Of a stretch of 64,000 bases of DNA, positions 1-64,000 are shown one piece after another (within the stretch, counting starts at the first letter, position 1; every line of letters starts with the position of its first letter). The stretch is taken from IMG/VR virus record IMGVR_UViG_3300042507_005574. One strand, given 5' to 3'. The translations under genes were made by a program, and so were the position numbers. The notes under the pieces are model-generated. The model was not told the DNA's origin, did not search any database, and worked only from the letters and a program-made list of their open reading frames with translations. Source of the stretch: a virus.

Positions 1-4
1 AGTA

Positions 5-679
5 ATGAAAGCACATAGAATGGCAAATATCGCTGATGAAATTGCTCCCTTGATGGAGAATTCATTGTACATTGCAGCCGCAAAGAAAAGTTTCCCCCCA
101 ACATTAGCGGTCAGACTCAATAAAGATACTAAATGGTATAACGACACCATCAACAAGATGGTGAGTATTATGATAGATCAGGCAAGATTTCTAGGGGGAA
201 GAATGTCTCTAGAGGATTTGGCAAGACTCGCTAAAGTCAAGTTGGGGCTATTTGAATCGAACGAAATCGAAGAGTCTCCAGTTGTCGATATGCCCACACC
301 ATCAATCCGTGGGTATAGTCCACAGCAATTTGAAAATCGCTTTAGAGATCTAATCGGTATGTTGGGTTTCTCAAAATCTTTACCTATCAAAAAGTTTGGA
401 TCTTCGTTTTGGGTGTCCTTCACAAACACACCAAAGGCAAAGGACTTCGCTTTAACTCTTGAGAAACTTATGAGAAGAAGCGTTAAGTCTAATATGAGAT
501 TAACAAGGGTCGTGGAAATAGAGTCCGATGATGTAGCAATTCAAAAGGGACATGTCCCATCTTCAACCCGTGCCATTGTTGTAGTTAATGTGGCAAGTGT
601 GATGGAGAGTTTTTTGATTGATCAAGGATTCCAAGATTTACTTGAGGCACTAAACAATTTTGAATTAGAAGGGGAATGA
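5..679 (+). CDS. hypothetical protein (true start may lie outside the window)
   Basis: 224-aa ORF followed directly by the next gene (GGGG SD, ATG 681); no recognisable motif. Confidence 0.6.
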   Translation: MKAHRMANIADEIAPLMENSLYIAAAKKSFPPTLAVRLNKDTKWYNDTINKMVSIMIDQARFLGGRMSLEDLARLAKVKLGLFESNEIEESPVVDMPTPSIRGYSPQQFENRFRDLIGMLGFSKSLPIKKFGSSFWVSFTNTPKAKDFALTLEKLMRRSVKSNMRLTRVVEIESDDVAIQKGHVPSSTRAIVVVNVASVMESFLIDQGFQDLLEALNNFELEGE

Positions 680-680
680 A

Positions 681-2096
681 ATGTGGCAACACTGGCAAAG
701 AATAATTTCTGAAGAAGCAAAGAAGTATGGTTATGGAGAGAATGAATTAGAACAAACTGAAACTACTGAAATCTTTGAGGACTACAAGGAAACACTCAAA
801 GGTGTTCGTAAAGTAAAAGTGCTTAAGCCAATCCAATTCGCAAAGTTGGATGTAGGTACAACCTATGTGTTGATGTATGACACCTCCTACATGGGTGAGC
901 CGATGTATAAACTTGGTGCAGATGGAAAGAAGACTTCAGGTCGCATCTCTGGAAAGAAGATTGCAAAGGCAATTGAAGGCGGTCTTATACAAGCACTCAA
1001 GGAAGAAACTGAGGAAACTCAGTTCGTGGAGGACGGCGAGATCGAAGAGGCAAAGGACATTGGGCTTCGTACCGATCTCCATCACCCCAAGGGCAAGGCT
1101 GTAGTTACTAAGGACGGTAAGGTTGTGAAGATCTACCGTACCGAACGGGCCGCTCGTAAACATGCAATGACAGGTAATCCCGTGAAGGAAGATGTTGAAG
1201 TTGCTGAACAGTTCAAGGCAGGGGACAAGGTAAAGGTTCCTCACAAGGGCAAGATGGTCAGCGGCAAGATCGTCCGCTTCGATGATGGCGGCACAAGCAA
1301 GGCACAGCAGCATGGCGGTGGCTATGTGGTTGATGTCGGTGAGCCTGCAAGTATTCTTGTTCCGAAGCAGAAGGTACAAAAAGAAGAGACCGAAGTAGCG
1401 GAAGCAAATCTCACAGAGGGTCCGTATACTGTAATTCCTTATCCCATGATCACCAAGGGACTGCGAGATGCAGCATCGCCGTTCTCTATTCAGTTTGTGG
1501 ATTACAAGGGAAAGGTACTATACCAATATCCAAAACAAGTAAATTCCATTCAAGCCTTACCCGCACACATGGATGGGATCTTCAAGGAAATGCGAGATAG
1601 TGGTTGGCTCTTGCGCCACGGGGGAGCATCGCTGAAGTTATGGCACAGAGTAAACATCCTCGACAAAGACGGTAAGGTTGTCAACAGCATCGCTGCCTTC
1701 GATGTACCGAAGAAGCGTTCTGAAGAATTTGAACTCAGTGAGAATGATTGGGTTAACATTCATGAATCTGCTGCACTTTTAGCGAAGACCGCAGCAAAAG
1801 AAATCACTGCCAAAGCAAGAGAATTGGGAGTTAAAATAATAGTCCAATCAAACACTTCAGTTTCTTTCTCCAAGAATTTCACTAGAGGTAGCAAAGAGGA
1901 GTTCTTCAAAGCATACTCGGATTGCGACAAAGTTCGTAGAATGGTTCGCTTTAAGAGTCGTGTAAATGAGTGGGGAGCATCAACAGGTGGTATTGGACTT
2001 GGAGCACAAGATGATATCGCCAAGGGAGTTGTGACCATTCATAAGAGTGGTGATGGAGCAGCATATCTGCTTAAGGAACTTGATAAATCCAATTAA
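681..2096 (+). CDS. multi-module putative internal head protein
   Basis: Short basic modules (one SH3/KOW-like: FKAGDKVKV...GYVVDV) separated by acidic linkers ending in (L/I/V)xE (IEE-A, VKE-D, LTE-G, LSE-N, IHE-S). Confidence 0.6.
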   Translation: MWQHWQRIISEEAKKYGYGENELEQTETTEIFEDYKETLKGVRKVKVLKPIQFAKLDVGTTYVLMYDTSYMGEPMYKLGADGKKTSGRISGKKIAKAIEGGLIQALKEETEETQFVEDGEIEEAKDIGLRTDLHHPKGKAVVTKDGKVVKIYRTERAARKHAMTGNPVKEDVEVAEQFKAGDKVKVPHKGKMVSGKIVRFDDGGTSKAQQHGGGYVVDVGEPASILVPKQKVQKEETEVAEANLTEGPYTVIPYPMITKGLRDAASPFSIQFVDYKGKVLYQYPKQVNSIQALPAHMDGIFKEMRDSGWLLRHGGASLKLWHRVNILDKDGKVVNSIAAFDVPKKRSEEFELSENDWVNIHESAALLAKTAAKEITAKARELGVKIIVQSNTSVSFSKNFTRGSKEEFFKAYSDCDKVRRMVRFKSRVNEWGASTGGIGLGAQDDIAKGVVTIHKSGDGAAYLLKELDKSN

Positions 2097-2097
2097 T

Positions 2098-2439
2098 ATG
2101 ATGCAGTCTTTCATTAATTTTCTTCCGTCTTACTTTAATAGTTTGAATGAAAGGTTTGACCCTTTCAAAATTTTCTCTTATAAGAAAAGTGCGAATGAGA
2201 AAGATCCTAAGTATGGTAAAAGAGCCATAGTGATTTATAAGACTGAAGATGGTACGAGAGTGGTTTCTTTGTTTCCTCCGATACAACTCAGAACCACTGA
2301 CAATAAGTATGAATTCAACAGACACTTAAATGCATACATCGATTCCCTGAAAAAAGATGGGAATGAATTTGTAAGTGTTCACCAAGAAGGTGATCCGGTT
2401 TTTACGAAGTATGCTAGAGGCATCCCAAAGGAGTCTTGA
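2098..2439 (+). CDS. hypothetical protein with CTS-like N-terminus
   Basis: ATG 2098/2101 just after the upstream stop; MQSFINFL...SLNE. Confidence 0.6.
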   Translation: MMQSFINFLPSYFNSLNERFDPFKIFSYKKSANEKDPKYGKRAIVIYKTEDGTRVVSLFPPIQLRTTDNKYEFNRHLNAYIDSLKKDGNEFVSVHQEGDPVFTKYARGIPKES

Positions 2440-2457
2440 GAAAATTTTAAGAATGTG

Positions 2458-2486
2458 TTGACACGCCCCGCAAGGGGCGTTATCAT
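2458..2486 (+). promoter_or_regulatory. sigma70-type early promoter with hairpin-forming spacer
   Basis: TTGACA-17-TATCAT; spacer overlaps ACGCCCC-GCAA-GGGGCGT. Confidence 0.7.
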
Positions 2487-2553
2487 TTGCTAAATCCTCG
2501 GTGCGACCTTCCCCCTATGCGACAGGGGACGCACACCAACACCAAAGGCAAAT

Positions 2554-2784
2554 ATGAAGGACAAGAAATCAATCGTAATTACCCTTTTCTTCGCATCAGC
2601 AATCACGGTTCTAATTCTCGCTATCTGTCTAAATCTAGCATGGTTTGGTCTTTATGAGTTTGTTAGGGAAAAACTATCTCTATCTTATTTTAGAGCATCA
2701 TGCTTAATCAGTGGGATTTTGTGGTTTTTCGTCATGGTACGCAATACCCCAAAGATGCTGGAGACACTAGAAGGCGACAAATAA
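2554..2784 (+). CDS. small membrane protein
   Basis: Two hydrophobic segments; AAGG SD; downstream of the promoter at 2458. Confidence 0.65.
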   Translation: MKDKKSIVITLFFASAITVLILAICLNLAWFGLYEFVREKLSLSYFRASCLISGILWFFVMVRNTPKMLETLEGDK

Positions 2785-2806
2785 ATATTCAGTAGAAAGG
2801 TTTACA

Positions 2807-3274
2807 ATGAAAAATGAAACTAGAGTTCTCATAACATCCCCTAACGCACCGATCTATCATAATCAAGCACCTAGTGGTGATGCTGAAATTGGAGTTCAGA
2901 ATAGATGGAAAGGTAAGTGTATTAGGGACTTCTACGACACCAGAGAGACCCCGAGTTTAAATGGGGAAAGTAGAAAAGAACTTGTCAGGCTTGTTTTGGT
3001 GTGGGATGATTTAAATCAAACTCCTTCAATCTTTGTGGATGGAGTTTGGACCAATTACGGATACAACAAAGATGCACTCATTATTCCGGGAACTAGTGAG
3101 GAAACTCTGAATAGTTTTAAAGATTGGTATTCAAGAAATCCTAATTCCAATATTGAATCTAAGATATTAGATCTTTCCATAAAGACTGAAATCAATACCA
3201 ACGAAAACAAATCGGCAGCAAGAGATGAAATGAATCAAATATTCAATTCATATCTTTCCGAAATTGATTCTTAA
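2807..3274 (+). CDS. hypothetical protein
   Basis: 155-aa ORF with AAGG SD. Confidence 0.65.
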   Translation: MKNETRVLITSPNAPIYHNQAPSGDAEIGVQNRWKGKCIRDFYDTRETPSLNGESRKELVRLVLVWDDLNQTPSIFVDGVWTNYGYNKDALIIPGTSEETLNSFKDWYSRNPNSNIESKILDLSIKTEINTNENKSAARDEMNQIFNSYLSEIDS

Positions 3275-3301
3275 GATAAGATACATCAACCTTGGCAAGG
3301 G

Positions 3302-3327
3302 GCGGGAGGGGAAACCCTCCCGCTTTC
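3302..3327 (+). terminator. intrinsic terminator
   Basis: GCGGGAGGG-GAAA-CCCTCCCGC perfect hairpin followed by TTTC. Confidence 0.75.
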
Positions 3328-3335
3328 AATTCAAC

Positions 3336-3341
3336 TAAATA
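3336..3341 (+). promoter_or_regulatory. T4-like late promoter core (TAAATA); further copies at about 10328, 12423, 13657, 14941, 17436, 18595, 25525, 40428, 45649, 49054, 49927, 53831, 54845, 61670
   Basis: Recurrent TAAATA in short intergenic gaps before structural or cargo genes; resembles T4 gp55-dependent TATAAATA. Confidence 0.7.
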
Positions 3342-3346
3342 AACTG

Positions 3347-3637
3347 ATGAGATCTTTTTTTCAGCATATACAGGAAAATTCTACAGCCAACATGATATAT
3401 CTTAGTGGTGGTGCCGGTTTTGCAATCGACAAGGTTGCTTCTGATTTTGATGTTGAAGATGTTCCTGATTCCACTAAAAAGAAAATGAAACCTTGGGAAG
3501 TGGAGAATGCTGACTTAGCGAATCAGAGAAGAGAGTTCATTCTAAAGTGGATGAGATCAGTATCCTCAAACAAAGAAGAAGCAGTTAACTCTAAAAGTTT
3601 ACCTCAAACGCCAGCGTGGCAGTCGAGAACTAGATGA
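3347..3637 (+). CDS. hypothetical protein with CTS-like N-terminus
   Basis: MRSFFQHIQE; late promoter 5 nt upstream. Confidence 0.65.
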   Translation: MRSFFQHIQENSTANMIYLSGGAGFAIDKVASDFDVEDVPDSTKKKMKPWEVENADLANQRREFILKWMRSVSSNKEEAVNSKSLPQTPAWQSRTR

Positions 3638-4542
3638 AATCATTTTCAAACTACTTAATTGAAAAACATGATGGCAGTGGGGACTGTATGCAAGCAGCCG
3701 CCAATCTAATGCTGCGATTCTACACCGATCTCTACGGCAAGCGTGAGAAGGCAAAGGGAAGCCCCGTGCTTGTACATGCGCTCGTATACGGACGGGGAGA
3801 AGTTAATGGACTTCGATTCCCACATGCTTGGGTCGAGGATGGCGATGAGGTCATCGATAAATCAAATGGTCTTAATGTAAGACTCCCGAAGAAATTGTAT
3901 TACACCTTGGGAAAGATCGATCCGAATCAGAAGGGTGCTTATAAGAAGTATGCATTCTCCGATATGAAGAAGAAATTAATCTCCACTGGTCACTATGGTC
4001 CTTGGGACTTGGATGAGAAACTTGAGGAGTCAAAGGGAATTGTGGTGAACCGTAAAGGGATAGGCAAAAAAAGAGTTCAGGTTGCAACCAAGATCATGAA
4101 TGTGTTGACTGAGGGAATAGTTACCGGTAGACCTACAACTGGATCATATACTTACACACAGAATCCTGCTCCCACACAGGGAAAAATGGTATCGTGGAAT
4201 GAACTTAAGACTCTAGAGTCAGTTTTGGATAACATGTTTCGTGCGGCAAAACTAGACATAGCGTTCACCCGTCATTTCTGGGAGCGTGTAAATGGAAGTC
4301 GTGGCTATGGTGGAACAGTTAGTATTCCTGAGATACAAGATGCTTTCAGGAAGACATATGAAAAGTATGCACAACAAATTAGCACTCATCCAGTTAATTG
4401 GAAGGCAATCATCAATGATGTTAGTAAAGATTTGAATATGCCATTTACACTTGACTGGGAGGGGAGCATGAAGAAGATGGTTATGGTTACAGCAATGAAG
4501 AAACCAGACTTTAAGAGTCCGGATCCAAAATTAAAAGTATAA
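3634..4542 (+). CDS. two-domain protein: papain/transglutaminase-like domain plus conserved T4-like C-terminal domain
   Basis: MKSFSNYLIE; GDCMQAA...HAWVE...ID (Cys-His-acid pattern); linkers KLEE-S and VLTE-G; C-domain FTRHFWERVN. Confidence 0.6.
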   Translation: MKSFSNYLIEKHDGSGDCMQAAANLMLRFYTDLYGKREKAKGSPVLVHALVYGRGEVNGLRFPHAWVEDGDEVIDKSNGLNVRLPKKLYYTLGKIDPNQKGAYKKYAFSDMKKKLISTGHYGPWDLDEKLEESKGIVVNRKGIGKKRVQVATKIMNVLTEGIVTGRPTTGSYTYTQNPAPTQGKMVSWNELKTLESVLDNMFRAAKLDIAFTRHFWERVNGSRGYGGTVSIPEIQDAFRKTYEKYAQQISTHPVNWKAIINDVSKDLNMPFTLDWEGSMKKMVMVTAMKKPDFKSPDPKLKV

Positions 4543-4552
4543 GGAGAATAGC

Positions 4553-5554
4553 GTGTTAAAGACATACAATGAATTTAGACACCACTTAGAAGAGAAGTTG
4601 CTCATTCTAGGTGGAGGTAAAAGATATGGACAGGCCGTAATTCTTGCAGGAGGAGCAGGGTCTGGTAAATCATATGCCACGAATCATTTCATCCAAGGTG
4701 AGAACTATAAGATTCTTAATGTGGATGATCTTAAAGATCTTGTGCTGAAATTGTCTAAGTCTTCTCAGAGAATTGGACTCAGTACCAAGATGCAAGTTCT
4801 TCTTCCTCAAGTTTCAAATCTTGACTTGAAAAATCCTAATGACACATCTAAGTTACATCAACTCATGAAAGATTTTGATCCTGACGAGAAGAGGATCTCT
4901 CAAATATTGTTCAATCCAGGTGGAACTAGATCATACATGCCAAACTTGATGTTTGACTGCACCCTCAAATCACAGAGTGATGCTCTTTTTACTGTTGGTA
5001 CTCTTCGTGCCGCTGGCTATAAGCCAGAAGACATTCACATTGTTTGGATTTTGACCGACTTCAAAATTGCTCTTCGTCAAAATTACGGTAGAGGAAGAAG
5101 AATTTTTAATGACATTCTTCTTGATACTCATTTAGGTGCAAAAATGACCATGACTGATCTAGTGTTGAAAAACTACAGTAAACTAAACATCAATGGCGAT
5201 TTAGCGATCATTATTGGAGGCCCACAGCAAAAATATGGAGATATGCCTTGGCAAAATGTCGGAAGCAAAATGATTAAGACTGGAGGACAAGTTCTTCCAG
5301 TTCATTTGGACAAGAATGGTGATCCAATGAAACCCGGTTTTACTGGAAAAGCCTATGGACAAAAAACCGCTGCTCCAGCCGAATGGGCAAAGGACTTCAC
5401 ATATTTCAGATTGAAAAAGGCAGGAAAACAGGGAATAGATGAATCGCAGATGGAAAGAATCAATTGGTTCATGAATCTGTTGACACCATTTGGAGATCGA
5501 AAAGAACTCTCAACTAGCCTGTCCAAAATGTATCCTGAAACGGGAAAATCTTAA
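4553..5554 (+). CDS. P-loop kinase, zeta-toxin/AAA_33-like
   Basis: LAGGAGSGKS Walker A, LNVDD, LMFDCT, ALRQNYGRGR lid; GTG start with AAGGAG SD; N-terminus MLKTYNEF. Confidence 0.75.
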   Translation: MLKTYNEFRHHLEEKLLILGGGKRYGQAVILAGGAGSGKSYATNHFIQGENYKILNVDDLKDLVLKLSKSSQRIGLSTKMQVLLPQVSNLDLKNPNDTSKLHQLMKDFDPDEKRISQILFNPGGTRSYMPNLMFDCTLKSQSDALFTVGTLRAAGYKPEDIHIVWILTDFKIALRQNYGRGRRIFNDILLDTHLGAKMTMTDLVLKNYSKLNINGDLAIIIGGPQQKYGDMPWQNVGSKMIKTGGQVLPVHLDKNGDPMKPGFTGKAYGQKTAAPAEWAKDFTYFRLKKAGKQGIDESQMERINWFMNLLTPFGDRKELSTSLSKMYPETGKS

Positions 5555-5597
5555 AGTAAACTCTTGAACATAGTAATTAATGGAGTAAATTAGCACC

Positions 5598-6185
5598 ATG
5601 CAAAATCCAATCAATCTACACAATTTGCTCGTTTCAAACAGTAAACTTGTTCGTGAGAAGAAAGAACTAATTCGTTTAGTGAGACTTCTGAATACAACTC
5701 TGAATCAGATGTCTGATGTTGCAGGTTCATATAGCAAACAGGTCTCTGATGAAGCGGAAAAATATAAGACTTTGCCCAAAGGATTCTTAGTCAATTTACT
5801 AAAGAATAGAAGTTCTTTTGAACAAGTTATGGCAGCAACGAAAGAAACTGCCAAGACGGTTGAGAAGAGTGTATCTGAGACATCAGGTGACATAGATGAT
5901 AATGTCATGGGAAATGCATATTTCGATTCTCTCATCGAAGAGATGAATAGAATTAAGAGTAATTCCATCAAAAACAATTACATGAATCAGTTGTGGTTTG
6001 AGGGTTATATGGGATCTGATGGGAAGTGGAAGTTCAAGAAAGTCGATAAGAACAATCCAAAATATAATAACAATATCTTTGGTAATAATTTACAAGACTA
6101 CTTGAATGATCAGATCAATAAACTGTTCAATGATATGAACAATGATTCCGATGATTATAATATTCCTCCAGAGGAGAATGTTTGA
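5598..6185 (+). CDS. hypothetical protein
   Basis: 195-aa helical, Asn-rich ORF; possible promoter TTGAAC-16-TAAATT at 5564-5591. Confidence 0.6.
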   Translation: MQNPINLHNLLVSNSKLVREKKELIRLVRLLNTTLNQMSDVAGSYSKQVSDEAEKYKTLPKGFLVNLLKNRSSFEQVMAATKETAKTVEKSVSETSGDIDDNVMGNAYFDSLIEEMNRIKSNSIKNNYMNQLWFEGYMGSDGKWKFKKVDKNNPKYNNNIFGNNLQDYLNDQINKLFNDMNNDSDDYNIPPEENV

Positions 6186-6766
6186 TGGACAGTTGCAGAA
6201 CATATATGTTGAATGAGGCATCTTTAATTCGCCTCTATCAACACACGGTAGAGAGAAATATCGGAATAATTACCGCTTACCGTGGTAGATATCCTACTAG
6301 TGAAAACAAGAGAAGAAATTCTGTTTTGCAGGCTGATATACGGGCAGCAGGATTTGGTTTTTATCGTGTTGAGGGCCATTACATTGAGGGATACGGTTCA
6401 GATGTCTCTAAGGATGTAAAGGAACAATGTTTTCTTGTTATCGGTGACAAGGGTAATGATGATGGAAAATTGAAGGGACTTATGAAGAAGTGGGGGGCGA
6501 AATATAATCAAGACTCAATTTTCTATAAGTCATTCGATGAAAAAGCGGTTCTTATTGGAACTCAATCTAAAGACGAAGATGGGAATCCCGTGGAGTTTCC
6601 CGGTCTTGGAAAGGAAGTTTCAGTAGGCGTTTATAAGCCTATGAAGATGGGTCAATTCTATAGTAGGATGAAGGGTAAGCCTTTCGTATTTGAATCTTAT
6701 GGTATCCCCAAAACTTGGATCGAAATGTATGCAGAATATCTTCAACATAAGGTAGAAGATACTTGA
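6182..6766 (+). CDS. conserved T4-like phage protein
   Basis: GIITAYRG...ENKRRN...GHYIE...YNQDSI pattern seen in large-phage proteins; MLNE-ASL site near the N-terminus. Confidence 0.65.
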   Translation: MMDSCRTYMLNEASLIRLYQHTVERNIGIITAYRGRYPTSENKRRNSVLQADIRAAGFGFYRVEGHYIEGYGSDVSKDVKEQCFLVIGDKGNDDGKLKGLMKKWGAKYNQDSIFYKSFDEKAVLIGTQSKDEDGNPVEFPGLGKEVSVGVYKPMKMGQFYSRMKGKPFVFESYGIPKTWIEMYAEYLQHKVEDT

Positions 6767-6791
6767 CATCAACATCATTTGGCATTATACT
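6763..6791 (+). promoter_or_regulatory. sigma70-type promoter
   Basis: TTGACA-17-TATACT, ATG 6 nt downstream. Confidence 0.8.
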
Positions 6792-6797
6792 ATAAGC

Positions 6798-7142
6798 ATG
6801 AACCAAGAAACCCTATCTCAACAAGAAATCGATGAGTTGCATACGAGTGTGACTCTTCTTCGCAACGCTCTACAACAGCACATCTGTATGGTCACCTTTA
6901 CGAAGTCTGATGGTACTGAGCGCACTATGTACTGCACTCTTCGTAATGATAGTCTCCCAAGCCGCACCATCGAAGAGGCGGCAGAATCCTACAAGAGGCA
7001 AAAGGAGCAGAGACCCCGACCATTCACCAACATCTCAGTTTGGGATTTGGAGAACAATGCATGGCGGTCTTTTAACATCGACAAGGTTGACTCATTCGTT
7101 GTCGGAGTTGAGTTCCCACCGAACAAACCTGAGCATAACTGA
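6798..7142 (+). CDS. WYL_2 / SH3-fold phage protein
   Basis: VTFTKSDGTERTMYCTL...VWDLENNAWRSF. Confidence 0.75.
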   Translation: MNQETLSQQEIDELHTSVTLLRNALQQHICMVTFTKSDGTERTMYCTLRNDSLPSRTIEEAAESYKRQKEQRPRPFTNISVWDLENNAWRSFNIDKVDSFVVGVEFPPNKPEHN

Positions 7143-7151
7143 AACTAACCT

Positions 7152-7225
7152 GTCTCCGTAACTCAGTTGGATAGAGTAACTGCCTTCTAAGCAGTAAGTC
7201 ATAGGTTCGAATCCTATCGGGGACG
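7152..7225 (+). tRNA. tRNA-Arg(UCU)
   Basis: Cloverleaf; ACTGC-CT-TCT-AA-GCAGT; TTCGAAT T-loop. Confidence 0.95.
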
Positions 7226-7230
7226 CTTTC

Positions 7231-7303
7231 GCTTCGGTAACTCAGTTGGTAGAGTAGCGGACTTTTAATCCGCAAGTCGTGGGTTCGATCCCCACCCGAA
7301 GCA
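7231..7303 (+). tRNA. tRNA-Lys(UUU)
   Basis: GCGGA-CT-TTT-AA-TCCGC anticodon arm. Confidence 0.95.
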
Positions 7304-7306
7304 TTC

Positions 7307-7390
7307 GACTTTGTGGCGGAATTGGCATACGCAAAGGTCTTAGAAGCCTTCGGAGTAACATCCTTGTGGGTTCGACTCCCACCAAAGTCA
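7307..7390 (+). tRNA. tRNA-Leu(UAG)
   Basis: AAGGT-CT-TAG-AA-GCCTT; long variable arm. Confidence 0.93.
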
Positions 7391-7403
7391 TTGAAAGGAA
7401 ATC

Positions 7404-7488
7404 GGCTCTGTGGCGGAACAGGCAGACGCAGTGGACTTAAAATCCACAGCCCTAATAAGGCGTGGGGGTTCGATTCCCCCCGGAGTCA
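7404..7488 (+). tRNA. tRNA-Leu(UAA)
   Basis: GTGGA-CT-TAA-AA-TCCAC; long variable arm. Confidence 0.93.
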
Positions 7489-7513
7489 TTTAAGATCTTA
7501 CATAATTACTTTC

Positions 7514-7708
7514 ATGGAAAAGTTAGACTGGGAAAAAGAAGATAAGAAAACCTTGATCGCTTTGGTCAAGTTTTCTCTTAATTTCGCTTCCTATGTGAGG
7601 GAAATGAATCCTGAACTTTGGAAAAAGGCAGGAGAGTATGCGGCAGACTTCACTAAAGAGGAAGGTGTTGAATTTACACCTAGTGAAGAAGATGAAAATC
7701 AATCTTGA
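7514..7708 (+). CDS. small hypothetical protein
   Basis: MEKLDWEKEDKK...; real 3' part of track ORF 7313..7708. Confidence 0.6.
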   Translation: MEKLDWEKEDKKTLIALVKFSLNFASYVREMNPELWKKAGEYAADFTKEEGVEFTPSEEDENQS

Positions 7709-7728
7709 ATAATTTTTTCTGTATCCCA

Positions 7729-7756
7729 TTGACACAAGAACAAAAGTAGTTACAAT
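7729..7756 (+). promoter_or_regulatory. sigma70-type promoter
   Basis: TTGACA-16-TACAAT. Confidence 0.7.
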
Positions 7757-7765
7757 TAAACCAAC

Positions 7766-8062
7766 ATGGACAAGATCCCAAACGACATTCAAGAAGTTTT
7801 GTTAGACTATTTGATCTGTAAGATTCAAGAGATCAGCGAGAGAAAGTTTTACTCTCCTTGGATCAAGGGAATTGAGTTTAAGGTTTGGGATGCAATCAAC
7901 GATCAAGAAATTTCAAATCTTGTGAGTGCAGATGAAGCAGCATTTCTTCGAACTGCATCAAGGGCTACAAATTCTTGGATTACTTTGGATAGTGGATTAA
8001 GCGGTCAAGGTGAAATCGTCGTTATTCCCATTTCTGAATGGAAGAAAAAGTGTCTTACTTAA
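7766..8062 (+). CDS. hypothetical protein
   Basis: 98-aa ORF downstream of the promoter, ending directly before the tmRNA. Confidence 0.65.
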   Translation: MDKIPNDIQEVLLDYLICKIQEISERKFYSPWIKGIEFKVWDAINDQEISNLVSADEAAFLRTASRATNSWITLDSGLSGQGEIVVIPISEWKKKCLT

Positions 8063-8455
8063 GGGGGCGAACAGGTATCGACTAGACAAAACATACAAGA
8101 ACAGCATGCAGGAGATGGTTACTAGGCTCCTTTAAAAATGTGACCAAACAACAACTGCCAATAACAAGAGCAGATTCGTTTACGCAAAGCCCGTTGCTCG
8201 TCAGCGTCGCCTTGCTCTCGCCGCCTAAAGATCGGTGAGAAAGAGTTAGATGATCCCGATAATCTAACTCTTAAAATCGGGACTCGCACCAGGGACAAAC
8301 GGCTTCACTCACATGTGCCGTGTGCGTATGAGAAACAGGTGAGAACCTTGTGAGGAACCCTTAGCCTCACTTGGAATTCTAAAGGGGAAGCATGTAGGTA
8401 AAGTGGTTCTTGTAAGGATTGTATTAGCACGGGGGTTCGATTCCCCCCGCCTCCA
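8063..8455 (+). ncRNA. ssrA: tmRNA; tag ORF 8157-8228 encodes ANNKSRFVYAKPVARQRRLALAA*
   Basis: 5' GGGGGCGAACAGGTATCGAC pairs with 3' CGCCTCCA (G3:U pair); T-arm GGGGGTTCGATTCCCCC; internal reading frame ends LALAA-stop. Confidence 0.93.
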
Positions 8456-8502
8456 TTCGGGGATCTAGCCATCCCCAATTCAACTCTAACAAAGGAGAAA
8501 AA

Positions 8503-8712
8503 ATGGCTAAGAATGAGACTGGTTCGTGTCCGTTGTTTGGTGGTTGTGATAAGTTGTCTTGCCTTCTTTCGAAGGTCGGCATCAATCGTAGCCTTTTGAT
8601 CACGCTTGGACTTCTTCCGTTCGCATGGAATGGAGTTGTCTTCCTTAAGAATTTCGTTGTCAGCGTTTGGTCGCATCTATCGACCGGGCTGACCACGGCT
8701 TTCGGTGGGTGA
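8503..8712 (+). CDS. small hydrophobic protein
   Basis: AAGGAG SD; hydrophobic C-terminal half. Confidence 0.65.
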   Translation: MAKNETGSCPLFGGCDKLSCLLSKVGINRSLLITLGLLPFAWNGVVFLKNFVVSVWSHLSTGLTTAFGG

Positions 8713-8733
8713 TACAAAGTCTCACGACATATA

Positions 8734-8757
8734 CCCTTGCAGGGATGCAAGGGGTTT
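8734..8757 (+). terminator. hairpin (terminator or processing signal) before tRNA-Gly
   Basis: CCCTTGCA-GGGA-TGCAAGGG-GTTT. Confidence 0.5.
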
Positions 8758-8829
8758 GAGGATGTAACTCAATGGCAGAGTTCTACCCTTCCAAGGTAGA
8801 TGTTGCGGGTTCGACTCCCGTCATCCTCT
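8758..8829 (+). tRNA. tRNA-Gly(UCC)
   Basis: CTACC-CT-TCC-AA-GGTAG; U73. Confidence 0.92.
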
Positions 8830-8833
8830 TTTT

Positions 8834-8905
8834 GGGTCGATAGTTCAACGGTAGAACACTGCCTTTGCAAGGCAGGGGTTAGGGGTTCAAATCCCCTTCG
8901 ATCCA
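8834..8905 (+). tRNA. tRNA-Ala(UGC)
   Basis: CTGCC-TT-TGC-AA-GGCAG; G3:U70. Confidence 0.95.
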
Positions 8906-8920
8906 CTCAGGAGAGACACT

Positions 8921-9124
8921 ATGAGTTATACAGCAGGACAAGGATACCGTGATGGATACAATGACAGACAGAGTGGATCTAGGAGCCGTTGTCCTTTTGG
9001 TTCAGGCACGACAGATGATCCATATTGGAGAGAGTATAAGGCAGGATACGCAGATGCTGACCGTGAGATTCTTGAGGATGCCCGAAGAGGGGTGAAAGAG
9101 AAGAATCAATTTTTATCGGAATGA
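8921..9124 (+). CDS. small protein resembling ribosome modulation factor (Rmf-like)
   Basis: AGGAG SD; GYRDGY...SRSRCPF...YWREYKAGY resembles the Rmf GYxxG...CPY...WxxGW pattern. Confidence 0.5.
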   Translation: MSYTAGQGYRDGYNDRQSGSRSRCPFGSGTTDDPYWREYKAGYADADREILEDARRGVKEKNQFLSE

Positions 9125-9130
9125 AATTAA

Positions 9131-9218
9131 GGATGGGTGGCAGAGTGGTCGAATGCGGTAGTCTTGAAAACTACTTTGGAGCAATACTCCAACGGGGGTT
9201 CGAATCCCTCCCCATCCG
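9131..9218 (+). tRNA. tRNA-Ser(UGA)
   Basis: GTAGT-CT-TGA-AA-ACTAC; long variable arm; G73. Confidence 0.95.
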
Positions 9219-9221
9219 TTT

Positions 9222-9302
9222 GCGTAGTCAGCGTATAGGTTGCCAGGGTCATCTACTTGCAAGGGGTGATCTGATACAGAGGTGCAAGTCCTCCGCTACG
9301 CT
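9222..9302 (+). ncRNA. atypical tRNA-like RNA
   Basis: 7-bp acceptor GCGTAGT/GCTACGC plus U; T-arm GAGG-TGCAAGT-CCTC; elongated central arm; flanked by tRNAs with 3-nt spacers. Confidence 0.7.
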
Positions 9303-9305
9303 TTT

Positions 9306-9395
9306 GGACAGATGGCAGAGTGGTCTAATGCTGCGGTTTACTAAACCGCCGATGGTTCTTGAAGCCATCCGGGGGTTCGAATCCCTCTCTGTCCG
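9306..9395 (+). tRNA. tRNA-Ser(ACU)
   Basis: GCGGT-TT-ACT-AA-ACCGC, same register as the neighbouring Ser(UGA); long variable arm; G73. Confidence 0.88.
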
Positions 9396-9400
9396 TTTGG

Positions 9401-9472
9401 TGGCTCGTAGCACAACGGTAGTGCATCCCGCTGTTAACGGGAGGGTTGAAGGTTCGAATCCTTCCGAGCCAG
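9401..9472 (+). tRNA. tRNA-Asn(GUU)
   Basis: TCCCG-CT-GTT-AA-CGGGA. Confidence 0.95.
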
Positions 9473-9473
9473 T

Positions 9474-9544
9474 TGATCTGTGGTGTAAAGGTAGCACAGG
9501 AGATTTTGATTCTCCTTGTCTTGGTTCAAATCCAGGCAGATCAG
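9474..9544 (+). tRNA. tRNA-Gln(UUG)
   Basis: GGAGA-TT-TTG-AT-TCTCC. Confidence 0.93.
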
Positions 9545-9546
9545 TA

Positions 9547-9620
<74 letters not shown>

Positions 9621-9623
9621 TTC

Positions 9624-9651
9624 TTGACATAGTTAGAGTTGCTGTTATAAT
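9624..9651 (+). promoter_or_regulatory. sigma70-type promoter
   Basis: TTGACA-16-TATAAT with extended -10 TG; ATG 6 nt downstream. Confidence 0.85.
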
Positions 9652-9657
9652 TATCAC

Positions 9658-10200
9658 ATGAACATTTTTGTACTAGATTCTGTTCCACAAGTAGCCGCAC
9701 GAAACCTTTGCGACAAACATGTTGTAAAGATGATTGTCGAGAGCGCACAGATGATGTCAACGGCACATCGTGTACTAGACGGAGAACCTACCACCCGTGT
9801 AACTAAGACAGGTAGGAATGTTAAGCATTGGGATCACAGTAATCAGATGTTGTGCCTTGCAACGATGATTCATCACCCATGCACACAGTGGGTAATGAGT
9901 ACAAATAAAAATTACCAATGGTTGTATCAGCATGCGTCAGCCATGCTTATGGAATACAATCTTCGGTATAACAAGATCCATGCCATGGAAAAGTTGATTT
10001 CTGTTCACCTCAGTAGTTGCCCTAAAAATATTCCACTTGGCGATCTCACACCCTTCGCACAGGCGATGCCTGAAAAGTATCGTTCTGAGGATGCGGTCAC
10101 CGCCTATCGCAACTACTACCTCGGTGATAAGGCAAGATTTGCCAAGTGGAAGAATGTTCAAGCACCGAATTGGTGGGTAGGGGTAAATTTTGGGAAGTAA
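9658..10200 (+). CDS. pyrimidine-dimer DNA glycosylase (DenV)-related protein
   Basis: MNIFVLD...CDKHVVKMIVESAQMMSTAH...HPCTQW...AYRNYY. Confidence 0.75.
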   Translation: MNIFVLDSVPQVAARNLCDKHVVKMIVESAQMMSTAHRVLDGEPTTRVTKTGRNVKHWDHSNQMLCLATMIHHPCTQWVMSTNKNYQWLYQHASAMLMEYNLRYNKIHAMEKLISVHLSSCPKNIPLGDLTPFAQAMPEKYRSEDAVTAYRNYYLGDKARFAKWKNVQAPNWWVGVNFGK

Positions 10201-10330
10201 GCACAGCGCAGGAAAGGGAGACACCTACCGAAAGGTAGATTATTCCAAATGGTCTAAGAATTGGGATAGTATATTTGGTAAAAAGCGTAAACCTAAGGTC
10301 ACACGAAAGTCTCGTAAGACGAAGTCATAA
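10190..10330 (+). CDS. small basic protein (46 aa, TTG start; not in ORF track)
   Basis: MGSKHSAGKGDTYRKVDYSKWSKNWDSIFGKK...; GKG...NWDxIFGKK pattern of small T4-like phage proteins; fills the gap exactly. Confidence 0.55.
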   Translation: MGSKHSAGKGDTYRKVDYSKWSKNWDSIFGKKRKPKVTRKSRKTKS

Positions 10331-10338
10331 ATACGAGT

Positions 10339-10710
10339 ATGAACATCATTACGCAACTTTTAACGGTTCAGTCGCAAATTAAAGTGTATCACTGGCAAAC
10401 TAAGTCTTATGCAGAACATAAGGCTTTAGGTAAGTTGTACGAAATTCTTGACGAACTGACTGATCAATTTATTGAAACTATGTCTGGATCTAAAGGTGGA
10501 GTCCCGACCGCAAAGGACAATTTCACCTTCATAGCAGAAAACTACAAATCAAAAGAGAATGTTATCCAATTTCTTGATGAGTTTGTGGTTTATTTGAACC
10601 AAGATATACCTCAAATGATAGATCCACAGAAGGATACTGATTTACTTAATATTCGTGATGAGATTCTTGGTGCAGTAAATAGAACAAAGTATCTTCTGAG
10701 GCTAAAGTAA
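10339..10710 (+). CDS. ferritin/Dps-like four-helix protein
   Basis: VYHWQTKSYAEHKALGKLYE...DQFIE...LLNIRDEI. Confidence 0.75.
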   Translation: MNIITQLLTVQSQIKVYHWQTKSYAEHKALGKLYEILDELTDQFIETMSGSKGGVPTAKDNFTFIAENYKSKENVIQFLDEFVVYLNQDIPQMIDPQKDTDLLNIRDEILGAVNRTKYLLRLK

Positions 10711-10713
10711 TTA

Positions 10714-11397
10714 ATGCTTAAATTTCAGCAAATTCATTCAATGGATAGTATTATTGGTTATTCGAATCCAAGATCTCTTGCGAAAATGGAGGATGACAAG
10801 AAAGATCCATTTTCGGTGTTGGGTAAATTCTTAAGATCGGGGGTTCCCGTTTCAAGAGTGATTGATAGTCCCCCCATTAATAGTAGTACAAAAACTCTGA
10901 ATGAAATTAACTATATCACCAGAAGAATGAATGATTCTACTGAACAAGAGAAGAAGTTTGCCATTGAAATGGATCCAATAGAAAACCATTACAAATTCTG
11001 GGCAGAACAAGCATCAGTTATGACAGGGGAGAACTATTCTAAAGATATGTTCTCCAATATTACTAAAAACACAGATGGAATTCTTTCCTATTTCAAGGTC
11101 TACTTTAACCGTGCTAGACCATATCAGATTTCAAATGAATACGGTAAGAAAATAACCATTCTAGTTGCAGATCCTTATACTCCGGCCTATCCTTCGGGTC
11201 ATACTTTTGAAGCATGGTTGTTTGCTTTACTTCTTTCGAATAAGCATACGGATCACAGAGAAAAATTTGAAAGTATTGCCAATCAAATAGCGGACTCTAG
11301 AGTCGTTGCTGGTGTTCACTATCCATCAGATAACATTGCAGGAAAAAGACTAGCAACTTATATCGTAAAAAACAAATTAGTGGAACCCCTCAAATGA
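10714..11397 (+). CDS. PAP2-family phosphatase
   Basis: KVYFNRARP, YPSGHT, SRVVAGVHYPSD motifs. Confidence 0.85.
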   Translation: MLKFQQIHSMDSIIGYSNPRSLAKMEDDKKDPFSVLGKFLRSGVPVSRVIDSPPINSSTKTLNEINYITRRMNDSTEQEKKFAIEMDPIENHYKFWAEQASVMTGENYSKDMFSNITKNTDGILSYFKVYFNRARPYQISNEYGKKITILVADPYTPAYPSGHTFEAWLFALLLSNKHTDHREKFESIANQIADSRVVAGVHYPSDNIAGKRLATYIVKNKLVEPLK

Positions 11398-11927
11398 AAG
11401 ACTTTTTAGACTACTTCAAAGAAGATTCTAGTAAAAGACCGACCATCTATTGCGATATGGATGGTGTTCTAGTTGATATAATTGGAGGTATGTCCAAAAT
11501 TTTAAATATTCCAAATCTATCACAGAAGAATTTTGATAGTATTATCAATCCAATCAAACCTAAAATTGATGAAGATCATCCAGATTTATTTGCTAAACTG
11601 CCTTGGATGCCGGATGGTAAAACACTTTGGAAATATATCTCAAAGTACAAGGTAGAAATTCTATCAGCACACACAACAACTTGGCAACCGAAATCTAAAT
11701 CGGGTAAGATAAAGTGGATTGAAAATAACTTGCGTCCTAAGCCTCACTTTTCAAATATAGTTCTTCGCACACAGAAAAAGGACTATGCCAAAACTGATGG
11801 CGTTCCCAATATTTTAATTGATGATTGGAGCAAGAACATTAAAGAATGGCAATCTGCTGGTGGTATTGCCATTCAGCATAAGAGCGCAAATCAAACCATT
11901 CTTGAACTTAAGAAGTTAGGTCTTTAA
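11394..11927 (+). CDS. HAD 5'(3')-deoxyribonucleotidase-like protein
   Basis: YCDMDGVLVD, ILIDD; N-terminus MKDFLDYFKE. Confidence 0.85.
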   Translation: MKDFLDYFKEDSSKRPTIYCDMDGVLVDIIGGMSKILNIPNLSQKNFDSIINPIKPKIDEDHPDLFAKLPWMPDGKTLWKYISKYKVEILSAHTTTWQPKSKSGKIKWIENNLRPKPHFSNIVLRTQKKDYAKTDGVPNILIDDWSKNIKEWQSAGGIAIQHKSANQTILELKKLGL

Positions 11928-11930
11928 GGC

Positions 11931-11958
11931 TTGACAAACTTTTCGGTGTGGTTATAAT
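11931..11958 (+). promoter_or_regulatory. sigma70-type promoter for tRNAs
   Basis: TTGACA-16-TATAAT. Confidence 0.85.
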
Positions 11959-11967
11959 TTAACCAAA

Positions 11968-12051
11968 GCCGAAGTGGATGGAATGGCAGACACGGCGGAT
12001 TCAAAATCCGCTGCCTTCACGGGCGTGTGGGTTCGACTCCCACCTTCGGCA
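11968..12051 (+). tRNA. tRNA-Leu(CAA)
   Basis: GCGGA-TT-CAA-AA-TCCGC; long variable arm. Confidence 0.92.
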
Positions 12052-12055
12052 TTCT

Positions 12056-12128
12056 GCTTCCTTAACTCAGTGGCTAGAGTGCTTCCTTTACACGGAAGAA
12101 GTCGTAGGTTCGAATCCTATAGGAAGTA
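12056..12128 (+). tRNA. tRNA-Val(UAC)
   Basis: CTTCC-TT-TAC-AC-GGAAG. Confidence 0.95.
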
Positions 12129-12130
12129 TT

Positions 12131-12415
12131 ATGGCAAAGCGTAAACTATGGGCAATCGGTATCATGCATGGTAACGATCTACAGGGTCACTTGGTTGAGA
12201 GATCCAACATCATAGCAGTATACGAGAGCGAGGAAGCAGCCAAAAAGGAAGCCAAGTGGCTCAACGAATTCCATAGAAAGTCATCTTCCAAGACGATTTA
12301 TGAGCCTGTACGGTGGAAGGATGATGGGAGTGAAACTTCTATTCAGTCTAAGGACGAAAAGATAATTAACTATTCGAAAATGGATGAGGGGCTGACTGCT
12401 TTGTTTGAGGATTAA
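12131..12415 (+). CDS. hypothetical protein
   Basis: MAKRKLW...; 3' part of track ORF 11978..12415. Confidence 0.6.
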   Translation: MAKRKLWAIGIMHGNDLQGHLVERSNIIAVYESEEAAKKEAKWLNEFHRKSSSKTIYEPVRWKDDGSETSIQSKDEKIINYSKMDEGLTALFED

Positions 12416-12434
12416 ATCGTCATAAATAATCAAC

Positions 12435-12860
12435 ATGAACAATCCATTTAAAAACACTAGTAAAGAAATGCTTGATGCAATCAATAGCATCATTAATGAG
12501 CAAAATCAACCACAGGCATTGAAGGCTTTAAATATTGGTGGTAGAGTTGCACAAACAATCGATTTTACCATGTCAACTGATGACCCCGATGTTTACCTTA
12601 AGGGACTAGGGACATTACCCCTCTCAATGATAAAGAAACTGGTTAAGCAAGACTTGATCAGATTTGCTGATAAAGTCGGAGTGGCTAGTTCAAAAGAACT
12701 AATTTCTTTCATGATCGACATTGAAGGCAAGAAAACAAATAATCCGTTTGGACAATTTGCGTATCGTCTTCATGGATTAGCAGAAATTGAAGAATTCTTG
12801 AGTAAACCAGAAACTAAGCGCAAAATCTCCCTCATGAAGAAGAAGAGTGGTATTGTCTAA
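12435..12860 (+). CDS. late hypothetical protein, possible head protein
   Basis: TAAATA upstream; ...AINSIINE-Q site. Confidence 0.6.
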   Translation: MNNPFKNTSKEMLDAINSIINEQNQPQALKALNIGGRVAQTIDFTMSTDDPDVYLKGLGTLPLSMIKKLVKQDLIRFADKVGVASSKELISFMIDIEGKKTNNPFGQFAYRLHGLAEIEEFLSKPETKRKISLMKKKSGIV

Positions 12861-13254
12861 ATCACTTAGAAATACAGCAAAAATTCAAAAATGCCGATCA
12901 GCCGATTGCTCCCCAAATAGCGACGAGATGGCAGAGGTTTCAATGCGTCTTGGAAAATCAGGGAAGTCTAAGATGGCCGGATTTACGCATCTGAACAAAT
13001 TGGTATCGATGATGAAGGAATCAAATGTTTGGACGGGTTCCATCAAAGGATATTTCTTCCGAGGCACAATACCAACTAAAATGAAGTCTGAGATAAAAGA
13101 GTATTCAAAAGTCGCTGGATGGCAAAGTAAAACCACCAAACGGATGAGTAAGTCTGGAATAATGTGGAGAGCCAAAGGTAAAAGATATCTCTTGATCTTT
13201 GCCAACTACCGTGGAATGGGCAATCGAATTTATTGCTCATTGACCATAATCTGA
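12847..13254 (+). CDS. basic hypothetical protein
   Basis: 135-aa ORF filling the gap; start uncertain. Confidence 0.5.
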   Translation: MVLSKSLRNTAKIQKCRSADCSPNSDEMAEVSMRLGKSGKSKMAGFTHLNKLVSMMKESNVWTGSIKGYFFRGTIPTKMKSEIKEYSKVAGWQSKTTKRMSKSGIMWRAKGKRYLLIFANYRGMGNRIYCSLTII

Positions 13255-13282
13255 TTGACAAAACCGAAAACGCCGATACAAT
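13255..13282 (+). promoter_or_regulatory. sigma70-type promoter
   Basis: TTGACA-16-TACAAT. Confidence 0.75.
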
Positions 13283-13306
13283 CTCACAACACAAAGGAGG
13301 TGCTAT

Positions 13307-13546
13307 ATGCACAATATTTCAGGATTAGGTTTGGGGCTTGTTGTTTCATCGGTTCTCAATGGAGTTCTTCTTATCCTTCTTTATCTGAAGAGCAAGGCAC
13401 ACGCAGAAGATATGAATGCACTCAATAATGTGCAAAAAAACATGGAAGATGAACGCCGTCACGATGCTATGTGGAGAGAAATCGATAGCCTCAGCGAAAG
13501 CATCAGGGAACTAAAGAGCAATCGCACAGGTGGAATTCGAAAGTAA
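13307..13546 (+). CDS. small membrane-anchored coiled-coil protein
   Basis: AAGGAGGT SD; N-terminal TM helix. Confidence 0.7.
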   Translation: MHNISGLGLGLVVSSVLNGVLLILLYLKSKAHAEDMNALNNVQKNMEDERRHDAMWREIDSLSESIRELKSNRTGGIRK

Positions 13547-13573
13547 AATTAAGTGGATCGTAAGATCCACGCC

Positions 13574-13645
13574 GCCATCTTAGCAGAGTGGTAATGCAGT
13601 CGCCTTGTAAGCGACAGATCATGGGTTCGATTCCCATAGATGGCT
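13574..13645 (+). tRNA. tRNA-Thr(UGU)
   Basis: GTCGC-CT-TGT-AA-GCGAC. Confidence 0.95.
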
Positions 13646-13667
13646 TTACGACGGCCTAAATATGAAC

Positions 13668-14912
13668 ATGAGACCGATTTGTCTGTCCGACTTTATTCGT
13701 CAGCAAGAATCTTTGGAGCCTGAGATACTAATTTCAGAAGGTGCTTGCCCTCCTATTAGTGGGCATGGATTTGCATTAGAGAGATCTATTGCGACAGCAA
13801 TGAAGTGTGCTGCTGAAAATTTATTGAAAGATACTCGTCAAGACAGATTTGATATTGGAGACAGTGCAGGAAATGACAATGATAAGCCCGATTTGGTTAT
13901 CAGAGTAAGAAAAGTTGCGGGATCGTCTTTCTCAGGTAACATCAATATTGAGATCAAAGATGAAAGTGCACAGGGAACGCAGATTGGATTGCGGAATAAT
14001 TTTGACCCTTTCAGTTCCGAAGATGTGACTGAGACATCTTGGACCCAAAGTGGGCGAAAAAAGATTCAGGTTGAAAAAGAAATTTGGCTAGGAATCATTC
14101 GGGCAATTCACACCAAGAAGTTTGAAATGATTCGACAGATGCAACAGTATCTTCGAACTTCTATGGACCCATCAGCACTACACAAGAAGTACATTATTCC
14201 TGGTAGACTACCCTTTGGTAAGGTTTCTAAAATTGCGTGGAAACAGGTAGGAAACAAGGGAACTATTTTCACTCAGAGTGGAGACAAACTCTCCTACAAT
14301 ATCAACGAGTATATTCAAGACTCAGCCAATATTAGATTTTATGAAGAAATCTTGCGGCAAAAGAATGTGCATTTCATTTACATCAATGGAAGAGGACTAT
14401 ATTCAACTGGCCTTAGTAGTTCTCCCTCTATTAAAGGATTGCCAAGACTCGTAGATTCGTGTAAAGGTGCTGCTCAAGTCGAAATTAGACTCAAAGCGAG
14501 TGGCGGCTCATATACAAAAAGCGATGCTGCGTTGTCTGAACAGTCAATCGTTACTCATCTGTATTGTAATCAAGATCCAACCACCATTAAAGCCAAGCGC
14601 ATTTACATGGAGGATTGGGCTGGAAGTACGCCAGTTAATCAATCCAAACTCTACATGTTTGATGATGAGGATAAACTTCCTTCCGGAATTTCCCACGCCA
14701 AGGGAAACGAAGTTGCTAAACTAGTCAGCATTAAGAGCATTAAACCCACAAACGAACCCTCCAAGTGGTCAGTTCGTATGGATATTAAACATAGAACTAC
14801 AAGTCCAACTCTTCAGTTTACGACCCGAATCACATCCAAGAATTTTACGGAATCTCCCTATAAATTCGACACACAAGAAGATATGATAAATTTTCTTCAG
14901 TCTATTCCATAA
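13668..14912 (+). CDS. putative PD-(D/E)XK nuclease-fold protein
   Basis: GFALE...KPDLVI...NIEIK; TAAATA 5 nt before ATG 13668. Confidence 0.55.
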   Translation: MRPICLSDFIRQQESLEPEILISEGACPPISGHGFALERSIATAMKCAAENLLKDTRQDRFDIGDSAGNDNDKPDLVIRVRKVAGSSFSGNINIEIKDESAQGTQIGLRNNFDPFSSEDVTETSWTQSGRKKIQVEKEIWLGIIRAIHTKKFEMIRQMQQYLRTSMDPSALHKKYIIPGRLPFGKVSKIAWKQVGNKGTIFTQSGDKLSYNINEYIQDSANIRFYEEILRQKNVHFIYINGRGLYSTGLSSSPSIKGLPRLVDSCKGAAQVEIRLKASGGSYTKSDAALSEQSIVTHLYCNQDPTTIKAKRIYMEDWAGSTPVNQSKLYMFDDEDKLPSGISHAKGNEVAKLVSIKSIKPTNEPSKWSVRMDIKHRTTSPTLQFTTRITSKNFTESPYKFDTQEDMINFLQSIP

Positions 14913-14980
14913 GTTGTTGATATCAAATAACTTGTAAAACTAAATATACTGTAGGGCTAAACCCCCGAAGGAGGTGTTCC

Positions 14981-15727
14981 ATGAGAAACCTTTGGGTAGT
15001 AGGACTGCTGCTTGCAGTCACAGTAAGTACATCGGTAGATCGTGCGGGAGTCAAGGCAAAAATAGCCGAGGCTCCCGTGGTCGTTTATGGGGATGGCCTT
15101 TCAGTTGCAGAGAGAATTTTATCTCACTCTGTGGTAATTCTATATGAAACACTAGAGGGAAAGAAGAGTCTTGGATCCGGCGTTCTTTATAATAAGAATG
15201 GTTCTTGGTTTGTGATGACCGCCGCACATGTAATTCAAGATGAGAAGGAATTTGGTAAGGGTAAAATTTCAATAGCATTCACTCCATATAATTCAGACAT
15301 TCCAACGCATGCGTGGAAAGGAATTTTACTAGCGCACAATGAATCTCTAGATGCAGCCATAATAGGATTAGAAGACGCAAAAGATCTTAAAGATTCTATG
15401 GACTCAGTATTCGATAGAAATGAGCCTAGAATAGGAAAAGAGATATATGCGGTAGGCAATCCTTTAGGTGAAATCAATACAGTTACCGATGGAATAATCT
15501 CCAACAACAGGCGAAAGGTCGATTGGACAAATGAACACCATGTGCAAATCACCGCAAATGGTGCGCCCGGATCAAGTGGGGGTGGAGTATTCACTAAAGA
15601 TAAGGGTCAATGTATTGGTATCGTTGTAAGAATAAACTATGGAACTAGAATTCTAATGGTTGTTCCTACAAATAGAATATTCGATTGGCTTGACGCAAAT
15701 AATCTTTCCAATATAGCACCTGACTGA
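14981..15727 (+). CDS. trypsin-like serine protease with signal peptide
   Basis: TAAHV, DAAII, GSSGGG catalytic triad; GNPLG; hydrophobic N-terminus; GGAGGT SD. Confidence 0.9.
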   Translation: MRNLWVVGLLLAVTVSTSVDRAGVKAKIAEAPVVVYGDGLSVAERILSHSVVILYETLEGKKSLGSGVLYNKNGSWFVMTAAHVIQDEKEFGKGKISIAFTPYNSDIPTHAWKGILLAHNESLDAAIIGLEDAKDLKDSMDSVFDRNEPRIGKEIYAVGNPLGEINTVTDGIISNNRRKVDWTNEHHVQITANGAPGSSGGGVFTKDKGQCIGIVVRINYGTRILMVVPTNRIFDWLDANNLSNIAPD

Positions 15728-15755
15728 TTGACTTTTTGTTCGTAGGCCGTATACT
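15728..15755 (+). promoter_or_regulatory. sigma70-type promoter of the replication operon
   Basis: TTGACT-16-TATACT. Confidence 0.75.
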
Positions 15756-15779
15756 CTCCACATCTCACAAGGAGGAAAT

Positions 15780-16472
15780 ATGCCTACAACTACTAACTGC
15801 GTCAAGATTTCACCTGAGACTCTTTCGATTCTCAAGAATTTTGCTTCCATCAATCCTAGCCTGTTAATTCGATCAGGCAGTAAACTTAATACGGTTTGTC
15901 CGTCCAACCGAATTCTTGCAGAGGCACAGGTTTCTGAGCACTTTCCTGTCGATTTTGCGATTTACGACATGGCTCAATTTCTTGGTATTGTTAGTTTGTT
16001 CAAGTCACCTGTGTTTGAGTTCAAGGATACACATTTAGTCATCTCTTCAGATGGTGATGGTGGATCTAGTTCTGTCAAGTATTTTTATACTAACCCCGAA
16101 TTCATTCAGAACAAGGGAGATAAGAAGATCAAGATGCCGAACTCTGTGGTTGTCTTCGATATTAGCGAGAGTGATCTCGCCTCTATCATGAAGGCAGCAT
16201 CTGTTCTTCAAGTTCCTGATATGTGTATCACAGGTGAGGAGGGAAACCTTCTTGTTAGAGTTTGTGATAAGAAGAACCCGACAGGTAATAGTTGGGAACT
16301 GATTGTCTCTGAAGTTGCAGAAGAGGCCGATCACTTCCCCTTCTGGTTCAGTATCGACACAATGAAAATGGTTCAGGATGATTATGCGGTTTCAATCGCA
16401 TCTAAGGCAGTAGCAAATCTCAAGGGAAAGAATGTGCCTGTTCAGTATTGGATCGCTATGAGTGCAGGATAA
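15780..16472 (+). CDS. gp45: sliding clamp
   Basis: ETLSILKNFASINPSL...FAIYD...QYWIA. Confidence 0.95.
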   Translation: MPTTTNCVKISPETLSILKNFASINPSLLIRSGSKLNTVCPSNRILAEAQVSEHFPVDFAIYDMAQFLGIVSLFKSPVFEFKDTHLVISSDGDGGSSSVKYFYTNPEFIQNKGDKKIKMPNSVVVFDISESDLASIMKAASVLQVPDMCITGEEGNLLVRVCDKKNPTGNSWELIVSEVAEEADHFPFWFSIDTMKMVQDDYAVSIASKAVANLKGKNVPVQYWIAMSAG

Positions 16473-16476
16473 TAAA

Positions 16477-17415
16477 ATGAATCACTTTTTGTGGGTAGAA
16501 AAATATCGACCGAAAGATATCGACTCCTGTATCCTTCCTGACAGGATTCAGCAGACATTTCGTGATGTTGTAAAGTCTGGTCAAATGCCCAACATGATTT
16601 TAACGGGAAGTGCAGGTTCAGGCAAAACGACTGTCGCCCGAGCATTATGCAATGAGATGAACTTGGACATGCTGTTCATCAATGCATCGGACGAGAGTGG
16701 AATTGATGTTCTTCGAACTAAGATTCGCAACTTTGCTTCTACTGTTTCGATCAGTGGGGGAAATAAAGTGGTGATCTTAGATGAAGCAGATTATCTAAAT
16801 CCGTCTTCCACTCAACCTGCACTTCGTGGTTTCATGGAAGAGTTTGCTGCTAATTGCAGATTTATTCTGACTTGTAATTTCAAGAATAGAATAATTGAGC
16901 CATTACACAGTCGATGCAATCTGATCGACTTTAAAATCTTCTCAAGTGAGAAAGTTAGTGTTGCTGCTAAATTCAGCCAAAGAGTGAAGCATATTCTTGA
17001 TGCTGAAGGGATCAGTTATAACGATAAGGTTATCGCTGATTTGATTATCAAGAATTTTCCCGATTTCCGTAAAACCATCAATGAACTGCAAAGATATTCA
17101 TCGGGCGGAAAAATTGATGTGGGAGTTCTTTCAACTAGCGAGAATAACCTTGGAATCAAGACTTTGGTCAAGGCTCTCAAGGCAAAAAGTTTTAATGAAA
17201 TTCGGAAGTGGGTCATAGACAATAGTGATAAAGACTCTTCGCATTTATTCCGATCAATCTACGACGGTTTACAGGACCACTTGACCCCTGACTCCATTCC
17301 ACAGGCGGTTTTAATTATTTCAGAATATCAGTATAAGGCAGCATTCGTCGCAGACCATGAAATAAATTTAACCGCATGTTGTATTTCTCTTGCCGCCGAC
17401 TGTACCTTTAAGTGA
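16477..17415 (+). CDS. gp44: clamp loader large subunit
   Basis: LWVEKYRP, GSAGSGKTT, ILDEAD, SRC. Confidence 0.96.
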   Translation: MNHFLWVEKYRPKDIDSCILPDRIQQTFRDVVKSGQMPNMILTGSAGSGKTTVARALCNEMNLDMLFINASDESGIDVLRTKIRNFASTVSISGGNKVVILDEADYLNPSSTQPALRGFMEEFAANCRFILTCNFKNRIIEPLHSRCNLIDFKIFSSEKVSVAAKFSQRVKHILDAEGISYNDKVIADLIIKNFPDFRKTINELQRYSSGGKIDVGVLSTSENNLGIKTLVKALKAKSFNEIRKWVIDNSDKDSSHLFRSIYDGLQDHLTPDSIPQAVLIISEYQYKAAFVADHEINLTACCISLAADCTFK

Positions 17416-17475
17416 CTTGAAGCGATGTTTCTCTATAAATAGATTCGTACTATCCCCTAAGACTAGGAGGCAGAA

Positions 17476-18213
17476 ATGGAATCAGTTAAGAGCCTCAATG
17501 ACCTTTCCATAAAAATTCACGAAATAGGAAAGAAGTACGATATAAAAAGTTTCGTGACTGAATTTAAGTCATCTGTCCGTGAAGTTAATCAGAAGGCATG
17601 GGACGAGATTGATTCCATAACTGCATCAGATGTTTTTGAATCGACACCATTATCCAAGATAATGTTGATGTCGAGTATCTTAGATGATGAAGATCTCAGT
17701 AAAGTCATTAAAATATCAGAGGGTTTGAATAAAAAATATCACTACGAAACATTCAGTAAAGAGTGTGAAGTAGTCCGTCGCAAATTTCTAGAAGATAGAA
17801 GTAATTATTTTTCTGTCAAGGCAATTCAAACCTCAAAAGAACGGGATACAGGAGGTCTTAACTCTTATGTTGAGATCACCGGAATGTCAGACATGATGTT
17901 AGGCAGTTGGATATACAAGATTCTTGAGAGAATATATCCATACTCACTCGACATTGAGTATGAGAACTTGAACGGTACTATAACGAAGACTAAAATTGTA
18001 CACAAAAACAACATGGTCTCTGACAATTATGTTGAGTGTCCTCTGATTCCTCGCTACCATGGCAGTAATGGATATGACCAATTCCTTCTAAATTCTTACT
18101 ACGACAGTAACAAGATGAAGTGGGTTTATATCCCCATAAGATTAATTGTGAATCTCTCATCGCCCGATGGGATAAACATTGATGATTTGGACTTACCCGA
18201 TGAAAACGAGTAA
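17476..18213 (+). CDS. hypothetical protein inserted between clamp loader genes
   Basis: TATAAATA at about 17434 and GGAGG SD upstream. Confidence 0.7.
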   Translation: MESVKSLNDLSIKIHEIGKKYDIKSFVTEFKSSVREVNQKAWDEIDSITASDVFESTPLSKIMLMSSILDDEDLSKVIKISEGLNKKYHYETFSKECEVVRRKFLEDRSNYFSVKAIQTSKERDTGGLNSYVEITGMSDMMLGSWIYKILERIYPYSLDIEYENLNGTITKTKIVHKNNMVSDNYVECPLIPRYHGSNGYDQFLLNSYYDSNKMKWVYIPIRLIVNLSSPDGINIDDLDLPDENE

Positions 18214-18601
18214 AAGACTTTCCCCGTTCGATTTCGTGAAGAGCATAAATGAAAAGACCGAAAATCTGATTCAGGTTCAGCCTGATGCTGAGAGGGACTA
18301 TGTTCCTTTCATGGTCAATCGTTCACTATCTTTTAGCCCTGATACCATTCTTTATGCCAACATGATGAATGAGAAATGGATGCTAGACAAAAAAATGCAG
18401 TATGATTTTCTGTACGGATCAGTTCGCCGCCGACGCAGATTCGACAAGTGGATGAAGCGTGAGGAGGACGATATGATCCCCTTGGTCATGGAGATCTATA
18501 AGGTAAACCAAAGAAGGGCAATCGAATATCTGTGTCTCATGAATGAAGATCAGAAGAAAGAATTGCGAATTGGACGGGGAGGAAGTAATATTCCTAAATA
18601 A
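18200..18601 (+). CDS. gp62: clamp loader small subunit
   Basis: SPFDFVKSIN...YVPFMVNRSLS...QYDF...RRRRFDKW. Confidence 0.92.
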   Translation: MKTSKRLSPFDFVKSINEKTENLIQVQPDAERDYVPFMVNRSLSFSPDTILYANMMNEKWMLDKKMQYDFLYGSVRRRRRFDKWMKREEDDMIPLVMEIYKVNQRRAIEYLCLMNEDQKKELRIGRGGSNIPK

Positions 18602-18627
18602 CTTCCGAAGACAATTCGGGAGTTATT

Positions 18628-19047
18628 ATGTCATTAGTAGATACATTTGTTGAAGTAACTTTGAAAGATCCTCAAGACTTTTTAAAGATCAAAGAAACAT
18701 TGACTAGAATTGGTGTCTCATCGAAAACTGAGAATAAACTGTATCAGTCATGTCACATACTTCACAAAAAGGGAAAATACTATATTGTTCACTTTAAGGA
18801 ACTTTTTGCCCTAGATGGATTGTCTAGCATTTTCCCTGACCAAGATAAAGGCAGAAGAAATACAATAGCAAATTTACTAGAGGAATGGGGTTTGCTAAAG
18901 ATTGTAAATAAGAGTGTGACAAAGGATCCCATTTGCCCAATCAATCACATGAAAATTCTTCCCCACTCAGAGAAGAAAGATTGGCAACTGATACCAAAAT
19001 ACACTATAGGAACTCGCCACAAAGGTATTGACAGTAGCGACAATTAG
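18628..19047 (+). CDS. regA: translational repressor RegA
   Basis: DFLKIKETLTRIG...LYQSCHILHKKGKYYIVHFKELFALDG. Confidence 0.97.
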   Translation: MSLVDTFVEVTLKDPQDFLKIKETLTRIGVSSKTENKLYQSCHILHKKGKYYIVHFKELFALDGLSSIFPDQDKGRRNTIANLLEEWGLLKIVNKSVTKDPICPINHMKILPHSEKKDWQLIPKYTIGTRHKGIDSSDN

Positions 19048-19056
19048 GTGTAAGAT
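19028..19056 (+). promoter_or_regulatory. sigma70-type promoter
   Basis: TTGACA-17-TAAGAT within the regA 3' end. Confidence 0.65.
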
Positions 19057-19085
19057 GTAACATACAACAAAGTGAGGTATAAATT

Positions 19086-19631
19086 ATGACTATGAGCGGC
19101 CCTATCCGCAATGTTTCCGTTGGCATACACAAACTTCACCCAGAAGCATTTGATCCAATTTACGCAACTACTGGTTCTGCTTGTTTTGATATCCGTGCTT
19201 GTTTCGTAAATGGAAAATGTATGGTGAAGTCATTTTCTCCTGACGGTAAGGAATACAATTCTCTAGCCGCATCAGAAACAAACGAGAATAAGTACATCAG
19301 TATAATGCCCGGACATAGGGCAATGATTCCAACACAACTTGTATTCGACATTCCAGAAGGTTGGTCTATGCGTTTGCACATGCGATCTGGATTGGCAATC
19401 AAAGGTGGTCTGATCTTGTCTAATTCTGAGGGGATCATCGATTCTGACTACATCAATGAACTGATGGTTCTAGTAACAAATACAAGTCAAGTTCCTGTTA
19501 GAATTAATCATGGAGACCGAATTTGTCAGGCTGAATTGGTTCCTGTTTACTCATGTATTTTCTATACATGTCCAGAACCACAACCAAAAACCAATAGGAG
19601 CGGCGGATTCGGTTCCACGGGTAAATCATGA
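19086..19631 (+). CDS. dut: dUTPase (trimeric)
   Basis: SACFDI, RSGLA, GIIDSDY, RICQ, RSGGFGSTG. Confidence 0.95.
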   Translation: MTMSGPIRNVSVGIHKLHPEAFDPIYATTGSACFDIRACFVNGKCMVKSFSPDGKEYNSLAASETNENKYISIMPGHRAMIPTQLVFDIPEGWSMRLHMRSGLAIKGGLILSNSEGIIDSDYINELMVLVTNTSQVPVRINHGDRICQAELVPVYSCIFYTCPEPQPKTNRSGGFGSTGKS

Positions 19632-20449
19632 GCCAAGAACAAAAGTCATATGAAGAAGATGATAAGCCCTACATTGTGGGGTATGAATTCGGTTCAATGA
19701 AAGATTGTTTTGAGTTAGTTTCTTCAGAGCCTACTCGGGATTGGATGGATTTAACACCGAATAAATTTGCGTATCGGTGTTTACCGCTGATTATGGGCAA
19801 TTCTATAGGTTGGCAACTAAAGACTAAATTCCCATTTATTGTTCATTGGAATGGTGGAGATTCACCTAAGGATCTGACTATTGGATTTCCTGATACTGAT
19901 CCAAAAAGAAATGCATCTCAAAAATCATGTACGATATCTCATTTCGGATCAGGAATTCTAACTTTCAGTTTACCCTTTCTGTTCAGAACTAGCAAGGGCC
20001 ATAATCTTTTTGTTATGGGTCCGGTGAACGAGCCAAGATCTCATATCACCCCATTGGTGGGTATCGTTGAGACCGATTGGCTTCCCTTTACATTCACAAT
20101 GAATTGGAAAGTTACCACACCAAACACTCCGATCATTTTTAAGCCAAACGATGTTATCTGTCAATTCTTTCCTTACCCTAGAGGATATCCGGAAAAATTT
20201 ACAGCACTAACGGACAATATTTCAAACAATCCATCCGTTTATGCCGAATATAGAAAGTGGAGTGATTCTAGAGGCGATTTCAATGCAAGACTAAAAGATC
20301 CAAATGATCCATCTGTTACCGGAAAGGATTGGCAAAAGAACTACTTCAAAGGCACCCATAAGGATGGAACCAAATTTGAAGAGCATCAGTCTAAGTTTAA
20401 CATTTGTCCATTTATGAAGTTGCCCAAGGGCAAGGAGACCACAGAATGA
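19628..20449 (+). CDS. DUF6065-like protein
   Basis: RDWMD...AYRCLPL...GIVETDWLPFTFTMNWK...WQKNYFKG. Confidence 0.7.
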   Translation: MSQEQKSYEEDDKPYIVGYEFGSMKDCFELVSSEPTRDWMDLTPNKFAYRCLPLIMGNSIGWQLKTKFPFIVHWNGGDSPKDLTIGFPDTDPKRNASQKSCTISHFGSGILTFSLPFLFRTSKGHNLFVMGPVNEPRSHITPLVGIVETDWLPFTFTMNWKVTTPNTPIIFKPNDVICQFFPYPRGYPEKFTALTDNISNNPSVYAEYRKWSDSRGDFNARLKDPNDPSVTGKDWQKNYFKGTHKDGTKFEEHQSKFNICPFMKLPKGKETTE

Positions 20450-20778
20450 CCCGTGATGAACTATTGAAGTCCCATAATGAATTAACGAAAAGGGCTTATG
20501 AACTCATGAAGCGAAAGAACGCTGATTATGCCGGTAAGGCTGGCACAGAGCCTTTCGCAAACTTTACTCGCTGCGAGGCGATGGGCATCTGCACTACAGA
20601 GGCAGGAATGCTTGTTCGAATGACAGACAAGTTATCAAGACTTTCTTCGTTTGTTGAAGCAGGGACTTTCCAAGTTAAGGACGAGAGTCTTGAAGACACC
20701 TGTGTTGACATCATCAATTATGCCGTTCTGTTTCACACCTTTGTTCAGGACAAGAAGAATTCAAACCGAAAGGATTGA
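20446..20778 (+). CDS. nucleotide-modification-associated (NMAD1/DUF1599, MazG-like) helical protein
   Basis: KRKNADYA...ANF...VRMTDKLSRL...ESLEDTCVDIINYA. Confidence 0.75.
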   Translation: MTRDELLKSHNELTKRAYELMKRKNADYAGKAGTEPFANFTRCEAMGICTTEAGMLVRMTDKLSRLSSFVEAGTFQVKDESLEDTCVDIINYAVLFHTFVQDKKNSNRKD

Positions 20779-20782
20779 TTTC

Positions 20783-21193
20783 ATGAAATGGATTCTTATT
20801 CTCGCATGCGTGTGTGCGCTTGCGTGTGCGCCTGCGCCCGTGCGTGTACCCTCTGCATTGACACCCAAACTTCTTGCTGCTATTCGACAAGTCGAAAGTG
20901 GCGGGAACGATAATGCTGTTGGTGATCAAGGTCGAGCGATTGGCCCCTATCAGGTATGGGAAATTTATTGGAAAGATGCGGTCGAGTACGATAAAACAAT
21001 TGGCGGTTCATATAAGGACTGCTATAATCCCGAATATGCAAAGAGAGTTGTTGTCGCATACCTAACTCGGTATGCTCCAAAGAATGCAACGGCAGAAGAT
21101 TTAGCAAGGATCCACAATGGGGGTCCAAGCGGACATAAGAAGTCTGCAACAATTAAGTATTGGAAGAAAGTTGAAAAGGAGATGAAAAAGTGA
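20783..21193 (+). CDS. lysozyme, invertebrate-type/destabilase-like, with signal or lipoprotein peptide
   Basis: AIRQVESGG, GPYQVWEIYWKDA, EDLARIHNGGP; MKWILILACVCALAC. Confidence 0.8.
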   Translation: MKWILILACVCALACAPAPVRVPSALTPKLLAAIRQVESGGNDNAVGDQGRAIGPYQVWEIYWKDAVEYDKTIGGSYKDCYNPEYAKRVVVAYLTRYAPKNATAEDLARIHNGGPSGHKKSATIKYWKKVEKEMKK

Positions 21194-21585
21194 AAAAGCC
21201 ATTCGGATACTCGTATTATCTTGATATGTACAAATGTCGTGTTGGAGCAGCAGACGATTTGGAACTACATTATCGGTTTCTCGAAAATGTAGTTGACAAG
21301 ATCGGCATGACTCGCATGAGTCAGCCTTTCGTGATCCATGCTCCAACCCACAACGGCGTGGAGGTGTACCCCAATAAGGCAGGAGTCAGTGGTTGGGTTC
21401 CGCTTATTGAGAGTGGCATTCAGATTCACTCCATTGAACCCACTCATTTCATCACGCTTGATGTTTACTCCTGCAATAAATTCGACAAGGATATTATTCT
21501 TCAGTATGCAAGGGCATGTTTCGGGTTTAAGAAATTCGAAGAGCATTACTTTGAGCGTGGAATTGAATATGGAGATGATGAATGA
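21190..21585 (+). CDS. speD: S-adenosylmethionine decarboxylase proenzyme
   Basis: GVSGWVPLIES-GIQIHS...LDVYSC (ES self-cleavage site). Confidence 0.85.
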   Translation: MKKPFGYSYYLDMYKCRVGAADDLELHYRFLENVVDKIGMTRMSQPFVIHAPTHNGVEVYPNKAGVSGWVPLIESGIQIHSIEPTHFITLDVYSCNKFDKDIILQYARACFGFKKFEEHYFERGIEYGDDE

Positions 21586-22538
21586 CGAATTATCAAATCA
21601 TTCAGGGCGACTGCATTGAAGGCATGAAGACTCTGCCTGACGGGTGCGTACACACTTGCATCACATCACCTCCCTATTTCGGACTCCGTTCATACGATGG
21701 TGGTGACAGCGAGATCGGACGGGAGGATACCGTTGACGGCTATGTGCAGAAGATGGTAGAGGTGTTTCGTGAGGTTCATCGCATTCTCCGTGATGACGGT
21801 ACTCTGTGGTTAAATCTTGGCGACTCGTACATGAGTGCAAAGAACTGTGCCCCGCCACCACAGACTATTGGTGGGCAGCGTGGAATGCCTTCAGACTTCA
21901 TCCCTCCTAATCGCAAGGATCAAAGAGGGCTTAAGGGTAAGGACTTGATTGGTATTCCTTGGAGAGTTGCACTTGCCCTACAGGCTGATGGATGGTATCT
22001 GCGGCAGGACATCATCTGGAGCAAGCCGAATCCGATGCCTGAAAGTGTGGAAGACCGCTGCACCAGAGCGCATGAGTACATTTTCATGTTGACTAAGAAG
22101 CCCAAATACTATTACGATCACAATGCCATTAAGGAGGACGCTGTGGGTAAGCCTCATGCTCCTGGTAACAAGAGCCGCACACAACCCGAAGAAAAGGGTG
22201 CCCGTGATCCAGCATTAGAGCCTGATAGGGTGTGGGGAGCAGACGGCAAGCGCAACAAGCGTTCTGTGTGGACGGTGAACACGAAGGGCTACAAGGGTGC
22301 ACACTTTGCTGTATATCCCGAGAACTTGATTGAGCCGTGTGTGCTTGCGGGATGTCCTGAAGGGGGAACTGTATTCGATCCGTTCACAGGCAGCGGCACC
22401 ACGGCTGTAGTTGCCATGAAGAACGGTCGCAACTACATCGGCACCGAACTGAACCCCGAGTATGTGAAGATCGCAGAAGAGCGTATTGCAGATGAAATAA
22501 AACCTAATCTTTTGGAGATGATGAATGAGCAAATTTAG
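21582..22538 (+). CDS. DNA N4-C/N6-A methyltransferase (beta class)
   Basis: TSPPY motif IV before DPFTGSGTT motif I. Confidence 0.92.
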   Translation: MTNYQIIQGDCIEGMKTLPDGCVHTCITSPPYFGLRSYDGGDSEIGREDTVDGYVQKMVEVFREVHRILRDDGTLWLNLGDSYMSAKNCAPPPQTIGGQRGMPSDFIPPNRKDQRGLKGKDLIGIPWRVALALQADGWYLRQDIIWSKPNPMPESVEDRCTRAHEYIFMLTKKPKYYYDHNAIKEDAVGKPHAPGNKSRTQPEEKGARDPALEPDRVWGADGKRNKRSVWTVNTKGYKGAHFAVYPENLIEPCVLAGCPEGGTVFDPFTGSGTTAVVAMKNGRNYIGTELNPEYVKIAEERIADEIKPNLLEMMNEQI

Positions 22539-22794
22539 ACCGATTGGCAAATGGGTAAGCGTTAAGACACCAGGACTTGGTCAGCAAAAGAAGACCAAGG
22601 AAGGTATCATTTATACTGAAAAAATTACCAACAAAAACATTTGGAGTGTTGTTGTATCCGTTGGAGACAAACTAACAGAGGACATCAAAATTGGGGATAA
22701 AATTCTTTGGGATTTGACAAAAAATGGTGGACGAGGACATGGTGGTTGTGATATAGTACACCAAGATTGGATCTTAGCAGTAGAGCGTGAATGA
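22525..22794 (+). CDS. gp31: GroES-like co-chaperonin
   Basis: FRPIGKWV...KTKEGIIY...VVSVG...IKIGDKI...ILAV. Confidence 0.8.
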   Translation: MSKFRPIGKWVSVKTPGLGQQKKTKEGIIYTEKITNKNIWSVVVSVGDKLTEDIKIGDKILWDLTKNGGRGHGGCDIVHQDWILAVERE

Positions 22795-25343
22795 GCAAAT
22801 TCTACACACATGTTGCCTGCAAAGGCGGTAAGATCCTGCATCGGGGGTGGGACGATGATGGTAGACGGATTCATGAATCTGTTCCATTTCGTCCTTCCCT
22901 CTTCGTGAGAGATTCAAAATCATCCGATCCGCCAAAGTACAAGACCATCAACGGTATGGCTCTCCGTGAAATCGACTTCCCGAATCAGTATGATATGCGG
23001 GAGTTCATGGATGAATATGGCAAGTACGAAGGATTCACCATCTACGGTGAGATCGATTCCCAATATCAGTTTATTGCTAAAGAATACAGAGGAGACTCCG
23101 AAGTCGATTATAATCCTAATCACATTAGGGTAATGTATATCGATATCGAAGTTGAGAGTGAGAACGGGTTTGCATCCCCCGAAGATCCTACTGAAAGAGT
23201 TAATGTTATTACTATTCGAATGTCGGATGGTAAAGGATATACTCTCGCTCTACATGACTTCGATGTTTCGGGTGTCAAGTGTTTCTCGTTTGATGATGAC
23301 GAGAGAGCCTTGCTCAGTCACTTCGTTGATCTTTGGGAGTCATTAGACACCGATATTGTTTCAGGGTGGAATGTCAATGCCTTTGACATGCCATATCTCT
23401 ACAACAGAATTACTGCTCTACTAGGTAAGAAGACAGCACAGAAACTATCTCCTTGGAATATTGTTCGTGATCGTAAAGTGACTGATCAGAATAGAACATA
23501 TACCGTCTATGAGTTTACGGGGATGACTATTCTCGACTATATTGAATTGTACAAGAAGTTCACTTTCGTTAAGCAAGAGTCATATCGATTGGGATTCATT
23601 GCATCTACCGAACTTGGCGAAGATAAGATCGCTTACGATGACATCGGCACAATCACAGACTTTTATCGTCGTGACTTTCAGCGATTCGTGGAGTATAATG
23701 TTCGTGATGTTGATCTTGTTGTTGGGCTTGAGAATAAGTTACGCCTGATCGAACTTGCGCTCGGTCTTGCATACTCTTCAAGAACAAACTATGGTGATGT
23801 GTTTACACAGGTTCGCATGTGGGATTCCATCATTTACAATTACTTGTTGCAGCGTAACACGATCATTCCGCCACGAAAGAAGTCGGATAAAGACGAGCAA
23901 TTTGAAGGTGCTTATGTAAAAGACCCACAAGTGGGACAACACGATTGGGTTGTCTCGTTTGACTTGGACAGTCTCTATCCCCACCTCATCATGCAGTATA
24001 ATATCTCACCTGAAACAAAGACGGACAAGTCTTTCTTGTTTCTTCGTGGCAATCTTAATCCTGATATGATTCTAGACAATACTGACAAAGTCGAGGATCA
24101 GAGTCGATCTGCTTCTGAGAACGGCGTTAGCATCTGTGCAAATGGTGTGGCATTTACTAATGAGTTTAGAGGATTTCTCCCCGAACTCATGGATACCATG
24201 TATGAGCAGAGAAAGCAGTTCAAGAAGAAGATGCTTGAGTTGAAAGCATTCCTTAAGAACAATCCCGATTTGTCTGCTGATGAGGTCGATGAAAAGAAGC
24301 GAGAGATCGCCAAGTACGGCAACTTCCAACTTGTCCGAAAGGTGCAGTTGAACTCTGCGTATGGTGCATTGGGCAATCAGTACTGTCGTTACTATGATTT
24401 GGAAATGGCAGAGGCCATTACTGTTTCAGGTCAGTTGTCTGCTCGTTGGATTGAAAAGCAATTGAACGAGTTTCTAAACAAAGTTTGTGAGACTGTAGGT
24501 GTTGACTATGTTATTGCATCGGATACAGATTCAGTATATCTGCGAATGTCCGAGTTGGTGAATAAGATGTCTCCCAATAAGTCTCAAGAGAAGACAGTTG
24601 ACTTTATCGATAAGTCCTGCAAGAGCATCATCCTCCCATTCATCGCAAAGAAGTATGATGAATTAGCAAAGCGTATGAATGCTTACGCCAACAAGATGTC
24701 CATGAAGCGAGAATCGATTGCGGCCAAGGGAATTTGGACTGCAAAGAAAAGATATGCTTTAACTGTTCTGAAGGGTGAAGACGATGTTTATATGGACACA
24801 CCCGAACTCAAGATTACCGGTCTTGAGATGGTGAAGTCATCCACTCCCGCCATCGTGCGTAAGCGACTCAAGGAGGCCATGGAGATCGTCATGCTGAAGG
24901 ATGAGAGTAACCTCCGTAGGTTCGTTCAGGACTTCCATGCTGAGTTTATACGGCTTCCTGCCGACAAGGTAGCCTTCCCCCGTGGATGCAATGGGCTTGA
25001 CACCTACGGGGACTACAGCAGCATATACAAGAAGGCGACACCAATTGCCCCCAAGGGTGCGCTGATATACAATCATTGGATTCGAATGAAGAAACTTGGT
25101 AAGAAGTATCCTATGATCCGTGAGGGCGAGAAGATTAAGTATCTTTACCTTCGAATGCCTAATCCTATCAACGAAAAAGTAATTTCATTCGTAACTTCTT
25201 TGCCCGAGGAACTCTCCTTAGATAAGCACATCGACTACGAAATGCAGTTTGAGAAATCTTTTGTTCAACCTCTGACTGCAATCGTTGAGATAATTGGTTG
25301 GAAACTTGAAGAAACATCATCATTAGAGGATCTATTTGTATGA
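22791..25343 (+). CDS. gp43: family B DNA polymerase
   Basis: DIEV exonuclease, SFDLDSLYP, KVQLNSAYG, SDTDS, KKRY. Confidence 0.98.
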   Translation: MSKFYTHVACKGGKILHRGWDDDGRRIHESVPFRPSLFVRDSKSSDPPKYKTINGMALREIDFPNQYDMREFMDEYGKYEGFTIYGEIDSQYQFIAKEYRGDSEVDYNPNHIRVMYIDIEVESENGFASPEDPTERVNVITIRMSDGKGYTLALHDFDVSGVKCFSFDDDERALLSHFVDLWESLDTDIVSGWNVNAFDMPYLYNRITALLGKKTAQKLSPWNIVRDRKVTDQNRTYTVYEFTGMTILDYIELYKKFTFVKQESYRLGFIASTELGEDKIAYDDIGTITDFYRRDFQRFVEYNVRDVDLVVGLENKLRLIELALGLAYSSRTNYGDVFTQVRMWDSIIYNYLLQRNTIIPPRKKSDKDEQFEGAYVKDPQVGQHDWVVSFDLDSLYPHLIMQYNISPETKTDKSFLFLRGNLNPDMILDNTDKVEDQSRSASENGVSICANGVAFTNEFRGFLPELMDTMYEQRKQFKKKMLELKAFLKNNPDLSADEVDEKKREIAKYGNFQLVRKVQLNSAYGALGNQYCRYYDLEMAEAITVSGQLSARWIEKQLNEFLNKVCETVGVDYVIASDTDSVYLRMSELVNKMSPNKSQEKTVDFIDKSCKSIILPFIAKKYDELAKRMNAYANKMSMKRESIAAKGIWTAKKRYALTVLKGEDDVYMDTPELKITGLEMVKSSTPAIVRKRLKEAMEIVMLKDESNLRRFVQDFHAEFIRLPADKVAFPRGCNGLDTYGDYSSIYKKATPIAPKGALIYNHWIRMKKLGKKYPMIREGEKIKYLYLRMPNPINEKVISFVTSLPEELSLDKHIDYEMQFEKSFVQPLTAIVEIIGWKLEETSSLEDLFV

Positions 25344-25531
25344 CAAACGAAATCAATCATGCACAGTCGCTCATGAATCTTATTACTATTCTGGTCATTT
25401 TAGGTGGACTTGGTATTCTTTGGTCTAGTTTCTTAGAATGGTTGTATGTTGAAAAACCAAACAAGAATACTAAAAACACCAGAAAGCGATCAGTTGCCAA
25501 AAAGAAGAGGCAAGATAAGTTCGCTAAATAG
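25340..25531 (+). CDS. small membrane protein
   Basis: ATGA overlap with gp43; TM helix plus basic tail. Confidence 0.55.
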   Translation: MTNEINHAQSLMNLITILVILGGLGILWSSFLEWLYVEKPNKNTKNTRKRSVAKKKRQDKFAK

Positions 25532-25535
25532 TTTC

Positions 25536-26282
25536 ATGGATCGTTTCGGGACTTTCACATCTCATAAGGTAAAACTACCACATGCTCATCTGTGTTTTGA
25601 TGATCATTGTATATCTAATTGGCATTACAATGCTAGAGACATTCTCAGAAAACATGATGCTAAAGCCGTATTTTACATCGATTCATTCGATCAATTGAGT
25701 AATTCAGACATTGATTTGATTTTTGAATTAAAGAAAGATGGTCATGTTATAGGGTGTCATGGGGTTTCTCATAAGGATGCCCTAGAGTACGGTGAAACGG
25801 ATAATTACATAGATGAAGAGGTAATTCCTGCTATGGAGTCAATGGCAGCGGTTGGACTTCCACCAACACATTTCGCTTTCCCCTATTCAAGTTTCAATTC
25901 TTCTCTTTATGATGCAGTATCTGATATGTTCTGTTATATCAGGCTTAGACCAGGACAAAACACTCTATACAATGATAGATTTTTATTGATGCGACATGCT
26001 GATATGCTACGGGAAAGAGAAGGCGGAAGAAATAGCGAGACCTACGAACACAGAATTCGTCGTGGAGATATGGTCAATGTTATTGATGAAATCGACACCA
26101 AATTGAAAATGGGTCTAGGCATAAACTTAGTTTTCCATGATGTTCACCCACAGTCGCAGAAAAATAATGGAACACATGCAGATAAATTGGGATTTGTCAC
26201 AAAGGAAGAACTAGATACCGTGCTGTCTGCCGTTAAGATGGCAGGTGCTTCATTTGAGACATTTGAATGTTCAACTAATTGA
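25536..26282 (+). CDS. polysaccharide deacetylase (NodB/CE4-like)
   Basis: LCFDD, IGCHGVSH, FAFPY, LVFHD; TAAATA 5 nt before ATG 25536. Confidence 0.8.
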   Translation: MDRFGTFTSHKVKLPHAHLCFDDHCISNWHYNARDILRKHDAKAVFYIDSFDQLSNSDIDLIFELKKDGHVIGCHGVSHKDALEYGETDNYIDEEVIPAMESMAAVGLPPTHFAFPYSSFNSSLYDAVSDMFCYIRLRPGQNTLYNDRFLLMRHADMLREREGGRNSETYEHRIRRGDMVNVIDEIDTKLKMGLGINLVFHDVHPQSQKNNGTHADKLGFVTKEELDTVLSAVKMAGASFETFECSTN

Positions 26283-26311
26283 TTGACACACTAACTTATA
26301 GGGGATATAAT
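26283..26311 (+). promoter_or_regulatory. sigma70-type promoter
   Basis: TTGACA-17-TATAAT (perfect consensus). Confidence 0.9.
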
Positions 26312-26339
26312 CCCCAAATCACTTTGTAATGGAGATACT

Positions 26340-27377
26340 ATGAACTTTTTGAAGAGTCTTGTTAAGAGTAGTGGAAACGAACATGCAACTATTGCAATCG
26401 ACGGAACCGAGGCCGATGTTTCGGGATTTGTTGACACCGGATCCTATGCGTTCAACGCATTAGTATCAGGTACGCTCACGGGCGGAATTGCTAACAATAA
26501 GATCATCGGGATTGCGGGTGAATCTGCTACAGGGAAAACATACTTTGCTCTTGGTATTGCAGGACAGTTTTTGAAGGACAATCCTGAAGGGGCTGTGCTT
26601 TACTTTGACAGCGAACAGGCAGTCACACGGGAAATGATCAAGTCCCGTGGTCTTGATCCAACCAAGGTTGCCGTATTTCCTGTGGCTACTGTTGAGAACT
26701 TCAGATTCCAACTGATTCAGATCCTTGACAATTACGGTAAGTTGAACAAGAGTGAGCAGAAGCCAATCATGGTTGTTCTCGACTCCCTTGGAATGCTTTC
26801 GACATCCAAGGAAATGAATGACACAGCGGAAGGCAAGGAGACCCGTGATATGACTCGTAGTCAAGTCATCAAGGGAACTTTCCGTACTGTGACCCTTAAG
26901 TTAGGAAAGTACAACATTCCTTTAATCGTTACTAACCACACTTATGATGTTGTGGGGGCGTATGTACCAACCAAGGAGATGGGTGGAGGTAGTGGTCTAA
27001 AGTATGCTGCCTCAACTATTGTTTATCTGACGAAGAAGAAGCACAAGGTCGATGATGAGATTGTTGGCAACATCATTCATTGTAAAACCTACAAGAGCCG
27101 TCTGACAAAGGAGAATCGTCAGGTGGATGTTCTGCTCAACTACGACACGGGTCTAGACCGATACTATGGTCTTGTTGAACTGGGGCTGTCTCAGGGATTA
27201 TTCACCAAGGTCTCCAACAAGATTCAATTTCCAAACGGTGTTGCTGCATTCGAAAGTCATATCAACAAGAATCCCGAGAAGTACTTTACTGATGATATCA
27301 TTAAGGCTCTTGATGATGCTGCTGCGAAGGAATTCAAGTATGGTGGTAATGGAGAAGAAACGGAGGAATCAGAGTGA
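26340..27377 (+). CDS. uvsX: RecA-like recombinase
   Basis: GESATGKT, FDSE, LDSLG, TNHTY, MGGGSG. Confidence 0.96.
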   Translation: MNFLKSLVKSSGNEHATIAIDGTEADVSGFVDTGSYAFNALVSGTLTGGIANNKIIGIAGESATGKTYFALGIAGQFLKDNPEGAVLYFDSEQAVTREMIKSRGLDPTKVAVFPVATVENFRFQLIQILDNYGKLNKSEQKPIMVVLDSLGMLSTSKEMNDTAEGKETRDMTRSQVIKGTFRTVTLKLGKYNIPLIVTNHTYDVVGAYVPTKEMGGGSGLKYAASTIVYLTKKKHKVDDEIVGNIIHCKTYKSRLTKENRQVDVLLNYDTGLDRYYGLVELGLSQGLFTKVSNKIQFPNGVAAFESHINKNPEKYFTDDIIKALDDAAAKEFKYGGNGEETEESE

Positions 27378-28144
27378 GACTAGTAGTTAAAATGCCTACA
27401 AGAAGTAGGCCACAGAAGTTCGCTTCTGTCATTGACCGATATGTTAATTTTGCTTCTGGAATGCGAGATGTTCATTTCGTAATTTCTATGGATCATGATG
27501 ATCCAAGCATGAACAATGATAATATGATCTCTTATCTAATGAGACTTAGAAATCAATTAGATAATAAGATTCATTTTGCATTTGGTTCTTCCAATAGTAA
27601 AATTTCTGCTTGCAATGCTAATCTCGACATCGTTATGTCATTAAATCCCGATGTCATCATGCTTGCTTCGGATGACATGATTCCCGTTATTTCGGGTTAT
27701 GATGACATCATTTGCAAAGACATGGCAAGATTTTTCCCCGATACTGATGGGGTTCTGCATTACAATGATGGTTTTTCTGGACAGGATAAACTGATTACTT
27801 TGAGTATTCTTGGTAGAAAGTATTATCAGAGATTTGGTTATCTCTACAATCCCGAATATAAGAGCGTTTTTGCTGACGATGAATTCACGCAAGTTGCTCG
27901 TATGTTGAATAAGGTTGCTTATATTGACCGCTGCATAATTCAACACCAATGGGTTGGAATTCCTTACATCAGGGCTTCCCGTGGAGAGATTCAACCGCAA
28001 GAAGTTTCCCGTGATCCTCTACATGAGAGAAACGAGTCACAGGAAATGTATGATCATGATCGTATTGTCTATGAAAGACACAAAGAAAATAACTTTGGTG
28101 TCGATGTAAAGGAGAATGAACATGCCGTGGCGACCAACTCATAA
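27374..28144 (+). CDS. GT-A fold glycosyltransferase (GT2-like)
   Basis: MPTRSRP, ASDDM, FADDEF. Confidence 0.8.
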   Translation: MRLVVKMPTRSRPQKFASVIDRYVNFASGMRDVHFVISMDHDDPSMNNDNMISYLMRLRNQLDNKIHFAFGSSNSKISACNANLDIVMSLNPDVIMLASDDMIPVISGYDDIICKDMARFFPDTDGVLHYNDGFSGQDKLITLSILGRKYYQRFGYLYNPEYKSVFADDEFTQVARMLNKVAYIDRCIIQHQWVGIPYIRASRGEIQPQEVSRDPLHERNESQEMYDHDRIVYERHKENNFGVDVKENEHAVATNS

Positions 28145-28718
28145 ACTTTCAATCTTAATTCCTAGTTTGGTTGAAAGAAAGAAGTCGTTAGATCAATTGA
28201 CTCAAGAACTTGATCGTCAGATCGGCAAGAAGAGTGTTCAAGTCCTGTACCTATCTGATGATAGGCAGATGAGTATTGGACAAAAGAGAAATATGTTATT
28301 GATGCAGTCGATGGGTGAATATGTCTCATTCGTAGACGATGATGATTCAGTCAGTTCTGACTATATCGAAAAGACCCTCGCAGCACTTAGCAAGAATCCC
28401 GACTGCTCTTCTCTGACTGGGCAAGTAGTTTTCTCCGATGGCTACTCAAGACCATTTATCCATTCACTTAAGTACGATAAGTGGATCGATGATCACGAAG
28501 GTAAAGTCTATTACCGTCCGCCTAATCATTTAAATGCGGTCAAGCGAGAATTTGCAATTAAAGTCGCATTCCCTTCAATCAATAGCGGAGAGGATAGGTG
28601 GTTTAGTATGGGTATTAAACCGTATCTTAAAAAAGAAGAGTGGATTGATGGAATCATCTACAACTATAGATGTAGAAAAACATTTGAAGAAACACACAAT
28701 AATCAGGTGACGAGATGA
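28116..28718 (+). CDS. glycosyltransferase family 2
   Basis: LSILIP, IGQKRN, FVDDDD, GED. Confidence 0.88.
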   Translation: MNMPWRPTHKLSILIPSLVERKKSLDQLTQELDRQIGKKSVQVLYLSDDRQMSIGQKRNMLLMQSMGEYVSFVDDDDSVSSDYIEKTLAALSKNPDCSSLTGQVVFSDGYSRPFIHSLKYDKWIDDHEGKVYYRPPNHLNAVKREFAIKVAFPSINSGEDRWFSMGIKPYLKKEEWIDGIIYNYRCRKTFEETHNNQVTR

Positions 28719-29380
28719 ATTCAATAATGGTATATCATCATCTCGGTTTAGGAGATCACTTTGTTTGTAATGGATTGGTTCGTGCTGTGCTTGAGCAGAC
28801 AAAAGCAAAACGCTTATATCTTCCAACCAAAGAAAACAATATGGTTACAGTGCAGCAAATGTACTCTGATGATTCTAGAATTGTCTGTCTGCCAGTGAGG
28901 ACAGACAACGATGTATTTTCTCTTCCGGAAAATTCTCATACGAATGGATTTATTAGGGCTGGCTTTGAAAAAGCCACTAATTTCGAATGGGATGTTTCTT
29001 TCTACAAATCCGTAAACTTGCCTTGGGAGATTAGATGGTCTAAATTTTCATGTAACAGGAACAGAGAGAGTGAGAAGGTATTGGAGTCTTTCCTTAAAAT
29101 CTCAAAGGGAGATAAGTTTGTTTTGGTTCATGATCAAGGTTCATTTGAGCAATATCCTATTGAAGTTGCCACAGACTTGAGAATAGTGAAGGTCATGCCC
29201 TATACAAGATCGATGCTTGATTGGTGTGGTCTGGCGGAGAAGGCGGAAGAGGTTCATTGTACAGATAGTTCTTTCGTTCATCTTGCTCAGTGTTTAAATG
29301 TACGCAAGGGAGTCTTTCACAATAATCGAACAAAAGACTTTACTTTTTCATTACATAGTAGTTGGAAAAAAGGAGATTAA
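28715..29380 (+). CDS. GT-B glycosyltransferase, GT9 (heptosyltransferase)-like
   Basis: HLGLGD at the N-terminus and TDSSFVHLA (compare GT9 DSGxxHLA). Confidence 0.6.
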   Translation: MNSIMVYHHLGLGDHFVCNGLVRAVLEQTKAKRLYLPTKENNMVTVQQMYSDDSRIVCLPVRTDNDVFSLPENSHTNGFIRAGFEKATNFEWDVSFYKSVNLPWEIRWSKFSCNRNRESEKVLESFLKISKGDKFVLVHDQGSFEQYPIEVATDLRIVKVMPYTRSMLDWCGLAEKAEEVHCTDSSFVHLAQCLNVRKGVFHNNRTKDFTFSLHSSWKKGD

Positions 29381-29383
29381 ATT

Positions 29384-29503
29384 ATGATAGATGTAATAAA
29401 TTTCAAAGGCAAGGTATACTCCAGATTCCAAAATACAGGTAATGCGTCTAGTGTGGTCATGGGTGAAAAATCTAACCGTAATACAGAAAGCGATGTCCGA
29501 TGA
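29384..29503 (+). pseudogene. 39-aa ORF, probable gene remnant
   Basis: Strong AGGAG SD; MIDVINFKGKVYSRFQNTGNAS...; stop overlaps the next ATG. Confidence 0.4.
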
Positions 29504-30258
29504 CAGAATCTTGCACTACTGTATTTGGCGATGCATGTATTGATAGATTTGTTTATGGAAAATGTCCTAGACTATGTCCAGAGGCTCCTGTTCCCATTTT
29601 CACTCCTTCATTCACGGAAGAAAATGATGGTATGGCGTTAAATGTTGCTAATAATATTAAGAGTCTTGGTTTTAATTGCGTGTCTGTAACTAATAAAAAA
29701 ACACAGATAGTCAAAGAGCGTTTGGTAGACGATTCGACAGATCAAATATTGCTGAGGATCGATTATGGAGACACAGCGTCCCCTGTAGATTGGCATTCGA
29801 TATCGCCTACTGCGTGGGACTCTCGCTGTGCCGTGGTTTCCGACTACGATAAAGGTTTTCTGAACGAGGAAGACATGACTTCCATAGCGAGAAGATTTCC
29901 CATCTCTTTCCTTGACACTAAGAAGCCATTAGGAGAATGGGTTCTTCCTTTCACCTTCGTGAAGATTAACGAATCGGAATACCTAAAGACAAAGGCTACA
30001 GTTTCCAAAGACATTGAAAGCAGACTGTTGGTTACTCTTGGAAATCGGGGTTGTATGTTTGGTGGGAAGATATACAATACCCCTCATAAAGTCATAGTGT
30101 CTAATGTGTGTGGGGCAGGAGATACTTTTTTGGCAGGATTTGTCACGAAGTATATTGAAACTGTGGATATCGAAGATTCGATTAAGTTTGCTTTGTATTG
30201 TGCTGCCGATGTCGTGGGAAGAAGAGGTGTGTCTGTTCCTTTTGGAGAATCAAAATGA
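29500..30258 (+). CDS. HldE/RfaE domain I-like heptose-7-phosphate kinase (PfkB)
   Basis: GDACIDRFVYG...RLCPEAPVP, SDYDKG, CGAGDT. Confidence 0.88.
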   Translation: MTESCTTVFGDACIDRFVYGKCPRLCPEAPVPIFTPSFTEENDGMALNVANNIKSLGFNCVSVTNKKTQIVKERLVDDSTDQILLRIDYGDTASPVDWHSISPTAWDSRCAVVSDYDKGFLNEEDMTSIARRFPISFLDTKKPLGEWVLPFTFVKINESEYLKTKATVSKDIESRLLVTLGNRGCMFGGKIYNTPHKVIVSNVCGAGDTFLAGFVTKYIETVDIEDSIKFALYCAADVVGRRGVSVPFGESK

Positions 30259-30620
30259 CCAAAAAAACTAAGTCTGTTTCCGTTACAAAGGGTTGGGGTA
30301 GCGAAATCATATTTGCTAATAATGAAATGTATTGCGGCAAACTATTAAATTTTAACAAGGGAGCGAAGTTCAGTATGCACTTTCATATGCTCAAGGATGA
30401 GACTTGGTTTGTTGCAAAAGGAAGTTTTTTACTCCATTGGATAGATACTTCAACGGCGGAAAAATTTACTGAGACACTATTGGAAGGTGATGTAGTCAGA
30501 AACAGTAGAGGAGAACCTCACCAACTTGAGGCTCTTACCGACTCTGTGATTTTTGAGGTATCGACTCAACATTTCGACACCGATAGTTACAGGGTACTTC
30601 CTGGAGACAGTCAATCGTGA
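30255..30620 (+). CDS. cupin sugar isomerase-like protein
   Basis: KGWGSE...YCGKLL...SMHFHMLKDETW...H...EVST. Confidence 0.8.
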   Translation: MTKKTKSVSVTKGWGSEIIFANNEMYCGKLLNFNKGAKFSMHFHMLKDETWFVAKGSFLLHWIDTSTAEKFTETLLEGDVVRNSRGEPHQLEALTDSVIFEVSTQHFDTDSYRVLPGDSQS

Positions 30621-31357
30621 TATATTCTTTTGATATAGATAATACCTTGGTCTTAACCGAGGGAAATGACTATATTAATTCTAAGCCTATATTAAATAGA
30701 ATATACGATGTAAATCGTCTATTCGAAGAAGGGCATACCATAATACTGTTCACTGCCCGAGGGTCTGCTTCAGGTAAAGACCACAAAAGTTTAACAGAAA
30801 ATCAGATGAAACAATTTGGTATAAAATATCACCATATTGTTTTTGGAAAACCTGCTTCTGACATATTTATTGATGACAAATCAAGCAATTCCTCTGAATG
30901 GGGAACATCTGTTCCGAACGATAGAGTCGTTTGGACAAATGGGTGCTTCGATGTTATGCACATAGGACACATTCGTTTGCTGAAGGAGTGTATCCAACAT
31001 GCTAAAAATCATGATGCAAGAGTTGTGGTTGCTATCGATTCGGATAAACGAATAAGACAGACCAAGGGGTATGGGCGACCTTATAATTCAGAAGAGTCAA
31101 GGAGAGAGTTTTTATTGTCTCTGAATGGGATCAGTTCCGTACTGACTTTCGACAATAATTTTGAACTTGAATCTCTATTGGAAAAGGCTTCACCTGAAGT
31201 CATGGTGGTTGGAGAAGAGTATAGAAACAAGATTGTTATAGGAGCAGCCCACAGTAAGAGAGTCGTATTTTTTCCTTTAGTGGAAGGATACTCCACAAGC
31301 AAAATACTGAGACATGAATCAAACGAAGAAATTTATAATAACGAGGTGGAAAAATGA
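30617..31357 (+). CDS. HAD phosphatase fused to HldE/RfaE domain II-like adenylyltransferase
   Basis: FDIDNTL, FTARG, GKP, FIDDK; then TNGCFDVMHIGH, KGYGRP, GYSTS. Confidence 0.88.
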   Translation: MIYSFDIDNTLVLTEGNDYINSKPILNRIYDVNRLFEEGHTIILFTARGSASGKDHKSLTENQMKQFGIKYHHIVFGKPASDIFIDDKSSNSSEWGTSVPNDRVVWTNGCFDVMHIGHIRLLKECIQHAKNHDARVVVAIDSDKRIRQTKGYGRPYNSEESRREFLLSLNGISSVLTFDNNFELESLLEKASPEVMVVGEEYRNKIVIGAAHSKRVVFFPLVEGYSTSKILRHESNEEIYNNEVEK

Positions 31358-32298
31358 AGGTTTGTGTAACTGGTGGTGCAGGATATATTGGTTCTCATTT
31401 AGTTTCCTCCCTTCTTTCGAAAGGGCATGAAGTAATCGTCATAGACGATTTGTCCAATGGCGAGTTTTTTGGTGCGGTGCATCCGAATCACAGATACTTT
31501 TCTCATGACATTCGTGAAATTCACTATTTGACCAATGTATTGAAAGATACTGAAGTCTTTTTTCATTTGGCAGCAGACAAAAGAGCAGCAGCAGAGGACT
31601 ATTACGATATATCTTCAGTAAATATTGCAGGAACAACGGCAGTTCTTGAGGCAGCAAGAAAAGTAAATGCTAGAAGATTTGTTTTTTCATCTTCATGCGC
31701 TGTATACACTAAAAACATGTATTCGAAGGGGAAAGTTTCCGAAGCCGATGCAAATGAAGAAGTGGGAACTCAACAAGGAATGTATGGTCTCAGTAAACTA
31801 TTGGGTGAAGACATTTGCAAGTTTATGTCGAAGGGCGGCATGACAACTGTCGCTCTGAGATACTTTAATGTTTGGGGCGGAAGATATTTGAAGGCTCCTA
31901 AACTCCACAAGTCTGCCATGGAAGTTTTTTTGGATAGAAAACATGATAACTCACCAATCAAAATTAATGGTGACGGGACAACGACGAGAGACTTTGTTCA
32001 TGTTAACGATGTAGTTGATTCCAATTTGCTTGCCATGAATCACAAGGTTGATGGTGAAATTGAAACTTTCAACATTTGCACGGGAGTCGGTACTAAAATT
32101 ATTGACATAGCGAAGATGATAGCAGGAGAAGACCATCCCATCACCTATGGTCCTATCTCTGATGTTGAGTTACCTTGGTGTGTTGGATCCTACGAGTTAG
32201 CGAAAAATAGATTGGGTTGGGAACCTGTATATAAAATTGAAGAGGTAAAAGACCTCTATAACAACTGGCTTCGTAGCAAGGACATTAAGGCAATATGA
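31354..32298 (+). CDS. NAD-dependent nucleotide-sugar epimerase/dehydratase
   Basis: TGGAGYIGSH, YGLSK, LRYFNV, RDFVHV. Confidence 0.92.
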   Translation: MKVCVTGGAGYIGSHLVSSLLSKGHEVIVIDDLSNGEFFGAVHPNHRYFSHDIREIHYLTNVLKDTEVFFHLAADKRAAAEDYYDISSVNIAGTTAVLEAARKVNARRFVFSSSCAVYTKNMYSKGKVSEADANEEVGTQQGMYGLSKLLGEDICKFMSKGGMTTVALRYFNVWGGRYLKAPKLHKSAMEVFLDRKHDNSPIKINGDGTTTRDFVHVNDVVDSNLLAMNHKVDGEIETFNICTGVGTKIIDIAKMIAGEDHPITYGPISDVELPWCVGSYELAKNRLGWEPVYKIEEVKDLYNNWLRSKDIKAI

Positions 32299-33410
32299 AA
32301 TATGACTATCTAATAGTTGGGTCCGGACTTTTCGGATCAATTTTTGCCCGTCAAATGCACGATAGCGGAGCAAAATGTCTTGTTATTGATAAAAGAAATC
32401 ATATAGGTGGAAACTGTTATACGAGTAATCACAACGGTATCCATGTTCACGAATATGGCCCTCATATATTTCACACCAATAGTGATAAAGTTTGGGAGTA
32501 CATGAATAGATGGACAAAGTTTAATCACTTTGTTAATAGACCGAAAGTTCGTCATGGAGATAAGGTTTACTCTTTCCCAATAAATCTTCTCACTCTGTAT
32601 CAACTTTGGGGGGTTTCTACACCCCAAGAGGCTAAAGCAAAATTAGAGCAGGTTAGAATCCCTATTTCATCCCCCTCCAATCTAGAAGATTGGATCCTAT
32701 CACAGGTTGGTGAAGAAATCTATAAGAAGTTTGTTTATGGTTACACGAAGAAGCAATGGAATCGAAACCCCAAAGATTTGCCTGCATCCATAATAAAGAG
32801 ATTACCAATCCGTCTTACTTATGATGACAACTACTTTGAGGATCGATATCAAGGAATACCAATTGGAGGGTATACATCTATTTTCTCAAAGTTACTCAAA
32901 GGTATTGCAACTGAAACTGAAGTTGATTTCCTAAAAGATAGAGACTATCTTGAATCCAAAGCAAAGAAAGTAGTCTATACTGGCGCAATTGATGAGTTAT
33001 TTGATTGTGATATGGGAAGACTTGAGTGGAGGAGCCTAAGATTCGAACATGAAACTTTGATGGGAGACTTTCAAGGAAATGCCATATTTAATTACACAGA
33101 AGAAAGTGTTCCCTTCACTCGCATATGTGAGCACAAGCACTTTGAATTTGGTAAGCAAGATCATACTATAATAACAAAAGAATATCCTCAAGATTGGAAT
33201 CAGAATCGTGAGAAGTTCTATCCTATAAATGATGAAGAAAATAATCTCTTGTATAGAAAATACCGTGATCGCCTTAAGGATGAACGATACATACTAGGCG
33301 GTAGATTGGCAGACTACAAATATTATGATATGCATCAAGTTGTTGGCTCTGCTTTGGTGAGATCAGAAAAGGAAATACATAATGAACATAGTGATTGCGA
33401 ATCAATTTAA
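32295..33410 (+). CDS. glf: UDP-galactopyranose mutase
   Basis: IVGSGLFG, HIGGNCY, YGPHIFHT, GRLADYKYYDMH. Confidence 0.95.
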   Translation: MKYDYLIVGSGLFGSIFARQMHDSGAKCLVIDKRNHIGGNCYTSNHNGIHVHEYGPHIFHTNSDKVWEYMNRWTKFNHFVNRPKVRHGDKVYSFPINLLTLYQLWGVSTPQEAKAKLEQVRIPISSPSNLEDWILSQVGEEIYKKFVYGYTKKQWNRNPKDLPASIIKRLPIRLTYDDNYFEDRYQGIPIGGYTSIFSKLLKGIATETEVDFLKDRDYLESKAKKVVYTGAIDELFDCDMGRLEWRSLRFEHETLMGDFQGNAIFNYTEESVPFTRICEHKHFEFGKQDHTIITKEYPQDWNQNREKFYPINDEENNLLYRKYRDRLKDERYILGGRLADYKYYDMHQVVGSALVRSEKEIHNEHSDCESI

Positions 33411-34200
33411 GAATGAATCAAGACGAATTCCCGAGTGGTTGGAATATTATAGAGATCGTGGAATCACCGAATTTGTTTTGGTTGATGACAACTCTACAGA
33501 TAATTCGCTTGAAGCAATAAACTCAGTCAAAGGAGTAAATGTATCTGTTCTGAAATCTGACAGTACAAATTTACCATTTCAAAATTCACTTGACACTGAA
33601 AGATACAAGGGAGATGTTTCTCTCGCAGACAGCATTTCAAGGAATTTTAGAAAAATCCATAAGTATGTTTTAGGTAAGTATGGAACTAATACTATTCTTG
33701 GCTTCTTTGATGTTGATGAGTATATCGTTGGTGAGACCTCAGACCTTAATAAAATAATTAGAGAAACTGTATCTCAATACCTGATGGTTTCGCTTTGCTC
33801 ATTTGAAATTGACTCAGATACTATCAATATTGATTCAAACACTCCTCTGATAAAGCAGAGCACACGATCAACATCAACATTCGGAAGAACAAAATGCACT
33901 AGATGGGGTACAGTCAAATCGTTCGCTAATTTGAGTAGAGAGGATTCCAATATCATTTTTTCCACTCCCATCGAAGACTATGGGGAATCTGTTCACGCAT
34001 GTGGTATTCCTTTAAAAATGCGTGGTGGTAAACTAACTCAATTTATAAATCAACCAAAGAGTGATACTGATGAAGAAGTAACCGATGGTAGACTTCTACT
34101 TGCTCAACCAAAGCATCTAAAGTTTTTGCACTACAGAATTCCTTCTTACGATTTACAAATTAACAAACCACTTTTCGACACCAACCATAGAGTTCCTTAA
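33382..34200 (+). CDS. GT-A glycosyltransferase (GT2/GT92-like)
   Basis: FKNE...EWLEYY...DDNSTD...FDVDEY...HY. Confidence 0.78.
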   Translation: MNIVIANQFKNESRRIPEWLEYYRDRGITEFVLVDDNSTDNSLEAINSVKGVNVSVLKSDSTNLPFQNSLDTERYKGDVSLADSISRNFRKIHKYVLGKYGTNTILGFFDVDEYIVGETSDLNKIIRETVSQYLMVSLCSFEIDSDTINIDSNTPLIKQSTRSTSTFGRTKCTRWGTVKSFANLSREDSNIIFSTPIEDYGESVHACGIPLKMRGGKLTQFINQPKSDTDEEVTDGRLLLAQPKHLKFLHYRIPSYDLQINKPLFDTNHRVP

Positions 34201-34204
34201 TGCC

Positions 34205-34858
34205 ATGAATGTAATATCATTTAGCCTATGGGGCGATAAAGATAAGTACACTAAAGGTGCAATTAGAAATGCAACTTTAGCATCTACCCTCTACCGTGGA
34301 TGGGAATGTAGATTTTACTCCGACGAGGATACTGTACCCAAGTCTATCCTAGAACAACTTGAATCAATGCAGAATGTAAAAGTCATTAGAATGTCGGCTT
34401 CGAAAGAACCTCATTGGTCGATGTTTTGGAGATTTTATGCAGCGGGAGATTCAAGTGTCGATTGTGCTATTTTTAGGGATGCAGATTCTAGAGTCACTCA
34501 AAGAGAAATGATGGCGGTTCAAGATTGGATTGCAAGCGGAAAATCATTTCATGTGATGAGAGATCACCCACACCACGGAGCCAGAATGTGTGGTGGAATG
34601 TGGGGAGTTAGAAACGGTAAATTGCTCAAGATTCGTGAGATGATAGATGAGTACTACTCGACGGAACTCGTTAAAACTGTTGTTTTCGGACTTGATCAAG
34701 ATTTCCTACTACACAGAGTCTGGAATATGGCAGAGGATGACATGATAGAACATGATGAATTTTTTGCCAAGAAGCCCTATCCGATGCAAAGAGATCCGAG
34801 ACATTTCGTCGGTCAAGTATACGATGAGAATGACAATCCATTGAGTTTAGATTTTTAG
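34205..34858 (+). CDS. putative GT-A glycosyltransferase
   Basis: ISFSLWG...MFWRF...FRDADSR...MRDHP...GGMWG...DQDFL. Confidence 0.7.
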   Translation: MNVISFSLWGDKDKYTKGAIRNATLASTLYRGWECRFYSDEDTVPKSILEQLESMQNVKVIRMSASKEPHWSMFWRFYAAGDSSVDCAIFRDADSRVTQREMMAVQDWIASGKSFHVMRDHPHHGARMCGGMWGVRNGKLLKIREMIDEYYSTELVKTVVFGLDQDFLLHRVWNMAEDDMIEHDEFFAKKPYPMQRDPRHFVGQVYDENDNPLSLDF

Positions 34859-34870
34859 GAGACAAATCAA

Positions 34871-35629
34871 ATGAGTCATATAGGAAATAATACTATTAAA
34901 CTTGAAGCAAAAGTAATTTCAATGGTCGGAGATAATCTTACGGAGGAGCAAAAGCGCAGATACCTTCCCAGAAATGAATATCTTATGGGGGAATTTGTTC
35001 CGAAGATGACGAACTGTGGATTTACCACATCTTTATTCCCTGCTATCACACCACAAGATGAAGACTTTTTGATTGAAGATAGTGTTGTCACCTACAGAAA
35101 TCATCGATACACAAGAGGTAAAAATCGACAAGGCGAACTCGCATCAACATTCCAAATAGCATTGACATTAGGCCATCTTATGCTTTGGGAAGAGTCGATT
35201 GCCGAAAACAAGGCTATACTTATCCTTGAGGATGATGTCTATCTCCCAAAAGAAAACGAAGAAATTGTAAAAAATGCAATCGAAGACTTTTTATCTTGCA
35301 AAGACCCAAGAATCGAAAGAGGTATATTATACCTCCAATCTACATGTCCTTGGCGATCTGGAAAACCAAAAAAGGAATATGCGCCATGGGCATTGATGAA
35401 AAATGATTTCGGGTTATTCAGAATGGCCCCCACATGGAATGATACATCGGGTACAGCAGCATATCTAATCACACCGTCTTCCGCATCTTTTTTAGCAGAA
35501 TATGTTAGAAATAGTCCACTTTGGACTCCGGATGGAATGTTTGATGATGCCAAAAGATGCGGAGCAGTTGATTTATATCTACCGAAAGAATATACAAAAA
35601 ACTTTGAACTTCATCCAATTTTCGCATAA
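34871..35629 (+). CDS. GT25-like glycosyltransferase
   Basis: LGHLMLW, LILEDD, GTAAYLI. Confidence 0.75.
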   Translation: MSHIGNNTIKLEAKVISMVGDNLTEEQKRRYLPRNEYLMGEFVPKMTNCGFTTSLFPAITPQDEDFLIEDSVVTYRNHRYTRGKNRQGELASTFQIALTLGHLMLWEESIAENKAILILEDDVYLPKENEEIVKNAIEDFLSCKDPRIERGILYLQSTCPWRSGKPKKEYAPWALMKNDFGLFRMAPTWNDTSGTAAYLITPSSASFLAEYVRNSPLWTPDGMFDDAKRCGAVDLYLPKEYTKNFELHPIFA

Positions 35630-35716
35630 TTGAGAGATAAAATGAAACAATCTAGGTGTGATAATACAGAGTTCGGATTACATTTATGACTGTATTGCAA
35701 AGTTTGGAGGTAAAAT

Positions 35717-36370
35717 ATGAATGACATGATCAAACTAACCATAGGCATACCAACAATACCCAATAGAAATAGAAGATATCTAGAACCATTGGTTTCTAAA
35801 TTAATGGGTCAAGTTGGTGATGCAAGAGATATCGAAATCATTGCGCTGATGGATAATAAAATGATGTCGATTGGAAGGAAGAAGACTCTTCTTTTCAATA
35901 TGGCAAGAGGTAAGTATGCTTGCATCATCGATGATGACGATGATGTTGCAGATGATTATGTTGCGACACTCAGAAATGTAATTAACGACCAATTGAATGT
36001 CGATGTGATTTGCTATAATCAGGAAGCAGACATCAATGGTAAAAAGTGGCTAGTTAAAACTAGTCTTAATCACAACAGAAAGCACCCATTTGATCAGTTA
36101 GAAGTAGATAAGAATGGGAATACCATTCCTTGTAAAAGACCACCTTGGCAGTGGTGTGCATGGAGGACTGATTTCATTAAGACTATCCCATTTGGTGATA
36201 CTAACTGGTCCGAAGATGCTGCATTTACACTTTCTGCTATAGAGGCGGCTAAAAGCGAATTAGTTATTGATAAAGTGATGTGTAAGTATCGGTACTCTCC
36301 ATCAGTATCGGAGACTTACCCGCCTAAACAATCAATTGACCCTAATCAGATGACCCGTGTAACAATTTAA
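35717..36370 (+). CDS. glycosyltransferase family 2 (paralog of 28116..28718)
   Basis: MSIGRKK, IDDDDD, RPP, SED. Confidence 0.85.
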   Translation: MNDMIKLTIGIPTIPNRNRRYLEPLVSKLMGQVGDARDIEIIALMDNKMMSIGRKKTLLFNMARGKYACIIDDDDDVADDYVATLRNVINDQLNVDVICYNQEADINGKKWLVKTSLNHNRKHPFDQLEVDKNGNTIPCKRPPWQWCAWRTDFIKTIPFGDTNWSEDAAFTLSAIEAAKSELVIDKVMCKYRYSPSVSETYPPKQSIDPNQMTRVTI

Positions 36371-36372
36371 AC

Positions 36373-37077
36373 ATGAAAATTCATATTAGTTATGCTCATG
36401 GACGGTATTTGAGATCTCAAGATCATTGCACAAAAACTGCATTAGATCATGGATTTGACATATCGATTCCATACAGAATAGGAGATATAGATTCGCAGTT
36501 CGTAAACACGAACGCATATACCTTTTCTCAACCAAGAGGAGCAGGGTATTGGATATGGAAACCATATTTAATTCTCAAAACCATGGAGAAAATGAACTCT
36601 GATGATTGGTTGATGTATACTGATTCCGGAATGTATTTTGTTCGTAATCCTTGGGAATGGATTTTGCCCATGGAGAATCAAATTGGAGAAAAGGGAATAG
36701 TCACATTTGGTTGCTGTGGAAGAGCCAGACAGTTTACAAAAAGAGATGCATTTGTTTTGATGGGGCAAGACGAACCAAAATACACAGATTCAATTGATGA
36801 AGATCAGAGAATGGCTAGTGTATTTGTTTGCAAGAAAACTCCATTCTCAGTGGAATTCGTCAAGGAGTGGTTAAAGTATTGTTGCGACTCTAGAATCTTG
36901 ACCGACTTACCAAATACACAAAAATTACCCAATTATCCTGAATTCAGGGATCACAGGCACGATCAAGCCATCATGAGTCTACTTTGCATCAAGTATGATA
37001 CTTTCTTGGTCAAAGAAGACATTACGCAGTTCAGTAACTCTAACCCATATTTAATTCATCATAGAAACCCAAATTGA
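36373..37077 (+). CDS. putative GT-A glycosyltransferase
   Basis: GAGYWIWKPY, YTDSG, HRHDQAIMSLL. Confidence 0.7.
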   Translation: MKIHISYAHGRYLRSQDHCTKTALDHGFDISIPYRIGDIDSQFVNTNAYTFSQPRGAGYWIWKPYLILKTMEKMNSDDWLMYTDSGMYFVRNPWEWILPMENQIGEKGIVTFGCCGRARQFTKRDAFVLMGQDEPKYTDSIDEDQRMASVFVCKKTPFSVEFVKEWLKYCCDSRILTDLPNTQKLPNYPEFRDHRHDQAIMSLLCIKYDTFLVKEDITQFSNSNPYLIHHRNPN

Positions 37078-37090
37078 AAGGAAATTCACA

Positions 37091-37663
37091 ATGGAACACA
37101 TCTACAACATGCCAAATTTTGGTCAAAACTGGTTCACTTATCCAAAATTATATTCTTGGTTCGTGCATCAAATGGAAAATGGTTCAAGAATAGTTGAAGT
37201 TGGTGCATGGAAAGGAAAGAGCATTGCTTACCTAGCAGTGGAAGTTATTAACTCAGGTAAAGATATCAAAATCGATGCAGTCGATACATGGGAGGGATCG
37301 CTTGAAGAGATTGACCATCTTCAGGATGTTTATGTTAAAACGGGGAGACTGTATCAATTATTTTTGTCCAATATCGCTCCTGTTTCTAGTGTTGTGAATC
37401 CTGTAAAGATGAAGTCTGTGGATGCTGCTAAGATGTACGAAGATAATTCTATCGATGTTGTATTCATCGATGCTTGCCACACATACGAGTGTGTCAAGGA
37501 GGACATTCTTGCATGGTATCCAAAAGTTAAAGTTGGTGGTTACATATCAGGACACGATTACTCTTGGAGCGATGATGTTCGTAGGGCAGTTGACGAAACA
37601 CTTAAGGAACTTGGTAAGATCGATGAAACCGAGGGGTGTTTTGTGATGAAGAAATTATCATAA
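37091..37663 (+). CDS. class I SAM methyltransferase (Methyltransf_24-like)
   Basis: VEVGAWKGKS, FIDACHTYE, GHDY. Confidence 0.88.
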   Translation: MEHIYNMPNFGQNWFTYPKLYSWFVHQMENGSRIVEVGAWKGKSIAYLAVEVINSGKDIKIDAVDTWEGSLEEIDHLQDVYVKTGRLYQLFLSNIAPVSSVVNPVKMKSVDAAKMYEDNSIDVVFIDACHTYECVKEDILAWYPKVKVGGYISGHDYSWSDDVRRAVDETLKELGKIDETEGCFVMKKLS

Positions 37664-37670
37664 TATCTGA

Positions 37671-37698
37671 TTGACTTTATAACATAAGTGACTACAAT
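37671..37698 (+). promoter_or_regulatory. sigma70-type promoter
   Basis: TTGACT-16-TACAAT. Confidence 0.7.
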
Positions 37699-37705
37699 AA
37701 CTAAA

Positions 37706-37777
37706 ATGCCAAACGACAAGATCGAATTCGTTGTACTTCGTAACTTGTTGTACAATGAAGATTATACAAGATCATAA
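37706..37777 (+). pseudogene. duplicated 5' fragment of the helicase gene (MPNDKIEFVVLRNLLYNEDYTRS*)
   Basis: 37721-37771 is identical (51 bp) to 38407-38457. Confidence 0.9.
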
Positions 37778-37785
37778 GGATTAAC

Positions 37786-38346
37786 ATGGAACACATTTAC
37801 GAACAACCACAATTTGGCGAAAACTGGTTTTCATTTCCCAAACTCTACTCTCGCTTTGTTCATGAACTTTCAAGTGGGTCAAAGATTGTTGAAGTTGGCT
37901 GTTGGAAGGGAAAGAGTTTGGCTTATCTAGGCGTAGAAATTGTCAACTCGGGAAAATCGATTTCCGTAGATGCGGTGGATACATGGGATGCATTGGATAC
38001 TGAGTATTATCACAAGACAGATACCTATGTGTTGTCGAAATGCTTGTACCCACTATTTCTGAGCAACATCGCTCGTCTGAGCCACATCATTAAGCCCGTT
38101 CGAATGAAGTCTTTGGACGCTGCAAACCTATACGAAAATGAATCATTGGATGTAGTCTTCATTGACGCATGTCACGAATACGAGTGTGTCAAGGAGGACA
38201 TCAATGCATGGCTACCGAAGGTGAAGAAAAATGGCTATCTATCGGGACATGATTACAGTAGCCATCCATCTGTTGCTCAGGCAGTACACGAACTGCTTGG
38301 CTCAGTTGAGAGTGGTGAAAATTGTTGGGTCTATCGAAAGCCTTGA
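37786..38346 (+). CDS. class I SAM methyltransferase, paralog of 37091..37663
   Basis: MEHIYEQPQFGENWF, VEVGCWKGKS, FIDACHEYE, GHDY. Confidence 0.88.
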   Translation: MEHIYEQPQFGENWFSFPKLYSRFVHELSSGSKIVEVGCWKGKSLAYLGVEIVNSGKSISVDAVDTWDALDTEYYHKTDTYVLSKCLYPLFLSNIARLSHIIKPVRMKSLDAANLYENESLDVVFIDACHEYECVKEDINAWLPKVKKNGYLSGHDYSSHPSVAQAVHELLGSVESGENCWVYRKP

Positions 38347-38355
38347 TAAATCCCC

Positions 38356-38384
38356 TTGCTTTTTGTGTGTTAATGTGGTATAAT
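38356..38384 (+). promoter_or_regulatory. sigma70-type promoter
   Basis: TTGCTT-17-TATAAT with TG extension. Confidence 0.75.
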
Positions 38385-38394
38385 GATGGAATCC

Positions 38395-39807
38395 ATGACA
38401 GACAAAATCGAATTCGTTGTACTTCGTAACTTGTTGTACAATGAAGATTATACAAGAAGAGTTCTGCCCTTCCTAAAGAAGGAGTACTTCCATGACCCAT
38501 GTGAGAGAAGACTATTTGAATGTGTTGAAGAATTCATTCAGAAGTATTCCTCTTCTCCAACTACAGAAGCGTTGAATATCATTCTCTCCGAGCAAGATGG
38601 CGTTTCTCAGGGTGAATATGACAATTGCACAAAGATTCTTGATTCACTTAATCAATGCAAAGATACACAGAATGAAATCGACTGGCTGATCGACCAAACT
38701 GAAAAGTTTTGTAAAGATAAAGCAGTTTACAATGCATTAATGGATTCTATCCAACTACTTGATGAAAAGAAGTCGAAGGGAAAGTCAAGGAATGCAATTC
38801 CAGAAATTCTCACTAAAGCATTGAGCGTTTCATTTGATGCTAGTATTGGTCATGACTTCGTTGAGGATGCAGACAAAAGATTTGAATTCTATCATCGGGT
38901 AGAGCAAAAGACTCCTTTTGATTTGGACTATTTGAACAAAATTACAAATGGTGGAGTTCCAAACAAAACTCTAAATGTGATCCTTGCGGGTACAGGTGTA
39001 GGTAAGAGTCTGTTCATGTGTCATCATGCAGCGTACTGTTTGACCATGAGTAAGAATGTCCTGTACATTACATGCGAAATGGCGGAAGAAAGAATCGCAG
39101 AAAGAATTGATGCAAATCTAATGGATATTGCGGTCGATGATCTCAAGTCTCTTCCGAAAGACATTTACGACAAGAAATTATCAAAAATTTCATCGGGAAT
39201 GACCGGCAAATTAATTATCAAGGAATATCCAACAGCAACGGCGAGTGTTGACCATTTCCGTCATTTACTAGATGAACTTAGACTCAAGAAGAACTTCAAA
39301 CCCGATGTCGTTTTCATAGACTATCTTAATATTTGTGCCTCTAGTAGATTTAAAGCGGGTGCGAATGTTAACTCCTACACCTATATCAAGGCAATCGCTG
39401 AAGAACTAAGAGGACTTGCAGTTCAATTGGACTTCCCTATCTTCACCGCAACACAAACGAATAGATCGGGATTTTCAAATACTGATGTGGAACTAACTGA
39501 TACATCGGAGTCATTCGGTCTACCAGCAACAGCGGATTTGATGTTTGCTATTATTGCAACCGAGCAACTTGATGAGTCGGGACAAATCATGGTGAAGCAA
39601 CTAAAGAACAGATATAATGATCCAACTCTTCACCGAAGATTCATTTTAGGTATTGACAGATCTAAGATGAAACTGTATGATGTGCAAGAAGATGACCAAG
39701 TACTGTTTGAGCAAATGGGAAAGGGATCAGAATCTGTCGATGATGAGGAAGACATGAGTAAGTTCAAAATCAAGAAGCCCAGATCTTTGTCAGGTTGGGG
39801 AGAATAA
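38395..39807 (+). CDS. gp41: replicative DNA helicase
   Basis: AGTGVGKS, EMAEERIAERIDAN, IDYLNI, SESFGLPATAD; start chosen downstream of the -10 box. Confidence 0.97.
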   Translation: MTDKIEFVVLRNLLYNEDYTRRVLPFLKKEYFHDPCERRLFECVEEFIQKYSSSPTTEALNIILSEQDGVSQGEYDNCTKILDSLNQCKDTQNEIDWLIDQTEKFCKDKAVYNALMDSIQLLDEKKSKGKSRNAIPEILTKALSVSFDASIGHDFVEDADKRFEFYHRVEQKTPFDLDYLNKITNGGVPNKTLNVILAGTGVGKSLFMCHHAAYCLTMSKNVLYITCEMAEERIAERIDANLMDIAVDDLKSLPKDIYDKKLSKISSGMTGKLIIKEYPTATASVDHFRHLLDELRLKKNFKPDVVFIDYLNICASSRFKAGANVNSYTYIKAIAEELRGLAVQLDFPIFTATQTNRSGFSNTDVELTDTSESFGLPATADLMFAIIATEQLDESGQIMVKQLKNRYNDPTLHRRFILGIDRSKMKLYDVQEDDQVLFEQMGKGSESVDDEEDMSKFKIKKPRSLSGWGE

Positions 39808-39808
39808 A

Positions 39809-40060
39809 ATGCCTTACAGAATTCACATTGACATTCCGATTGAATCTGTTAGCGTTGACGATGCTCAGATTGAAGCAAAGGACATTCTCGCAAAGTTAGG
39901 AATTCTGATTGCAGATAATCCTCAATTGATAGGATCTGACTTGGAAATCAACTACAGACTTGGACATGATGATGATCGACAGCGTTCGAACTATCTTGAC
40001 ATGGATAAAATGGGCCATTGCACCCACAGGAAAAACCGTGTCAAATTCGCAAATGGGTAA
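39809..40060 (+). CDS. hypothetical protein
   Basis: 83-aa ORF with GGAG SD directly after gp41. Confidence 0.6.
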   Translation: MPYRIHIDIPIESVSVDDAQIEAKDILAKLGILIADNPQLIGSDLEINYRLGHDDDRQRSNYLDMDKMGHCTHRKNRVKFANG

Positions 40061-40307
40061 TGGAGAGTGTCCATCTTGCCCTAAATGTGGCTGTGCAACA
40101 ATTCGTTCACGGCAAGATCTTTCTTTCGAAATTGGTGGTGGAGAAATTAGAACAGAACCTTTAGTTAGTGCCACAATTGTCATGAATGTTCCGATCTTTC
40201 AATGTATAAATCCTAGTTGTAGGAACGGAATGTATGGAGAAGAAGCAGAAAAAATCATGGAGCCTATAAAGAAAGTATTGACAAAACACGCAGTAGTTAA
40301 AAGTTAA
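40053..40307 (+). CDS. zinc-ribbon protein (YgiT/MqsA-type finger)
   Basis: CPKCG...NVPIFQCINPSC. Confidence 0.6.
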   Translation: MGNGECPSCPKCGCATIRSRQDLSFEIGGGEIRTEPLVSATIVMNVPIFQCINPSCRNGMYGEEAEKIMEPIKKVLTKHAVVKS

Positions 40308-40312
40308 AATTT

Positions 40313-40383
40313 GTGCCGTGGGAGGTCAGCATCTCAGGTCGGCTTATACCCGAGCAACACAAGGGCAGCACTTGTACGGCATA
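40313..40383 (+). tRNA. atypical tRNA-like element, anticodon UAU (Ile)
   Basis: Acceptor GTGCCGT/ACGGCAT plus A; D-stem GAGG/TCTC; TCGG-CT-TAT-AC-CCGA; T-stem ACAAG/CTTGT with loop GGCAGCA. Confidence 0.7.
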
Positions 40384-40459
40384 TTAAGATAGTTTATATC
40401 TCGCTTCAGGCGAACAGAAACAACAGAATAAATAATTGACTAACCCAAAGGAATAGGGA

Positions 40460-41674
40460 ATGCTGTCATTTACACAATACAATCATGAGATAATCCAAGA
40501 GGAAACTGCTAGAAATAAACACTTGGATCATATCGAAGATTTGATGATCCTTTACGGACAAAAGGGATTAGATGACTCAATAGCATTCCTCAAGGATATA
40601 ATCGAAAGCCTAAAAACCGGAAATACTAGTTTGGGAGTTTCCACCAAATGGGATGGGAAGCCTGCAATCATTTGTGGCGAAAACCCTGATAATGGTAAAT
40701 TCTTCGTATCGACAAAGTCTGTTTTCGGTGCTAAAGAGCAAAAAGCATATCATACGGAGGCTGAACTTAAAAAATCTGGATTGCCTTCTGATTTGATTGA
40801 TAAGATGGCAGTGTGTTTGAAAATGCTTACTAAGGTTGGTATTGGCAAGAGAATTTTGCAAGGCGATTTGATGTTTACTGCCGATATGAAAAAGGCAGTA
40901 AATATCGATGGTAAGCCACATATAGGATTTCAGCCAAACACAATCATGTACGCTGTTCCAAAGAATAGTGATATTGGGTCGGCAATCTCTTCAGCAAAAT
41001 TAGGAATCGCATTTCATACTGAATATAAGGGAGACAGTCTGAAGTCTATTCAGGCAGTATCTTATAATTTCAATTCCAAGGTTTTAAAACAAACAAGTGA
41101 GGTTTGGGTAACAGATCCAAACATCTACGATCTCTCTCCTGCCCTTATGAAGGGCGGCGAATCAGAGATGGCAATCAGGATGCTCAAGGAATGCGAAGCC
41201 CTAGCATCTAAAGTGAGGCCGTTTATCAAGACTCTAATCGCACAGAAAGAGATAGCAGAAACTTATTTACTGCCTTATGTCAATAGTACAATCAATGGCG
41301 GAATGAGCAATTTCAATGCATCCAGTCTCAAACTAAACATCAAAGGTAAGTTTGAAAAGGACATAAATAAACTAAAAACCGACAAAGCCAAGCAAGCAAA
41401 AACTGAATTAATGCAGAAGCAATTAGATTTCGTTGATGCGTATTCAAAGCAGATCGATCAAATGTTTGAACTTCACAATAAAATTGCCAACATCAAAGAA
41501 ATTCTTTTGCGTAAACTGTATGCCATTTCAACCCTAGGTCATTTCTTCATGGATGAGAATGGAATTCGCCCAACAAATCCTGAAGGTATTGTAATCTATC
41601 GATCAGGATCGGTGATTAAACTAGTTAATCGTTTAGAATTTAGTAAACAAAACCGAATGGTGAATCAGAGGTAA
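40460..41674 (+). CDS. DUF6267-like protein with ATP-dependent ligase-type motifs
   Basis: NKHLDHIED, KWDG (motif I-like), QGD, EGIV (motif IV-like), KLV; N-terminus MLSFTQY...IQE. Confidence 0.7.
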   Translation: MLSFTQYNHEIIQEETARNKHLDHIEDLMILYGQKGLDDSIAFLKDIIESLKTGNTSLGVSTKWDGKPAIICGENPDNGKFFVSTKSVFGAKEQKAYHTEAELKKSGLPSDLIDKMAVCLKMLTKVGIGKRILQGDLMFTADMKKAVNIDGKPHIGFQPNTIMYAVPKNSDIGSAISSAKLGIAFHTEYKGDSLKSIQAVSYNFNSKVLKQTSEVWVTDPNIYDLSPALMKGGESEMAIRMLKECEALASKVRPFIKTLIAQKEIAETYLLPYVNSTINGGMSNFNASSLKLNIKGKFEKDINKLKTDKAKQAKTELMQKQLDFVDAYSKQIDQMFELHNKIANIKEILLRKLYAISTLGHFFMDENGIRPTNPEGIVIYRSGSVIKLVNRLEFSKQNRMVNQR

Positions 41675-41675
41675 A

Positions 41676-44600
41676 ATGCTTAACTTCTCAGACCGCAATA
41701 ATCAGATTGATGAAGCGAAAAAAGATAGTGTAGTTTTTGCATTCGGTAGAATGAACCCACCAACTATCGGCCATAAGGTAGTTGTGGATAAAGTTCTAAG
41801 TGAAGCCGCAGCAAAGGGAGCAGATCATTTTATCTTTGTGTCTAAAACTCAGGACACCAAAAAAAATCCACTCAGTCAAAAGTCAAAGATCGATTATCTG
41901 AAGAAGTTGTTTCCGAAGGTTAAGTTTCCTTTTGGTAAATCGACAAATCCATTCGATACTGTTTTGTATCTCTGTGAACTAGGATATAAAAACATCTATG
42001 TGGTCACAGGAAGTGATCATGTTGCAGAATACAACCGTATTAAGGAATACAAAGGTAAAGTAGCGACAAACGATCCAAAAAAGCGGTCGTACTCATTTGA
42101 TAATCTTGAGGTCATAGTTGCAGGCAAGGCAAGAGTTAAAGTTACTCTTGATATGATAGATGATATGCTCAAGAAGGGTCAACAAGTTGATCCTATGTAC
42201 ATGTCTGCATCTCTTATGCGTGAAGCGGCATTTAAGGACCGATTTGATATATTCTCAATCGGCATTCCTGGAAATAAAACTCTTGCACAGAGTTTATGGA
42301 AAGATGTTCGTAAAGGTATGAGTTTGAAAGAGGACTTTGATCTTTTAAATGAGGCAACCAAAAAAGAGGATGTGACAATCATCGCTCTCACATCATCAGA
42401 AAAAGATTTGAGTGATACCATAGAAAAAACTGAAGCGATCTGCAAAAGGCGTAAGATAAAATTCTATCCTGTAAAAACAAGCAAAGCACAGGTAGAAATA
42501 TCAAATGTCGCTTCGAAGAAGATTACTATAAAGAACTACGATGGAGAGGGAAAAGATGTAACCATCGTTCCAGAGAACACAGTTGCAATCGTTCGTGGTG
42601 GTGTGATGAACACCGAAATTGGTGTAGCCATTATGACGATCTTACAGAATAATGGTGTGTTCATGGTAAACGAAAGAGCGGGTATGGAACTGTGTGCCAA
42701 TAAGTTGGAAACGGCTATCGCACTCAAGAAACACGGTTTGCCTCACCCACGCACGGCTTTCGTCGCAAATGAAGAGAATATCGAATCGGCTGTCAAGGAA
42801 GTCGGAGGTAAGTTTCCGATCATCTGTAAGACCCTTACAGGCGCAGAAGGAATCGGTGTGTCCAAAATTGAGAGCATGGAAAGTCTCAAGTCTGTGCTAC
42901 AGACATTATGGAAGTATGGTGCAGAGATCATCATCCAAGAGTTTCTTCCTGAATTCAAGAATGATGTTCGTAGCATAGTACTCAACGGGAAGATATTTGC
43001 ATGTGCCAAAAGAGACAAAGCACCTAAAGACTTCCGAACCAATATTGCCCGTGGCTCTAAGGGCGGATCACATCAATTGTCTGACGAAGAGATTAAACTA
43101 GTTGAGCAAGCCGCACGGGTCAGTAAATGTTTCTATGTTGGTATAGACCATGTTATCAACGATGGTAAGCCATACATCATTGAAATGAACGCAAGTCCAG
43201 GTAGTGGAAATATCTATTATCGTTACTATGAGGATGGCGAAGGTAAAGATAATGTTAAAGGTGAAGAACTTGTAGAAGACTTTGTGGAATACATTCTCAA
43301 CAAGGCACATTGGAAACTATTTTCGAATCTTGCTGTTCGTGAGAATGTTAAGGTCGATGGCAATGAATATACCGCAAAGATCGATACTGGAAATAGCGGT
43401 TACAATATGATTCATGCCGACAACATAAAAGATAATGGTGACCACACCGTTTCATTTAAGTTAGCAGACGGTAAGAAGATTACGAAGAAGATTGTCAGCA
43501 GAATCAAAGTTAAGAGTGGCATCGGGGAGAAAGAAAGAATTGTGGTTTTCATGGACATTGAGTTCCATGGTAAGAGATATCCGAACATCAAATTCAGCCT
43601 TGGTGACAGAAACCATATGTCAACCAAGGTTCTTCTTGGACTGAGATTCCTTGAGAAGACTGGCTATGTTGTTGATCCAGCAAACGCAATATATCCACAA
43701 CCAGATGTCAAGAAAAAAACATCAGGGGAAGAGGAAGAAGAAGAGGAACTATCTGAAAGTATCATTCCTAAAGGCAAAGCAAATATTGCGGGTGCCTTAT
43801 TTAAAGTGATGACCACTAAAGAAATGGTTGGGAAAATATTTGAACTATCCAAACTGTGGAAATCCAACTCAGTTGAGTTCAAGAAAAAACTACAGGATCT
43901 TGAGACAGAAATAGTGATTGACTACAATAAGTCTTTAGAAACGGGAGCAAAAACTGCTTTTTTTGTAGATAGATTCAAGTTACAGAGCATCATTGATAGG
44001 ATTTTGTATAAAATGCTTGATGTCGCTGGTGTAGATTTACAGACATATGTGGCTAAATTGTCTTCAGTATTTGGATCTCAATTAACCATGGGATATTCAA
44101 TCGACGGAGAATCAATACAAGAAGCCGATATTACTAAGGGGAAAAAATTCTACACGAAGAGTGGAAAGATTAAGGCATCCCCAAAAGATAAAAAGACTGG
44201 ATTGCCAAAGAAGTATGTCTCTGGATTATCGAAGCGAGAGGCTGAACTTCGAAAGAAGAGACTTGCAAAGCGTAAGGATATGTCAGATGACGATCCGAAG
44301 ACTTGGGAGTTTGTTAATCCTAGAGAAAAGAATATCAAGACTAAACCTTCGAAATATACGACTGCTTTCAAGAAACTTGCCAAAAAAGGTAAATTGAAGG
44401 TAGAAAACAAAAATGAAATAAGAGAGTCTCTTTCTGCTATTAAGGCATTTGAGAATCTTGATTATATGACGAGAATGAACAGAGCCATAATGCTTGAGCA
44501 AAAGGCGATTCAAAACGGTAAAACAGATTCCGCAAAAATTTACCGATCATTTATAGAATATGAAAAGGACTTAAGATATAGAAATTACAAAGTTGATTTA

Positions 44601-45389
44601 GATATATCTGAAGAAATAGAATCTCTTCTTTATGAGGTGAGTCCTCCATCTGGTCCTGCTCGTCGCTTTTCAAAGAAGGAAAAAATTAAAAAGCAGTTTC
44701 AGAAGAGATACGGTAAAGACTGGAAAAGAGTTTTCTACGCTACAGCATGGAAGATGCACGGAGAGGAAGTAGAGTCCACCCGATGGCTTAATGAATCGAA
44801 GAAGATCAATGCAACCATGCAATGGACTGCTATCGGTAAGAGGGGACCTCTTCTGATCGGCTCTGACGAAATCGTCAAGACCTACAAGAAAGACACCCCT
44901 GGTGAGCGGGAGCGATTGGGTGAAGATAAGCCTTGTTGGGTAGGGTTTAAACAATTGGGAATGAAGACAAAGAATGGAAAAAAAGTTCCTAATTGTGTGC
45001 CTGTGAAGGAAGATACTTCTGAAGAAGAGAAGTCTGCGCTTTACAAAGAGTGGCAGAAATTAGTGAATATGTCCGGCAAAGAAATACAAAGTTTTCTTGA
45101 CTCAGAAGAGGGTAAAGAGGCAGGACTATCACGAAAAGAAGCAGGCAAGGCAGGAGCAGATGGGGGTAAAATTACAAGTGGAAGAGATTCTGCCCGGGCC
45201 ATTATTCGTATGCTTGATACTCCCAAAGAGGACTGGACGGCAAATGATTGGAAATGGGCGAGTAAGCAAGTCAGTTTCATCAGTAGAATGCAAGGTGTGA
45301 AGGGCGGTATGAGGGATGAGAAAGGTCATCCAACCCGAAAACTTCTTGCTCTGAAAGTTTGGGGTCATAATCCGGAGAGGAAATCATGA
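41676..45389 (+). CDS. 1237-aa multi-module protein: HIGH-type nucleotidyltransferase, RimK-like ATP-grasp ligase, RimK-associated retropepsin-like protease, small basic modules, DUF3140-like C-terminus
   Basis: FGRMNPPTIGH; NKLET...IIQEF...FRTNIARG...GID...IEMNASPG; AKIDTG...LLG; WQKLVNM...LKVWGHNP. Confidence 0.85.
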   Translation: MLNFSDRNNQIDEAKKDSVVFAFGRMNPPTIGHKVVVDKVLSEAAAKGADHFIFVSKTQDTKKNPLSQKSKIDYLKKLFPKVKFPFGKSTNPFDTVLYLCELGYKNIYVVTGSDHVAEYNRIKEYKGKVATNDPKKRSYSFDNLEVIVAGKARVKVTLDMIDDMLKKGQQVDPMYMSASLMREAAFKDRFDIFSIGIPGNKTLAQSLWKDVRKGMSLKEDFDLLNEATKKEDVTIIALTSSEKDLSDTIEKTEAICKRRKIKFYPVKTSKAQVEISNVASKKITIKNYDGEGKDVTIVPENTVAIVRGGVMNTEIGVAIMTILQNNGVFMVNERAGMELCANKLETAIALKKHGLPHPRTAFVANEENIESAVKEVGGKFPIICKTLTGAEGIGVSKIESMESLKSVLQTLWKYGAEIIIQEFLPEFKNDVRSIVLNGKIFACAKRDKAPKDFRTNIARGSKGGSHQLSDEEIKLVEQAARVSKCFYVGIDHVINDGKPYIIEMNASPGSGNIYYRYYEDGEGKDNVKGEELVEDFVEYILNKAHWKLFSNLAVRENVKVDGNEYTAKIDTGNSGYNMIHADNIKDNGDHTVSFKLADGKKITKKIVSRIKVKSGIGEKERIVVFMDIEFHGKRYPNIKFSLGDRNHMSTKVLLGLRFLEKTGYVVDPANAIYPQPDVKKKTSGEEEEEEELSESIIPKGKANIAGALFKVMTTKEMVGKIFELSKLWKSNSVEFKKKLQDLETEIVIDYNKSLETGAKTAFFVDRFKLQSIIDRILYKMLDVAGVDLQTYVAKLSSVFGSQLTMGYSIDGESIQEADITKGKKFYTKSGKIKASPKDKKTGLPKKYVSGLSKREAELRKKRLAKRKDMSDDDPKTWEFVNPREKNIKTKPSKYTTAFKKLAKKGKLKVENKNEIRESLSAIKAFENLDYMTRMNRAIMLEQKAIQNGKTDSAKIYRSFIEYEKDLRYRNYKVDLDISEEIESLLYEVSPPSGPARRFSKKEKIKKQFQKRYGKDWKRVFYATAWKMHGEEVESTRWLNESKKINATMQWTAIGKRGPLLIGSDEIVKTYKKDTPGERERLGEDKPCWVGFKQLGMKTKNGKKVPNCVPVKEDTSEEEKSALYKEWQKLVNMSGKEIQSFLDSEEGKEAGLSRKEAGKAGADGGKITSGRDSARAIIRMLDTPKEDWTANDWKWASKQVSFISRMQGVKGGMRDEKGHPTRKLLALKVWGHNPERKS

Positions 45390-45646
45390 AATATTACGAC
45401 AACCTAATTAAAAACATTAATGAGGCAAGAATTGCTGGATTGGAAAAGAAATCAAAACAAAGTGGAATTTCTTATGGAATTTTGAAACAAGTATTCGATA
45501 GAGGCATGGCTGCATGGAAAAGTGGACATAGACCTGGAACAACGCCTCAACAATGGGCTTTTGCCAGAGTTAATTCATTTATTGTTGGCGGCAAAACTCG
45601 TAGAACCGCAGATAAAGATTTGTGGAAAAAAGCAAAGGGCGGCTAA
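45386..45646 (+). CDS. DUF5824-like small basic protein
   Basis: KQSGISYGILKQVFDRGMAAWKSGHRPGTTPQQWAFARVNSF; N-terminus ...NINE-A. Confidence 0.75.
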   Translation: MKYYDNLIKNINEARIAGLEKKSKQSGISYGILKQVFDRGMAAWKSGHRPGTTPQQWAFARVNSFIVGGKTRRTADKDLWKKAKGG

Positions 45647-45684
45647 GACTAAATATTGATACCTAACTTCCCGGGGGAGAAAAA

Positions 45685-47337
45685 ATGGCAGTATTCTATT
45701 GGGTCGGCGGATATACAGGTTATACAGGTCCAGAAAGTGGATATAACACAACAGGTTCATATTGGACTAACTATGTTACGGGACTAACCACCTCGTATGG
45801 AGATGTATTTTATTCACCGTATGCATGGGATATTCGTCAAAACTGGAGGTTGGAGCACACTGGCCAACAACAACCTACTGATCCTGAAATTAGAGTGATT
45901 AGAGATTCAGTACCAACGAGATTACCTAAGGGTGGTGATGATGTCATCATAGGTGGAGTTGCTGCATATATTGGAACCGGACCTTATGGTGGGGGCAGCA
46001 CATCCTCAGGTGGAGCGTCTGGCGGTGGATCGGGACAGTTCTTAAGTTCACCATTAATATTTACGCCGAATATTGCACCGAATAATTTTTCACTTTTATT
46101 CGGAGGAATGTCTGGTGATGGAATCACCTCTGCCGGATTAACCGCTTGGAAAGAAGGCGGATCAACTAAACTGGCTTCATTTACAGTTAAACCATATTTC
46201 ACAAGACTTGATAAAACCATTAATTTTGGAGCATCTGGCAGCAGTATATCAATAAGAACGGGAGAGATTGGAAGTTGGGGACTCTCTTATTTGTGGGGAA
46301 ATTCAGTCCCTTCAGATTTTACTGGTGCCGCTCTTGGTAGAGCATTGACTCTTGTTAGTAATCCGATAAACTTAATTTTGGCTGATACTAACAACAACTG
46401 TTTTGTAAACAGATTACAATCTTCAAGAAGTGCAACGGGTGGAGCAGTTATTCATATCAAATCTATGAATTATGATGCTGGTTTTACTTCTGTAAGTTTT
46501 AATATGCACGGTAGATTTGGAGCAGGTTATACTGCTTCAGTTTGGGGGACAAATGAAACTTCTGCAATCAACCACTACTTAGTGCCAAGAGGAGAATGGG
46601 ACAGAGTATTGAATGATTGTGCAAATACAGAAATGAGTAATGTGGTCTGTAATTTTGTGAGGCACGGTGGATTCAGTTGGGATCGAGCGACGGGGTATTT
46701 CTCATCAGACAGAACTGCAAATATCAATGAATTTTTCATTTCATCAACTACAATAAATGGATCGAATAATAAAACTGGTGTTAATATAGAATGTTATGAA
46801 CAGGCGGCAGTTGGAAAGATTCTTGCTATAGGTTGGAGAAATCAAAGCCCAACTAACTGTATGACAATAGGAAATCTCGGTGGAATACCGTCAACAGTGA
46901 ATCAACTGTTAACTGTCTATACTGGAATCGGTATTTCAGGAAATCCTTATTTCGATTATCAATTTCCGCTAAACGCATGGAAAGAATCATATCCTTGGAG
47001 CATCAGTAATTGGTGGACTGGACCAATAGTAATGATAAGAAACTGTTTTGTGGAAGATCTAATTCATGGTGGTGGAGTGATCTTAGCAGATCCAAATTCG
47101 TCTGCGAATGATTATGTCATTCTGAAAGATGGCTTTATGGATTATCCGGCTCAAATAATATGCAAGAATTTTGAAAATCCTCAATGGAAAAATTTCTTAC
47201 TTGGATATTCCCCCAACTCAGACCTGGGAATTGGTGTAAGAACAAGAAATATTTCAAGTTCTTATTTAAACACTTACGCTAAACGGTATTTCATGATTCC
47301 GTATGATGGTCAAGGAACAACTATAACTAGAGACTGA
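45685..47337 (+). CDS. putative virion fibre or structural protein
   Basis: Late promoter upstream; FYWVGG start; G/T/S/N-rich. Confidence 0.65.
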   Translation: MAVFYWVGGYTGYTGPESGYNTTGSYWTNYVTGLTTSYGDVFYSPYAWDIRQNWRLEHTGQQQPTDPEIRVIRDSVPTRLPKGGDDVIIGGVAAYIGTGPYGGGSTSSGGASGGGSGQFLSSPLIFTPNIAPNNFSLLFGGMSGDGITSAGLTAWKEGGSTKLASFTVKPYFTRLDKTINFGASGSSISIRTGEIGSWGLSYLWGNSVPSDFTGAALGRALTLVSNPINLILADTNNNCFVNRLQSSRSATGGAVIHIKSMNYDAGFTSVSFNMHGRFGAGYTASVWGTNETSAINHYLVPRGEWDRVLNDCANTEMSNVVCNFVRHGGFSWDRATGYFSSDRTANINEFFISSTTINGSNNKTGVNIECYEQAAVGKILAIGWRNQSPTNCMTIGNLGGIPSTVNQLLTVYTGIGISGNPYFDYQFPLNAWKESYPWSISNWWTGPIVMIRNCFVEDLIHGGGVILADPNSSANDYVILKDGFMDYPAQIICKNFENPQWKNFLLGYSPNSDLGIGVRTRNISSSYLNTYAKRYFMIPYDGQGTTITRD

Positions 47338-47383
47338 CAGAAATTAATATGAATCGAATAAATCAAATCAATCGGAGACAAAA

Positions 47384-49045
47384 ATGAACTACTACTGGGT
47401 TGGTGGACACACAGGATACACAGGTGCAAATAGTGGTTATAGTGGAGGGCTTTGGTTTAAACCCGGTTCAGTAACTGGCGGAATCACAGCCGGAGATCTA
47501 TACTTCGGACCTTATTCATGGGGTGTTGTAGAAAACTGGAGAGTCATTGAAATAAGTGATGCCATATCAGGTCTTGCTATTTATGGGATTCCAACGCAAC
47601 TGCCGCAGGGAGGTGATGATTCGGCATTCTTTGGAAAAGTTGTAAATGCTTACACTATTTCTGGAGATTCTACTGGAAGTTCTATACTAAATCCCCACAT
47701 GTATTCTTGCTTATATGGAGGTATGTCTGGAGATGGATTTACTGCATCTTCGGCAACTGGATGGGCAGGAAACAACGGAGCAGCAAGATTTCAGCCAATT
47801 GATATAAGAGTAGACAAATCATTTATTCCAGGAAGCACAACGGGTCTTCTTTTAACTGATTTAGGGAGAATAGGTGCGATTGGAATCACATCAGATAATC
47901 CTCTTCGGGTTTATCCTGGAAATACTGTTATATTTGAAAAGGCATCTGAAACTGTTGGTGCCAACATTTCTCTGAGAAGTATGTTCACTTCTAAGAGTGT
48001 TATTCAGAGTTATTCTAATGATTCTAGACTAAATCCATCTGTGGCACTTGCTTCGGATGGATCTCCTGATAATCCCGTAGTCAGTTTGGGAAGAAAATTA
48101 AAAGTAGACTTAAAGGGCGGATGGTCAAGAGTTCGCCAAGATGCAGGAACTCTAGTATTAGGACAGATGTTTACAACAAATCTTCCCGGTTATCCAGATG
48201 CGTTCGGAATAACATGGGCAAATCAACCAGCCAGTGTATTGGTTGATGGAAAAATTAGAAAATTCCTTGCTAAAGAAGATAGCAGCGTTCACTACTATAT
48301 GATTAAACCGGGATCTGTGCTTGAAGGTGTTGAGATTATTGGCAGATCTTCATTCCCTCTATCTGCAACTCATGGTCCTAATCCATCGATCATTAGAGTT
48401 TCAGGGTGGGCCGGTATGTCCGAACCTCTTTCTTCTACTGGTGGCTCAGGTAATGTAGGAACTCGTCCGCAAAATGGTATAATTTTAGGTAAAATTCCCA
48501 CAACCAACGGTCTGACTGCTGGATTACCTTTCTACATTGAAGATCTTCATATAGATAATTTCCTTAATAGTTCAGTTTTCGGAGGAACGCATCCGCCGAA
48601 TGTTTGGCTTGCAAATACTGAAATTAAAGAGTTTAAGGGAGTGGCGGGAAGAGCAATCCCCCTGACAAATGACCCCTATAACACTCCGAATAGAGTTCGC
48701 ATTAAGAATGGATTCTTGATGAATGGGTTTACTCTTGAAACTTCTGATGCATATATTGGTGCCCAAGATGGTCTTGTGAGTTTGGTAGTGGGTATCACAA
48801 ATACTTCAGGATTTAGCGGTGCCTACGCAACTGGAGTGGCTTCGAACATTGGACTCACGACAATAAGTGGTTCAATTTATGGTCTAAGATACGATAATGT
48901 ATCTCCTTTTGGAACTCAAGGTTTTCCTCCTGTTTGCACGATAACATATCCATCCTTCTTTGATGAAGGAATCATTGGGGCAACTGCATATGTCAGAACT
49001 TGGAATACAACATCACTTCAAAGACCCGCAAGTGATCCTGATTAA
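47384..49045 (+). CDS. putative virion protein, paralog of 45685..47337
   Basis: Shared YWVGGxTGYTG, NWR, LPxGGDD, GGMSGDG motifs. Confidence 0.65.
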   Translation: MNYYWVGGHTGYTGANSGYSGGLWFKPGSVTGGITAGDLYFGPYSWGVVENWRVIEISDAISGLAIYGIPTQLPQGGDDSAFFGKVVNAYTISGDSTGSSILNPHMYSCLYGGMSGDGFTASSATGWAGNNGAARFQPIDIRVDKSFIPGSTTGLLLTDLGRIGAIGITSDNPLRVYPGNTVIFEKASETVGANISLRSMFTSKSVIQSYSNDSRLNPSVALASDGSPDNPVVSLGRKLKVDLKGGWSRVRQDAGTLVLGQMFTTNLPGYPDAFGITWANQPASVLVDGKIRKFLAKEDSSVHYYMIKPGSVLEGVEIIGRSSFPLSATHGPNPSIIRVSGWAGMSEPLSSTGGSGNVGTRPQNGIILGKIPTTNGLTAGLPFYIEDLHIDNFLNSSVFGGTHPPNVWLANTEIKEFKGVAGRAIPLTNDPYNTPNRVRIKNGFLMNGFTLETSDAYIGAQDGLVSLVVGITNTSGFSGAYATGVASNIGLTTISGSIYGLRYDNVSPFGTQGFPPVCTITYPSFFDEGIIGATAYVRTWNTTSLQRPASDPD

Positions 49046-49074
49046 TCTTGACTAAATACAATTAAAGGACAAAA

Positions 49075-49929
49075 ATGTTTACAAACCCTCACAATCAAAA
49101 TCTTCTCAATGATGTTATGCGTGTTCTCAGTGGAGAAACGACAGAAACTCCAATTAAGCCAGTTCCTCAGTGGATATCAGAAGCAGCGAAGAAGGCTGCT
49201 GCTGAAATTAAAGATGTCTTAAGTGAGGGTGTGGTTGTGACTAGCGAGAGCAGAAGAGATATTCTTCGGAAGAACCTATCCGAAGCACTTGATACTTGCA
49301 ATTGCTCTGTAAACACCGAAACTTCATTGCAATTTGAAGAAGAAGTTAGAAAACTTGAAAATCAAATTACAGAAGCCAAGCAAGCATCTGCTGGACAGAT
49401 TCTTGATATGTTAGAAAAGTCCTACAAGCAAAATGGACTTGATTCTATTCTTCTTGGATGGAAAGAACTAGGGCTTTCAGAGCCAATAAGAGTTGGAGAA
49501 GTACTAGAAGATTTCAAGTCTATATTTGAACCAAAGGATCAAAAGTCCGCTGCTGCCGATATTAAGAGTTGGCTAAAGCCAAATGATTACAACAAATATA
49601 AGAAGATGATGGAAGGTGTTGAAATCACTTTGAATGACGATGAAGTTGAATTGGATGAAATGGTGCCGGGATCGAAGACCGATAAGAGAGGAAATAAATC
49701 CGCAGCGTCAAAACTTCGTAAAGACAGATTGGCTAAGATCCGCAAAGAGAAGGAAGATATCAAGAGAGCCGAATTGGTGAGAATATTAAAAGCCCAAGGT
49801 GTATTGCCTACTAAAAAGGAAGAGGCTGAAGGAATCAATGAAATGGTTGACGGCCTTCTTGAATTTGTATCGAAATTGTCTGATGAAGAAGTGTCGGTGC
49901 TTCGCACAATCATTGACGAAACTAACTAA
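49075..49929 (+). CDS. acidic helical late protein, possible internal head or scaffold protein
   Basis: TAAATA upstream; many (L/I)xE sites (LSE-G, ITE-A, LDE-M, INE-M). Confidence 0.6.
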   Translation: MFTNPHNQNLLNDVMRVLSGETTETPIKPVPQWISEAAKKAAAEIKDVLSEGVVVTSESRRDILRKNLSEALDTCNCSVNTETSLQFEEEVRKLENQITEAKQASAGQILDMLEKSYKQNGLDSILLGWKELGLSEPIRVGEVLEDFKSIFEPKDQKSAAADIKSWLKPNDYNKYKKMMEGVEITLNDDEVELDEMVPGSKTDKRGNKSAASKLRKDRLAKIRKEKEDIKRAELVRILKAQGVLPTKKEEAEGINEMVDGLLEFVSKLSDEEVSVLRTIIDETN

Positions 49930-49952
49930 ATACCACAAAGTGGAGAAAATAA

Positions 49953-51077
49953 ATGTCGCACTGGAATAACAACGATAGAGAAGAATCAAAACCATCATGG
50001 CTCACACCAGCCCAAAAAATCAACTGCGTGAGAACATCAAAGGGATGGGAAGTTCCTCTTAATGGAACGAATGTTGGTGGAAGTCCCGATGGATTGAAGA
50101 ATCTCACCGGTCCTAGTCTTACGAGCCAAACATTCAACACCGAACTTTTAGTTTGCATGCCTAACGATGTGGTTTATGACCCGAACATTGTTGTTGCATT
50201 GACAGGTCCGATGACCATGTTCCACTTCGGTTCATCAGCAACAGGATTCTCCCTGACAGGTAATACAATTTACTATTACAATCCAGAAGCGAACTATGCA
50301 GGTGGAAGTACATCGGGTGTCGCTGCAATCGGGGTTATTGTGGCTGCAACTGCCGCTGCCGGTGCATACAATGTCCAACTCAAAGGATTCCAAAATCCCC
50401 CTAGACCGGTTCTTAGTGGTCCCCGTGATATAAACTCAACAGGAATTATGCATCCTGCTGGAGTTACTAGTGCAACTGCATCAGTTTCCTCTGTAGTGCA
50501 AATTATTGACAATGTGTTCTCAACTAGTTCACTCTATACTGGTAGAATTGCGGTGACTGGCGGATTGGATACAACCGTTGATCTTCCTAACTATGCCCCA
50601 TATATCACATGCCCATTTACCGGAGACTCAGCAACTGTTGGGGGCATCGACGGCAGAGGGGTTTCTTTCGGCACTAGTTTAACGGGAAGCGGCGGCGCAC
50701 AAGGATACTATGGAGTAGGTGCTTTTGGAAACTCCACTTTGAATTTCCCGGGGGCAACCGCTTATATCAAGATTGTTGCCAACGACAGTAACTTCACCAA
50801 TAACATTTCATTCTCAATAGTTTCAAGCACTCCTGCATTTGGAAATACAACATTGCTTGTTACAGGCTCAAGCCTTTTGACATCGACAAATGTTCCTACA
50901 GGAGTTTATGAAACATTCTTCGGACCTACCGCATCGATAAACAACAACATTGCTGTTCTCAGAATTAACAAGCCTGGTGCAACTGCAAACACGACTCGTA
51001 CAGTTGTTGTTCGTGCAAATGACGGTACGGTCGATGCTGATTCGACATTTACAATTTCATTTGGCGCAACTGCCTGA
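49953..51077 (+). CDS. virion structural protein
   Basis: MSHW...D...SKPSWL...GW...ELLV N-terminus typical of T4-like virion proteins; TG-rich. Confidence 0.65.
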   Translation: MSHWNNNDREESKPSWLTPAQKINCVRTSKGWEVPLNGTNVGGSPDGLKNLTGPSLTSQTFNTELLVCMPNDVVYDPNIVVALTGPMTMFHFGSSATGFSLTGNTIYYYNPEANYAGGSTSGVAAIGVIVAATAAAGAYNVQLKGFQNPPRPVLSGPRDINSTGIMHPAGVTSATASVSSVVQIIDNVFSTSSLYTGRIAVTGGLDTTVDLPNYAPYITCPFTGDSATVGGIDGRGVSFGTSLTGSGGAQGYYGVGAFGNSTLNFPGATAYIKIVANDSNFTNNISFSIVSSTPAFGNTTLLVTGSSLLTSTNVPTGVYETFFGPTASINNNIAVLRINKPGATANTTRTVVVRANDGTVDADSTFTISFGATA

Positions 51078-51088
51078 TAGGATTTATT

Positions 51089-51565
51089 ATGCGTAAATTC
51101 AAGGAACTCAGAAAAACGATTTCAGAAACATCAACTGGTCTTGATATTTCTGGAATTAATCGTCCTAGAGTTGGTCCTATGGATAGTGATAATGGAATAG
51201 ATTTCAACCAAAATCTTTCACAACTAAACCCATCGGAAGTTGATAGAATTAACATGTTTTTAGGTGCTTTGTCGGCAAAACCTTATCTTGATCCGAATCA
51301 GGCAATCAAGGAAGCACAAAGTAAATTGTCAACTGTTGGACTTCAATTCAACCTTAGCAATAATGATGATTTGAGAAAGAGTGGAGAAAGAATTTACCCA
51401 CTAAGTTTGTTTGGCGGATCATTCGGATCTGATGGTAAAACCTATGGCACATCAACTGACGATAACATTGAGCGTAAAATTGGATATAAGTTAGGATTAA
51501 TGGTAACATCTGTTCCGACATCAACAGGCATGACGAGTCTCAAAGCAGAAATAATGCCCATGTGA
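51089..51565 (+). CDS. hypothetical protein with CTS-like N-terminus
   Basis: MRKFKELRKTISE. Confidence 0.65.
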   Translation: MRKFKELRKTISETSTGLDISGINRPRVGPMDSDNGIDFNQNLSQLNPSEVDRINMFLGALSAKPYLDPNQAIKEAQSKLSTVGLQFNLSNNDDLRKSGERIYPLSLFGGSFGSDGKTYGTSTDDNIERKIGYKLGLMVTSVPTSTGMTSLKAEIMPM

Positions 51566-51580
51566 TATAAGTAATTCGTA

Positions 51581-51967
51581 ATGATCAATGAGCCTTTAAC
51601 TGAAAAAAACTACATTCAATATGCCATGAAGAACTACGACAATCCTTCGGGTGGGATTGATGAGTTTGAAGAGGACATGGCTAGAATGGTATACCTTAAA
51701 AGACTTTTCCGTAAGTACCACAACTCAGGAATACTTCGTGAAAGGTTGGTTTTAAATCACATCATCACATTCTATAATGTATTTGGAGTCGAGGTAGCAA
51801 CTCGACTTCTTTTCTTTAAAATAGAAAACGAACTTCACTACATACTTAAGACCTTTTTGATTTTCCTCAATTATCTTCCAGAGGGAAATCCTAAATTCAG
51901 CGTTGGTGTGGATGTTGTTTCTATACCTCTTGACAATATAATCATAAAAATTTTGAGGAAAATTTAA
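51581..51967 (+). CDS. conserved T4-like phage protein
   Basis: YAMKNYDNP...EFEED...YLKRLF...ERLVLNHII. Confidence 0.75.
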   Translation: MINEPLTEKNYIQYAMKNYDNPSGGIDEFEEDMARMVYLKRLFRKYHNSGILRERLVLNHIITFYNVFGVEVATRLLFFKIENELHYILKTFLIFLNYLPEGNPKFSVGVDVVSIPLDNIIIKILRKI

Positions 51968-52659
51968 TGTCTATAAACATGCTTGATACATTTATAGCCT
52001 ATAAGTTTATAAAGATCATATCAACCCCATGGAAAGATATGGACGCTTTCAAACTAGGAATAGTTGATGGTAACGGTAAAATTCTCAAGAAAAGGGGAAC
52101 TCTAACATCTCAAGCAGAGAGAGCAGCATACCCAAGTATCTTCTATACATTATGCTGGAACATTAAGAAACTATTAGATAAAGTTCCTGTTATCAATCTT
52201 AAGAGTAAACCTGGCGCATTCATAGCATCAGTTATGCTTCTTCGTGAAGTGTGTTCAAAAGATACAAAAGATCCCACCATGATTGAAGATCTGATAAAAC
52301 AGGAATTGCTAAAGCGAGGCATGCATATCGATGTTATCTCTGAATCTGCTTTCAGTCCAAAGACAATTCCAATCGGAACATATTCGATTCGTGGGCGGAC
52401 AATTAAAGTTAAATCTGATATTCTTCCGATAGATGAATGTTTTGGACATCCTGTCTATAAAGTAGATGGTATTTTTTTCATATTATCTGAGGCAAAGAAA
52501 GTCAAAGAAGAAGCACCCGTGAACAATGTGGGCGGTGGAGCAATTGCTGGGGCTTCTCCGGGACAAGAACCTCCTGGCCCAAGATTTGCAAAAGGCATCA
52601 GAAGACTGAGGAAAAAGAAGCCTCCGCAGATTCCTCCTATGGATGGGACATCCCGATAA
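51967..52659 (+). CDS. conserved T4-like phage protein
   Basis: YKFIK...TPW...AFKLGIVDGNGKILKK; C-terminal KEEAPVNNVGGG. Confidence 0.75.
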   Translation: MSINMLDTFIAYKFIKIISTPWKDMDAFKLGIVDGNGKILKKRGTLTSQAERAAYPSIFYTLCWNIKKLLDKVPVINLKSKPGAFIASVMLLREVCSKDTKDPTMIEDLIKQELLKRGMHIDVISESAFSPKTIPIGTYSIRGRTIKVKSDILPIDECFGHPVYKVDGIFFILSEAKKVKEEAPVNNVGGGAIAGASPGQEPPGPRFAKGIRRLRKKKPPQIPPMDGTSR

Positions 52660-52772
52660 TTTGGCTATCTAGTCATTGTGTCAAGAAAAAGTTATAGAAT
52701 ATAGTAATTTTCTTAAGAAATTATATGGAAATTTCAGAAGAACACTATATTATTAGACTTTCATAAATTTTG

Positions 52773-52800
52773 TTGACACTAATAATTTTGGCTGTAAGAT
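52773..52800 (+). promoter_or_regulatory. sigma70-type promoter
   Basis: TTGACA-16-TAAGAT; ATG 7 nt downstream. Confidence 0.7.
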
Positions 52801-52807
52801 TCTGCCA

Positions 52808-53833
52808 ATGGCGCAGTTCATAGACACCAAGTTTATAAACTTACTGTCCCCGAGACTTGAGCGGTTTCACTGGAAGAAGCCAAATTTGGCGACATGCCGC
52901 TGCCCCATCTGCGGGGATTCGGCAAAAAACAAACGAAAAGTTCGATTTTATTTCTATGAGAAGAATGGCAATTTCTTCGTTAGATGCCACAACTGCGATT
53001 ACGGAACAACTCTAGGCGGACTACTTCGTTACTTAGATGGTAATCTTTACAGACAGTACTCATTTGAAAATCTAAAAGACAAAGAGAGCGGCAAATCCTT
53101 CACCAAAAGGATCATTGCTGTGAAGCAAGATATCGTTTTGCCTGAGAATGAAGTTCTCAACAAGATGCCAAAATTGTCAAACCTGTCTAACTCGCATCCT
53201 GCTGTTGTTTGGGCCAAAGACCGAAAAATTCCTAAGTCAAAACTTAATTTACTTCATTACGCAGAGAACTTTGCTGAATGTGTATCTGATATTGATCCTG
53301 ATGCAAAAGTGGGGGATGACCAAAGAATCGTAATACCCATTTTTTCAAGAGGGGGGTCTCTTGTCGGAGTGCAGGGTAGAGTTCTTGATAAAAGCCAAGG
53401 CAGGAACATTAGATATTTGACGATCAAGGCAAATAAAGAAGGAGAACGGCTTTGGTATGGACTTGAGAGAATAGATCCGGATAAACCTCTGATAGTTGTT
53501 GAGGGTCCGATTGATAGTTTGTTTCTATCGAATAGTGTGGCAATGCTGGGTCTGTCAGATCCACTAAACATTCCTGTTGGAGTTCCAACAGATAAATTGG
53601 TATATGCTCTTGATAATGAACCTAGAAACAAACAAGTCGTGGATGCTGTGGCAAATCTCATAGATGCAGGTAGATCTGTTTGCATTTGGGATTCTAGAGT
53701 TGGTGGAATCAAAGATATCAATGACATGATTCTTAGCGGAATTCACGCTGCTCAAATTGAATCGATAGTGAGAGAACGAACACTATCAGGACTTTCTGCT
53801 AAACTTGCCTTGGAGTCATGGAAGCGTGTCTAA
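52808..53833 (+). CDS. gp61: DNA primase
   Basis: CPICGDS...CHNC zinc finger; VEGPIDSLF; DNEPRN; KDINDM. Confidence 0.96.
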   Translation: MAQFIDTKFINLLSPRLERFHWKKPNLATCRCPICGDSAKNKRKVRFYFYEKNGNFFVRCHNCDYGTTLGGLLRYLDGNLYRQYSFENLKDKESGKSFTKRIIAVKQDIVLPENEVLNKMPKLSNLSNSHPAVVWAKDRKIPKSKLNLLHYAENFAECVSDIDPDAKVGDDQRIVIPIFSRGGSLVGVQGRVLDKSQGRNIRYLTIKANKEGERLWYGLERIDPDKPLIVVEGPIDSLFLSNSVAMLGLSDPLNIPVGVPTDKLVYALDNEPRNKQVVDAVANLIDAGRSVCIWDSRVGGIKDINDMILSGIHAAQIESIVRERTLSGLSAKLALESWKRV

Positions 53834-53854
53834 ATAGAAATGTGGGAGTAATTT

Positions 53855-54127
53855 ATGGCGAATAATGAAGAACTAAAAGAAGAAATGACCAACGGCGATG
53901 AAGATGAAGAGATTAGTTTTGATGACATTGATCCTATTCCGACAGAAGATTCGGATATTGAAGAGGGTGAATATTCGACTACAGATATTCCTCCAGCGGA
54001 CCTCGTTGACTTGATTGCAAACCAAAAAGCAAGTGAAGCGAAATCGGAGATTTTCCGTTCTCTTTACAATAAAGTCGGTGAAAGAATCGAAGGACTTAAG
54101 TCTGAGATTCGTAAAAGTTCTGAGTGA
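53855..54127 (+). CDS. small acidic late protein, gp67 prohead-core-like
   Basis: TAAATA and GGAG upstream; acidic N-terminus, helical DLVDLI...LYNKVGERIE. Confidence 0.5.
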   Translation: MANNEELKEEMTNGDEDEEISFDDIDPIPTEDSDIEEGEYSTTDIPPADLVDLIANQKASEAKSEIFRSLYNKVGERIEGLKSEIRKSSE

Positions 54128-54142
54128 AGATAGGATTTTATT

Positions 54143-54847
54143 ATGATTCCAAATATGATTCCTGTTCTAGGGGCAGGATTTGTTCAATATGTTGATCACA
54201 TGGGAAGCGACTTGACGGTCGTAAATGCTGCCCGAGTCTCTTTCAACAAAGAAAGTGAATGGGAACATCCAGATAGCCATGTCCCTGCCAATATTCTTTC
54301 GGAAAAAGATAAGAAGTTAATCTATTATCTTGCAAAGCATAATCACTGGACTCCATTCGCACATCCACAGATTACTTTGCGAATCAAGGCTCCAATTTCA
54401 ATTCGCACACAACTATTTAAACACAAGCAGGGATTCGTAGAAAACGAAGTATCTCGCCGCTATGTTTCGGATTCACCGGAATTTTATTTGCCCAAATGGA
54501 GATCTAAGCCATCTAATGGTGCAAAACAAGGTAGTGAGGATTTCATCGATGATCAGCAGCGTATTGAACACTTTAACGATCTTTATAGCCAAGTTATTTC
54601 GAAGGCTCATGGATACTATGAATTCTTGATTGAACAAGGTGTGGCCCCTGAACAAGCGAGGTTTATTCTTCCTCAGGGAGCATATACGGAATGGTGGTGG
54701 ACTGGAAGTCTTGCAGCATATGCTAGAGTATATTCTTTAAGATCGGATCCCCATGCTCAATGGGAAGTTAGATCTTATGCCCAAGCCATTTCCAATATTA
54801 TTAGTTCGATATATCCTGAGTCTTGGAACGCTCTAACTTGTCAATAA
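54143..54847 (+). CDS. thyX: flavin-dependent thymidylate synthase
   Basis: VVNAARVSF, HWTPF, NEVSRRY, PEQARFILP, HAQWE. Confidence 0.95.
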   Translation: MIPNMIPVLGAGFVQYVDHMGSDLTVVNAARVSFNKESEWEHPDSHVPANILSEKDKKLIYYLAKHNHWTPFAHPQITLRIKAPISIRTQLFKHKQGFVENEVSRRYVSDSPEFYLPKWRSKPSNGAKQGSEDFIDDQQRIEHFNDLYSQVISKAHGYYEFLIEQGVAPEQARFILPQGAYTEWWWTGSLAAYARVYSLRSDPHAQWEVRSYAQAISNIISSIYPESWNALTCQ

Positions 54848-54865
54848 ATACAGGTGGTGCGGTGA

Positions 54866-56866
<2,001 letters not shown>

Positions 56867-56892
56867 AAGAGTGTTAATATTGGGTAATTACT

Positions 56893-57861
56893 ATGATTAC
56901 AGGAAACAGCATTATTCGAATAAGGCGTGGTGCTACAGGTGGAGTGATACCTGTAGGGCTAACCTATGGCGAACTTGCTGTAAATATTACGGATCGAAAA
57001 CTCTATGTTGGTAATGAAACTGGTGCATCCGTAGAAATTTTAGGTTCAGGTGGAATAGGAACGGGTGGCGCAGAGACAACATGGGACAATCCCAACCCAA
57101 CAACTGCTACGGATATAGATGGTGTTCCAGCCGGAACGACATTTGAATTCGGAACTACTGCCATAGAAATATTAGAGCAGATTTTGTATGCAACTCCTGC
57201 ACCCCCTCCTCCACCTCCATACACATCAGTATCATTCTCTAATTTTTCATCCGGCCTCGCTTCTACCTATGAGTTAGGTGAAACAGCAGGAAATGGATCA
57301 CTATCCGTTTCATGGACAGCATCTCAGCCGCACGATAATTGGGTTCCTGCGAGTGCATACATCAGTTACAGCGGATTGTCAAACGGACAAGCATTAACAG
57401 GTGCAAGCCCGACCGCAGGAAGTGCAGTTGCTGTATATCCAGCATTCAGGTCTACAAATCTATCATCAAATACAGTTACAATTACTCTGACTGGTCAGCA
57501 AGATCAAGGATCGAATCCATCGATATCGACAACAAGTAGATGGTGGACTAAAGCATATTGGGGTAAGTCAACAAATCCCTCTTTGACGGATCCTTTGTCT
57601 CTGTCAAATGGAAGTGATGTAATTGTAACATCAGGTACAACGAGAACAATCAGTACAACTGATGCAGGTGGTTACTTTTATTTCTTCATCAATGACTATT
57701 ACTCAGTTAGCAGTATGACACTTGCAGGATTCTCTGTTGCTTTGAATGGTGTATCAACAGCATCGGTACTAAATTCTCAAGGATTCTCATCGACATATAA
57801 AATATACAGGAGTTTCTATGAACTTCCTGGCCCTCTAGATATTGTTATTACTTATTCATAA
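56893..57861 (+). CDS. tail fibre-like protein
   Basis: IRIRRG...LTYGELAVNITDRKLYVG N-terminal fibre module; poly-Pro linker. Confidence 0.75.
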   Translation: MITGNSIIRIRRGATGGVIPVGLTYGELAVNITDRKLYVGNETGASVEILGSGGIGTGGAETTWDNPNPTTATDIDGVPAGTTFEFGTTAIEILEQILYATPAPPPPPPYTSVSFSNFSSGLASTYELGETAGNGSLSVSWTASQPHDNWVPASAYISYSGLSNGQALTGASPTAGSAVAVYPAFRSTNLSSNTVTITLTGQQDQGSNPSISTTSRWWTKAYWGKSTNPSLTDPLSLSNGSDVIVTSGTTRTISTTDAGGYFYFFINDYYSVSSMTLAGFSVALNGVSTASVLNSQGFSSTYKIYRSFYELPGPLDIVITYS

Positions 57862-57864
57862 ATT

Positions 57865-59397
57865 ATGCCAATCACAGGAACAGTTCCATTAACAGGTGTA
57901 CTTGCCCCAACTTCAGAGTTGGCAACATATCCTGTTACAGATCCACGATGGGGTAAAGGTGGTCTTCGAACGGTAGGAACTACAGCAGATCGTGATTCTA
58001 TCCCTCAACTTCGTCGTGAAGAGGGAATGATTGTGTATGTAAGTGGTCTTAGTGGAGGACTATATTACACTCTAAAAGGCGGAACTGGAAATGAGCATTG
58101 GGAAATTTTCCAATCCGGAACTGGCGACACAGTATTCAATATCACAAATATTAGTGCCACAGGATTCTATGGTCTAACTGGTCCAACTAGTGGAAATTTC
58201 CCACAAGGAATTTCAGGAACAGGAGAAACTGGTGATCGCTTACTTATTGCTACAGGACCACCGGCAGATCCATTTAGAAATTACATAAGATTTGGAAATG
58301 CGTGGTTCCAAACAGGTGTTGTAGGAACTCAATCGCAATCGAACAATGTTCGTATTGCATCCCATACATTAACAGGTGTTGCTTCATTTGATCCTAGATT
58401 CTTTGGTGTTGGTGCTTCAGGACATGTTCTACTTGCTTCAGCATACCAAGTCACAGGCGATACAGTAGTTGCAGGAACTAATATTACAATAACAAGAGAT
58501 GGTAATACGGTTACTGTAAATTCAGATTCAAATGACTTCTACGGTCTAACTGGTCCAACTAGTGTAAATCTCCCACAAGGAATTTCAGGAACAGGAGAAA
58601 CTGGTGATCGTTTGCTCATCGCCACAGGACCACCGGCAGATCCATTTAGAAATTACATAAGATTTGGAAATGCGTGGTTCCAAACAGGTGTTGTGGGGAC
58701 TAGAGCAAATACATCTTTAGCAATTGTTGATTCGTTGACTGCGTCTTTCGGACCTGTAATACTTAAGGGAAATACTGCACAGAGTTTAAATGGGGAAACT
58801 ATTTCAGTTTCTTACCTAGGAGGGATTGCTCCTGCTACTGCATCTGTTCATTTAGTTGATCCTACGCAAGGAACAGGCTTTCCTGCGTATTTTCCAACTT
58901 CATCAATGGATACACTTACATTTACAAATCAAACAATAACAGCAGGGGTTGGAGAATCCGTAACACTTCGTCTTGTGGTCACAGGGCAACCAGGTCCAGC
59001 ATACACAGATATATTTGATTTATCCGTAAAGTTTGGAAATGCAATTTTATGGGGAAGTAGCAGTTTAACGAGCCTGAATGGCGTTGAAATACAATCTTTG
59101 GATAAAAGCATACTGGCTGCGAATAGTTCTGAACTATTTCCACACACAATTACCGCATCTGCCGGAAACGGTGAATTCATATTCTATGCCTTTCCAACTA
59201 GAATGGGTTTCAATATAAAGCACAGTATAAATAGTGGTGGATATGGAGGAATGCATTTCCAAGGCGAATATGGCATTCCTGGCGATGCGTCTGTAACCTC
59301 ATCGAATTCTTTGGGGTTTACGGAATCTTTCTATGTGGTAAGAAGCCGAAATGAAAATCTAGGTGATTCTCTAGAAGTTCGAACGGTAAAAACCTAA
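57865..59397 (+). CDS. tail fibre or virion protein with internal duplication
   Basis: Two copies of FYGLTGPTS...NAWFQTGVVG. Confidence 0.75.
   Translation: MPITGTVPLTGVLAPTSELATYPVTDPRWGKGGLRTVGTTADRDSIPQLRREEGMIVYVSGLSGGLYYTLKGGTGNEHWEIFQSGTGDTVFNITNISATGFYGLTGPTSGNFPQGISGTGETGDRLLIATGPPADPFRNYIRFGNAWFQTGVVGTQSQSNNVRIASHTLTGVASFDPRFFGVGASGHVLLASAYQVTGDTVVAGTNITITRDGNTVTVNSDSNDFYGLTGPTSVNLPQGISGTGETGDRLLIATGPPADPFRNYIRFGNAWFQTGVVGTRANTSLAIVDSLTASFGPVILKGNTAQSLNGETISVSYLGGIAPATASVHLVDPTQGTGFPAYFPTSSMDTLTFTNQTITAGVGESVTLRLVVTGQPGPAYTDIFDLSVKFGNAILWGSSSLTSLNGVEIQSLDKSILAANSSELFPHTITASAGNGEFIFYAFPTRMGFNIKHSINSGGYGGMHFQGEYGIPGDASVTSSNSLGFTESFYVVRSRNENLGDSLEVRTVKT
58165..58694 (+). repeat. 158-bp near-identical direct repeat (58165-58322 and 58537-58694); diverged third copy at about 60172-60325
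   Basis: Direct sequence comparison. Confidence 0.9.
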
Positions 59398-59409
59398 AGG
59401 GAAGCGTCG

Positions 59410-61266
59410 ATGCCAATTAGAATATCAGACTTAATAGAACAAATGAACCGTGAGCAAAATCTCACAGGTCCAGGATTTTTCCATCTAATTCATTCGGGAA
59501 ATGTTGATTTTACCGTCAATGGTATAGTCGGAACGGATGAGACAAAATTTGGATCGTATTTACCGGTTTCATACGGTCAAAAATATATTATAGAAAACGA
59601 AGCAAACTGGAATGCATTTAGTTCTAGCGCAGCCCTGCCATCAGGTTTTGGGTTGGGCGACATCTTACAAAGAGGATCGTCCACATGGGAAATCTATCTT
59701 GATGCGAGTAATTCTAAATCCGAAGGTGCTATTGTTTATAATAAGCACGACAACAAGTTCTATTTCTACGATGGGACTAATTGGGTTGCTGTCGGAACTG
59801 GTGCTGCTGGTGGAGGTGGAGACAGCGGCGTAACAGGAATTGGTTTTGGTGATGATGTTGGACTGACGGGTAAAGTTAATATTACTGGTGATGCTGGTGG
59901 TGTTGGTCTCGGTGGCGTTTACATAACAAGGGATGGAAACACCATTTCAGTAGGATTGTCCGCTGCTGGTGCTTCAACATATGTTCAATATAGAGATGCT
60001 AATGGCCGATTGGCGGGAAATTCAGGATTAAACTGGACTAATGTCACTAGAACTCTTGTTGTTGGTGACATTGGTTCTTCTTCCCCTTCTACATCGGGCA
60101 AAATTAGAATTGTCGGTTCCAAGGGTTATCTTCAATTCCCCGATGGAACAACACAAACTACTGCAAGAAATTTCTTTGGTTTAACTGGACCAACGCACCC
60201 GGATTTTGTTAAAGGAATATCCAGCAGCGGTCATACTGGTGACCGTTTACTGATTGCCACGGGACCATCTGCAAATCCATTTAGAACATATGTTCGGTAC
60301 GGAAATGCTTGGTTCCAAACTAATGTTGCTGGAGTTGGTAGAGCGGGAGCACAAGGAACTACAGGTCCAACTGGTGGATTTGATATCTCTGGTGTCACTT
60401 TCCAACAAAATACAGGAATTACTCATCAGTCAAATGACACTCTTGGAACCGACACAGGCAGAGCAAGAAAGATAATGTTCCTTCAAGATGATGGAACTTT
60501 GACATTTGATTATATTCGTAATTACGATGTATTTAAGCCAACAGACTTCACATTCTCAGTAAAAACATTTACAAGCAACATTTCATCACCTGTACTCATT
60601 GGAATAAACAACTACCTGTTGAGTGATGGGCCGGTAACGGTAAATGCAACTTATCAGTTCGGGCCTCCTATTACAGGAAATGTTTATGTGATAAATCCTA
60701 CGCAAGGAACAGGCTTTCCTGTTTACTTCCCAACAAGTGCTATGGATAGCATCACATTTAGTTCACAGACATTGACTGCTGCGGCAGGGGGAAGTTTGGT
60801 TCTCAGACTTGAAGCCACAGGTTATACGGGAGTAATAGGTGGACCAGGAAGACAAGTATCGACTAAAGATATAACAATTTCCTTTGCCAATTCTTTCCTT
60901 TATGGTGTTTCGGGGGGATCAAGTTTGGATGGAAGTTCTTTGGGAAGTGGATTTACTGGTAATTGGGTCACTAGAACCACCACAAATAGTATAGATCAAA
61001 CTTTCACTGTAAATGTTCCCGTTGGACAATACATTTACTTTGCATTCCCTGAAAGAATCGGTGAAGCGACATATCAAATAAATGACCTGGGTATCGGTGG
61101 ATTTAGTCCACAGGGTTTGAATGGAGTTCCTGGTGTCAGCGCACAAACTTGGGGTAATGCTAACGGTTATCGTGAAAAGTATTTCTTCTATCGATCAATA
61201 AACTCAGGTCTTGGTGATAACACTAAAGTTGATGTTGCTCCAATAACTAATCCTGAATTACTATAA
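59410..61266 (+). CDS. tail fibre or virion protein
   Basis: G/T-rich; shares modules with neighbouring genes. Confidence 0.72.
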   Translation: MPIRISDLIEQMNREQNLTGPGFFHLIHSGNVDFTVNGIVGTDETKFGSYLPVSYGQKYIIENEANWNAFSSSAALPSGFGLGDILQRGSSTWEIYLDASNSKSEGAIVYNKHDNKFYFYDGTNWVAVGTGAAGGGGDSGVTGIGFGDDVGLTGKVNITGDAGGVGLGGVYITRDGNTISVGLSAAGASTYVQYRDANGRLAGNSGLNWTNVTRTLVVGDIGSSSPSTSGKIRIVGSKGYLQFPDGTTQTTARNFFGLTGPTHPDFVKGISSSGHTGDRLLIATGPSANPFRTYVRYGNAWFQTNVAGVGRAGAQGTTGPTGGFDISGVTFQQNTGITHQSNDTLGTDTGRARKIMFLQDDGTLTFDYIRNYDVFKPTDFTFSVKTFTSNISSPVLIGINNYLLSDGPVTVNATYQFGPPITGNVYVINPTQGTGFPVYFPTSAMDSITFSSQTLTAAAGGSLVLRLEATGYTGVIGGPGRQVSTKDITISFANSFLYGVSGGSSLDGSSLGSGFTGNWVTRTTTNSIDQTFTVNVPVGQYIYFAFPERIGEATYQINDLGIGGFSPQGLNGVPGVSAQTWGNANGYREKYFFYRSINSGLGDNTKVDVAPITNPELL

Positions 61267-61276
61267 AGGATGACAA

Positions 61277-61672
61277 ATGGCTATTAGAGTTGGCGATGTA
61301 CTTGAGCAGTCGAATCGAAAGAACACAGTTTCCACATCTGATTTTTTCTACTTAATGGGAGTATCAGATATTGACTTTTCTGTTGATAAAATCCTTGAAT
61401 CTGGAGACACCAATATAGTCACAACTCTAGGAACAAAGTATGTAATACTTGATGCGGGAACTAACGACATCACTCCTGACGGATTAGGAAATAATGATAT
61501 TGTTAAGTATGACGGAAATGAGTGGATTATCTACAAAGATGTCAGTAACCCCGAAACTAATTTCGGAATAATTTATGACAAAGAAACTAAATTATTCTAT
61601 CAGTATGATCCAAGTGAAGGTTGGTTGGTTATGTTGAAAAGTGGGCAAATTGATGGTGGAACTTTCCCCTAA
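61277..61672 (+). CDS. virion protein, paralogous to the N-terminus of 59410..61266
   Basis: MAIRVGDVLEQ versus MPIRISDLIEQ; ends IDGGTF. Confidence 0.7.
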   Translation: MAIRVGDVLEQSNRKNTVSTSDFFYLMGVSDIDFSVDKILESGDTNIVTTLGTKYVILDAGTNDITPDGLGNNDIVKYDGNEWIIYKDVSNPETNFGIIYDKETKLFYQYDPSEGWLVMLKSGQIDGGTFP

Positions 61673-61697
61673 ATACATTTACTAAAGGAACAAAAAG

Positions 61698-62852
61698 ATG
61701 CCAGGACCAGGAGAATTTAATCCCCCCGCAACACCCGCTGATGGCGAAGGATACACATTTGGTGGTGTTGAATGGAAGTTTGACGCACAATTTGGCGTTT
61801 GGAACATTGCTGAAGGTACAATCATCGGTGGTATAGGACCGCCGGGTCCGGTTGGTCCTGCTGGTCCTCCGGGTGCGGGTGGGCCTCCTGGTCCTGCTGC
61901 TGTTGGTGGTGTCACGGGAATTGGTTTTGGTGATGATATTGGTTTGACTGGAAAGATCAACCTGACTGCTGCTTCCAATTCAGGAATTTCAATTAGTCAA
62001 AGTTCTAGAACAATAACTTTCAGTAATACGGGTATCACGGGGGTTAGGGCTAAAAATGCTAGTGCAGCCGGGGATTTTATTCACACTGGACTTTTAACTA
62101 TAACCGGTGGAAATGCTGTAAGTGTATTGAGTACAAGCACTGGCATAATCAATATTGATCTTAAGTCAGGAGTCACTGGTGATACAGTAGTTGCAGGATA
62201 CGGTATTGATGTTGTTGCTGACGGCAAAACAAAGACAATCAACAATACGGGTGTCACCAGTTTCAATGGATTGACAGGTTCAATCGTTGCAGGACAAACT
62301 GGATGTGTTGTTTTCAGACACACAAGCGGCCAATTAACTGGCAGCACAGAGTTCCAATATGATGGACTTGGACTAACTTACACAAGTAGTAGAATTCGTA
62401 TAGCAAATACAAATTTGAATTTAACCGTTACTGGTCCAAATATAACATTAGGACAACAAACGCAAATCACTGGTGGTATATTTACAAATCCTGCTGAAAA
62501 ATGTGCGTCTTTTGTTGTTACTGCCGATGACCTTGTAATTAATGGTGCGTCAGGATCAATTCAAAGATTTACAGTTACTCCATCAAATAGAGTTACTATT
62601 AAAGCAGGAACTGGATGGAACACAACAACTGATGGTGCCACCGAAACAATTGCAGTAATTGTTAAATGGGGCGGTGGATATTTAACTGGTTCATTTGATA
62701 ATACGATCATATCAGGAAATCCCGTTTTGTTTGGGGTTACAGGTGGAATTGAAATGTTTACCCTCATGCGTGTAAACATGGCAGGCGCAGGGTTAACCAT
62801 GGGACTCCCGATTGCGAATGGACTGACTGGAAGAAACTATAACTGGACTTGA
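61698..62852 (+). CDS. tail fibre-like protein with short collagen segment
   Basis: GPPGPVGPAGPPG; VTSFNGLTG. Confidence 0.72.
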   Translation: MPGPGEFNPPATPADGEGYTFGGVEWKFDAQFGVWNIAEGTIIGGIGPPGPVGPAGPPGAGGPPGPAAVGGVTGIGFGDDIGLTGKINLTAASNSGISISQSSRTITFSNTGITGVRAKNASAAGDFIHTGLLTITGGNAVSVLSTSTGIINIDLKSGVTGDTVVAGYGIDVVADGKTKTINNTGVTSFNGLTGSIVAGQTGCVVFRHTSGQLTGSTEFQYDGLGLTYTSSRIRIANTNLNLTVTGPNITLGQQTQITGGIFTNPAEKCASFVVTADDLVINGASGSIQRFTVTPSNRVTIKAGTGWNTTTDGATETIAVIVKWGGGYLTGSFDNTIISGNPVLFGVTGGIEMFTLMRVNMAGAGLTMGLPIANGLTGRNYNWT

Positions 62853-62867
62853 TACGGAGATAAATTA

Positions 62868-64000
62868 ATGGGATTTGCTTGGCACAAACTTTATAAAATT
62901 GTAGTAGATTCCGTAACAGGGGAAATTTGGTGCATTCCTAATGGTTATACCTGTGTTGGACCAGTAACCTCTGGAGAATTTTGTTATACCACAGGCTATG
63001 GAGTTGGTGGAATAACTGACTCCGGTGGAATTGGTGTGGGCGTAATCACAGGAGATCTTGAAACTATATGCGTGACAGTCACAGGTCAATCATGTACATT
63101 GGGATTTGGAGATGGCATCAGCGGTTTTATTAGTAGAACTGTTCTTCCTTGGATGTGGCAGACATCGTCTGGAAGATGGCATGATGGTGGCGCAGGCGAT
63201 GCAGCGAGTATTGAAGTACATGCAAGAATGAATGAAAAACCTTGGTGTCCAATTGATGTTCGATTTGAAACGCCAAGGTCATGTTGGAGAGCAAATGCTG
63301 TTGGGCAAAGTGGTGGAGTTTTTTGTCACACAGATTTACAGACCGCAGACGGCGGTATTCCATTTTACTTAAGAAGTCCATCCTCTCCTAGTTCTATTCC
63401 AGGACTAATAAATCTTCAGCGAGTTTCGCTACATTGGTATGAAACTCTTTTATGGCCGAAAGGAACAACTTTTGGCGGTGGTGAGCCATACTCTTTGAAT
63501 CATCAGTTTATAGAACGAAAAAATACAAGTTGTCAACAAAGAATACTTGTAGTTTCTGGCTACAACAGAGAGCATTTCGTGGGTCCATATGTTCCTGGTG
63601 TCGGATGTAGTCTATATGGAATAACTGCCTTTAATAAAGGAATTATAGATGGAAATCAATTAGAGAGAGCAGGCGGCGGTCTAGGTGGAGGAAACGGAAA
63701 AATTGCTAGAAATACTTTAGTTTACGGTTCAACTACAGGATCGTCAATATTAGAATTTTTTGACCCTTTAGTTAATACCGATTATGTTCGTGGCGTGACT
63801 GGCATTAAGGCTTTGGAAGAATCTCTCGGCAGATCCTTCCCGCTCTCTCACGATGTACTAGCATTCCCATTGTTTGGTGGATGGAATTATGTTAATTATT
63901 CACCAACAGGATCAACACAAGCCTGTTATGAGGGGGCAGATTGTGGTCCAGTTGAGTGTGAAGAAAACATGGGGTGCAGACGAGCAACATGTGCACGGTG
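62868..64000 (+). CDS. Gly/Cys-rich putative virion protein, truncated by the window end
   Basis: GGAG SD; ATG 62868 MGFAWHKLYKIVVDS...; absent from the ORF track, consistent with no in-frame stop before the window edge. Confidence 0.7.
   Translation, partial: MGFAWHKLYKIVVDSVTGEIWCIPNGYTCVGPVTSGEFCYTTGYGVGGITDSGGIGVGVITGDLETICVTVTGQSCTLGFGDGISGFISRTVLPWMWQTSSGRWHDGGAGDAASIEVHARMNEKPWCPIDVRFETPRSCWRANAVGQSGGVFCHTDLQTADGGIPFYLRSPSSPSSIPGLINLQRVSLHWYETLLWPKGTTFGGGEPYSLNHQFIERKNTSCQQRILVVSGYNREHFVGPYVPGVGCSLYGITAFNKGIIDGNQLERAGGGLGGGNGKIARNTLVYGSTTGSSILEFFDPLVNTDYVRGVTGIKALEESLGRSFPLSHDVLAFPLFGGWNYVNYSPTGSTQACYEGADCGPVECEENMGCRRATCAR

Follow-up and report, generated by a model that had tools for sequence, protein, structure and literature searches.

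A tRNA-like RNA with a glycine-type acceptor and no anticodon loop in the tRNA arrays of uncultured T4-like phages

Introduction

Phage tRNA arrays are now read mainly as a means of tuning codon usage or as a counter to host enzymes that cut tRNA, and some phage tRNAs are known to counter defence systems that target tRNA. The tRNA cluster of phage T4 also contains two small, co-oriented genes for the stable RNAs RNAC and RNAD (species 1 and 2 RNAs), the function of which is still unknown (PMC9697503). At its end RNAC has an acceptor and T arm like those of a tRNA. RNAC and RNAD are the nearest functional analogues of the element described here, a predicted tRNA-like RNA gene within the tRNA array of a T4-like phage.

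Other RNAs depart from the canonical tRNA in different ways. The staphylococcal non-proteogenic tRNA-Gly species NP1-NP3 carry G1-C72, C2-G71 and U73, have UGC in place of UUC in the T loop, and have a low-affinity A49-U65 pair that predicts poor binding to EF-Tu (PMC7826273). They nevertheless form a full cloverleaf with a UCC anticodon, are called by tRNA finders and are used by a Fem-family transferase. Allo-tRNAs and other 8/4 or 9/3 tRNAs have an acceptor of 8 or 9 bp, a T stem of 4 or 3 bp, a long variable arm and an anticodon (PMC5389517). All of these keep an anticodon. In the tRNA-like domain of tmRNA, the bacterial Y RNA YrlA and the tRNA-like structures of plant viruses, an acceptor/T-arm module that is recognized by processing enzymes is carried on a non-decoding body, as it would be in our element.

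Results

The locus and the parts of the element

The element was noticed in the uncultured viral genome IMGVR_UViG_3300042507_005574 of IMG/VR, of which a stretch of 64,000 nucleotides was analyzed (hereafter the window). The phage carries T4-type replication genes (DNA polymerase, clamp, clamp loader, UvsX-like RecA and DnaB-like helicase), and cyanomyovirus polymerases match its own with 47% identity at most. ARAGORN and Rfam together place 14 tRNA genes and one tmRNA gene in the window, all on the + strand. The features around the element are as follows:

7729-7756, + strand: sigma-70-like promoter, the nearest upstream of the element (TTGACA-16-TACAAT, found by consensus scan only)
9131-9218, + strand: tRNA-Ser(UGA), the upstream neighbor, 3 nt from the element (ARAGORN and Rfam)
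9222-9302, + strand: the whole tRNA-like RNA gene, 81 nt with no encoded CCA, scoring 90.4 bits with covariance model R1 and 84.2 bits with model R2
9305/9306-9396, + strand: tRNA-Ser(ACU), the downstream neighbor, 2-3 nt from the element (ARAGORN and Rfam)

The initial annotation had described an array with 3-nt spacers, and indeed TTT (9219-9221) precedes the element and TT(T) follows it, with the flanking tRNAs in the same orientation. The consensus scan gave a second promoter-like site at 9624-9651, past the end of the array. The positions of these two sites suggest a single shared transcript that would comprise small ORFs, the tmRNA, the tRNAs and the element, with its putative start at the 7729-7756 promoter.

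The element folds into a cloverleaf of four helices, P1 to P4. The conservation given for each part refers to the 45 distinct variants in the family alignment (A6) described below.

9222-9228, + strand: 5' strand of P1, acceptor-like GCGUAGU, pairing with 9295-9301; pairs 1-3 and 6 are invariant, and pairs 4, 5 and 7 show compensatory changes
9229-9242, + strand: P2, a D-like hairpin (CAGC-GUAUAG-GUUG) in which 4/4 pairs covary; it abuts P1 without an 8/9 linker
9243-9245, + strand: joiner J2/3, CCA here and C/A-U-A in the family (A in 45/45, U in 43/45; the window has C at the U position)
9246-9272, + strand: P3, a long central hairpin of 9 bp with the apex ACUUGCAAG; 7/9 pairs covary, the basal G.U and U-A are fixed and the apex is variable
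9273-9278, + strand: joiner J3/4, GAUACA, variable-loop-like (G in 44/45, the next A in 45/45, the final A, "A49", in 45/45)
9279-9294, + strand: P4, a T-like arm (GAGG-UGCAAGU-CCUC) followed by C ("C65", 45/45); the loop is UGCRAGY in every member and 2/4 stem pairs covary
9295-9302, + strand: 3' strand of P1, GCUACGC, and the discriminator, which is U in 40, G in 4 and A in 1 of the variants

The acceptor pairs are thus G1-C72, C2-G71, G3-C70, U-A, A-U, G-C and U.G, and the T stem has 4 bp plus an A/C mismatch where a tRNA has 5 bp. The G-C, C-G and G-C acceptor start, the discriminator U, the odd T arm and the missing U8/A9 linker, all listed by the initial annotation, can be read directly from the sequence. 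In the single-sequence fold the central arm has 9 bp, four of them G.U, with two further apical pairs around UGCA. We propose that the AG at the end of the P2 loop corresponds to A18 and G19. Relatives of the element tolerate an inner hairpin insert of 17-20 nt in P2. The joiner between P3 and P4 varies from 4 to 14 nt across the family; in most of the main-type and closest relatives it holds an extra 8 nt (AGCAACAG), and the window form, which lacks these 8 nt, is still inside the family range.

A low score with tRNA finders had been expected, and ARAGORN made no call for the element in the window or in six relatives. Searches of Rfam with the window form and a long form gave no match to the element at gathering scores or at E ≤ 10, the sole match listed (NsiR4, E 3.9) being due to chance. 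Measured against shuffled sequences, the fold energy of the single sequence did not stand out (z = -0.94). Taken by itself, the sequence at 9222-9302 could therefore be a decayed tRNA, and the case that it is more than chance rests on homologues and covariation rather than on thermodynamics.

The element belongs to a family found in phage tRNA arrays

Homologues were gathered by pattern searches. An exact pattern of the 3' 23-mer of the element matched 14 viral contigs in IMG/VR, further viral contigs came from acceptor-free patterns and from one pattern that fixed only the acceptor and T loop, and a pattern scan of metagenomes added 23 element-bearing contigs. The set comprises 47 distinct variants of 77-106 nt, plus the loci L169 and L170 (about 50 in all). 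As it was partly gathered with patterns that held P1 and the T loop fixed, the invariance of these two parts is judged from the searches that did not constrain them, four for P1 and one for the T loop. Covariance model R1 represents nine short forms and R2 represents 46 matches. With R2, family members scored 37-97 bits and genuine tRNAs of the same loci at most 28 bits. A further candidate locus (L168), which had only the GGGUGCAAGCCCC motif in common with the family, was set aside as unrelated.

Comparison by blastn of two family members with 50,697 GenBank phage records found nothing relevant. Two exact-pattern scans of 185,579 prokaryotic species genomes (one per species) gave one true member, besides tRNA-Tyr genes with an unusual T loop that are described below. 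The contig that carries this member was binned with a Bacteroidota metagenome-assembled genome (MAG) from a river and evidently comes from a phage; it also holds 17 tRNAs and a permuted tmRNA. The element belongs to a previously undescribed RNA family, located in the tRNA/tmRNA arrays of a clade of uncultured T4-like phages.

Exactly one copy was present in the window and in each of five large contigs, two of which are 98-100% complete; a tandem pair of elements was seen only in L110/L114. In almost every locus the element has the orientation of the adjoining tRNAs and lies 1-5 nt from them. The neighbors themselves vary from locus to locus: Ser(UGA)/Ser(ACU), Gly(UCC)/Asn, Gly/Tyr, Tyr/Ser(ACU), Gly/Val, or a terminator-like hairpin and Glu. 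Some loci appear to have a permuted tmRNA downstream of the element, without an ARAGORN call there.

The phages that carry the element are only distantly related. Compared at full length with the DNA polymerase of the window, those of three large contigs were 53% (G002), 50% (G004) and 40% (G006) identical; G003 has a C-terminal polymerase fragment at its contig end (53% identity), and no polymerase was found on G005, which is 36% complete. The gene psbA was absent from all five large element-bearing contigs. Across these phages the elements are 62-85% identical and their cores are invariant. Among the genuine tRNAs of the element-bearing loci, a single isoacceptor has 6-16 different acceptor strands, whereas the acceptor of the element is nearly fixed. 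This pattern of conservation indicates that the element is under strong purifying selection.

Covariation supports all four helices

In alignment A6, which was fitted to the covariance model, 99.1% of cells across the 45 distinct rows form a standard pair, vs. 84% when partners were shuffled and 36-49% when partners were slid by 1-3 columns. Compensatory double changes were seen in 16 of the 24 base pairs, divided among the helices as follows:

P1: 3/7 pairs
P2: 4/4 pairs
P3: 7/9 pairs
P4: 2/4 pairs

When RNAalifold was given 16 diverse members aligned independently with MAFFT, the same four helices were recovered, and 15 of 23 pairs showed compensatory changes. The frequent conserved G.U pairs identify the + strand as the RNA strand. 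The initial annotation had named as its refutation a decayed tRNA, with no homologues bearing compensatory changes; about 50 variants, with changes in every one of the four helices, tell against that outcome.

Other positions hardly change at all. G1-C72, C2-G71, G3-C70 and G6-C67 are invariant or nearly so across the family, while U4-A69 and A5-U68 are altered (to C-G and G-C) only in L169 and L170, both found by an acceptor-free pattern. Junction nucleotides are kept on both sides of P3, with U-A-G leading into it and U-G-A out of it. The A before and the C after the 4-bp T stem are each present in 45/45 variants, giving the A49/C65 mismatch. P1 is 7 bp long, and the 7-nt T loop (U-G-C-R-A-G-Y) contains C56 and A58.

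The central arm does not hold an anticodon

An anticodon arm of about 10 pairs centered on CTTGCAA had been proposed for the element. The long arm is real (9 bp plus two apical pairs), but its center is not an anticodon, as the tip is replaced in relatives. Many members share the apex ACUUGCAAG, and elsewhere UUUGAUCA, AUCUAGAA, GUGUACA, UU, UAGCGAUUA, a GCAA loop and others are found in its place; the substituted tips include GAUC, CUAG, GUAC, UUUA, GCGAU and GCAA. A canonical tRNA has a 5-bp anticodon stem and a conserved 7-nt loop, while P3 has at least 9 bp and a variable apex. A reading of CUUGCAA as an alanine anticodon (UGC) was ruled out by this unconserved apex, and R1 matched real tRNA-Ala only at E 0.28. 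Since the tip of P3 is not conserved, CUUGCAA does not form an anticodon loop, which excludes a decoding tRNA. With no anticodon and a lower arm that is 6-8 bp too long, it is unusable by the ribosome as an adaptor.

Pairing of the T loop (UGCAAG) with the tip of P3 (CUUGCA) was also considered and rejected; it is unsupported because the T loop stays constant while the tip turns to GAUC, CUAG or GUAC.

The acceptor is of the glycine type

In bacterial tRNA the glycine identity elements are G1-C72, C2-G71, G3-C70, U73 and C35/C36 (PMC7826273), and U73 is nearly confined to tRNA-Gly, tRNA-Cys and some tRNA-Thr (PMC6097841). The initial annotation had called the acceptor Gly-type. In agreement with this the first three pairs are invariant, U73 is present in 40/45 variants, and the tRNA-Gly of the phages themselves is likewise marked by GCG with U73. 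The C35/C36 elements are missing, there being no anticodon loop, and 5 of the 45 variants have another discriminator than U73 (G in 4, A in 1), which would be unexpected for a strict substrate of glycyl-tRNA synthetase (GlyRS). Acceptor pairs 4-6 are conserved beyond what glycine identity needs, which implies another constraint on the stem.

We also looked for proteins that might act on such an RNA. FemAB (PF02388), Acetyltransf_6 (PF13480), Leu/Phe-transferase and LPG-synthase were all absent from the five large element-bearing contigs, and an enzyme of the host is possible. ORF clustering around the element combined with Pfam scans identified no partner protein. The families seen among neighboring ORFs (an S-AdoMet lyase-like protein, a DksA/TraR zinc finger, a SpoU methylase, the late-transcription coactivator and gp32) look like ordinary synteny and were discounted as partners; the SpoU methylase is present in some relatives only, being absent from the window and from most of the large contigs.

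The T loop is shared with tRNA-Tyr genes of the same phages

A UGC T loop does occur in the staphylococcal non-proteogenic tRNA-Gly (PMC7826273), as the initial annotation had stated. As a feature special to the element it did not hold up, since genuine tRNA-Tyr genes of the same phage group have UGC too. In L145, L148 and L160 the tRNA-Tyr(GUA) gene adjoining the element has the T loop UGCAAGU together with the D loop AAG(C/U)AGCAA. Two tRNA-Tyr genes on MAG contigs (L171 and L174) combine the UGCAAGU T loop and the matching D loop with the acceptor GCGUAG/CUACGC, and R2 gives them only 25-31 bits.

These G55-type tRNA-Tyr genes are the nearest sequence relatives of the element. They share its UGCAAGU T loop, an AGCAGC-type D loop and A in place of G18, and differ from it in belonging to tRNA class II, with A73, a GUA anticodon and a long variable arm, and in being called by ARAGORN. 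The AGCAGC motif is common to them and to the long forms of the element, and the short forms retain AG at the end of the P2 loop. On these shared features the element is probably descended from a G55-type tRNA and has retained its elbow.

Comparison with described RNAs

The resemblance to T4 RNAC and RNAD is one of position and general form rather than homology: R1 scored rnaC at 4.9 bits (E 1.6) and gave no match in rnaD. With a length of 119-139 nt and a canonical UUCGAAU T loop, the T4 RNAs stand apart from our family, whose members are 77-106 nt long and have UGCRAGY and a fixed acceptor.

The element has the glycine-type acceptor features and UGC T loop of the staphylococcal NP species, and its A49/C65 mismatch, like their A49-U65, makes position 49-65 weak and would predict poor EF-Tu binding (PMC7826273). 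Unlike them it has neither an anticodon loop nor an 8/9 linker, its central hairpin is 11-14 bp long, and the Fem-family transferase that uses the NP tRNAs has no counterpart in the five large phage contigs. It departs from the allo-tRNAs in its 7-bp acceptor, in its 7 + 5 layers (which include the A/C mismatch) and in having no anticodon; the window form also has no variable arm. Among the tRNA mimics, tmRNA differs in its G3.U70, its alanine and its mRNA-like domain, and YrlA in having the ends of the RNA on the "anticodon" side, a permuted topology. The tmRNA, YrlA and plant-virus tRNA-like families gave no Rfam match to the element. The element falls outside canonical tRNA, non-proteogenic tRNA-Gly, allo-tRNA and mobile repeats, and its family takes its place among the tRNA mimics and the small RNAs of tRNA clusters.

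Discussion

Our reading is that the element is a tRNA-derived, non-decoding mimic of the top half of a tRNA, acting through its acceptor stem, T arm and elbow; we put the probability of this at about 0.6. The element would be co-transcribed with the adjoining tRNAs, cut at G1 by RNase P, trimmed at its 3' end and then given CCA, as in established tRNA biology. No family member encodes CCA, and a gene for a CCA-adding enzyme is present in only 1/5 large contigs, so the host enzyme would normally be the one acting. The RNA is predicted to fold into an L shape, with an elbow formed through A18/G55 and G19-C56 as in the G55-type tRNA-Tyr of the same phages. This mimic of a glycine-type acceptor arm would engage a conserved factor that reads that arm, either GlyRS or another enzyme or toxin working on the acceptor end, and the outcome may be charging of the RNA or mere competition for binding. 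The more specific proposal, that a Gly-type mimic excluded from the ribosome is kept throughout the clade either as a charged non-ribosomal donor or as bait for an acceptor-end factor, is one we advance tentatively, at a little under even odds. We regard the donor and the decoy as equally possible and give them roughly equal weight.

As a carrier of an aminoacyl group, the CCA-tailed RNA would be charged, most likely with glycine by the GlyRS of the host, and would donate this to a non-ribosomal acceptor, while the A49/C65 mismatch and the missing anticodon would hold it off EF-Tu and the ribosome. The invariant first three acceptor pairs and predominant U73 agree with the published glycine determinants (PMC7826273, PMC6097841), and the UGC T loop with a weak 49-65 position is as found in the staphylococcal non-proteogenic tRNA-Gly (PMC7826273). 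However, C35/C36 are lacking, 5/45 variants have G or A as the discriminator and the four aminoacyl-tRNA transferase families are missing from the five large contigs. The T loop carries less weight than it might, as its occurrence in ordinary tRNA-Tyr of the same phages means that it is no mark of non-ribosomal use. Taken singly we find this account unlikely, and the same grade applies to the suggestion that the RNA is a decoy or sponge. In that case an uncharged or CCA-tailed mimic would compete with tRNAs of the host or the phage for a host factor by which the top half is attacked or sensed, such as an acceptor-stem-cleaving or CCA-end-modifying toxin, another tRNA-directed defence effector or a tRNA-binding regulator, and so would protect translation during infection. 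The element retains the acceptor stem, elbow and T arm, the parts that such factors read, and has lost the decoding parts; the phages that carry it also invest heavily in their own tRNAs and tmRNA. We know of no cognate host system, and a decoy would be expected to be patchy and fast-evolving, yet the acceptor stem is near-invariant over phages whose polymerases are 40-53% identical. A conserved partner, whether a housekeeping factor or one from the phage, is more in keeping with such near-invariance than a target in an arms race.

Two further explanations would deny the RNA such a role. Within a polycistronic transcript of tRNAs, tmRNA and mRNA it might do no more than supply an extra site for RNase P or 3' processing, or insulate folding, and the RNA would then have no function once excised. 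The element does always lie within arrays of very short spacers, in a unit that combines small ORFs, tmRNA and tRNAs, but the adjoining tRNAs already give processing sites 1-5 nt away. What RNase P requires is a shape and not a sequence, and the invariant acceptor sequence, T loop, A49/C65 mismatch and junction bases are left unexplained; we consider this improbable. We think it highly improbable that the element is a tRNA pseudogene in decay, or else a small mobile repeat bounded by 7-bp terminal inverted repeats. P1 does resemble a terminal inverted repeat, and the failure of tRNA finders and the non-significant single-sequence fold energy would fit a pseudogene. Against this stand the G.U pairs, which denote selection at the level of RNA, the single copy per genome where a mobile element would leave dispersed copies, and the distribution of the family, with none in the 50,697 GenBank phage records and only a phage-like MAG contig from the scans of 185,579 prokaryotic species. 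Compensatory conservation across distant phages, together with the single copy, excludes both the pseudogene and the dispersed repeat.

On the preferred reading of a top-half mimic, the element keeps the half of a tRNA that enzymes recognize and drops the half that the ribosome reads, and it has been selected in this form across phages as distant as different genera. The family has a clear covariance model and is missing from Rfam and from cultured phages (the 50,697 GenBank records). It offers an object for probing the viral use of non-ribosomal aminoacyl-tRNA-like molecules, the mimicry of tRNA as a means against host defence, and what the T4 RNAs do. Should it prove to be a donor or a bait, a virus would for the first time be seen to give a dedicated function to an anticodon-less "top-half" tRNA, and there would be an approach to the 50-year-old question of the role of RNAs of the RNAC/RNAD type.

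The tRNA-Tyr genes are of interest in their own right. In the remaining tRNA-Tyr variants of the element-bearing loci the T loops are of the UUCGAAU type and the D loops of the AAGCGGUCAAC type, so that the joint change of T loop and D loop in the G55-type genes looks like a covarying tertiary 18-55 contact, with A18/G55 in place of G18/Psi55. A G55 T loop with a compensating D-loop change in a genuine tRNA-Tyr bears on the architecture of the tRNA elbow.

The tip and copy number of the element

The tip of P3, the long central hairpin that stands in the place of an anticodon arm, was compared across the family of anticodon-less tRNA-like RNAs.

9255-9263 (+), P3 apex of the element in the window

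In most members the central four bases of the tip are palindromic (UGCA, GUAC, UAUA, GAUC, CUAG), the non-palindromic tips being UGUA, UUUA, GCGAU and GCAA. Palindromic tips could reflect kissing-loop dimers or hairpin-templated mutation. More than one copy of the element was seen only in two loci, L110 and L114; in L110 the tandem copies are separated by 6 nt and have diverged from each other, and the same was seen in L114.

L110 7894-7974, element copy 1 of the tandem pair
L110 7981-8068, element copy 2 of the tandem pair

tRNA-Tyr genes with G55

Genuine tRNA-Tyr(GUA) genes with the T loop UGCAAGU (G55) were found in five loci of relatives, two of which (L171 and L174) are MAG contigs.

L145 4401-4483 (-), tRNA-Tyr(GUA)
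L148 8680-8762 (+), tRNA-Tyr(GUA)
L160 3130-3212 (+), tRNA-Tyr(GUA)
L171 3396-3480 (+), tRNA-Tyr(GUA)
L174 459-540 (+), tRNA-Tyr(GUA)

The D loop of these genes carries AG in place of the usual GG, and together with the G55 T loop this change suggests that the two bases of the 18-55 elbow contact covary. The remaining tRNA-Tyr variants in the loci were all canonical.

Sequences surrounding the element

A conserved GC-rich hairpin followed by a T run (GGCGGCUCCAUUCAAAAGCCGCCGCUUUUUU) lies immediately 5' of the element in L005, L010, L017, L019, L082, L169 and other relatives, with 0-2 nt between its 3' end and G1, the first nucleotide of the element. This hairpin resembles a terminator, even though a tRNA array comes after it. 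On its 3' side the element of the window adjoins a class II tRNA-Ser gene, which is also next to the element in many relatives (n = 7 distinct sequences).

9305-9396 (+), tRNA-Ser, anticodon ACU (A34)
8063-8455 (+), phage-encoded tmRNA (Rfam, 95.9 bits)

The tag encoded by the window tmRNA is ANNKSRFVYAKPVARQRRLALAA. Circularly permuted tmRNA genes are present in L005 and L175, and a permuted tmRNA-like T arm directly follows the element in L016, L131 and L149.

Consensus scanning of the window gave three putative sigma-70 promoters, near-perfect at 11-12 of 12 consensus matches, which flank the tRNA/tmRNA blocks. Upstream of the tRNA block the window also carries an S-adenosylmethionine lyase-like gene (PF23780), which is kept near the array in 19 loci.

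6182-6766, S-adenosylmethionine lyase-like gene
6763-6791, putative promoter
7729-7756 (+), putative promoter
9624-9651, putative promoter

Elsewhere in the window, neither ARAGORN nor the covariance models built from family members (R1 and R2) made a call at 40313-40385. Positions 40460-45389 encode a DUF6267 protein, followed by one of 1237 aa that has both RimK ATP-grasp and Zn-protease domains.

Follow-up and report, generated by a model that had tools for sequence, protein, structure and literature searches.

We observed that positions 41676-45389 (plus strand) of the window, the 64,000-nt stretch of viral DNA that was analysed, translate as a single ORF of 1237 aa with no internal stops. 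Pfam, PHROG and AlphaFold2 together resolved at least eight modules in this protein, three of them enzymes (Table 1). Eight [LIV]xE sites punctuate the chain, with the P1 Glu at residues 13, 226, 694, 816, 987, 1040, 1083 and 1112 (the sites end at nt 41714, 42353, 43757, 44123, 44636, 44795, 44924 and 45011, in the same order). A preliminary description of this DNA had reported such an ORF with eight sites, and every coordinate matches. The content that it had named (a HIGH nucleotidyltransferase, RimK, a protease, a Cys mini-module and DUF3140) was borne out by Pfam and PHROG.

Table 1. Features of the 1237-aa gene and its two neighbours (nucleotide positions in the window)
Feature	Position	Strand	Details
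Upstream gene, 404 aa, phrog_455 N-terminal part	40460..41674	+	own tag-like leader
Capsid-targeting-sequence-like leader	41676..41714	+	aa 1-13; ends I-D-E then Ala
HIGH-motif cytidylyltransferase-like nucleotidyltransferase module	41715..42353	+	aa 14-226; PHROG, AlphaFold2
RimK-type ATP-grasp alpha-L-glutamate ligase module	42354..43310	+	aa 227 to about 545; Pfam, Foldseek
RimB-like retropepsin-type aspartic peptidase module	43323..43691	+	aa about 550-672; Pfam 'Zn_protease' PF05618
Acidic linker with 7-Glu run, then L-S-E and Ser	43695..43757	+	run aa 685-691, nt 43728-43748
Helical module	43758..44123	+	aa 695-816; ends I-Q-E then Ala
Basic module A	44124..44636	+	aa 817-987; ends L-Y-E then Val
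Two small basic modules	44637..44924	+	aa 988-1040, 1041-1083; L-N-E then Ser between; ends L-G-E then Asp
29-aa two-Cys mini-module cassette	44925..45011	+	aa 1084-1112; phrog_9737; ends V-K-E then Asp
DUF3140 C-terminal module	45012..45386	+	aa 1113-1237; Pfam DUF3140 then DUF6321
Downstream 86-aa gene, phrog_3041-type cytidylyltransferase C-terminal domain	45386..45646	+	own tag-like leader

HIGH nucleotidyltransferases are defined by a Rossmann-like fold, an H-x-G-H motif and a second, Ser-rich motif with an Arg. The nucleotidyltransferase module matched phrog_3041 (3e-42) and phrog_395 (1e-28), was modelled with a pLDDT of about 90, and has G32, H33 and R182 invariant in the family alignment. 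Its match to Pfam CTP_transf_like was weak (16 bits, under the cut-off of 21), and a profile search of PDB sequences returned PPAT, NMNAT and MJ0951 as weak matches only, too weak for a substrate assignment. The RimK module was recognized by Pfam RimK (3.2e-30; 105.6 bits against a cut-off of 21). Its best Foldseek matches were the RimK structures 7qys, 5zct and 5zk6 (TM (target) 0.81), and E503 and N505 were invariant in the family alignment. By model, fold and Mg/ATP-binding residues, this module belongs to the RimK ATP-grasp ligases, with a predicted activity. The RimB-like module scored 37.8 bits against PF05618 (cut-off 27), was predicted to be all-beta (pLDDT 70-93), and carries an Asp-Thr-Gly motif (D570, T571, G572) that is invariant in n=39 sequences. 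The model and the catalytic motif place it in the PF05618 retropepsin peptidases, with a predicted specificity for poly-Glu.

Downstream of the enzymes, the helices of the helical module had a pLDDT of 73-88. Basic module A has a pI of 9.9 and a net charge of +19, with a weak DUF5824 match, while the two small basic modules include a helix at 995-1029 (pLDDT 82-88), the remainder being of low confidence. The C-terminal module scored 33.1 bits against DUF3140 (cut-off 25) and was modelled at a pLDDT of 84-92; its DUF6321 match was sub-threshold (24.7 bits against 28.5).

AlphaFold2 was run on family alignments. In the model, folded blocks alternate with low-confidence stretches (1-14, 219-230, 674-701, 798-823, about 974-990, 1030-1066 and 1068-1113), the picture of independent modules and disordered linkers for which the preliminary description had suggested an AlphaFold check. 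Long stretches of low pLDDT occur only at linkers, and every one holds a site. The preliminary description's placement of the sites at domain boundaries also held, as all eight lie within low-confidence stretches, with 985-987 borderline (pLDDT 52-57). Glu987, which is followed by a motif under strict conservation and by a helix of low confidence, may be structural or part of a fold.

The whole protein has no global excess of [LIV]xE (26 observed, 19.9 expected from composition). Nine of these 26 fall in the 179 linker residues, i.e. 5.0 per 100 aa as against 1.6 in the folded parts. The presence of at least one site in 7/7 linkers had a joint P of 0.0026 in within-linker shuffles and was reached in 5 of 20,000 whole-protein shuffles; these values are indicative only, since the linkers were defined after the model had been seen. 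Relatives carried a site in 35/38 cases for linker L1 (13.3 expected from shuffles), 29/36 for L2 (21.5), 30/33 for L3 (18.9), 33/36 for L4 (20.0), 33/37 for L5 (24.5) and 35/37 for L6 (8.5), counts that are not independent because the relatives share phylogeny. In about 38 diverged relatives, the columns of every linker showed conservation at P3 (L/I/V/M) and of Glu at P1, with P2 variable. E1083, for example, is invariant (38/38 sequences), with L or I at its P3 in 36 of the 38. This P3/P1 pattern agrees with the published T4 gp21 motif, L/I-x-E.

T4-type tags are leaders, some 10-20 residues long, that carry targeting residues close to positions 4 and 7 and end in L/I-x-E (PMC9026906). The leader of the 1237-aa protein has these features: it is disordered in the model, and carries Phe4 and I-D-E at 11-13. 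Its layout is that of the T4 IPIII tag (PMC8442874), and the N-termini across the family likewise follow the published T4 tag. Among n=39 rows, P3 was I/L in 32, P1 was Glu in 31 and P1' was Ala in 26. The targeting tag proposed in the preliminary description is supported by a conserved T4-type N-terminus, with [LIVM]xE kept in 32/38 relatives against 5.6 expected (31/37 against about 6 in a second count). The tag-like pattern was also seen at 9 of the 79 ORF starts in the window, against an expectation of 2.3 (p = 4e-4). Three genes in a row, those starting at 40460, 41676 and 45386, are among the nine. The phrog_455 profile spans two of these three, its positions 10-333 matching the 404-aa upstream gene and 416-645 the start of the 1237-aa protein; in other phages a homologue of the upstream gene is fused to the nucleotidyltransferase. 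The 86-aa downstream gene matched positions 607-677 of phrog_3041 (E 1.5e-12).

We also compared the modules with their homologues, as had been suggested earlier, and observed that elsewhere they are shuffled, inserted as cassettes or found alone behind tags of their own. Architectures vary across at least 298 relatives (on contigs of up to 182 kb), and homology breakpoints concentrate at residues 660-700, 810-829 and 1060-1119 of the 1237-aa protein. The helical module is replaced or missing in some relatives (L012, P0004 and P0005), and in other architectures [LIV]xE then Ala directly precedes basic module A regardless of the upstream neighbour. The 29-aa cassette is a clean insertion with its own site, missing in six aligned relatives. 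Its unit of about 21 aa was seen again, 60-100% identical, in at least 70 further proteins, for instance in portal fusions, in tandem copies and in small proteins directly behind tag-like leaders. The DUF3140 module has 2250 relatives, at any position within proteins of 142-3108 aa; its partners in representative proteins were ART-PolyVal, DUF5661, DUF5824 and DUF6496. Most other lineages have aromatic-x-x-Gly-Gly on both sides of this module, and in the T4-like family L/I-x-E precedes it at the spot used by that motif elsewhere.

Some homologues of the first module are virion proteins: the cytidylyltransferases S-SZBM1 gene 140 and S-CREM2 gp154 were detected by mass spectrometry in CsCl-purified virions (PMC9146016, PMC10665884). 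These two and cyanophage Syn9 gp184 have about 31-37% identity to the nucleotidyltransferase module (31%, E 2e-19 for S-CREM2 gp154), share the family's tag-like N-terminus and lie in a similar helicase-to-primase neighbourhood. They differ in size, being proteins of 286-382 aa with one short C-terminal module, whereas the 1237-aa protein adds RimK-RimB and six further modules. Virion evidence from YerA41 is weak, since its data set also includes many replication enzymes. The head module is absent from the 64,000-nt window. An 80% identical relative (G002) sits on a 119.7-kb contig that encodes a gp21-type Peptidase_S77 (E 4e-38), and the major capsid protein of that contig has L-K-E then Ala-Ala at residue 47, the cut position in T4 gp23.

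On balance we lean towards the view that this gene of an uncultured T4-like phage codes for a 'polyvalent' cargo protein, which would be packaged in the capsid, cut at its linkers and delivered to the host. A T4-type tag together with a conserved cut motif in every linker suggests that the protein is probably packed, cut up and injected with the DNA; we infer the packaging, each cleavage and the host delivery from comparison. The 13-residue leader would act as a T4-type capsid-targeting sequence, drawing the whole 140-kDa chain into the prohead scaffolding core. The activated gp21-type (Peptidase S77) prohead protease would then remove the leader after Glu13. It would probably also cut several or all of the linkers (after Glu226, 694, 816, 987, 1040, 1083 and 1112), since these are disordered and each has a conserved L/I/V-x-E. 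The predicted products are the nucleotidyltransferase (24 kDa), a RimK-RimB unit (52 kDa), the helical and DUF3140 modules (14 kDa each) and several small basic modules; a count of eight is a guess. Once freed, the modules would stay beside the DNA inside the head until infection carries them into the host, although pieces as small as 3-6 kDa might leave the prohead, like T4 propeptides. The polyprotein reading is well supported by comparison, if unproven. A stronger form of it, in which one tag loads eight modules that the head-maturation protease frees, and in which linker punctuation is a lineage-matched code in polyvalent proteins, is possible but on the doubtful side. If it were true, the processing protease of each lineage would set how shuffled cargo cassettes are released.

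Rather less probable is that the protein is packaged and loses its leader, and that the remainder, of about 138 kDa, stays intact as a multidomain polyvalent protein comparable to T4 Alt or the N4 virion RNA polymerase, with the linker motifs kept for other reasons (e.g. as acidic flexible linkers or for scaffold docking). T4 internal proteins are cut only once, beside the tag (PMC8442874), so that the release of functional cargo at multiple sites would be without T4 precedent, and several polyvalent proteins are transferred at full length. The acidic linkers L2, L4 and L5 make the motif common by chance, a site arising there in 72-84% of shuffles, which counts against the polyprotein. However, none of the seven linkers lacks the P3/P2/P1 pattern, not even L0, L1 and L6, which are not acidic and for which few sites would be expected. 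The motifs are also conserved although cutting would follow unless it were selected against: gp21 demands little beyond an accessible L/I-x-E (PMC9026906), so that a disordered L/I-x-E inside the prohead should be cut.

The RimB-like peptidase could itself cut the adjoining 7-Glu tract, a possibility that the preliminary description had overlooked. This tract is the sole run of four or more Glu in the protein, and its linker has a pLDDT of 30-45. Self-processing of this kind, in cis or between copies, with or without gp21, would free the C-terminal modules from the block of enzymes at the N-terminus (cf. the embedded peptidases proposed for polyvalent proteins, and retroviral Gag-Pol), and we consider it unlikely as the main explanation. 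Both in vitro and in vivo, the retropepsin-like endopeptidase RimB cleaves stretches of at least six Glu, an internal 8-Glu linker among them, and a RimB-RimK hybrid is active (PMC11957791). The Asp-Thr-Gly residues are invariant, and a run of 4-9 Glu directly after the peptidase is kept in most relatives having this linker type; most relatives close the run with [LIM]xE. But cutting there covers one junction, the other six linkers having no poly-Glu; subfamilies such as P0238-P0268 keep the peptidase without the Glu run, and relatives of the first module that have no peptidase still have L/I-x-E junctions. We regard as least probable, and improbable indeed, a cytoplasmic multifunctional enzyme (e.g. 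nucleotide/NAD-related chemistry plus glutamylation) with incidental motifs. The window is filled with T4-like replication genes, with a helicase, a primase and a thymidylate synthase around the gene and no structural-gene neighbours identified, and the cytidylyltransferase is counted among the auxiliary metabolic genes in cyanophage papers (PMC9146016). Against this, the tag-like leader is conserved family-wide and common to the virion-detected homologues, and its partner modules turn up both in portal fusions and in polyvalent proteins. The genes for T4 internal proteins likewise lie outside the head cluster.

Known systems close to the favoured reading, a packaged cargo protein cut at its linkers, include T4 IPI-III and Alt. 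These share a leader of about 10-13 residues that is aromatic at position 4 and ends in L/I-x-E, a T4-like phage with an S77 prohead protease in the lineage, and cargo enzymes delivered with the DNA (a delivery predicted here). The leader differs by a 3-residue insertion relative to the 10-residue T4 tag. Alt, itself an enzyme, loses residues from its two ends, and beside the single cut of the internal proteins the 1237-aa protein has seven further conserved sites between unrelated modules. Its 140 kDa and its nucleotidyltransferase, RimK, RimB-like and DUF3140 content are unlike any T4 head protein.

The preliminary description had presented a polyprotein strategy in a dsDNA phage. The strategy gains support from comparison, but the idea is less new than was implied, since Iyer et al. 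2017 (PMC5512222) had explicitly likened polyvalent phage proteins to viral polyproteins. Such proteins are mosaic in architecture and join two to 15 functionally disparate domains in a single polypeptide of a phage or plasmid (PMC5512222). The 1237-aa protein has this domain number and mosaicism, and shares its DUF3140 module with recognised polyvalent proteins. Both combine many disparate domains with extensive shuffling, an embedded peptidase and a predicted packaging and delivery, although that paper does not mention DUF3140, RimK or cytidylyltransferase. It proposes processing by embedded zincin-like peptidases, a common but not obligatory feature, whereas the predicted processor here is the head-maturation protease acting at linker motifs. 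A Pfam scan of the 1237-aa protein found no zincin-like (MPTase) peptidase, and its sole peptidase is the PF05618 module, of retropepsin type.

Inner-body and ejection proteins of phiKZ, 201phi2-1 and SPN3US are also cut after Glu by gp21-related proteases, sometimes at several sites per protein (PMC9026906). However, the motif there is S/A-x-E or A-x-E, long propeptides are removed rather than unrelated enzymes parted, and the lineage is another. The RimBK hybrid (PMC11957791) likewise pairs an ATP-grasp glutamate ligase with a poly-Glu-specific retropepsin-like peptidase. The order here, RimK then RimB, is the reverse, and the pair lies inside a phage cargo chain, followed by a genetically encoded 7-Glu tract; host S6 may be what it acts on. 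With retroviral Gag-Pol and ASFV pp220/pp62 the likeness would be one chain, one assembly signal and a viral protease inside an immature particle; save for the retropepsin fold the parts have no homology, and here the virus is a bacterial dsDNA virus and the cleavage is predicted.

If the cuts occur, T4-like phages own a modular cargo system in which a three-residue motif suffices to add a cassette to a tagged chain, and the added cassettes reach the host as soon as infection begins. Such a system would account for the free shuffling of modules. It would also widen the role of gp21 from propeptide trimming to enzyme release, and give the 'polyvalent protein' hypothesis a concrete processing mechanism. 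In bacteria, RimK and RimB write and erase poly-glutamate on ribosomal protein S6. In this large, unstudied family (at least 298 members), the RimK-RimB pair and the nucleotidyltransferase would enter the host before any phage gene is expressed, and this cargo points to an immediate manipulation of host translation or of nucleotide/NAD metabolism.

We observed that the ORF at 41676-45389 (+) runs for 1237 codons without a stop, and that it lies second in a compact set of three genes (40460-41674, 41676-45389 and 45386-45646). The ORF, its modules and the position of its proposed cleavage sites in linkers, as given in the preliminary description, were all confirmed, and the module list was borne out by profile searches (see table). 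PF05618, though named 'zinc protease', corresponds to RimB, a family of retropepsin-like aspartic peptidases (PMC11957791). As Asp-Thr-Gly 570-572, the nucleotidyltransferase residues Gly32-His33 and Arg182, and the ATP-grasp residues Glu503 and Asn505 are invariant in 39 family members, the nucleotidyltransferase, RimK and RimB-like modules all look active.

Features of the 1237-aa protein and of the window, with motif counts for the linkers L0 (N-terminal leader) to L6 (relatives with a site/relatives compared, and the number expected from shuffles; the relatives, mostly <85% identical, are mutually related, so that independence is overstated)
Feature	Position	Basis or count
Cytidylyltransferase-like HIGH nucleotidyltransferase	aa 14-226	profile search
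RimK ATP-grasp	aa about 227-545	profile search; Foldseek near solved RimK structures, TM 0.81
PF05618 peptidase	aa about 550-672	profile search
DUF5824, weak match	aa 844-907	profile search
Two-Cys unit, 29 aa	window 44925-45011	phrog_9737
DUF3140 + sub-threshold DUF6321 match	aa 1113-1237	profile search
Tag-like ORF starts	window 3347, 3634, 4553, 40460, 41676, 45386, 51089, 54866	T4-tag-like pattern
L0		32/38; expected 5.6
L1		35/38; expected 13.3
L2		29/36; expected 21.5
L3		30/33; expected 18.9
L4		33/36; expected 20.0
L5		33/37; expected 24.5
L6		35/37; expected 8.5

We searched PDB chains by sequence with three queries: the nucleotidyltransferase by itself, its family profile and the profile of the C-terminal half. 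These gave only noise or weak superfamily matches, those of the nucleotidyltransferase family profile being to PPAT, NMNAT and MJ0951. On IMG/VR contigs (L014-L018), 430-aa proteins combine a tag and a homologous nucleotidyltransferase with a P-loop module (Gly-Pro-Gly-Ser-Gly-Lys-Thr). This layout is reminiscent of NadR, which unites NMN adenylyltransferase and kinase, and hints that the nucleotidyltransferase has NAD-related chemistry. With the C-terminal half as one query, Foldseek found no PDB match at E <= 0.001, VIA-align wide returned generic helical bundles only (Z <= 8.2), and BFVD yielded DUF6321 proteins plus a single weak match, to a haloarchaeal virus 'prohead protease' fusion. 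The latter, the best viral fold match (L7TGJ3 of Halorubrum sodomense tailed virus 2, 386 aa, E 1.4e-3, 123 columns), would, if real, mean that the head protease of an archaeal virus is fused to a DUF3140-like module.

The window derives from a T4-like phage; it carries a gp43-type DNA polymerase, clamp loader, UvsX, DnaB-like helicase, primase and thymidylate synthase, followed by tail-fibre-like genes. Isolated phages have no close DNA similarity to it: megablast of 12 kb of the window against them gave no match. The T4 late-promoter consensus occurs only twice in the window, fewer than expected by chance, and so gives no guide to expression timing. Relatives in IMG/VR are 94, 89, 80, 69 and 64% identical to the 1237-aa protein, and a wider search found at least 298 related proteins of about 760-1330 aa on contigs of up to 182 kb, sharing the N-terminal 55% and varying in the C-terminal part. 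A 38% relative on a 145-kb contig (L013, IMGVR_UViG_3300045125_000034) was rejected as a case of split genes: the homologous region is full of frameshifts in all frames, and its break-up is an assembly artefact typical of uncorrected long-read assembly. Downstream in the window, 45685-47337 and 47384-49045 are adjacent paralogous genes of about 550 aa each without a PHROG match, whose products begin with similar Tyr-Trp-Val-Gly-Gly/Thr-Gly-Tyr-Thr-Gly motifs; four of the next five genes (49075-51565) likewise lack a PHROG match.

The T4 capsid-targeting sequence comprises ten residues, with positions 4 and 7 acting in targeting and 8 and 10 in processing (PMC9026906, PMC8442874). In T4, Asp at P1 prevents the cut, and targeting persists (PMC9026906). 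The N-termini of the family closely match this tag; the leader of the 1237-aa protein has Phe4 and, after a three-residue insertion, I-D-E at 11-13. Tag-like starts were seen for 9 of the 79 ORFs in the window, where internal Met positions predict 2.3 (p = 4e-4), and include both flanking genes (40460 and 45386). From this pattern, such ORFs are candidate further head cargo. The ORF at 54866 encodes a collagen-repeat tail-fibre-like protein. The same tag is borne by T4-like cyanophage homologues of the nucleotidyltransferase module, namely Syn9 gp184, S-SZBM1_140 and S-CREM2 gp154 (the last 31% identical to residues 19-230, E 2e-19). S-SZBM1_140 and S-CREM2 gp154 were found by LC-MS in purified virions (PMC9146016, PMC10665884), and the S-CREM2 authors suggested encapsidation. 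Together, these data indicate that the 1237-aa protein is probably packaged into the head through its tag. The 'structural protein' label of a YerA41 RimK-peptidase homologue was treated as weak, as that particle proteome also lists many replication enzymes. The upstream 404-aa protein (40460-41674, phrog_455) is longer at its N-terminus, by about 17 residues that form a tag-like leader, than its cyanophage counterparts Syn9 gp183 and S-SZBM1_141; the latter two start at the conserved His-Leu-Glu-His region and bear a Lys-x-Asp-Gly motif typical of nucleotidyl-transferring ligases.

We further examined the linkers using AlphaFold2, run separately for each protein half on family alignments. The N-terminal half (mean pLDDT 79.6) had long low-confidence stretches only at 1-14, 219-230 and 674-700. 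The C-terminal half (mean pLDDT 67) showed confident blocks at 705-797, 825-885, 892-973, 995-1029 and 1114-1237, with low confidence at 686-701, 798-823, about 974-990, 1030-1066 and 1068-1113. The pTM was low (0.49 and 0.30) in contrast to the high local confidence, which fits a predicted beads-on-a-string layout. All eight sites proposed at domain boundaries (ending at Glu 13, 226, 694, 816, 987, 1040, 1083 and 1112) fell within low-confidence stretches, 985-987 being borderline, and 17 other [LIV]xE motifs lie in folded parts. Over the whole protein the motif is not enriched (26 observed, 19.9 expected); its density is 5.0 per 100 residues in linkers and 1.6 outside them, with at least one in each of the seven linkers. 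The joint probability of this last outcome was 0.0026 on shuffling within each linker, and it arose in 5 of 20,000 whole-protein shuffles. Thus, the placement of [LIV]xE in the protein is not random. Comparison with relatives argues for this more strongly (see table). Column counts gave L/I/V/M at P3, any residue at P2, Glu at P1 and often Ala or Ser at P1', with Glu1083 invariant in 38/38 sequences. This pattern is the mark of a recognition site and not of a structural element, and it is the same as the published gp21 motif, L/I-x-E (PMC9026906).

The modules proposed for the protein also proved mobile, being reshuffled, inserted or placed beside other neighbours. The two-Cys unit, with its own V-K-E, is a clean insertion of 29 aa that all six aligned relatives lack. 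A stretch of about 21 residues of this unit (Cys-Trp-x-Gly-Tyr ... Pro-Asn-Cys), which one source calls a zinc ribbon, is shared, at 60-100% identity, by at least 70 proteins that are otherwise unrelated (P0269-P0371): portal proteins (PF04860) carry up to three copies in tandem, small proteins have it right behind a tag-like leader, and its partners include Zeta-toxin-type P-loop, cytidylyltransferase, DUF5661 and SpoIID-like domains. The helical module is absent or replaced at the locus L012 and in the relatives P0004 and P0005, and homology breakpoints cluster at 660-700, 810-829 and 1060-1119. [LIV]xE then Ala precedes the basic module from 817 both where the helical module lies upstream and where the acidic linker does, and the 430-aa nucleotidyltransferase-P-loop fusions have L-I-T-E at the junction. 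The genes at 40460 and 45386, which flank the ORF here, occur fused to the nucleotidyltransferase in other phages (PHROG profiles 455 and 3041). The DUF3140 module has 2250 relatives, at any position in proteins of 142-3108 aa, where ART-PolyVal and further domains of polyvalent proteins are frequent partners. Two short proteins, P0003 and P0006, look 'stand-alone' and start at or near proposed sites; they were left uncounted, as their contigs are short and the gene calls may be truncated. In a 40%-identical subfamily (P0004 and P0261-P0264), a region at residues about 780-1030 with Asp-Gly-His-His-Arg replaces the small basic modules; no Pfam match was reported for it, and this motif is typical of ParB/sulfiredoxin-type domains, which are common in polyvalent proteins.

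As to the processing enzyme, a 119.7-kb contig (G002) holds an 80%-identical relative and a Peptidase_S77 protein, the type of gp21 (L020:11228-11875, E 4e-38), with portal and scaffold genes either side. Its major capsid protein has L-K-E then Ala-Ala at residue 47, a predicted cut that matches the T4 gp23 maturation cut in position and type. However, it is a serious possibility that the RimB-like domain, alone or with gp21, cuts its own chain at the adjoining Glu-run junction, since RimB is specific for Glu runs and a seven-Glu run (aa 685-691) lies immediately C-terminal to the domain. Both in vitro and in vivo, RimB cuts runs of at least six Glu, among them an internal eight-Glu linker joining two domains; a RimB-RimK hybrid is active too (PMC11957791). 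Among relatives whose linker is of this type, most retain 4-9 Glu and then [LIM]xE. Self-cleavage would, however, cover one junction only, while the gp21-type motif recurs in all seven linkers. In the gp22-like scaffold protein of G002 (L020:11910-13022), an 8-Glu run precedes L-A-S-E, in close resemblance to the acidic linker that follows the RimB-like domain of the 1237-aa protein.

In proteins from outside the T4-like family (P0010-P0151), the DUF3140 module has a conserved aromatic-x-[DEKNQ]-Gly-Gly motif on both sides. Upstream, the first Gly is 12-15 residues ahead of a conserved Trp in 96/135 cases, where the family of the window has L/I-x-E; downstream, the motif lies immediately past the module. 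[DEKNQSA]GG occurs 1119 times in 142 proteins (345 expected). The flanking Gly-Gly motif may mark processing sites in polyvalent proteins, as a second type of punctuation that is specific to lineage. Around the gene of one such protein, we found no head genes within 22 kb.

The view of the 1237-aa protein as a polyprotein, loaded by one tag and released as separate proteins, is well supported by comparative evidence, though unproven. We lean slightly towards cleavage at several internal linkers; that all eight cuts occur seems unlikely. A 2017 paper described packaged multidomain 'polyvalent proteins', compared them with RNA-virus polyproteins and proposed domain release by embedded peptidases (PMC5512222). 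DUF3140, RimK, cytidylyltransferases and prohead-protease motifs were not treated there, and our literature search found no other paper tying polyvalent proteins to prohead-protease cleavage. T4 internal proteins receive a single cut each (PMC8442874), whereas the 1237-aa protein has predicted sites in seven linkers; in phiKZ-like phages, many head proteins are cut after Glu, sometimes at several sites, for propeptide removal (PMC9026906). In the light of these precedents, the 1237-aa protein would be a variant of known packaged and processed cargo: a polyvalent cargo of the T4 lineage, with the lineage's own maturation motif in its linkers and an unusual enzyme content.
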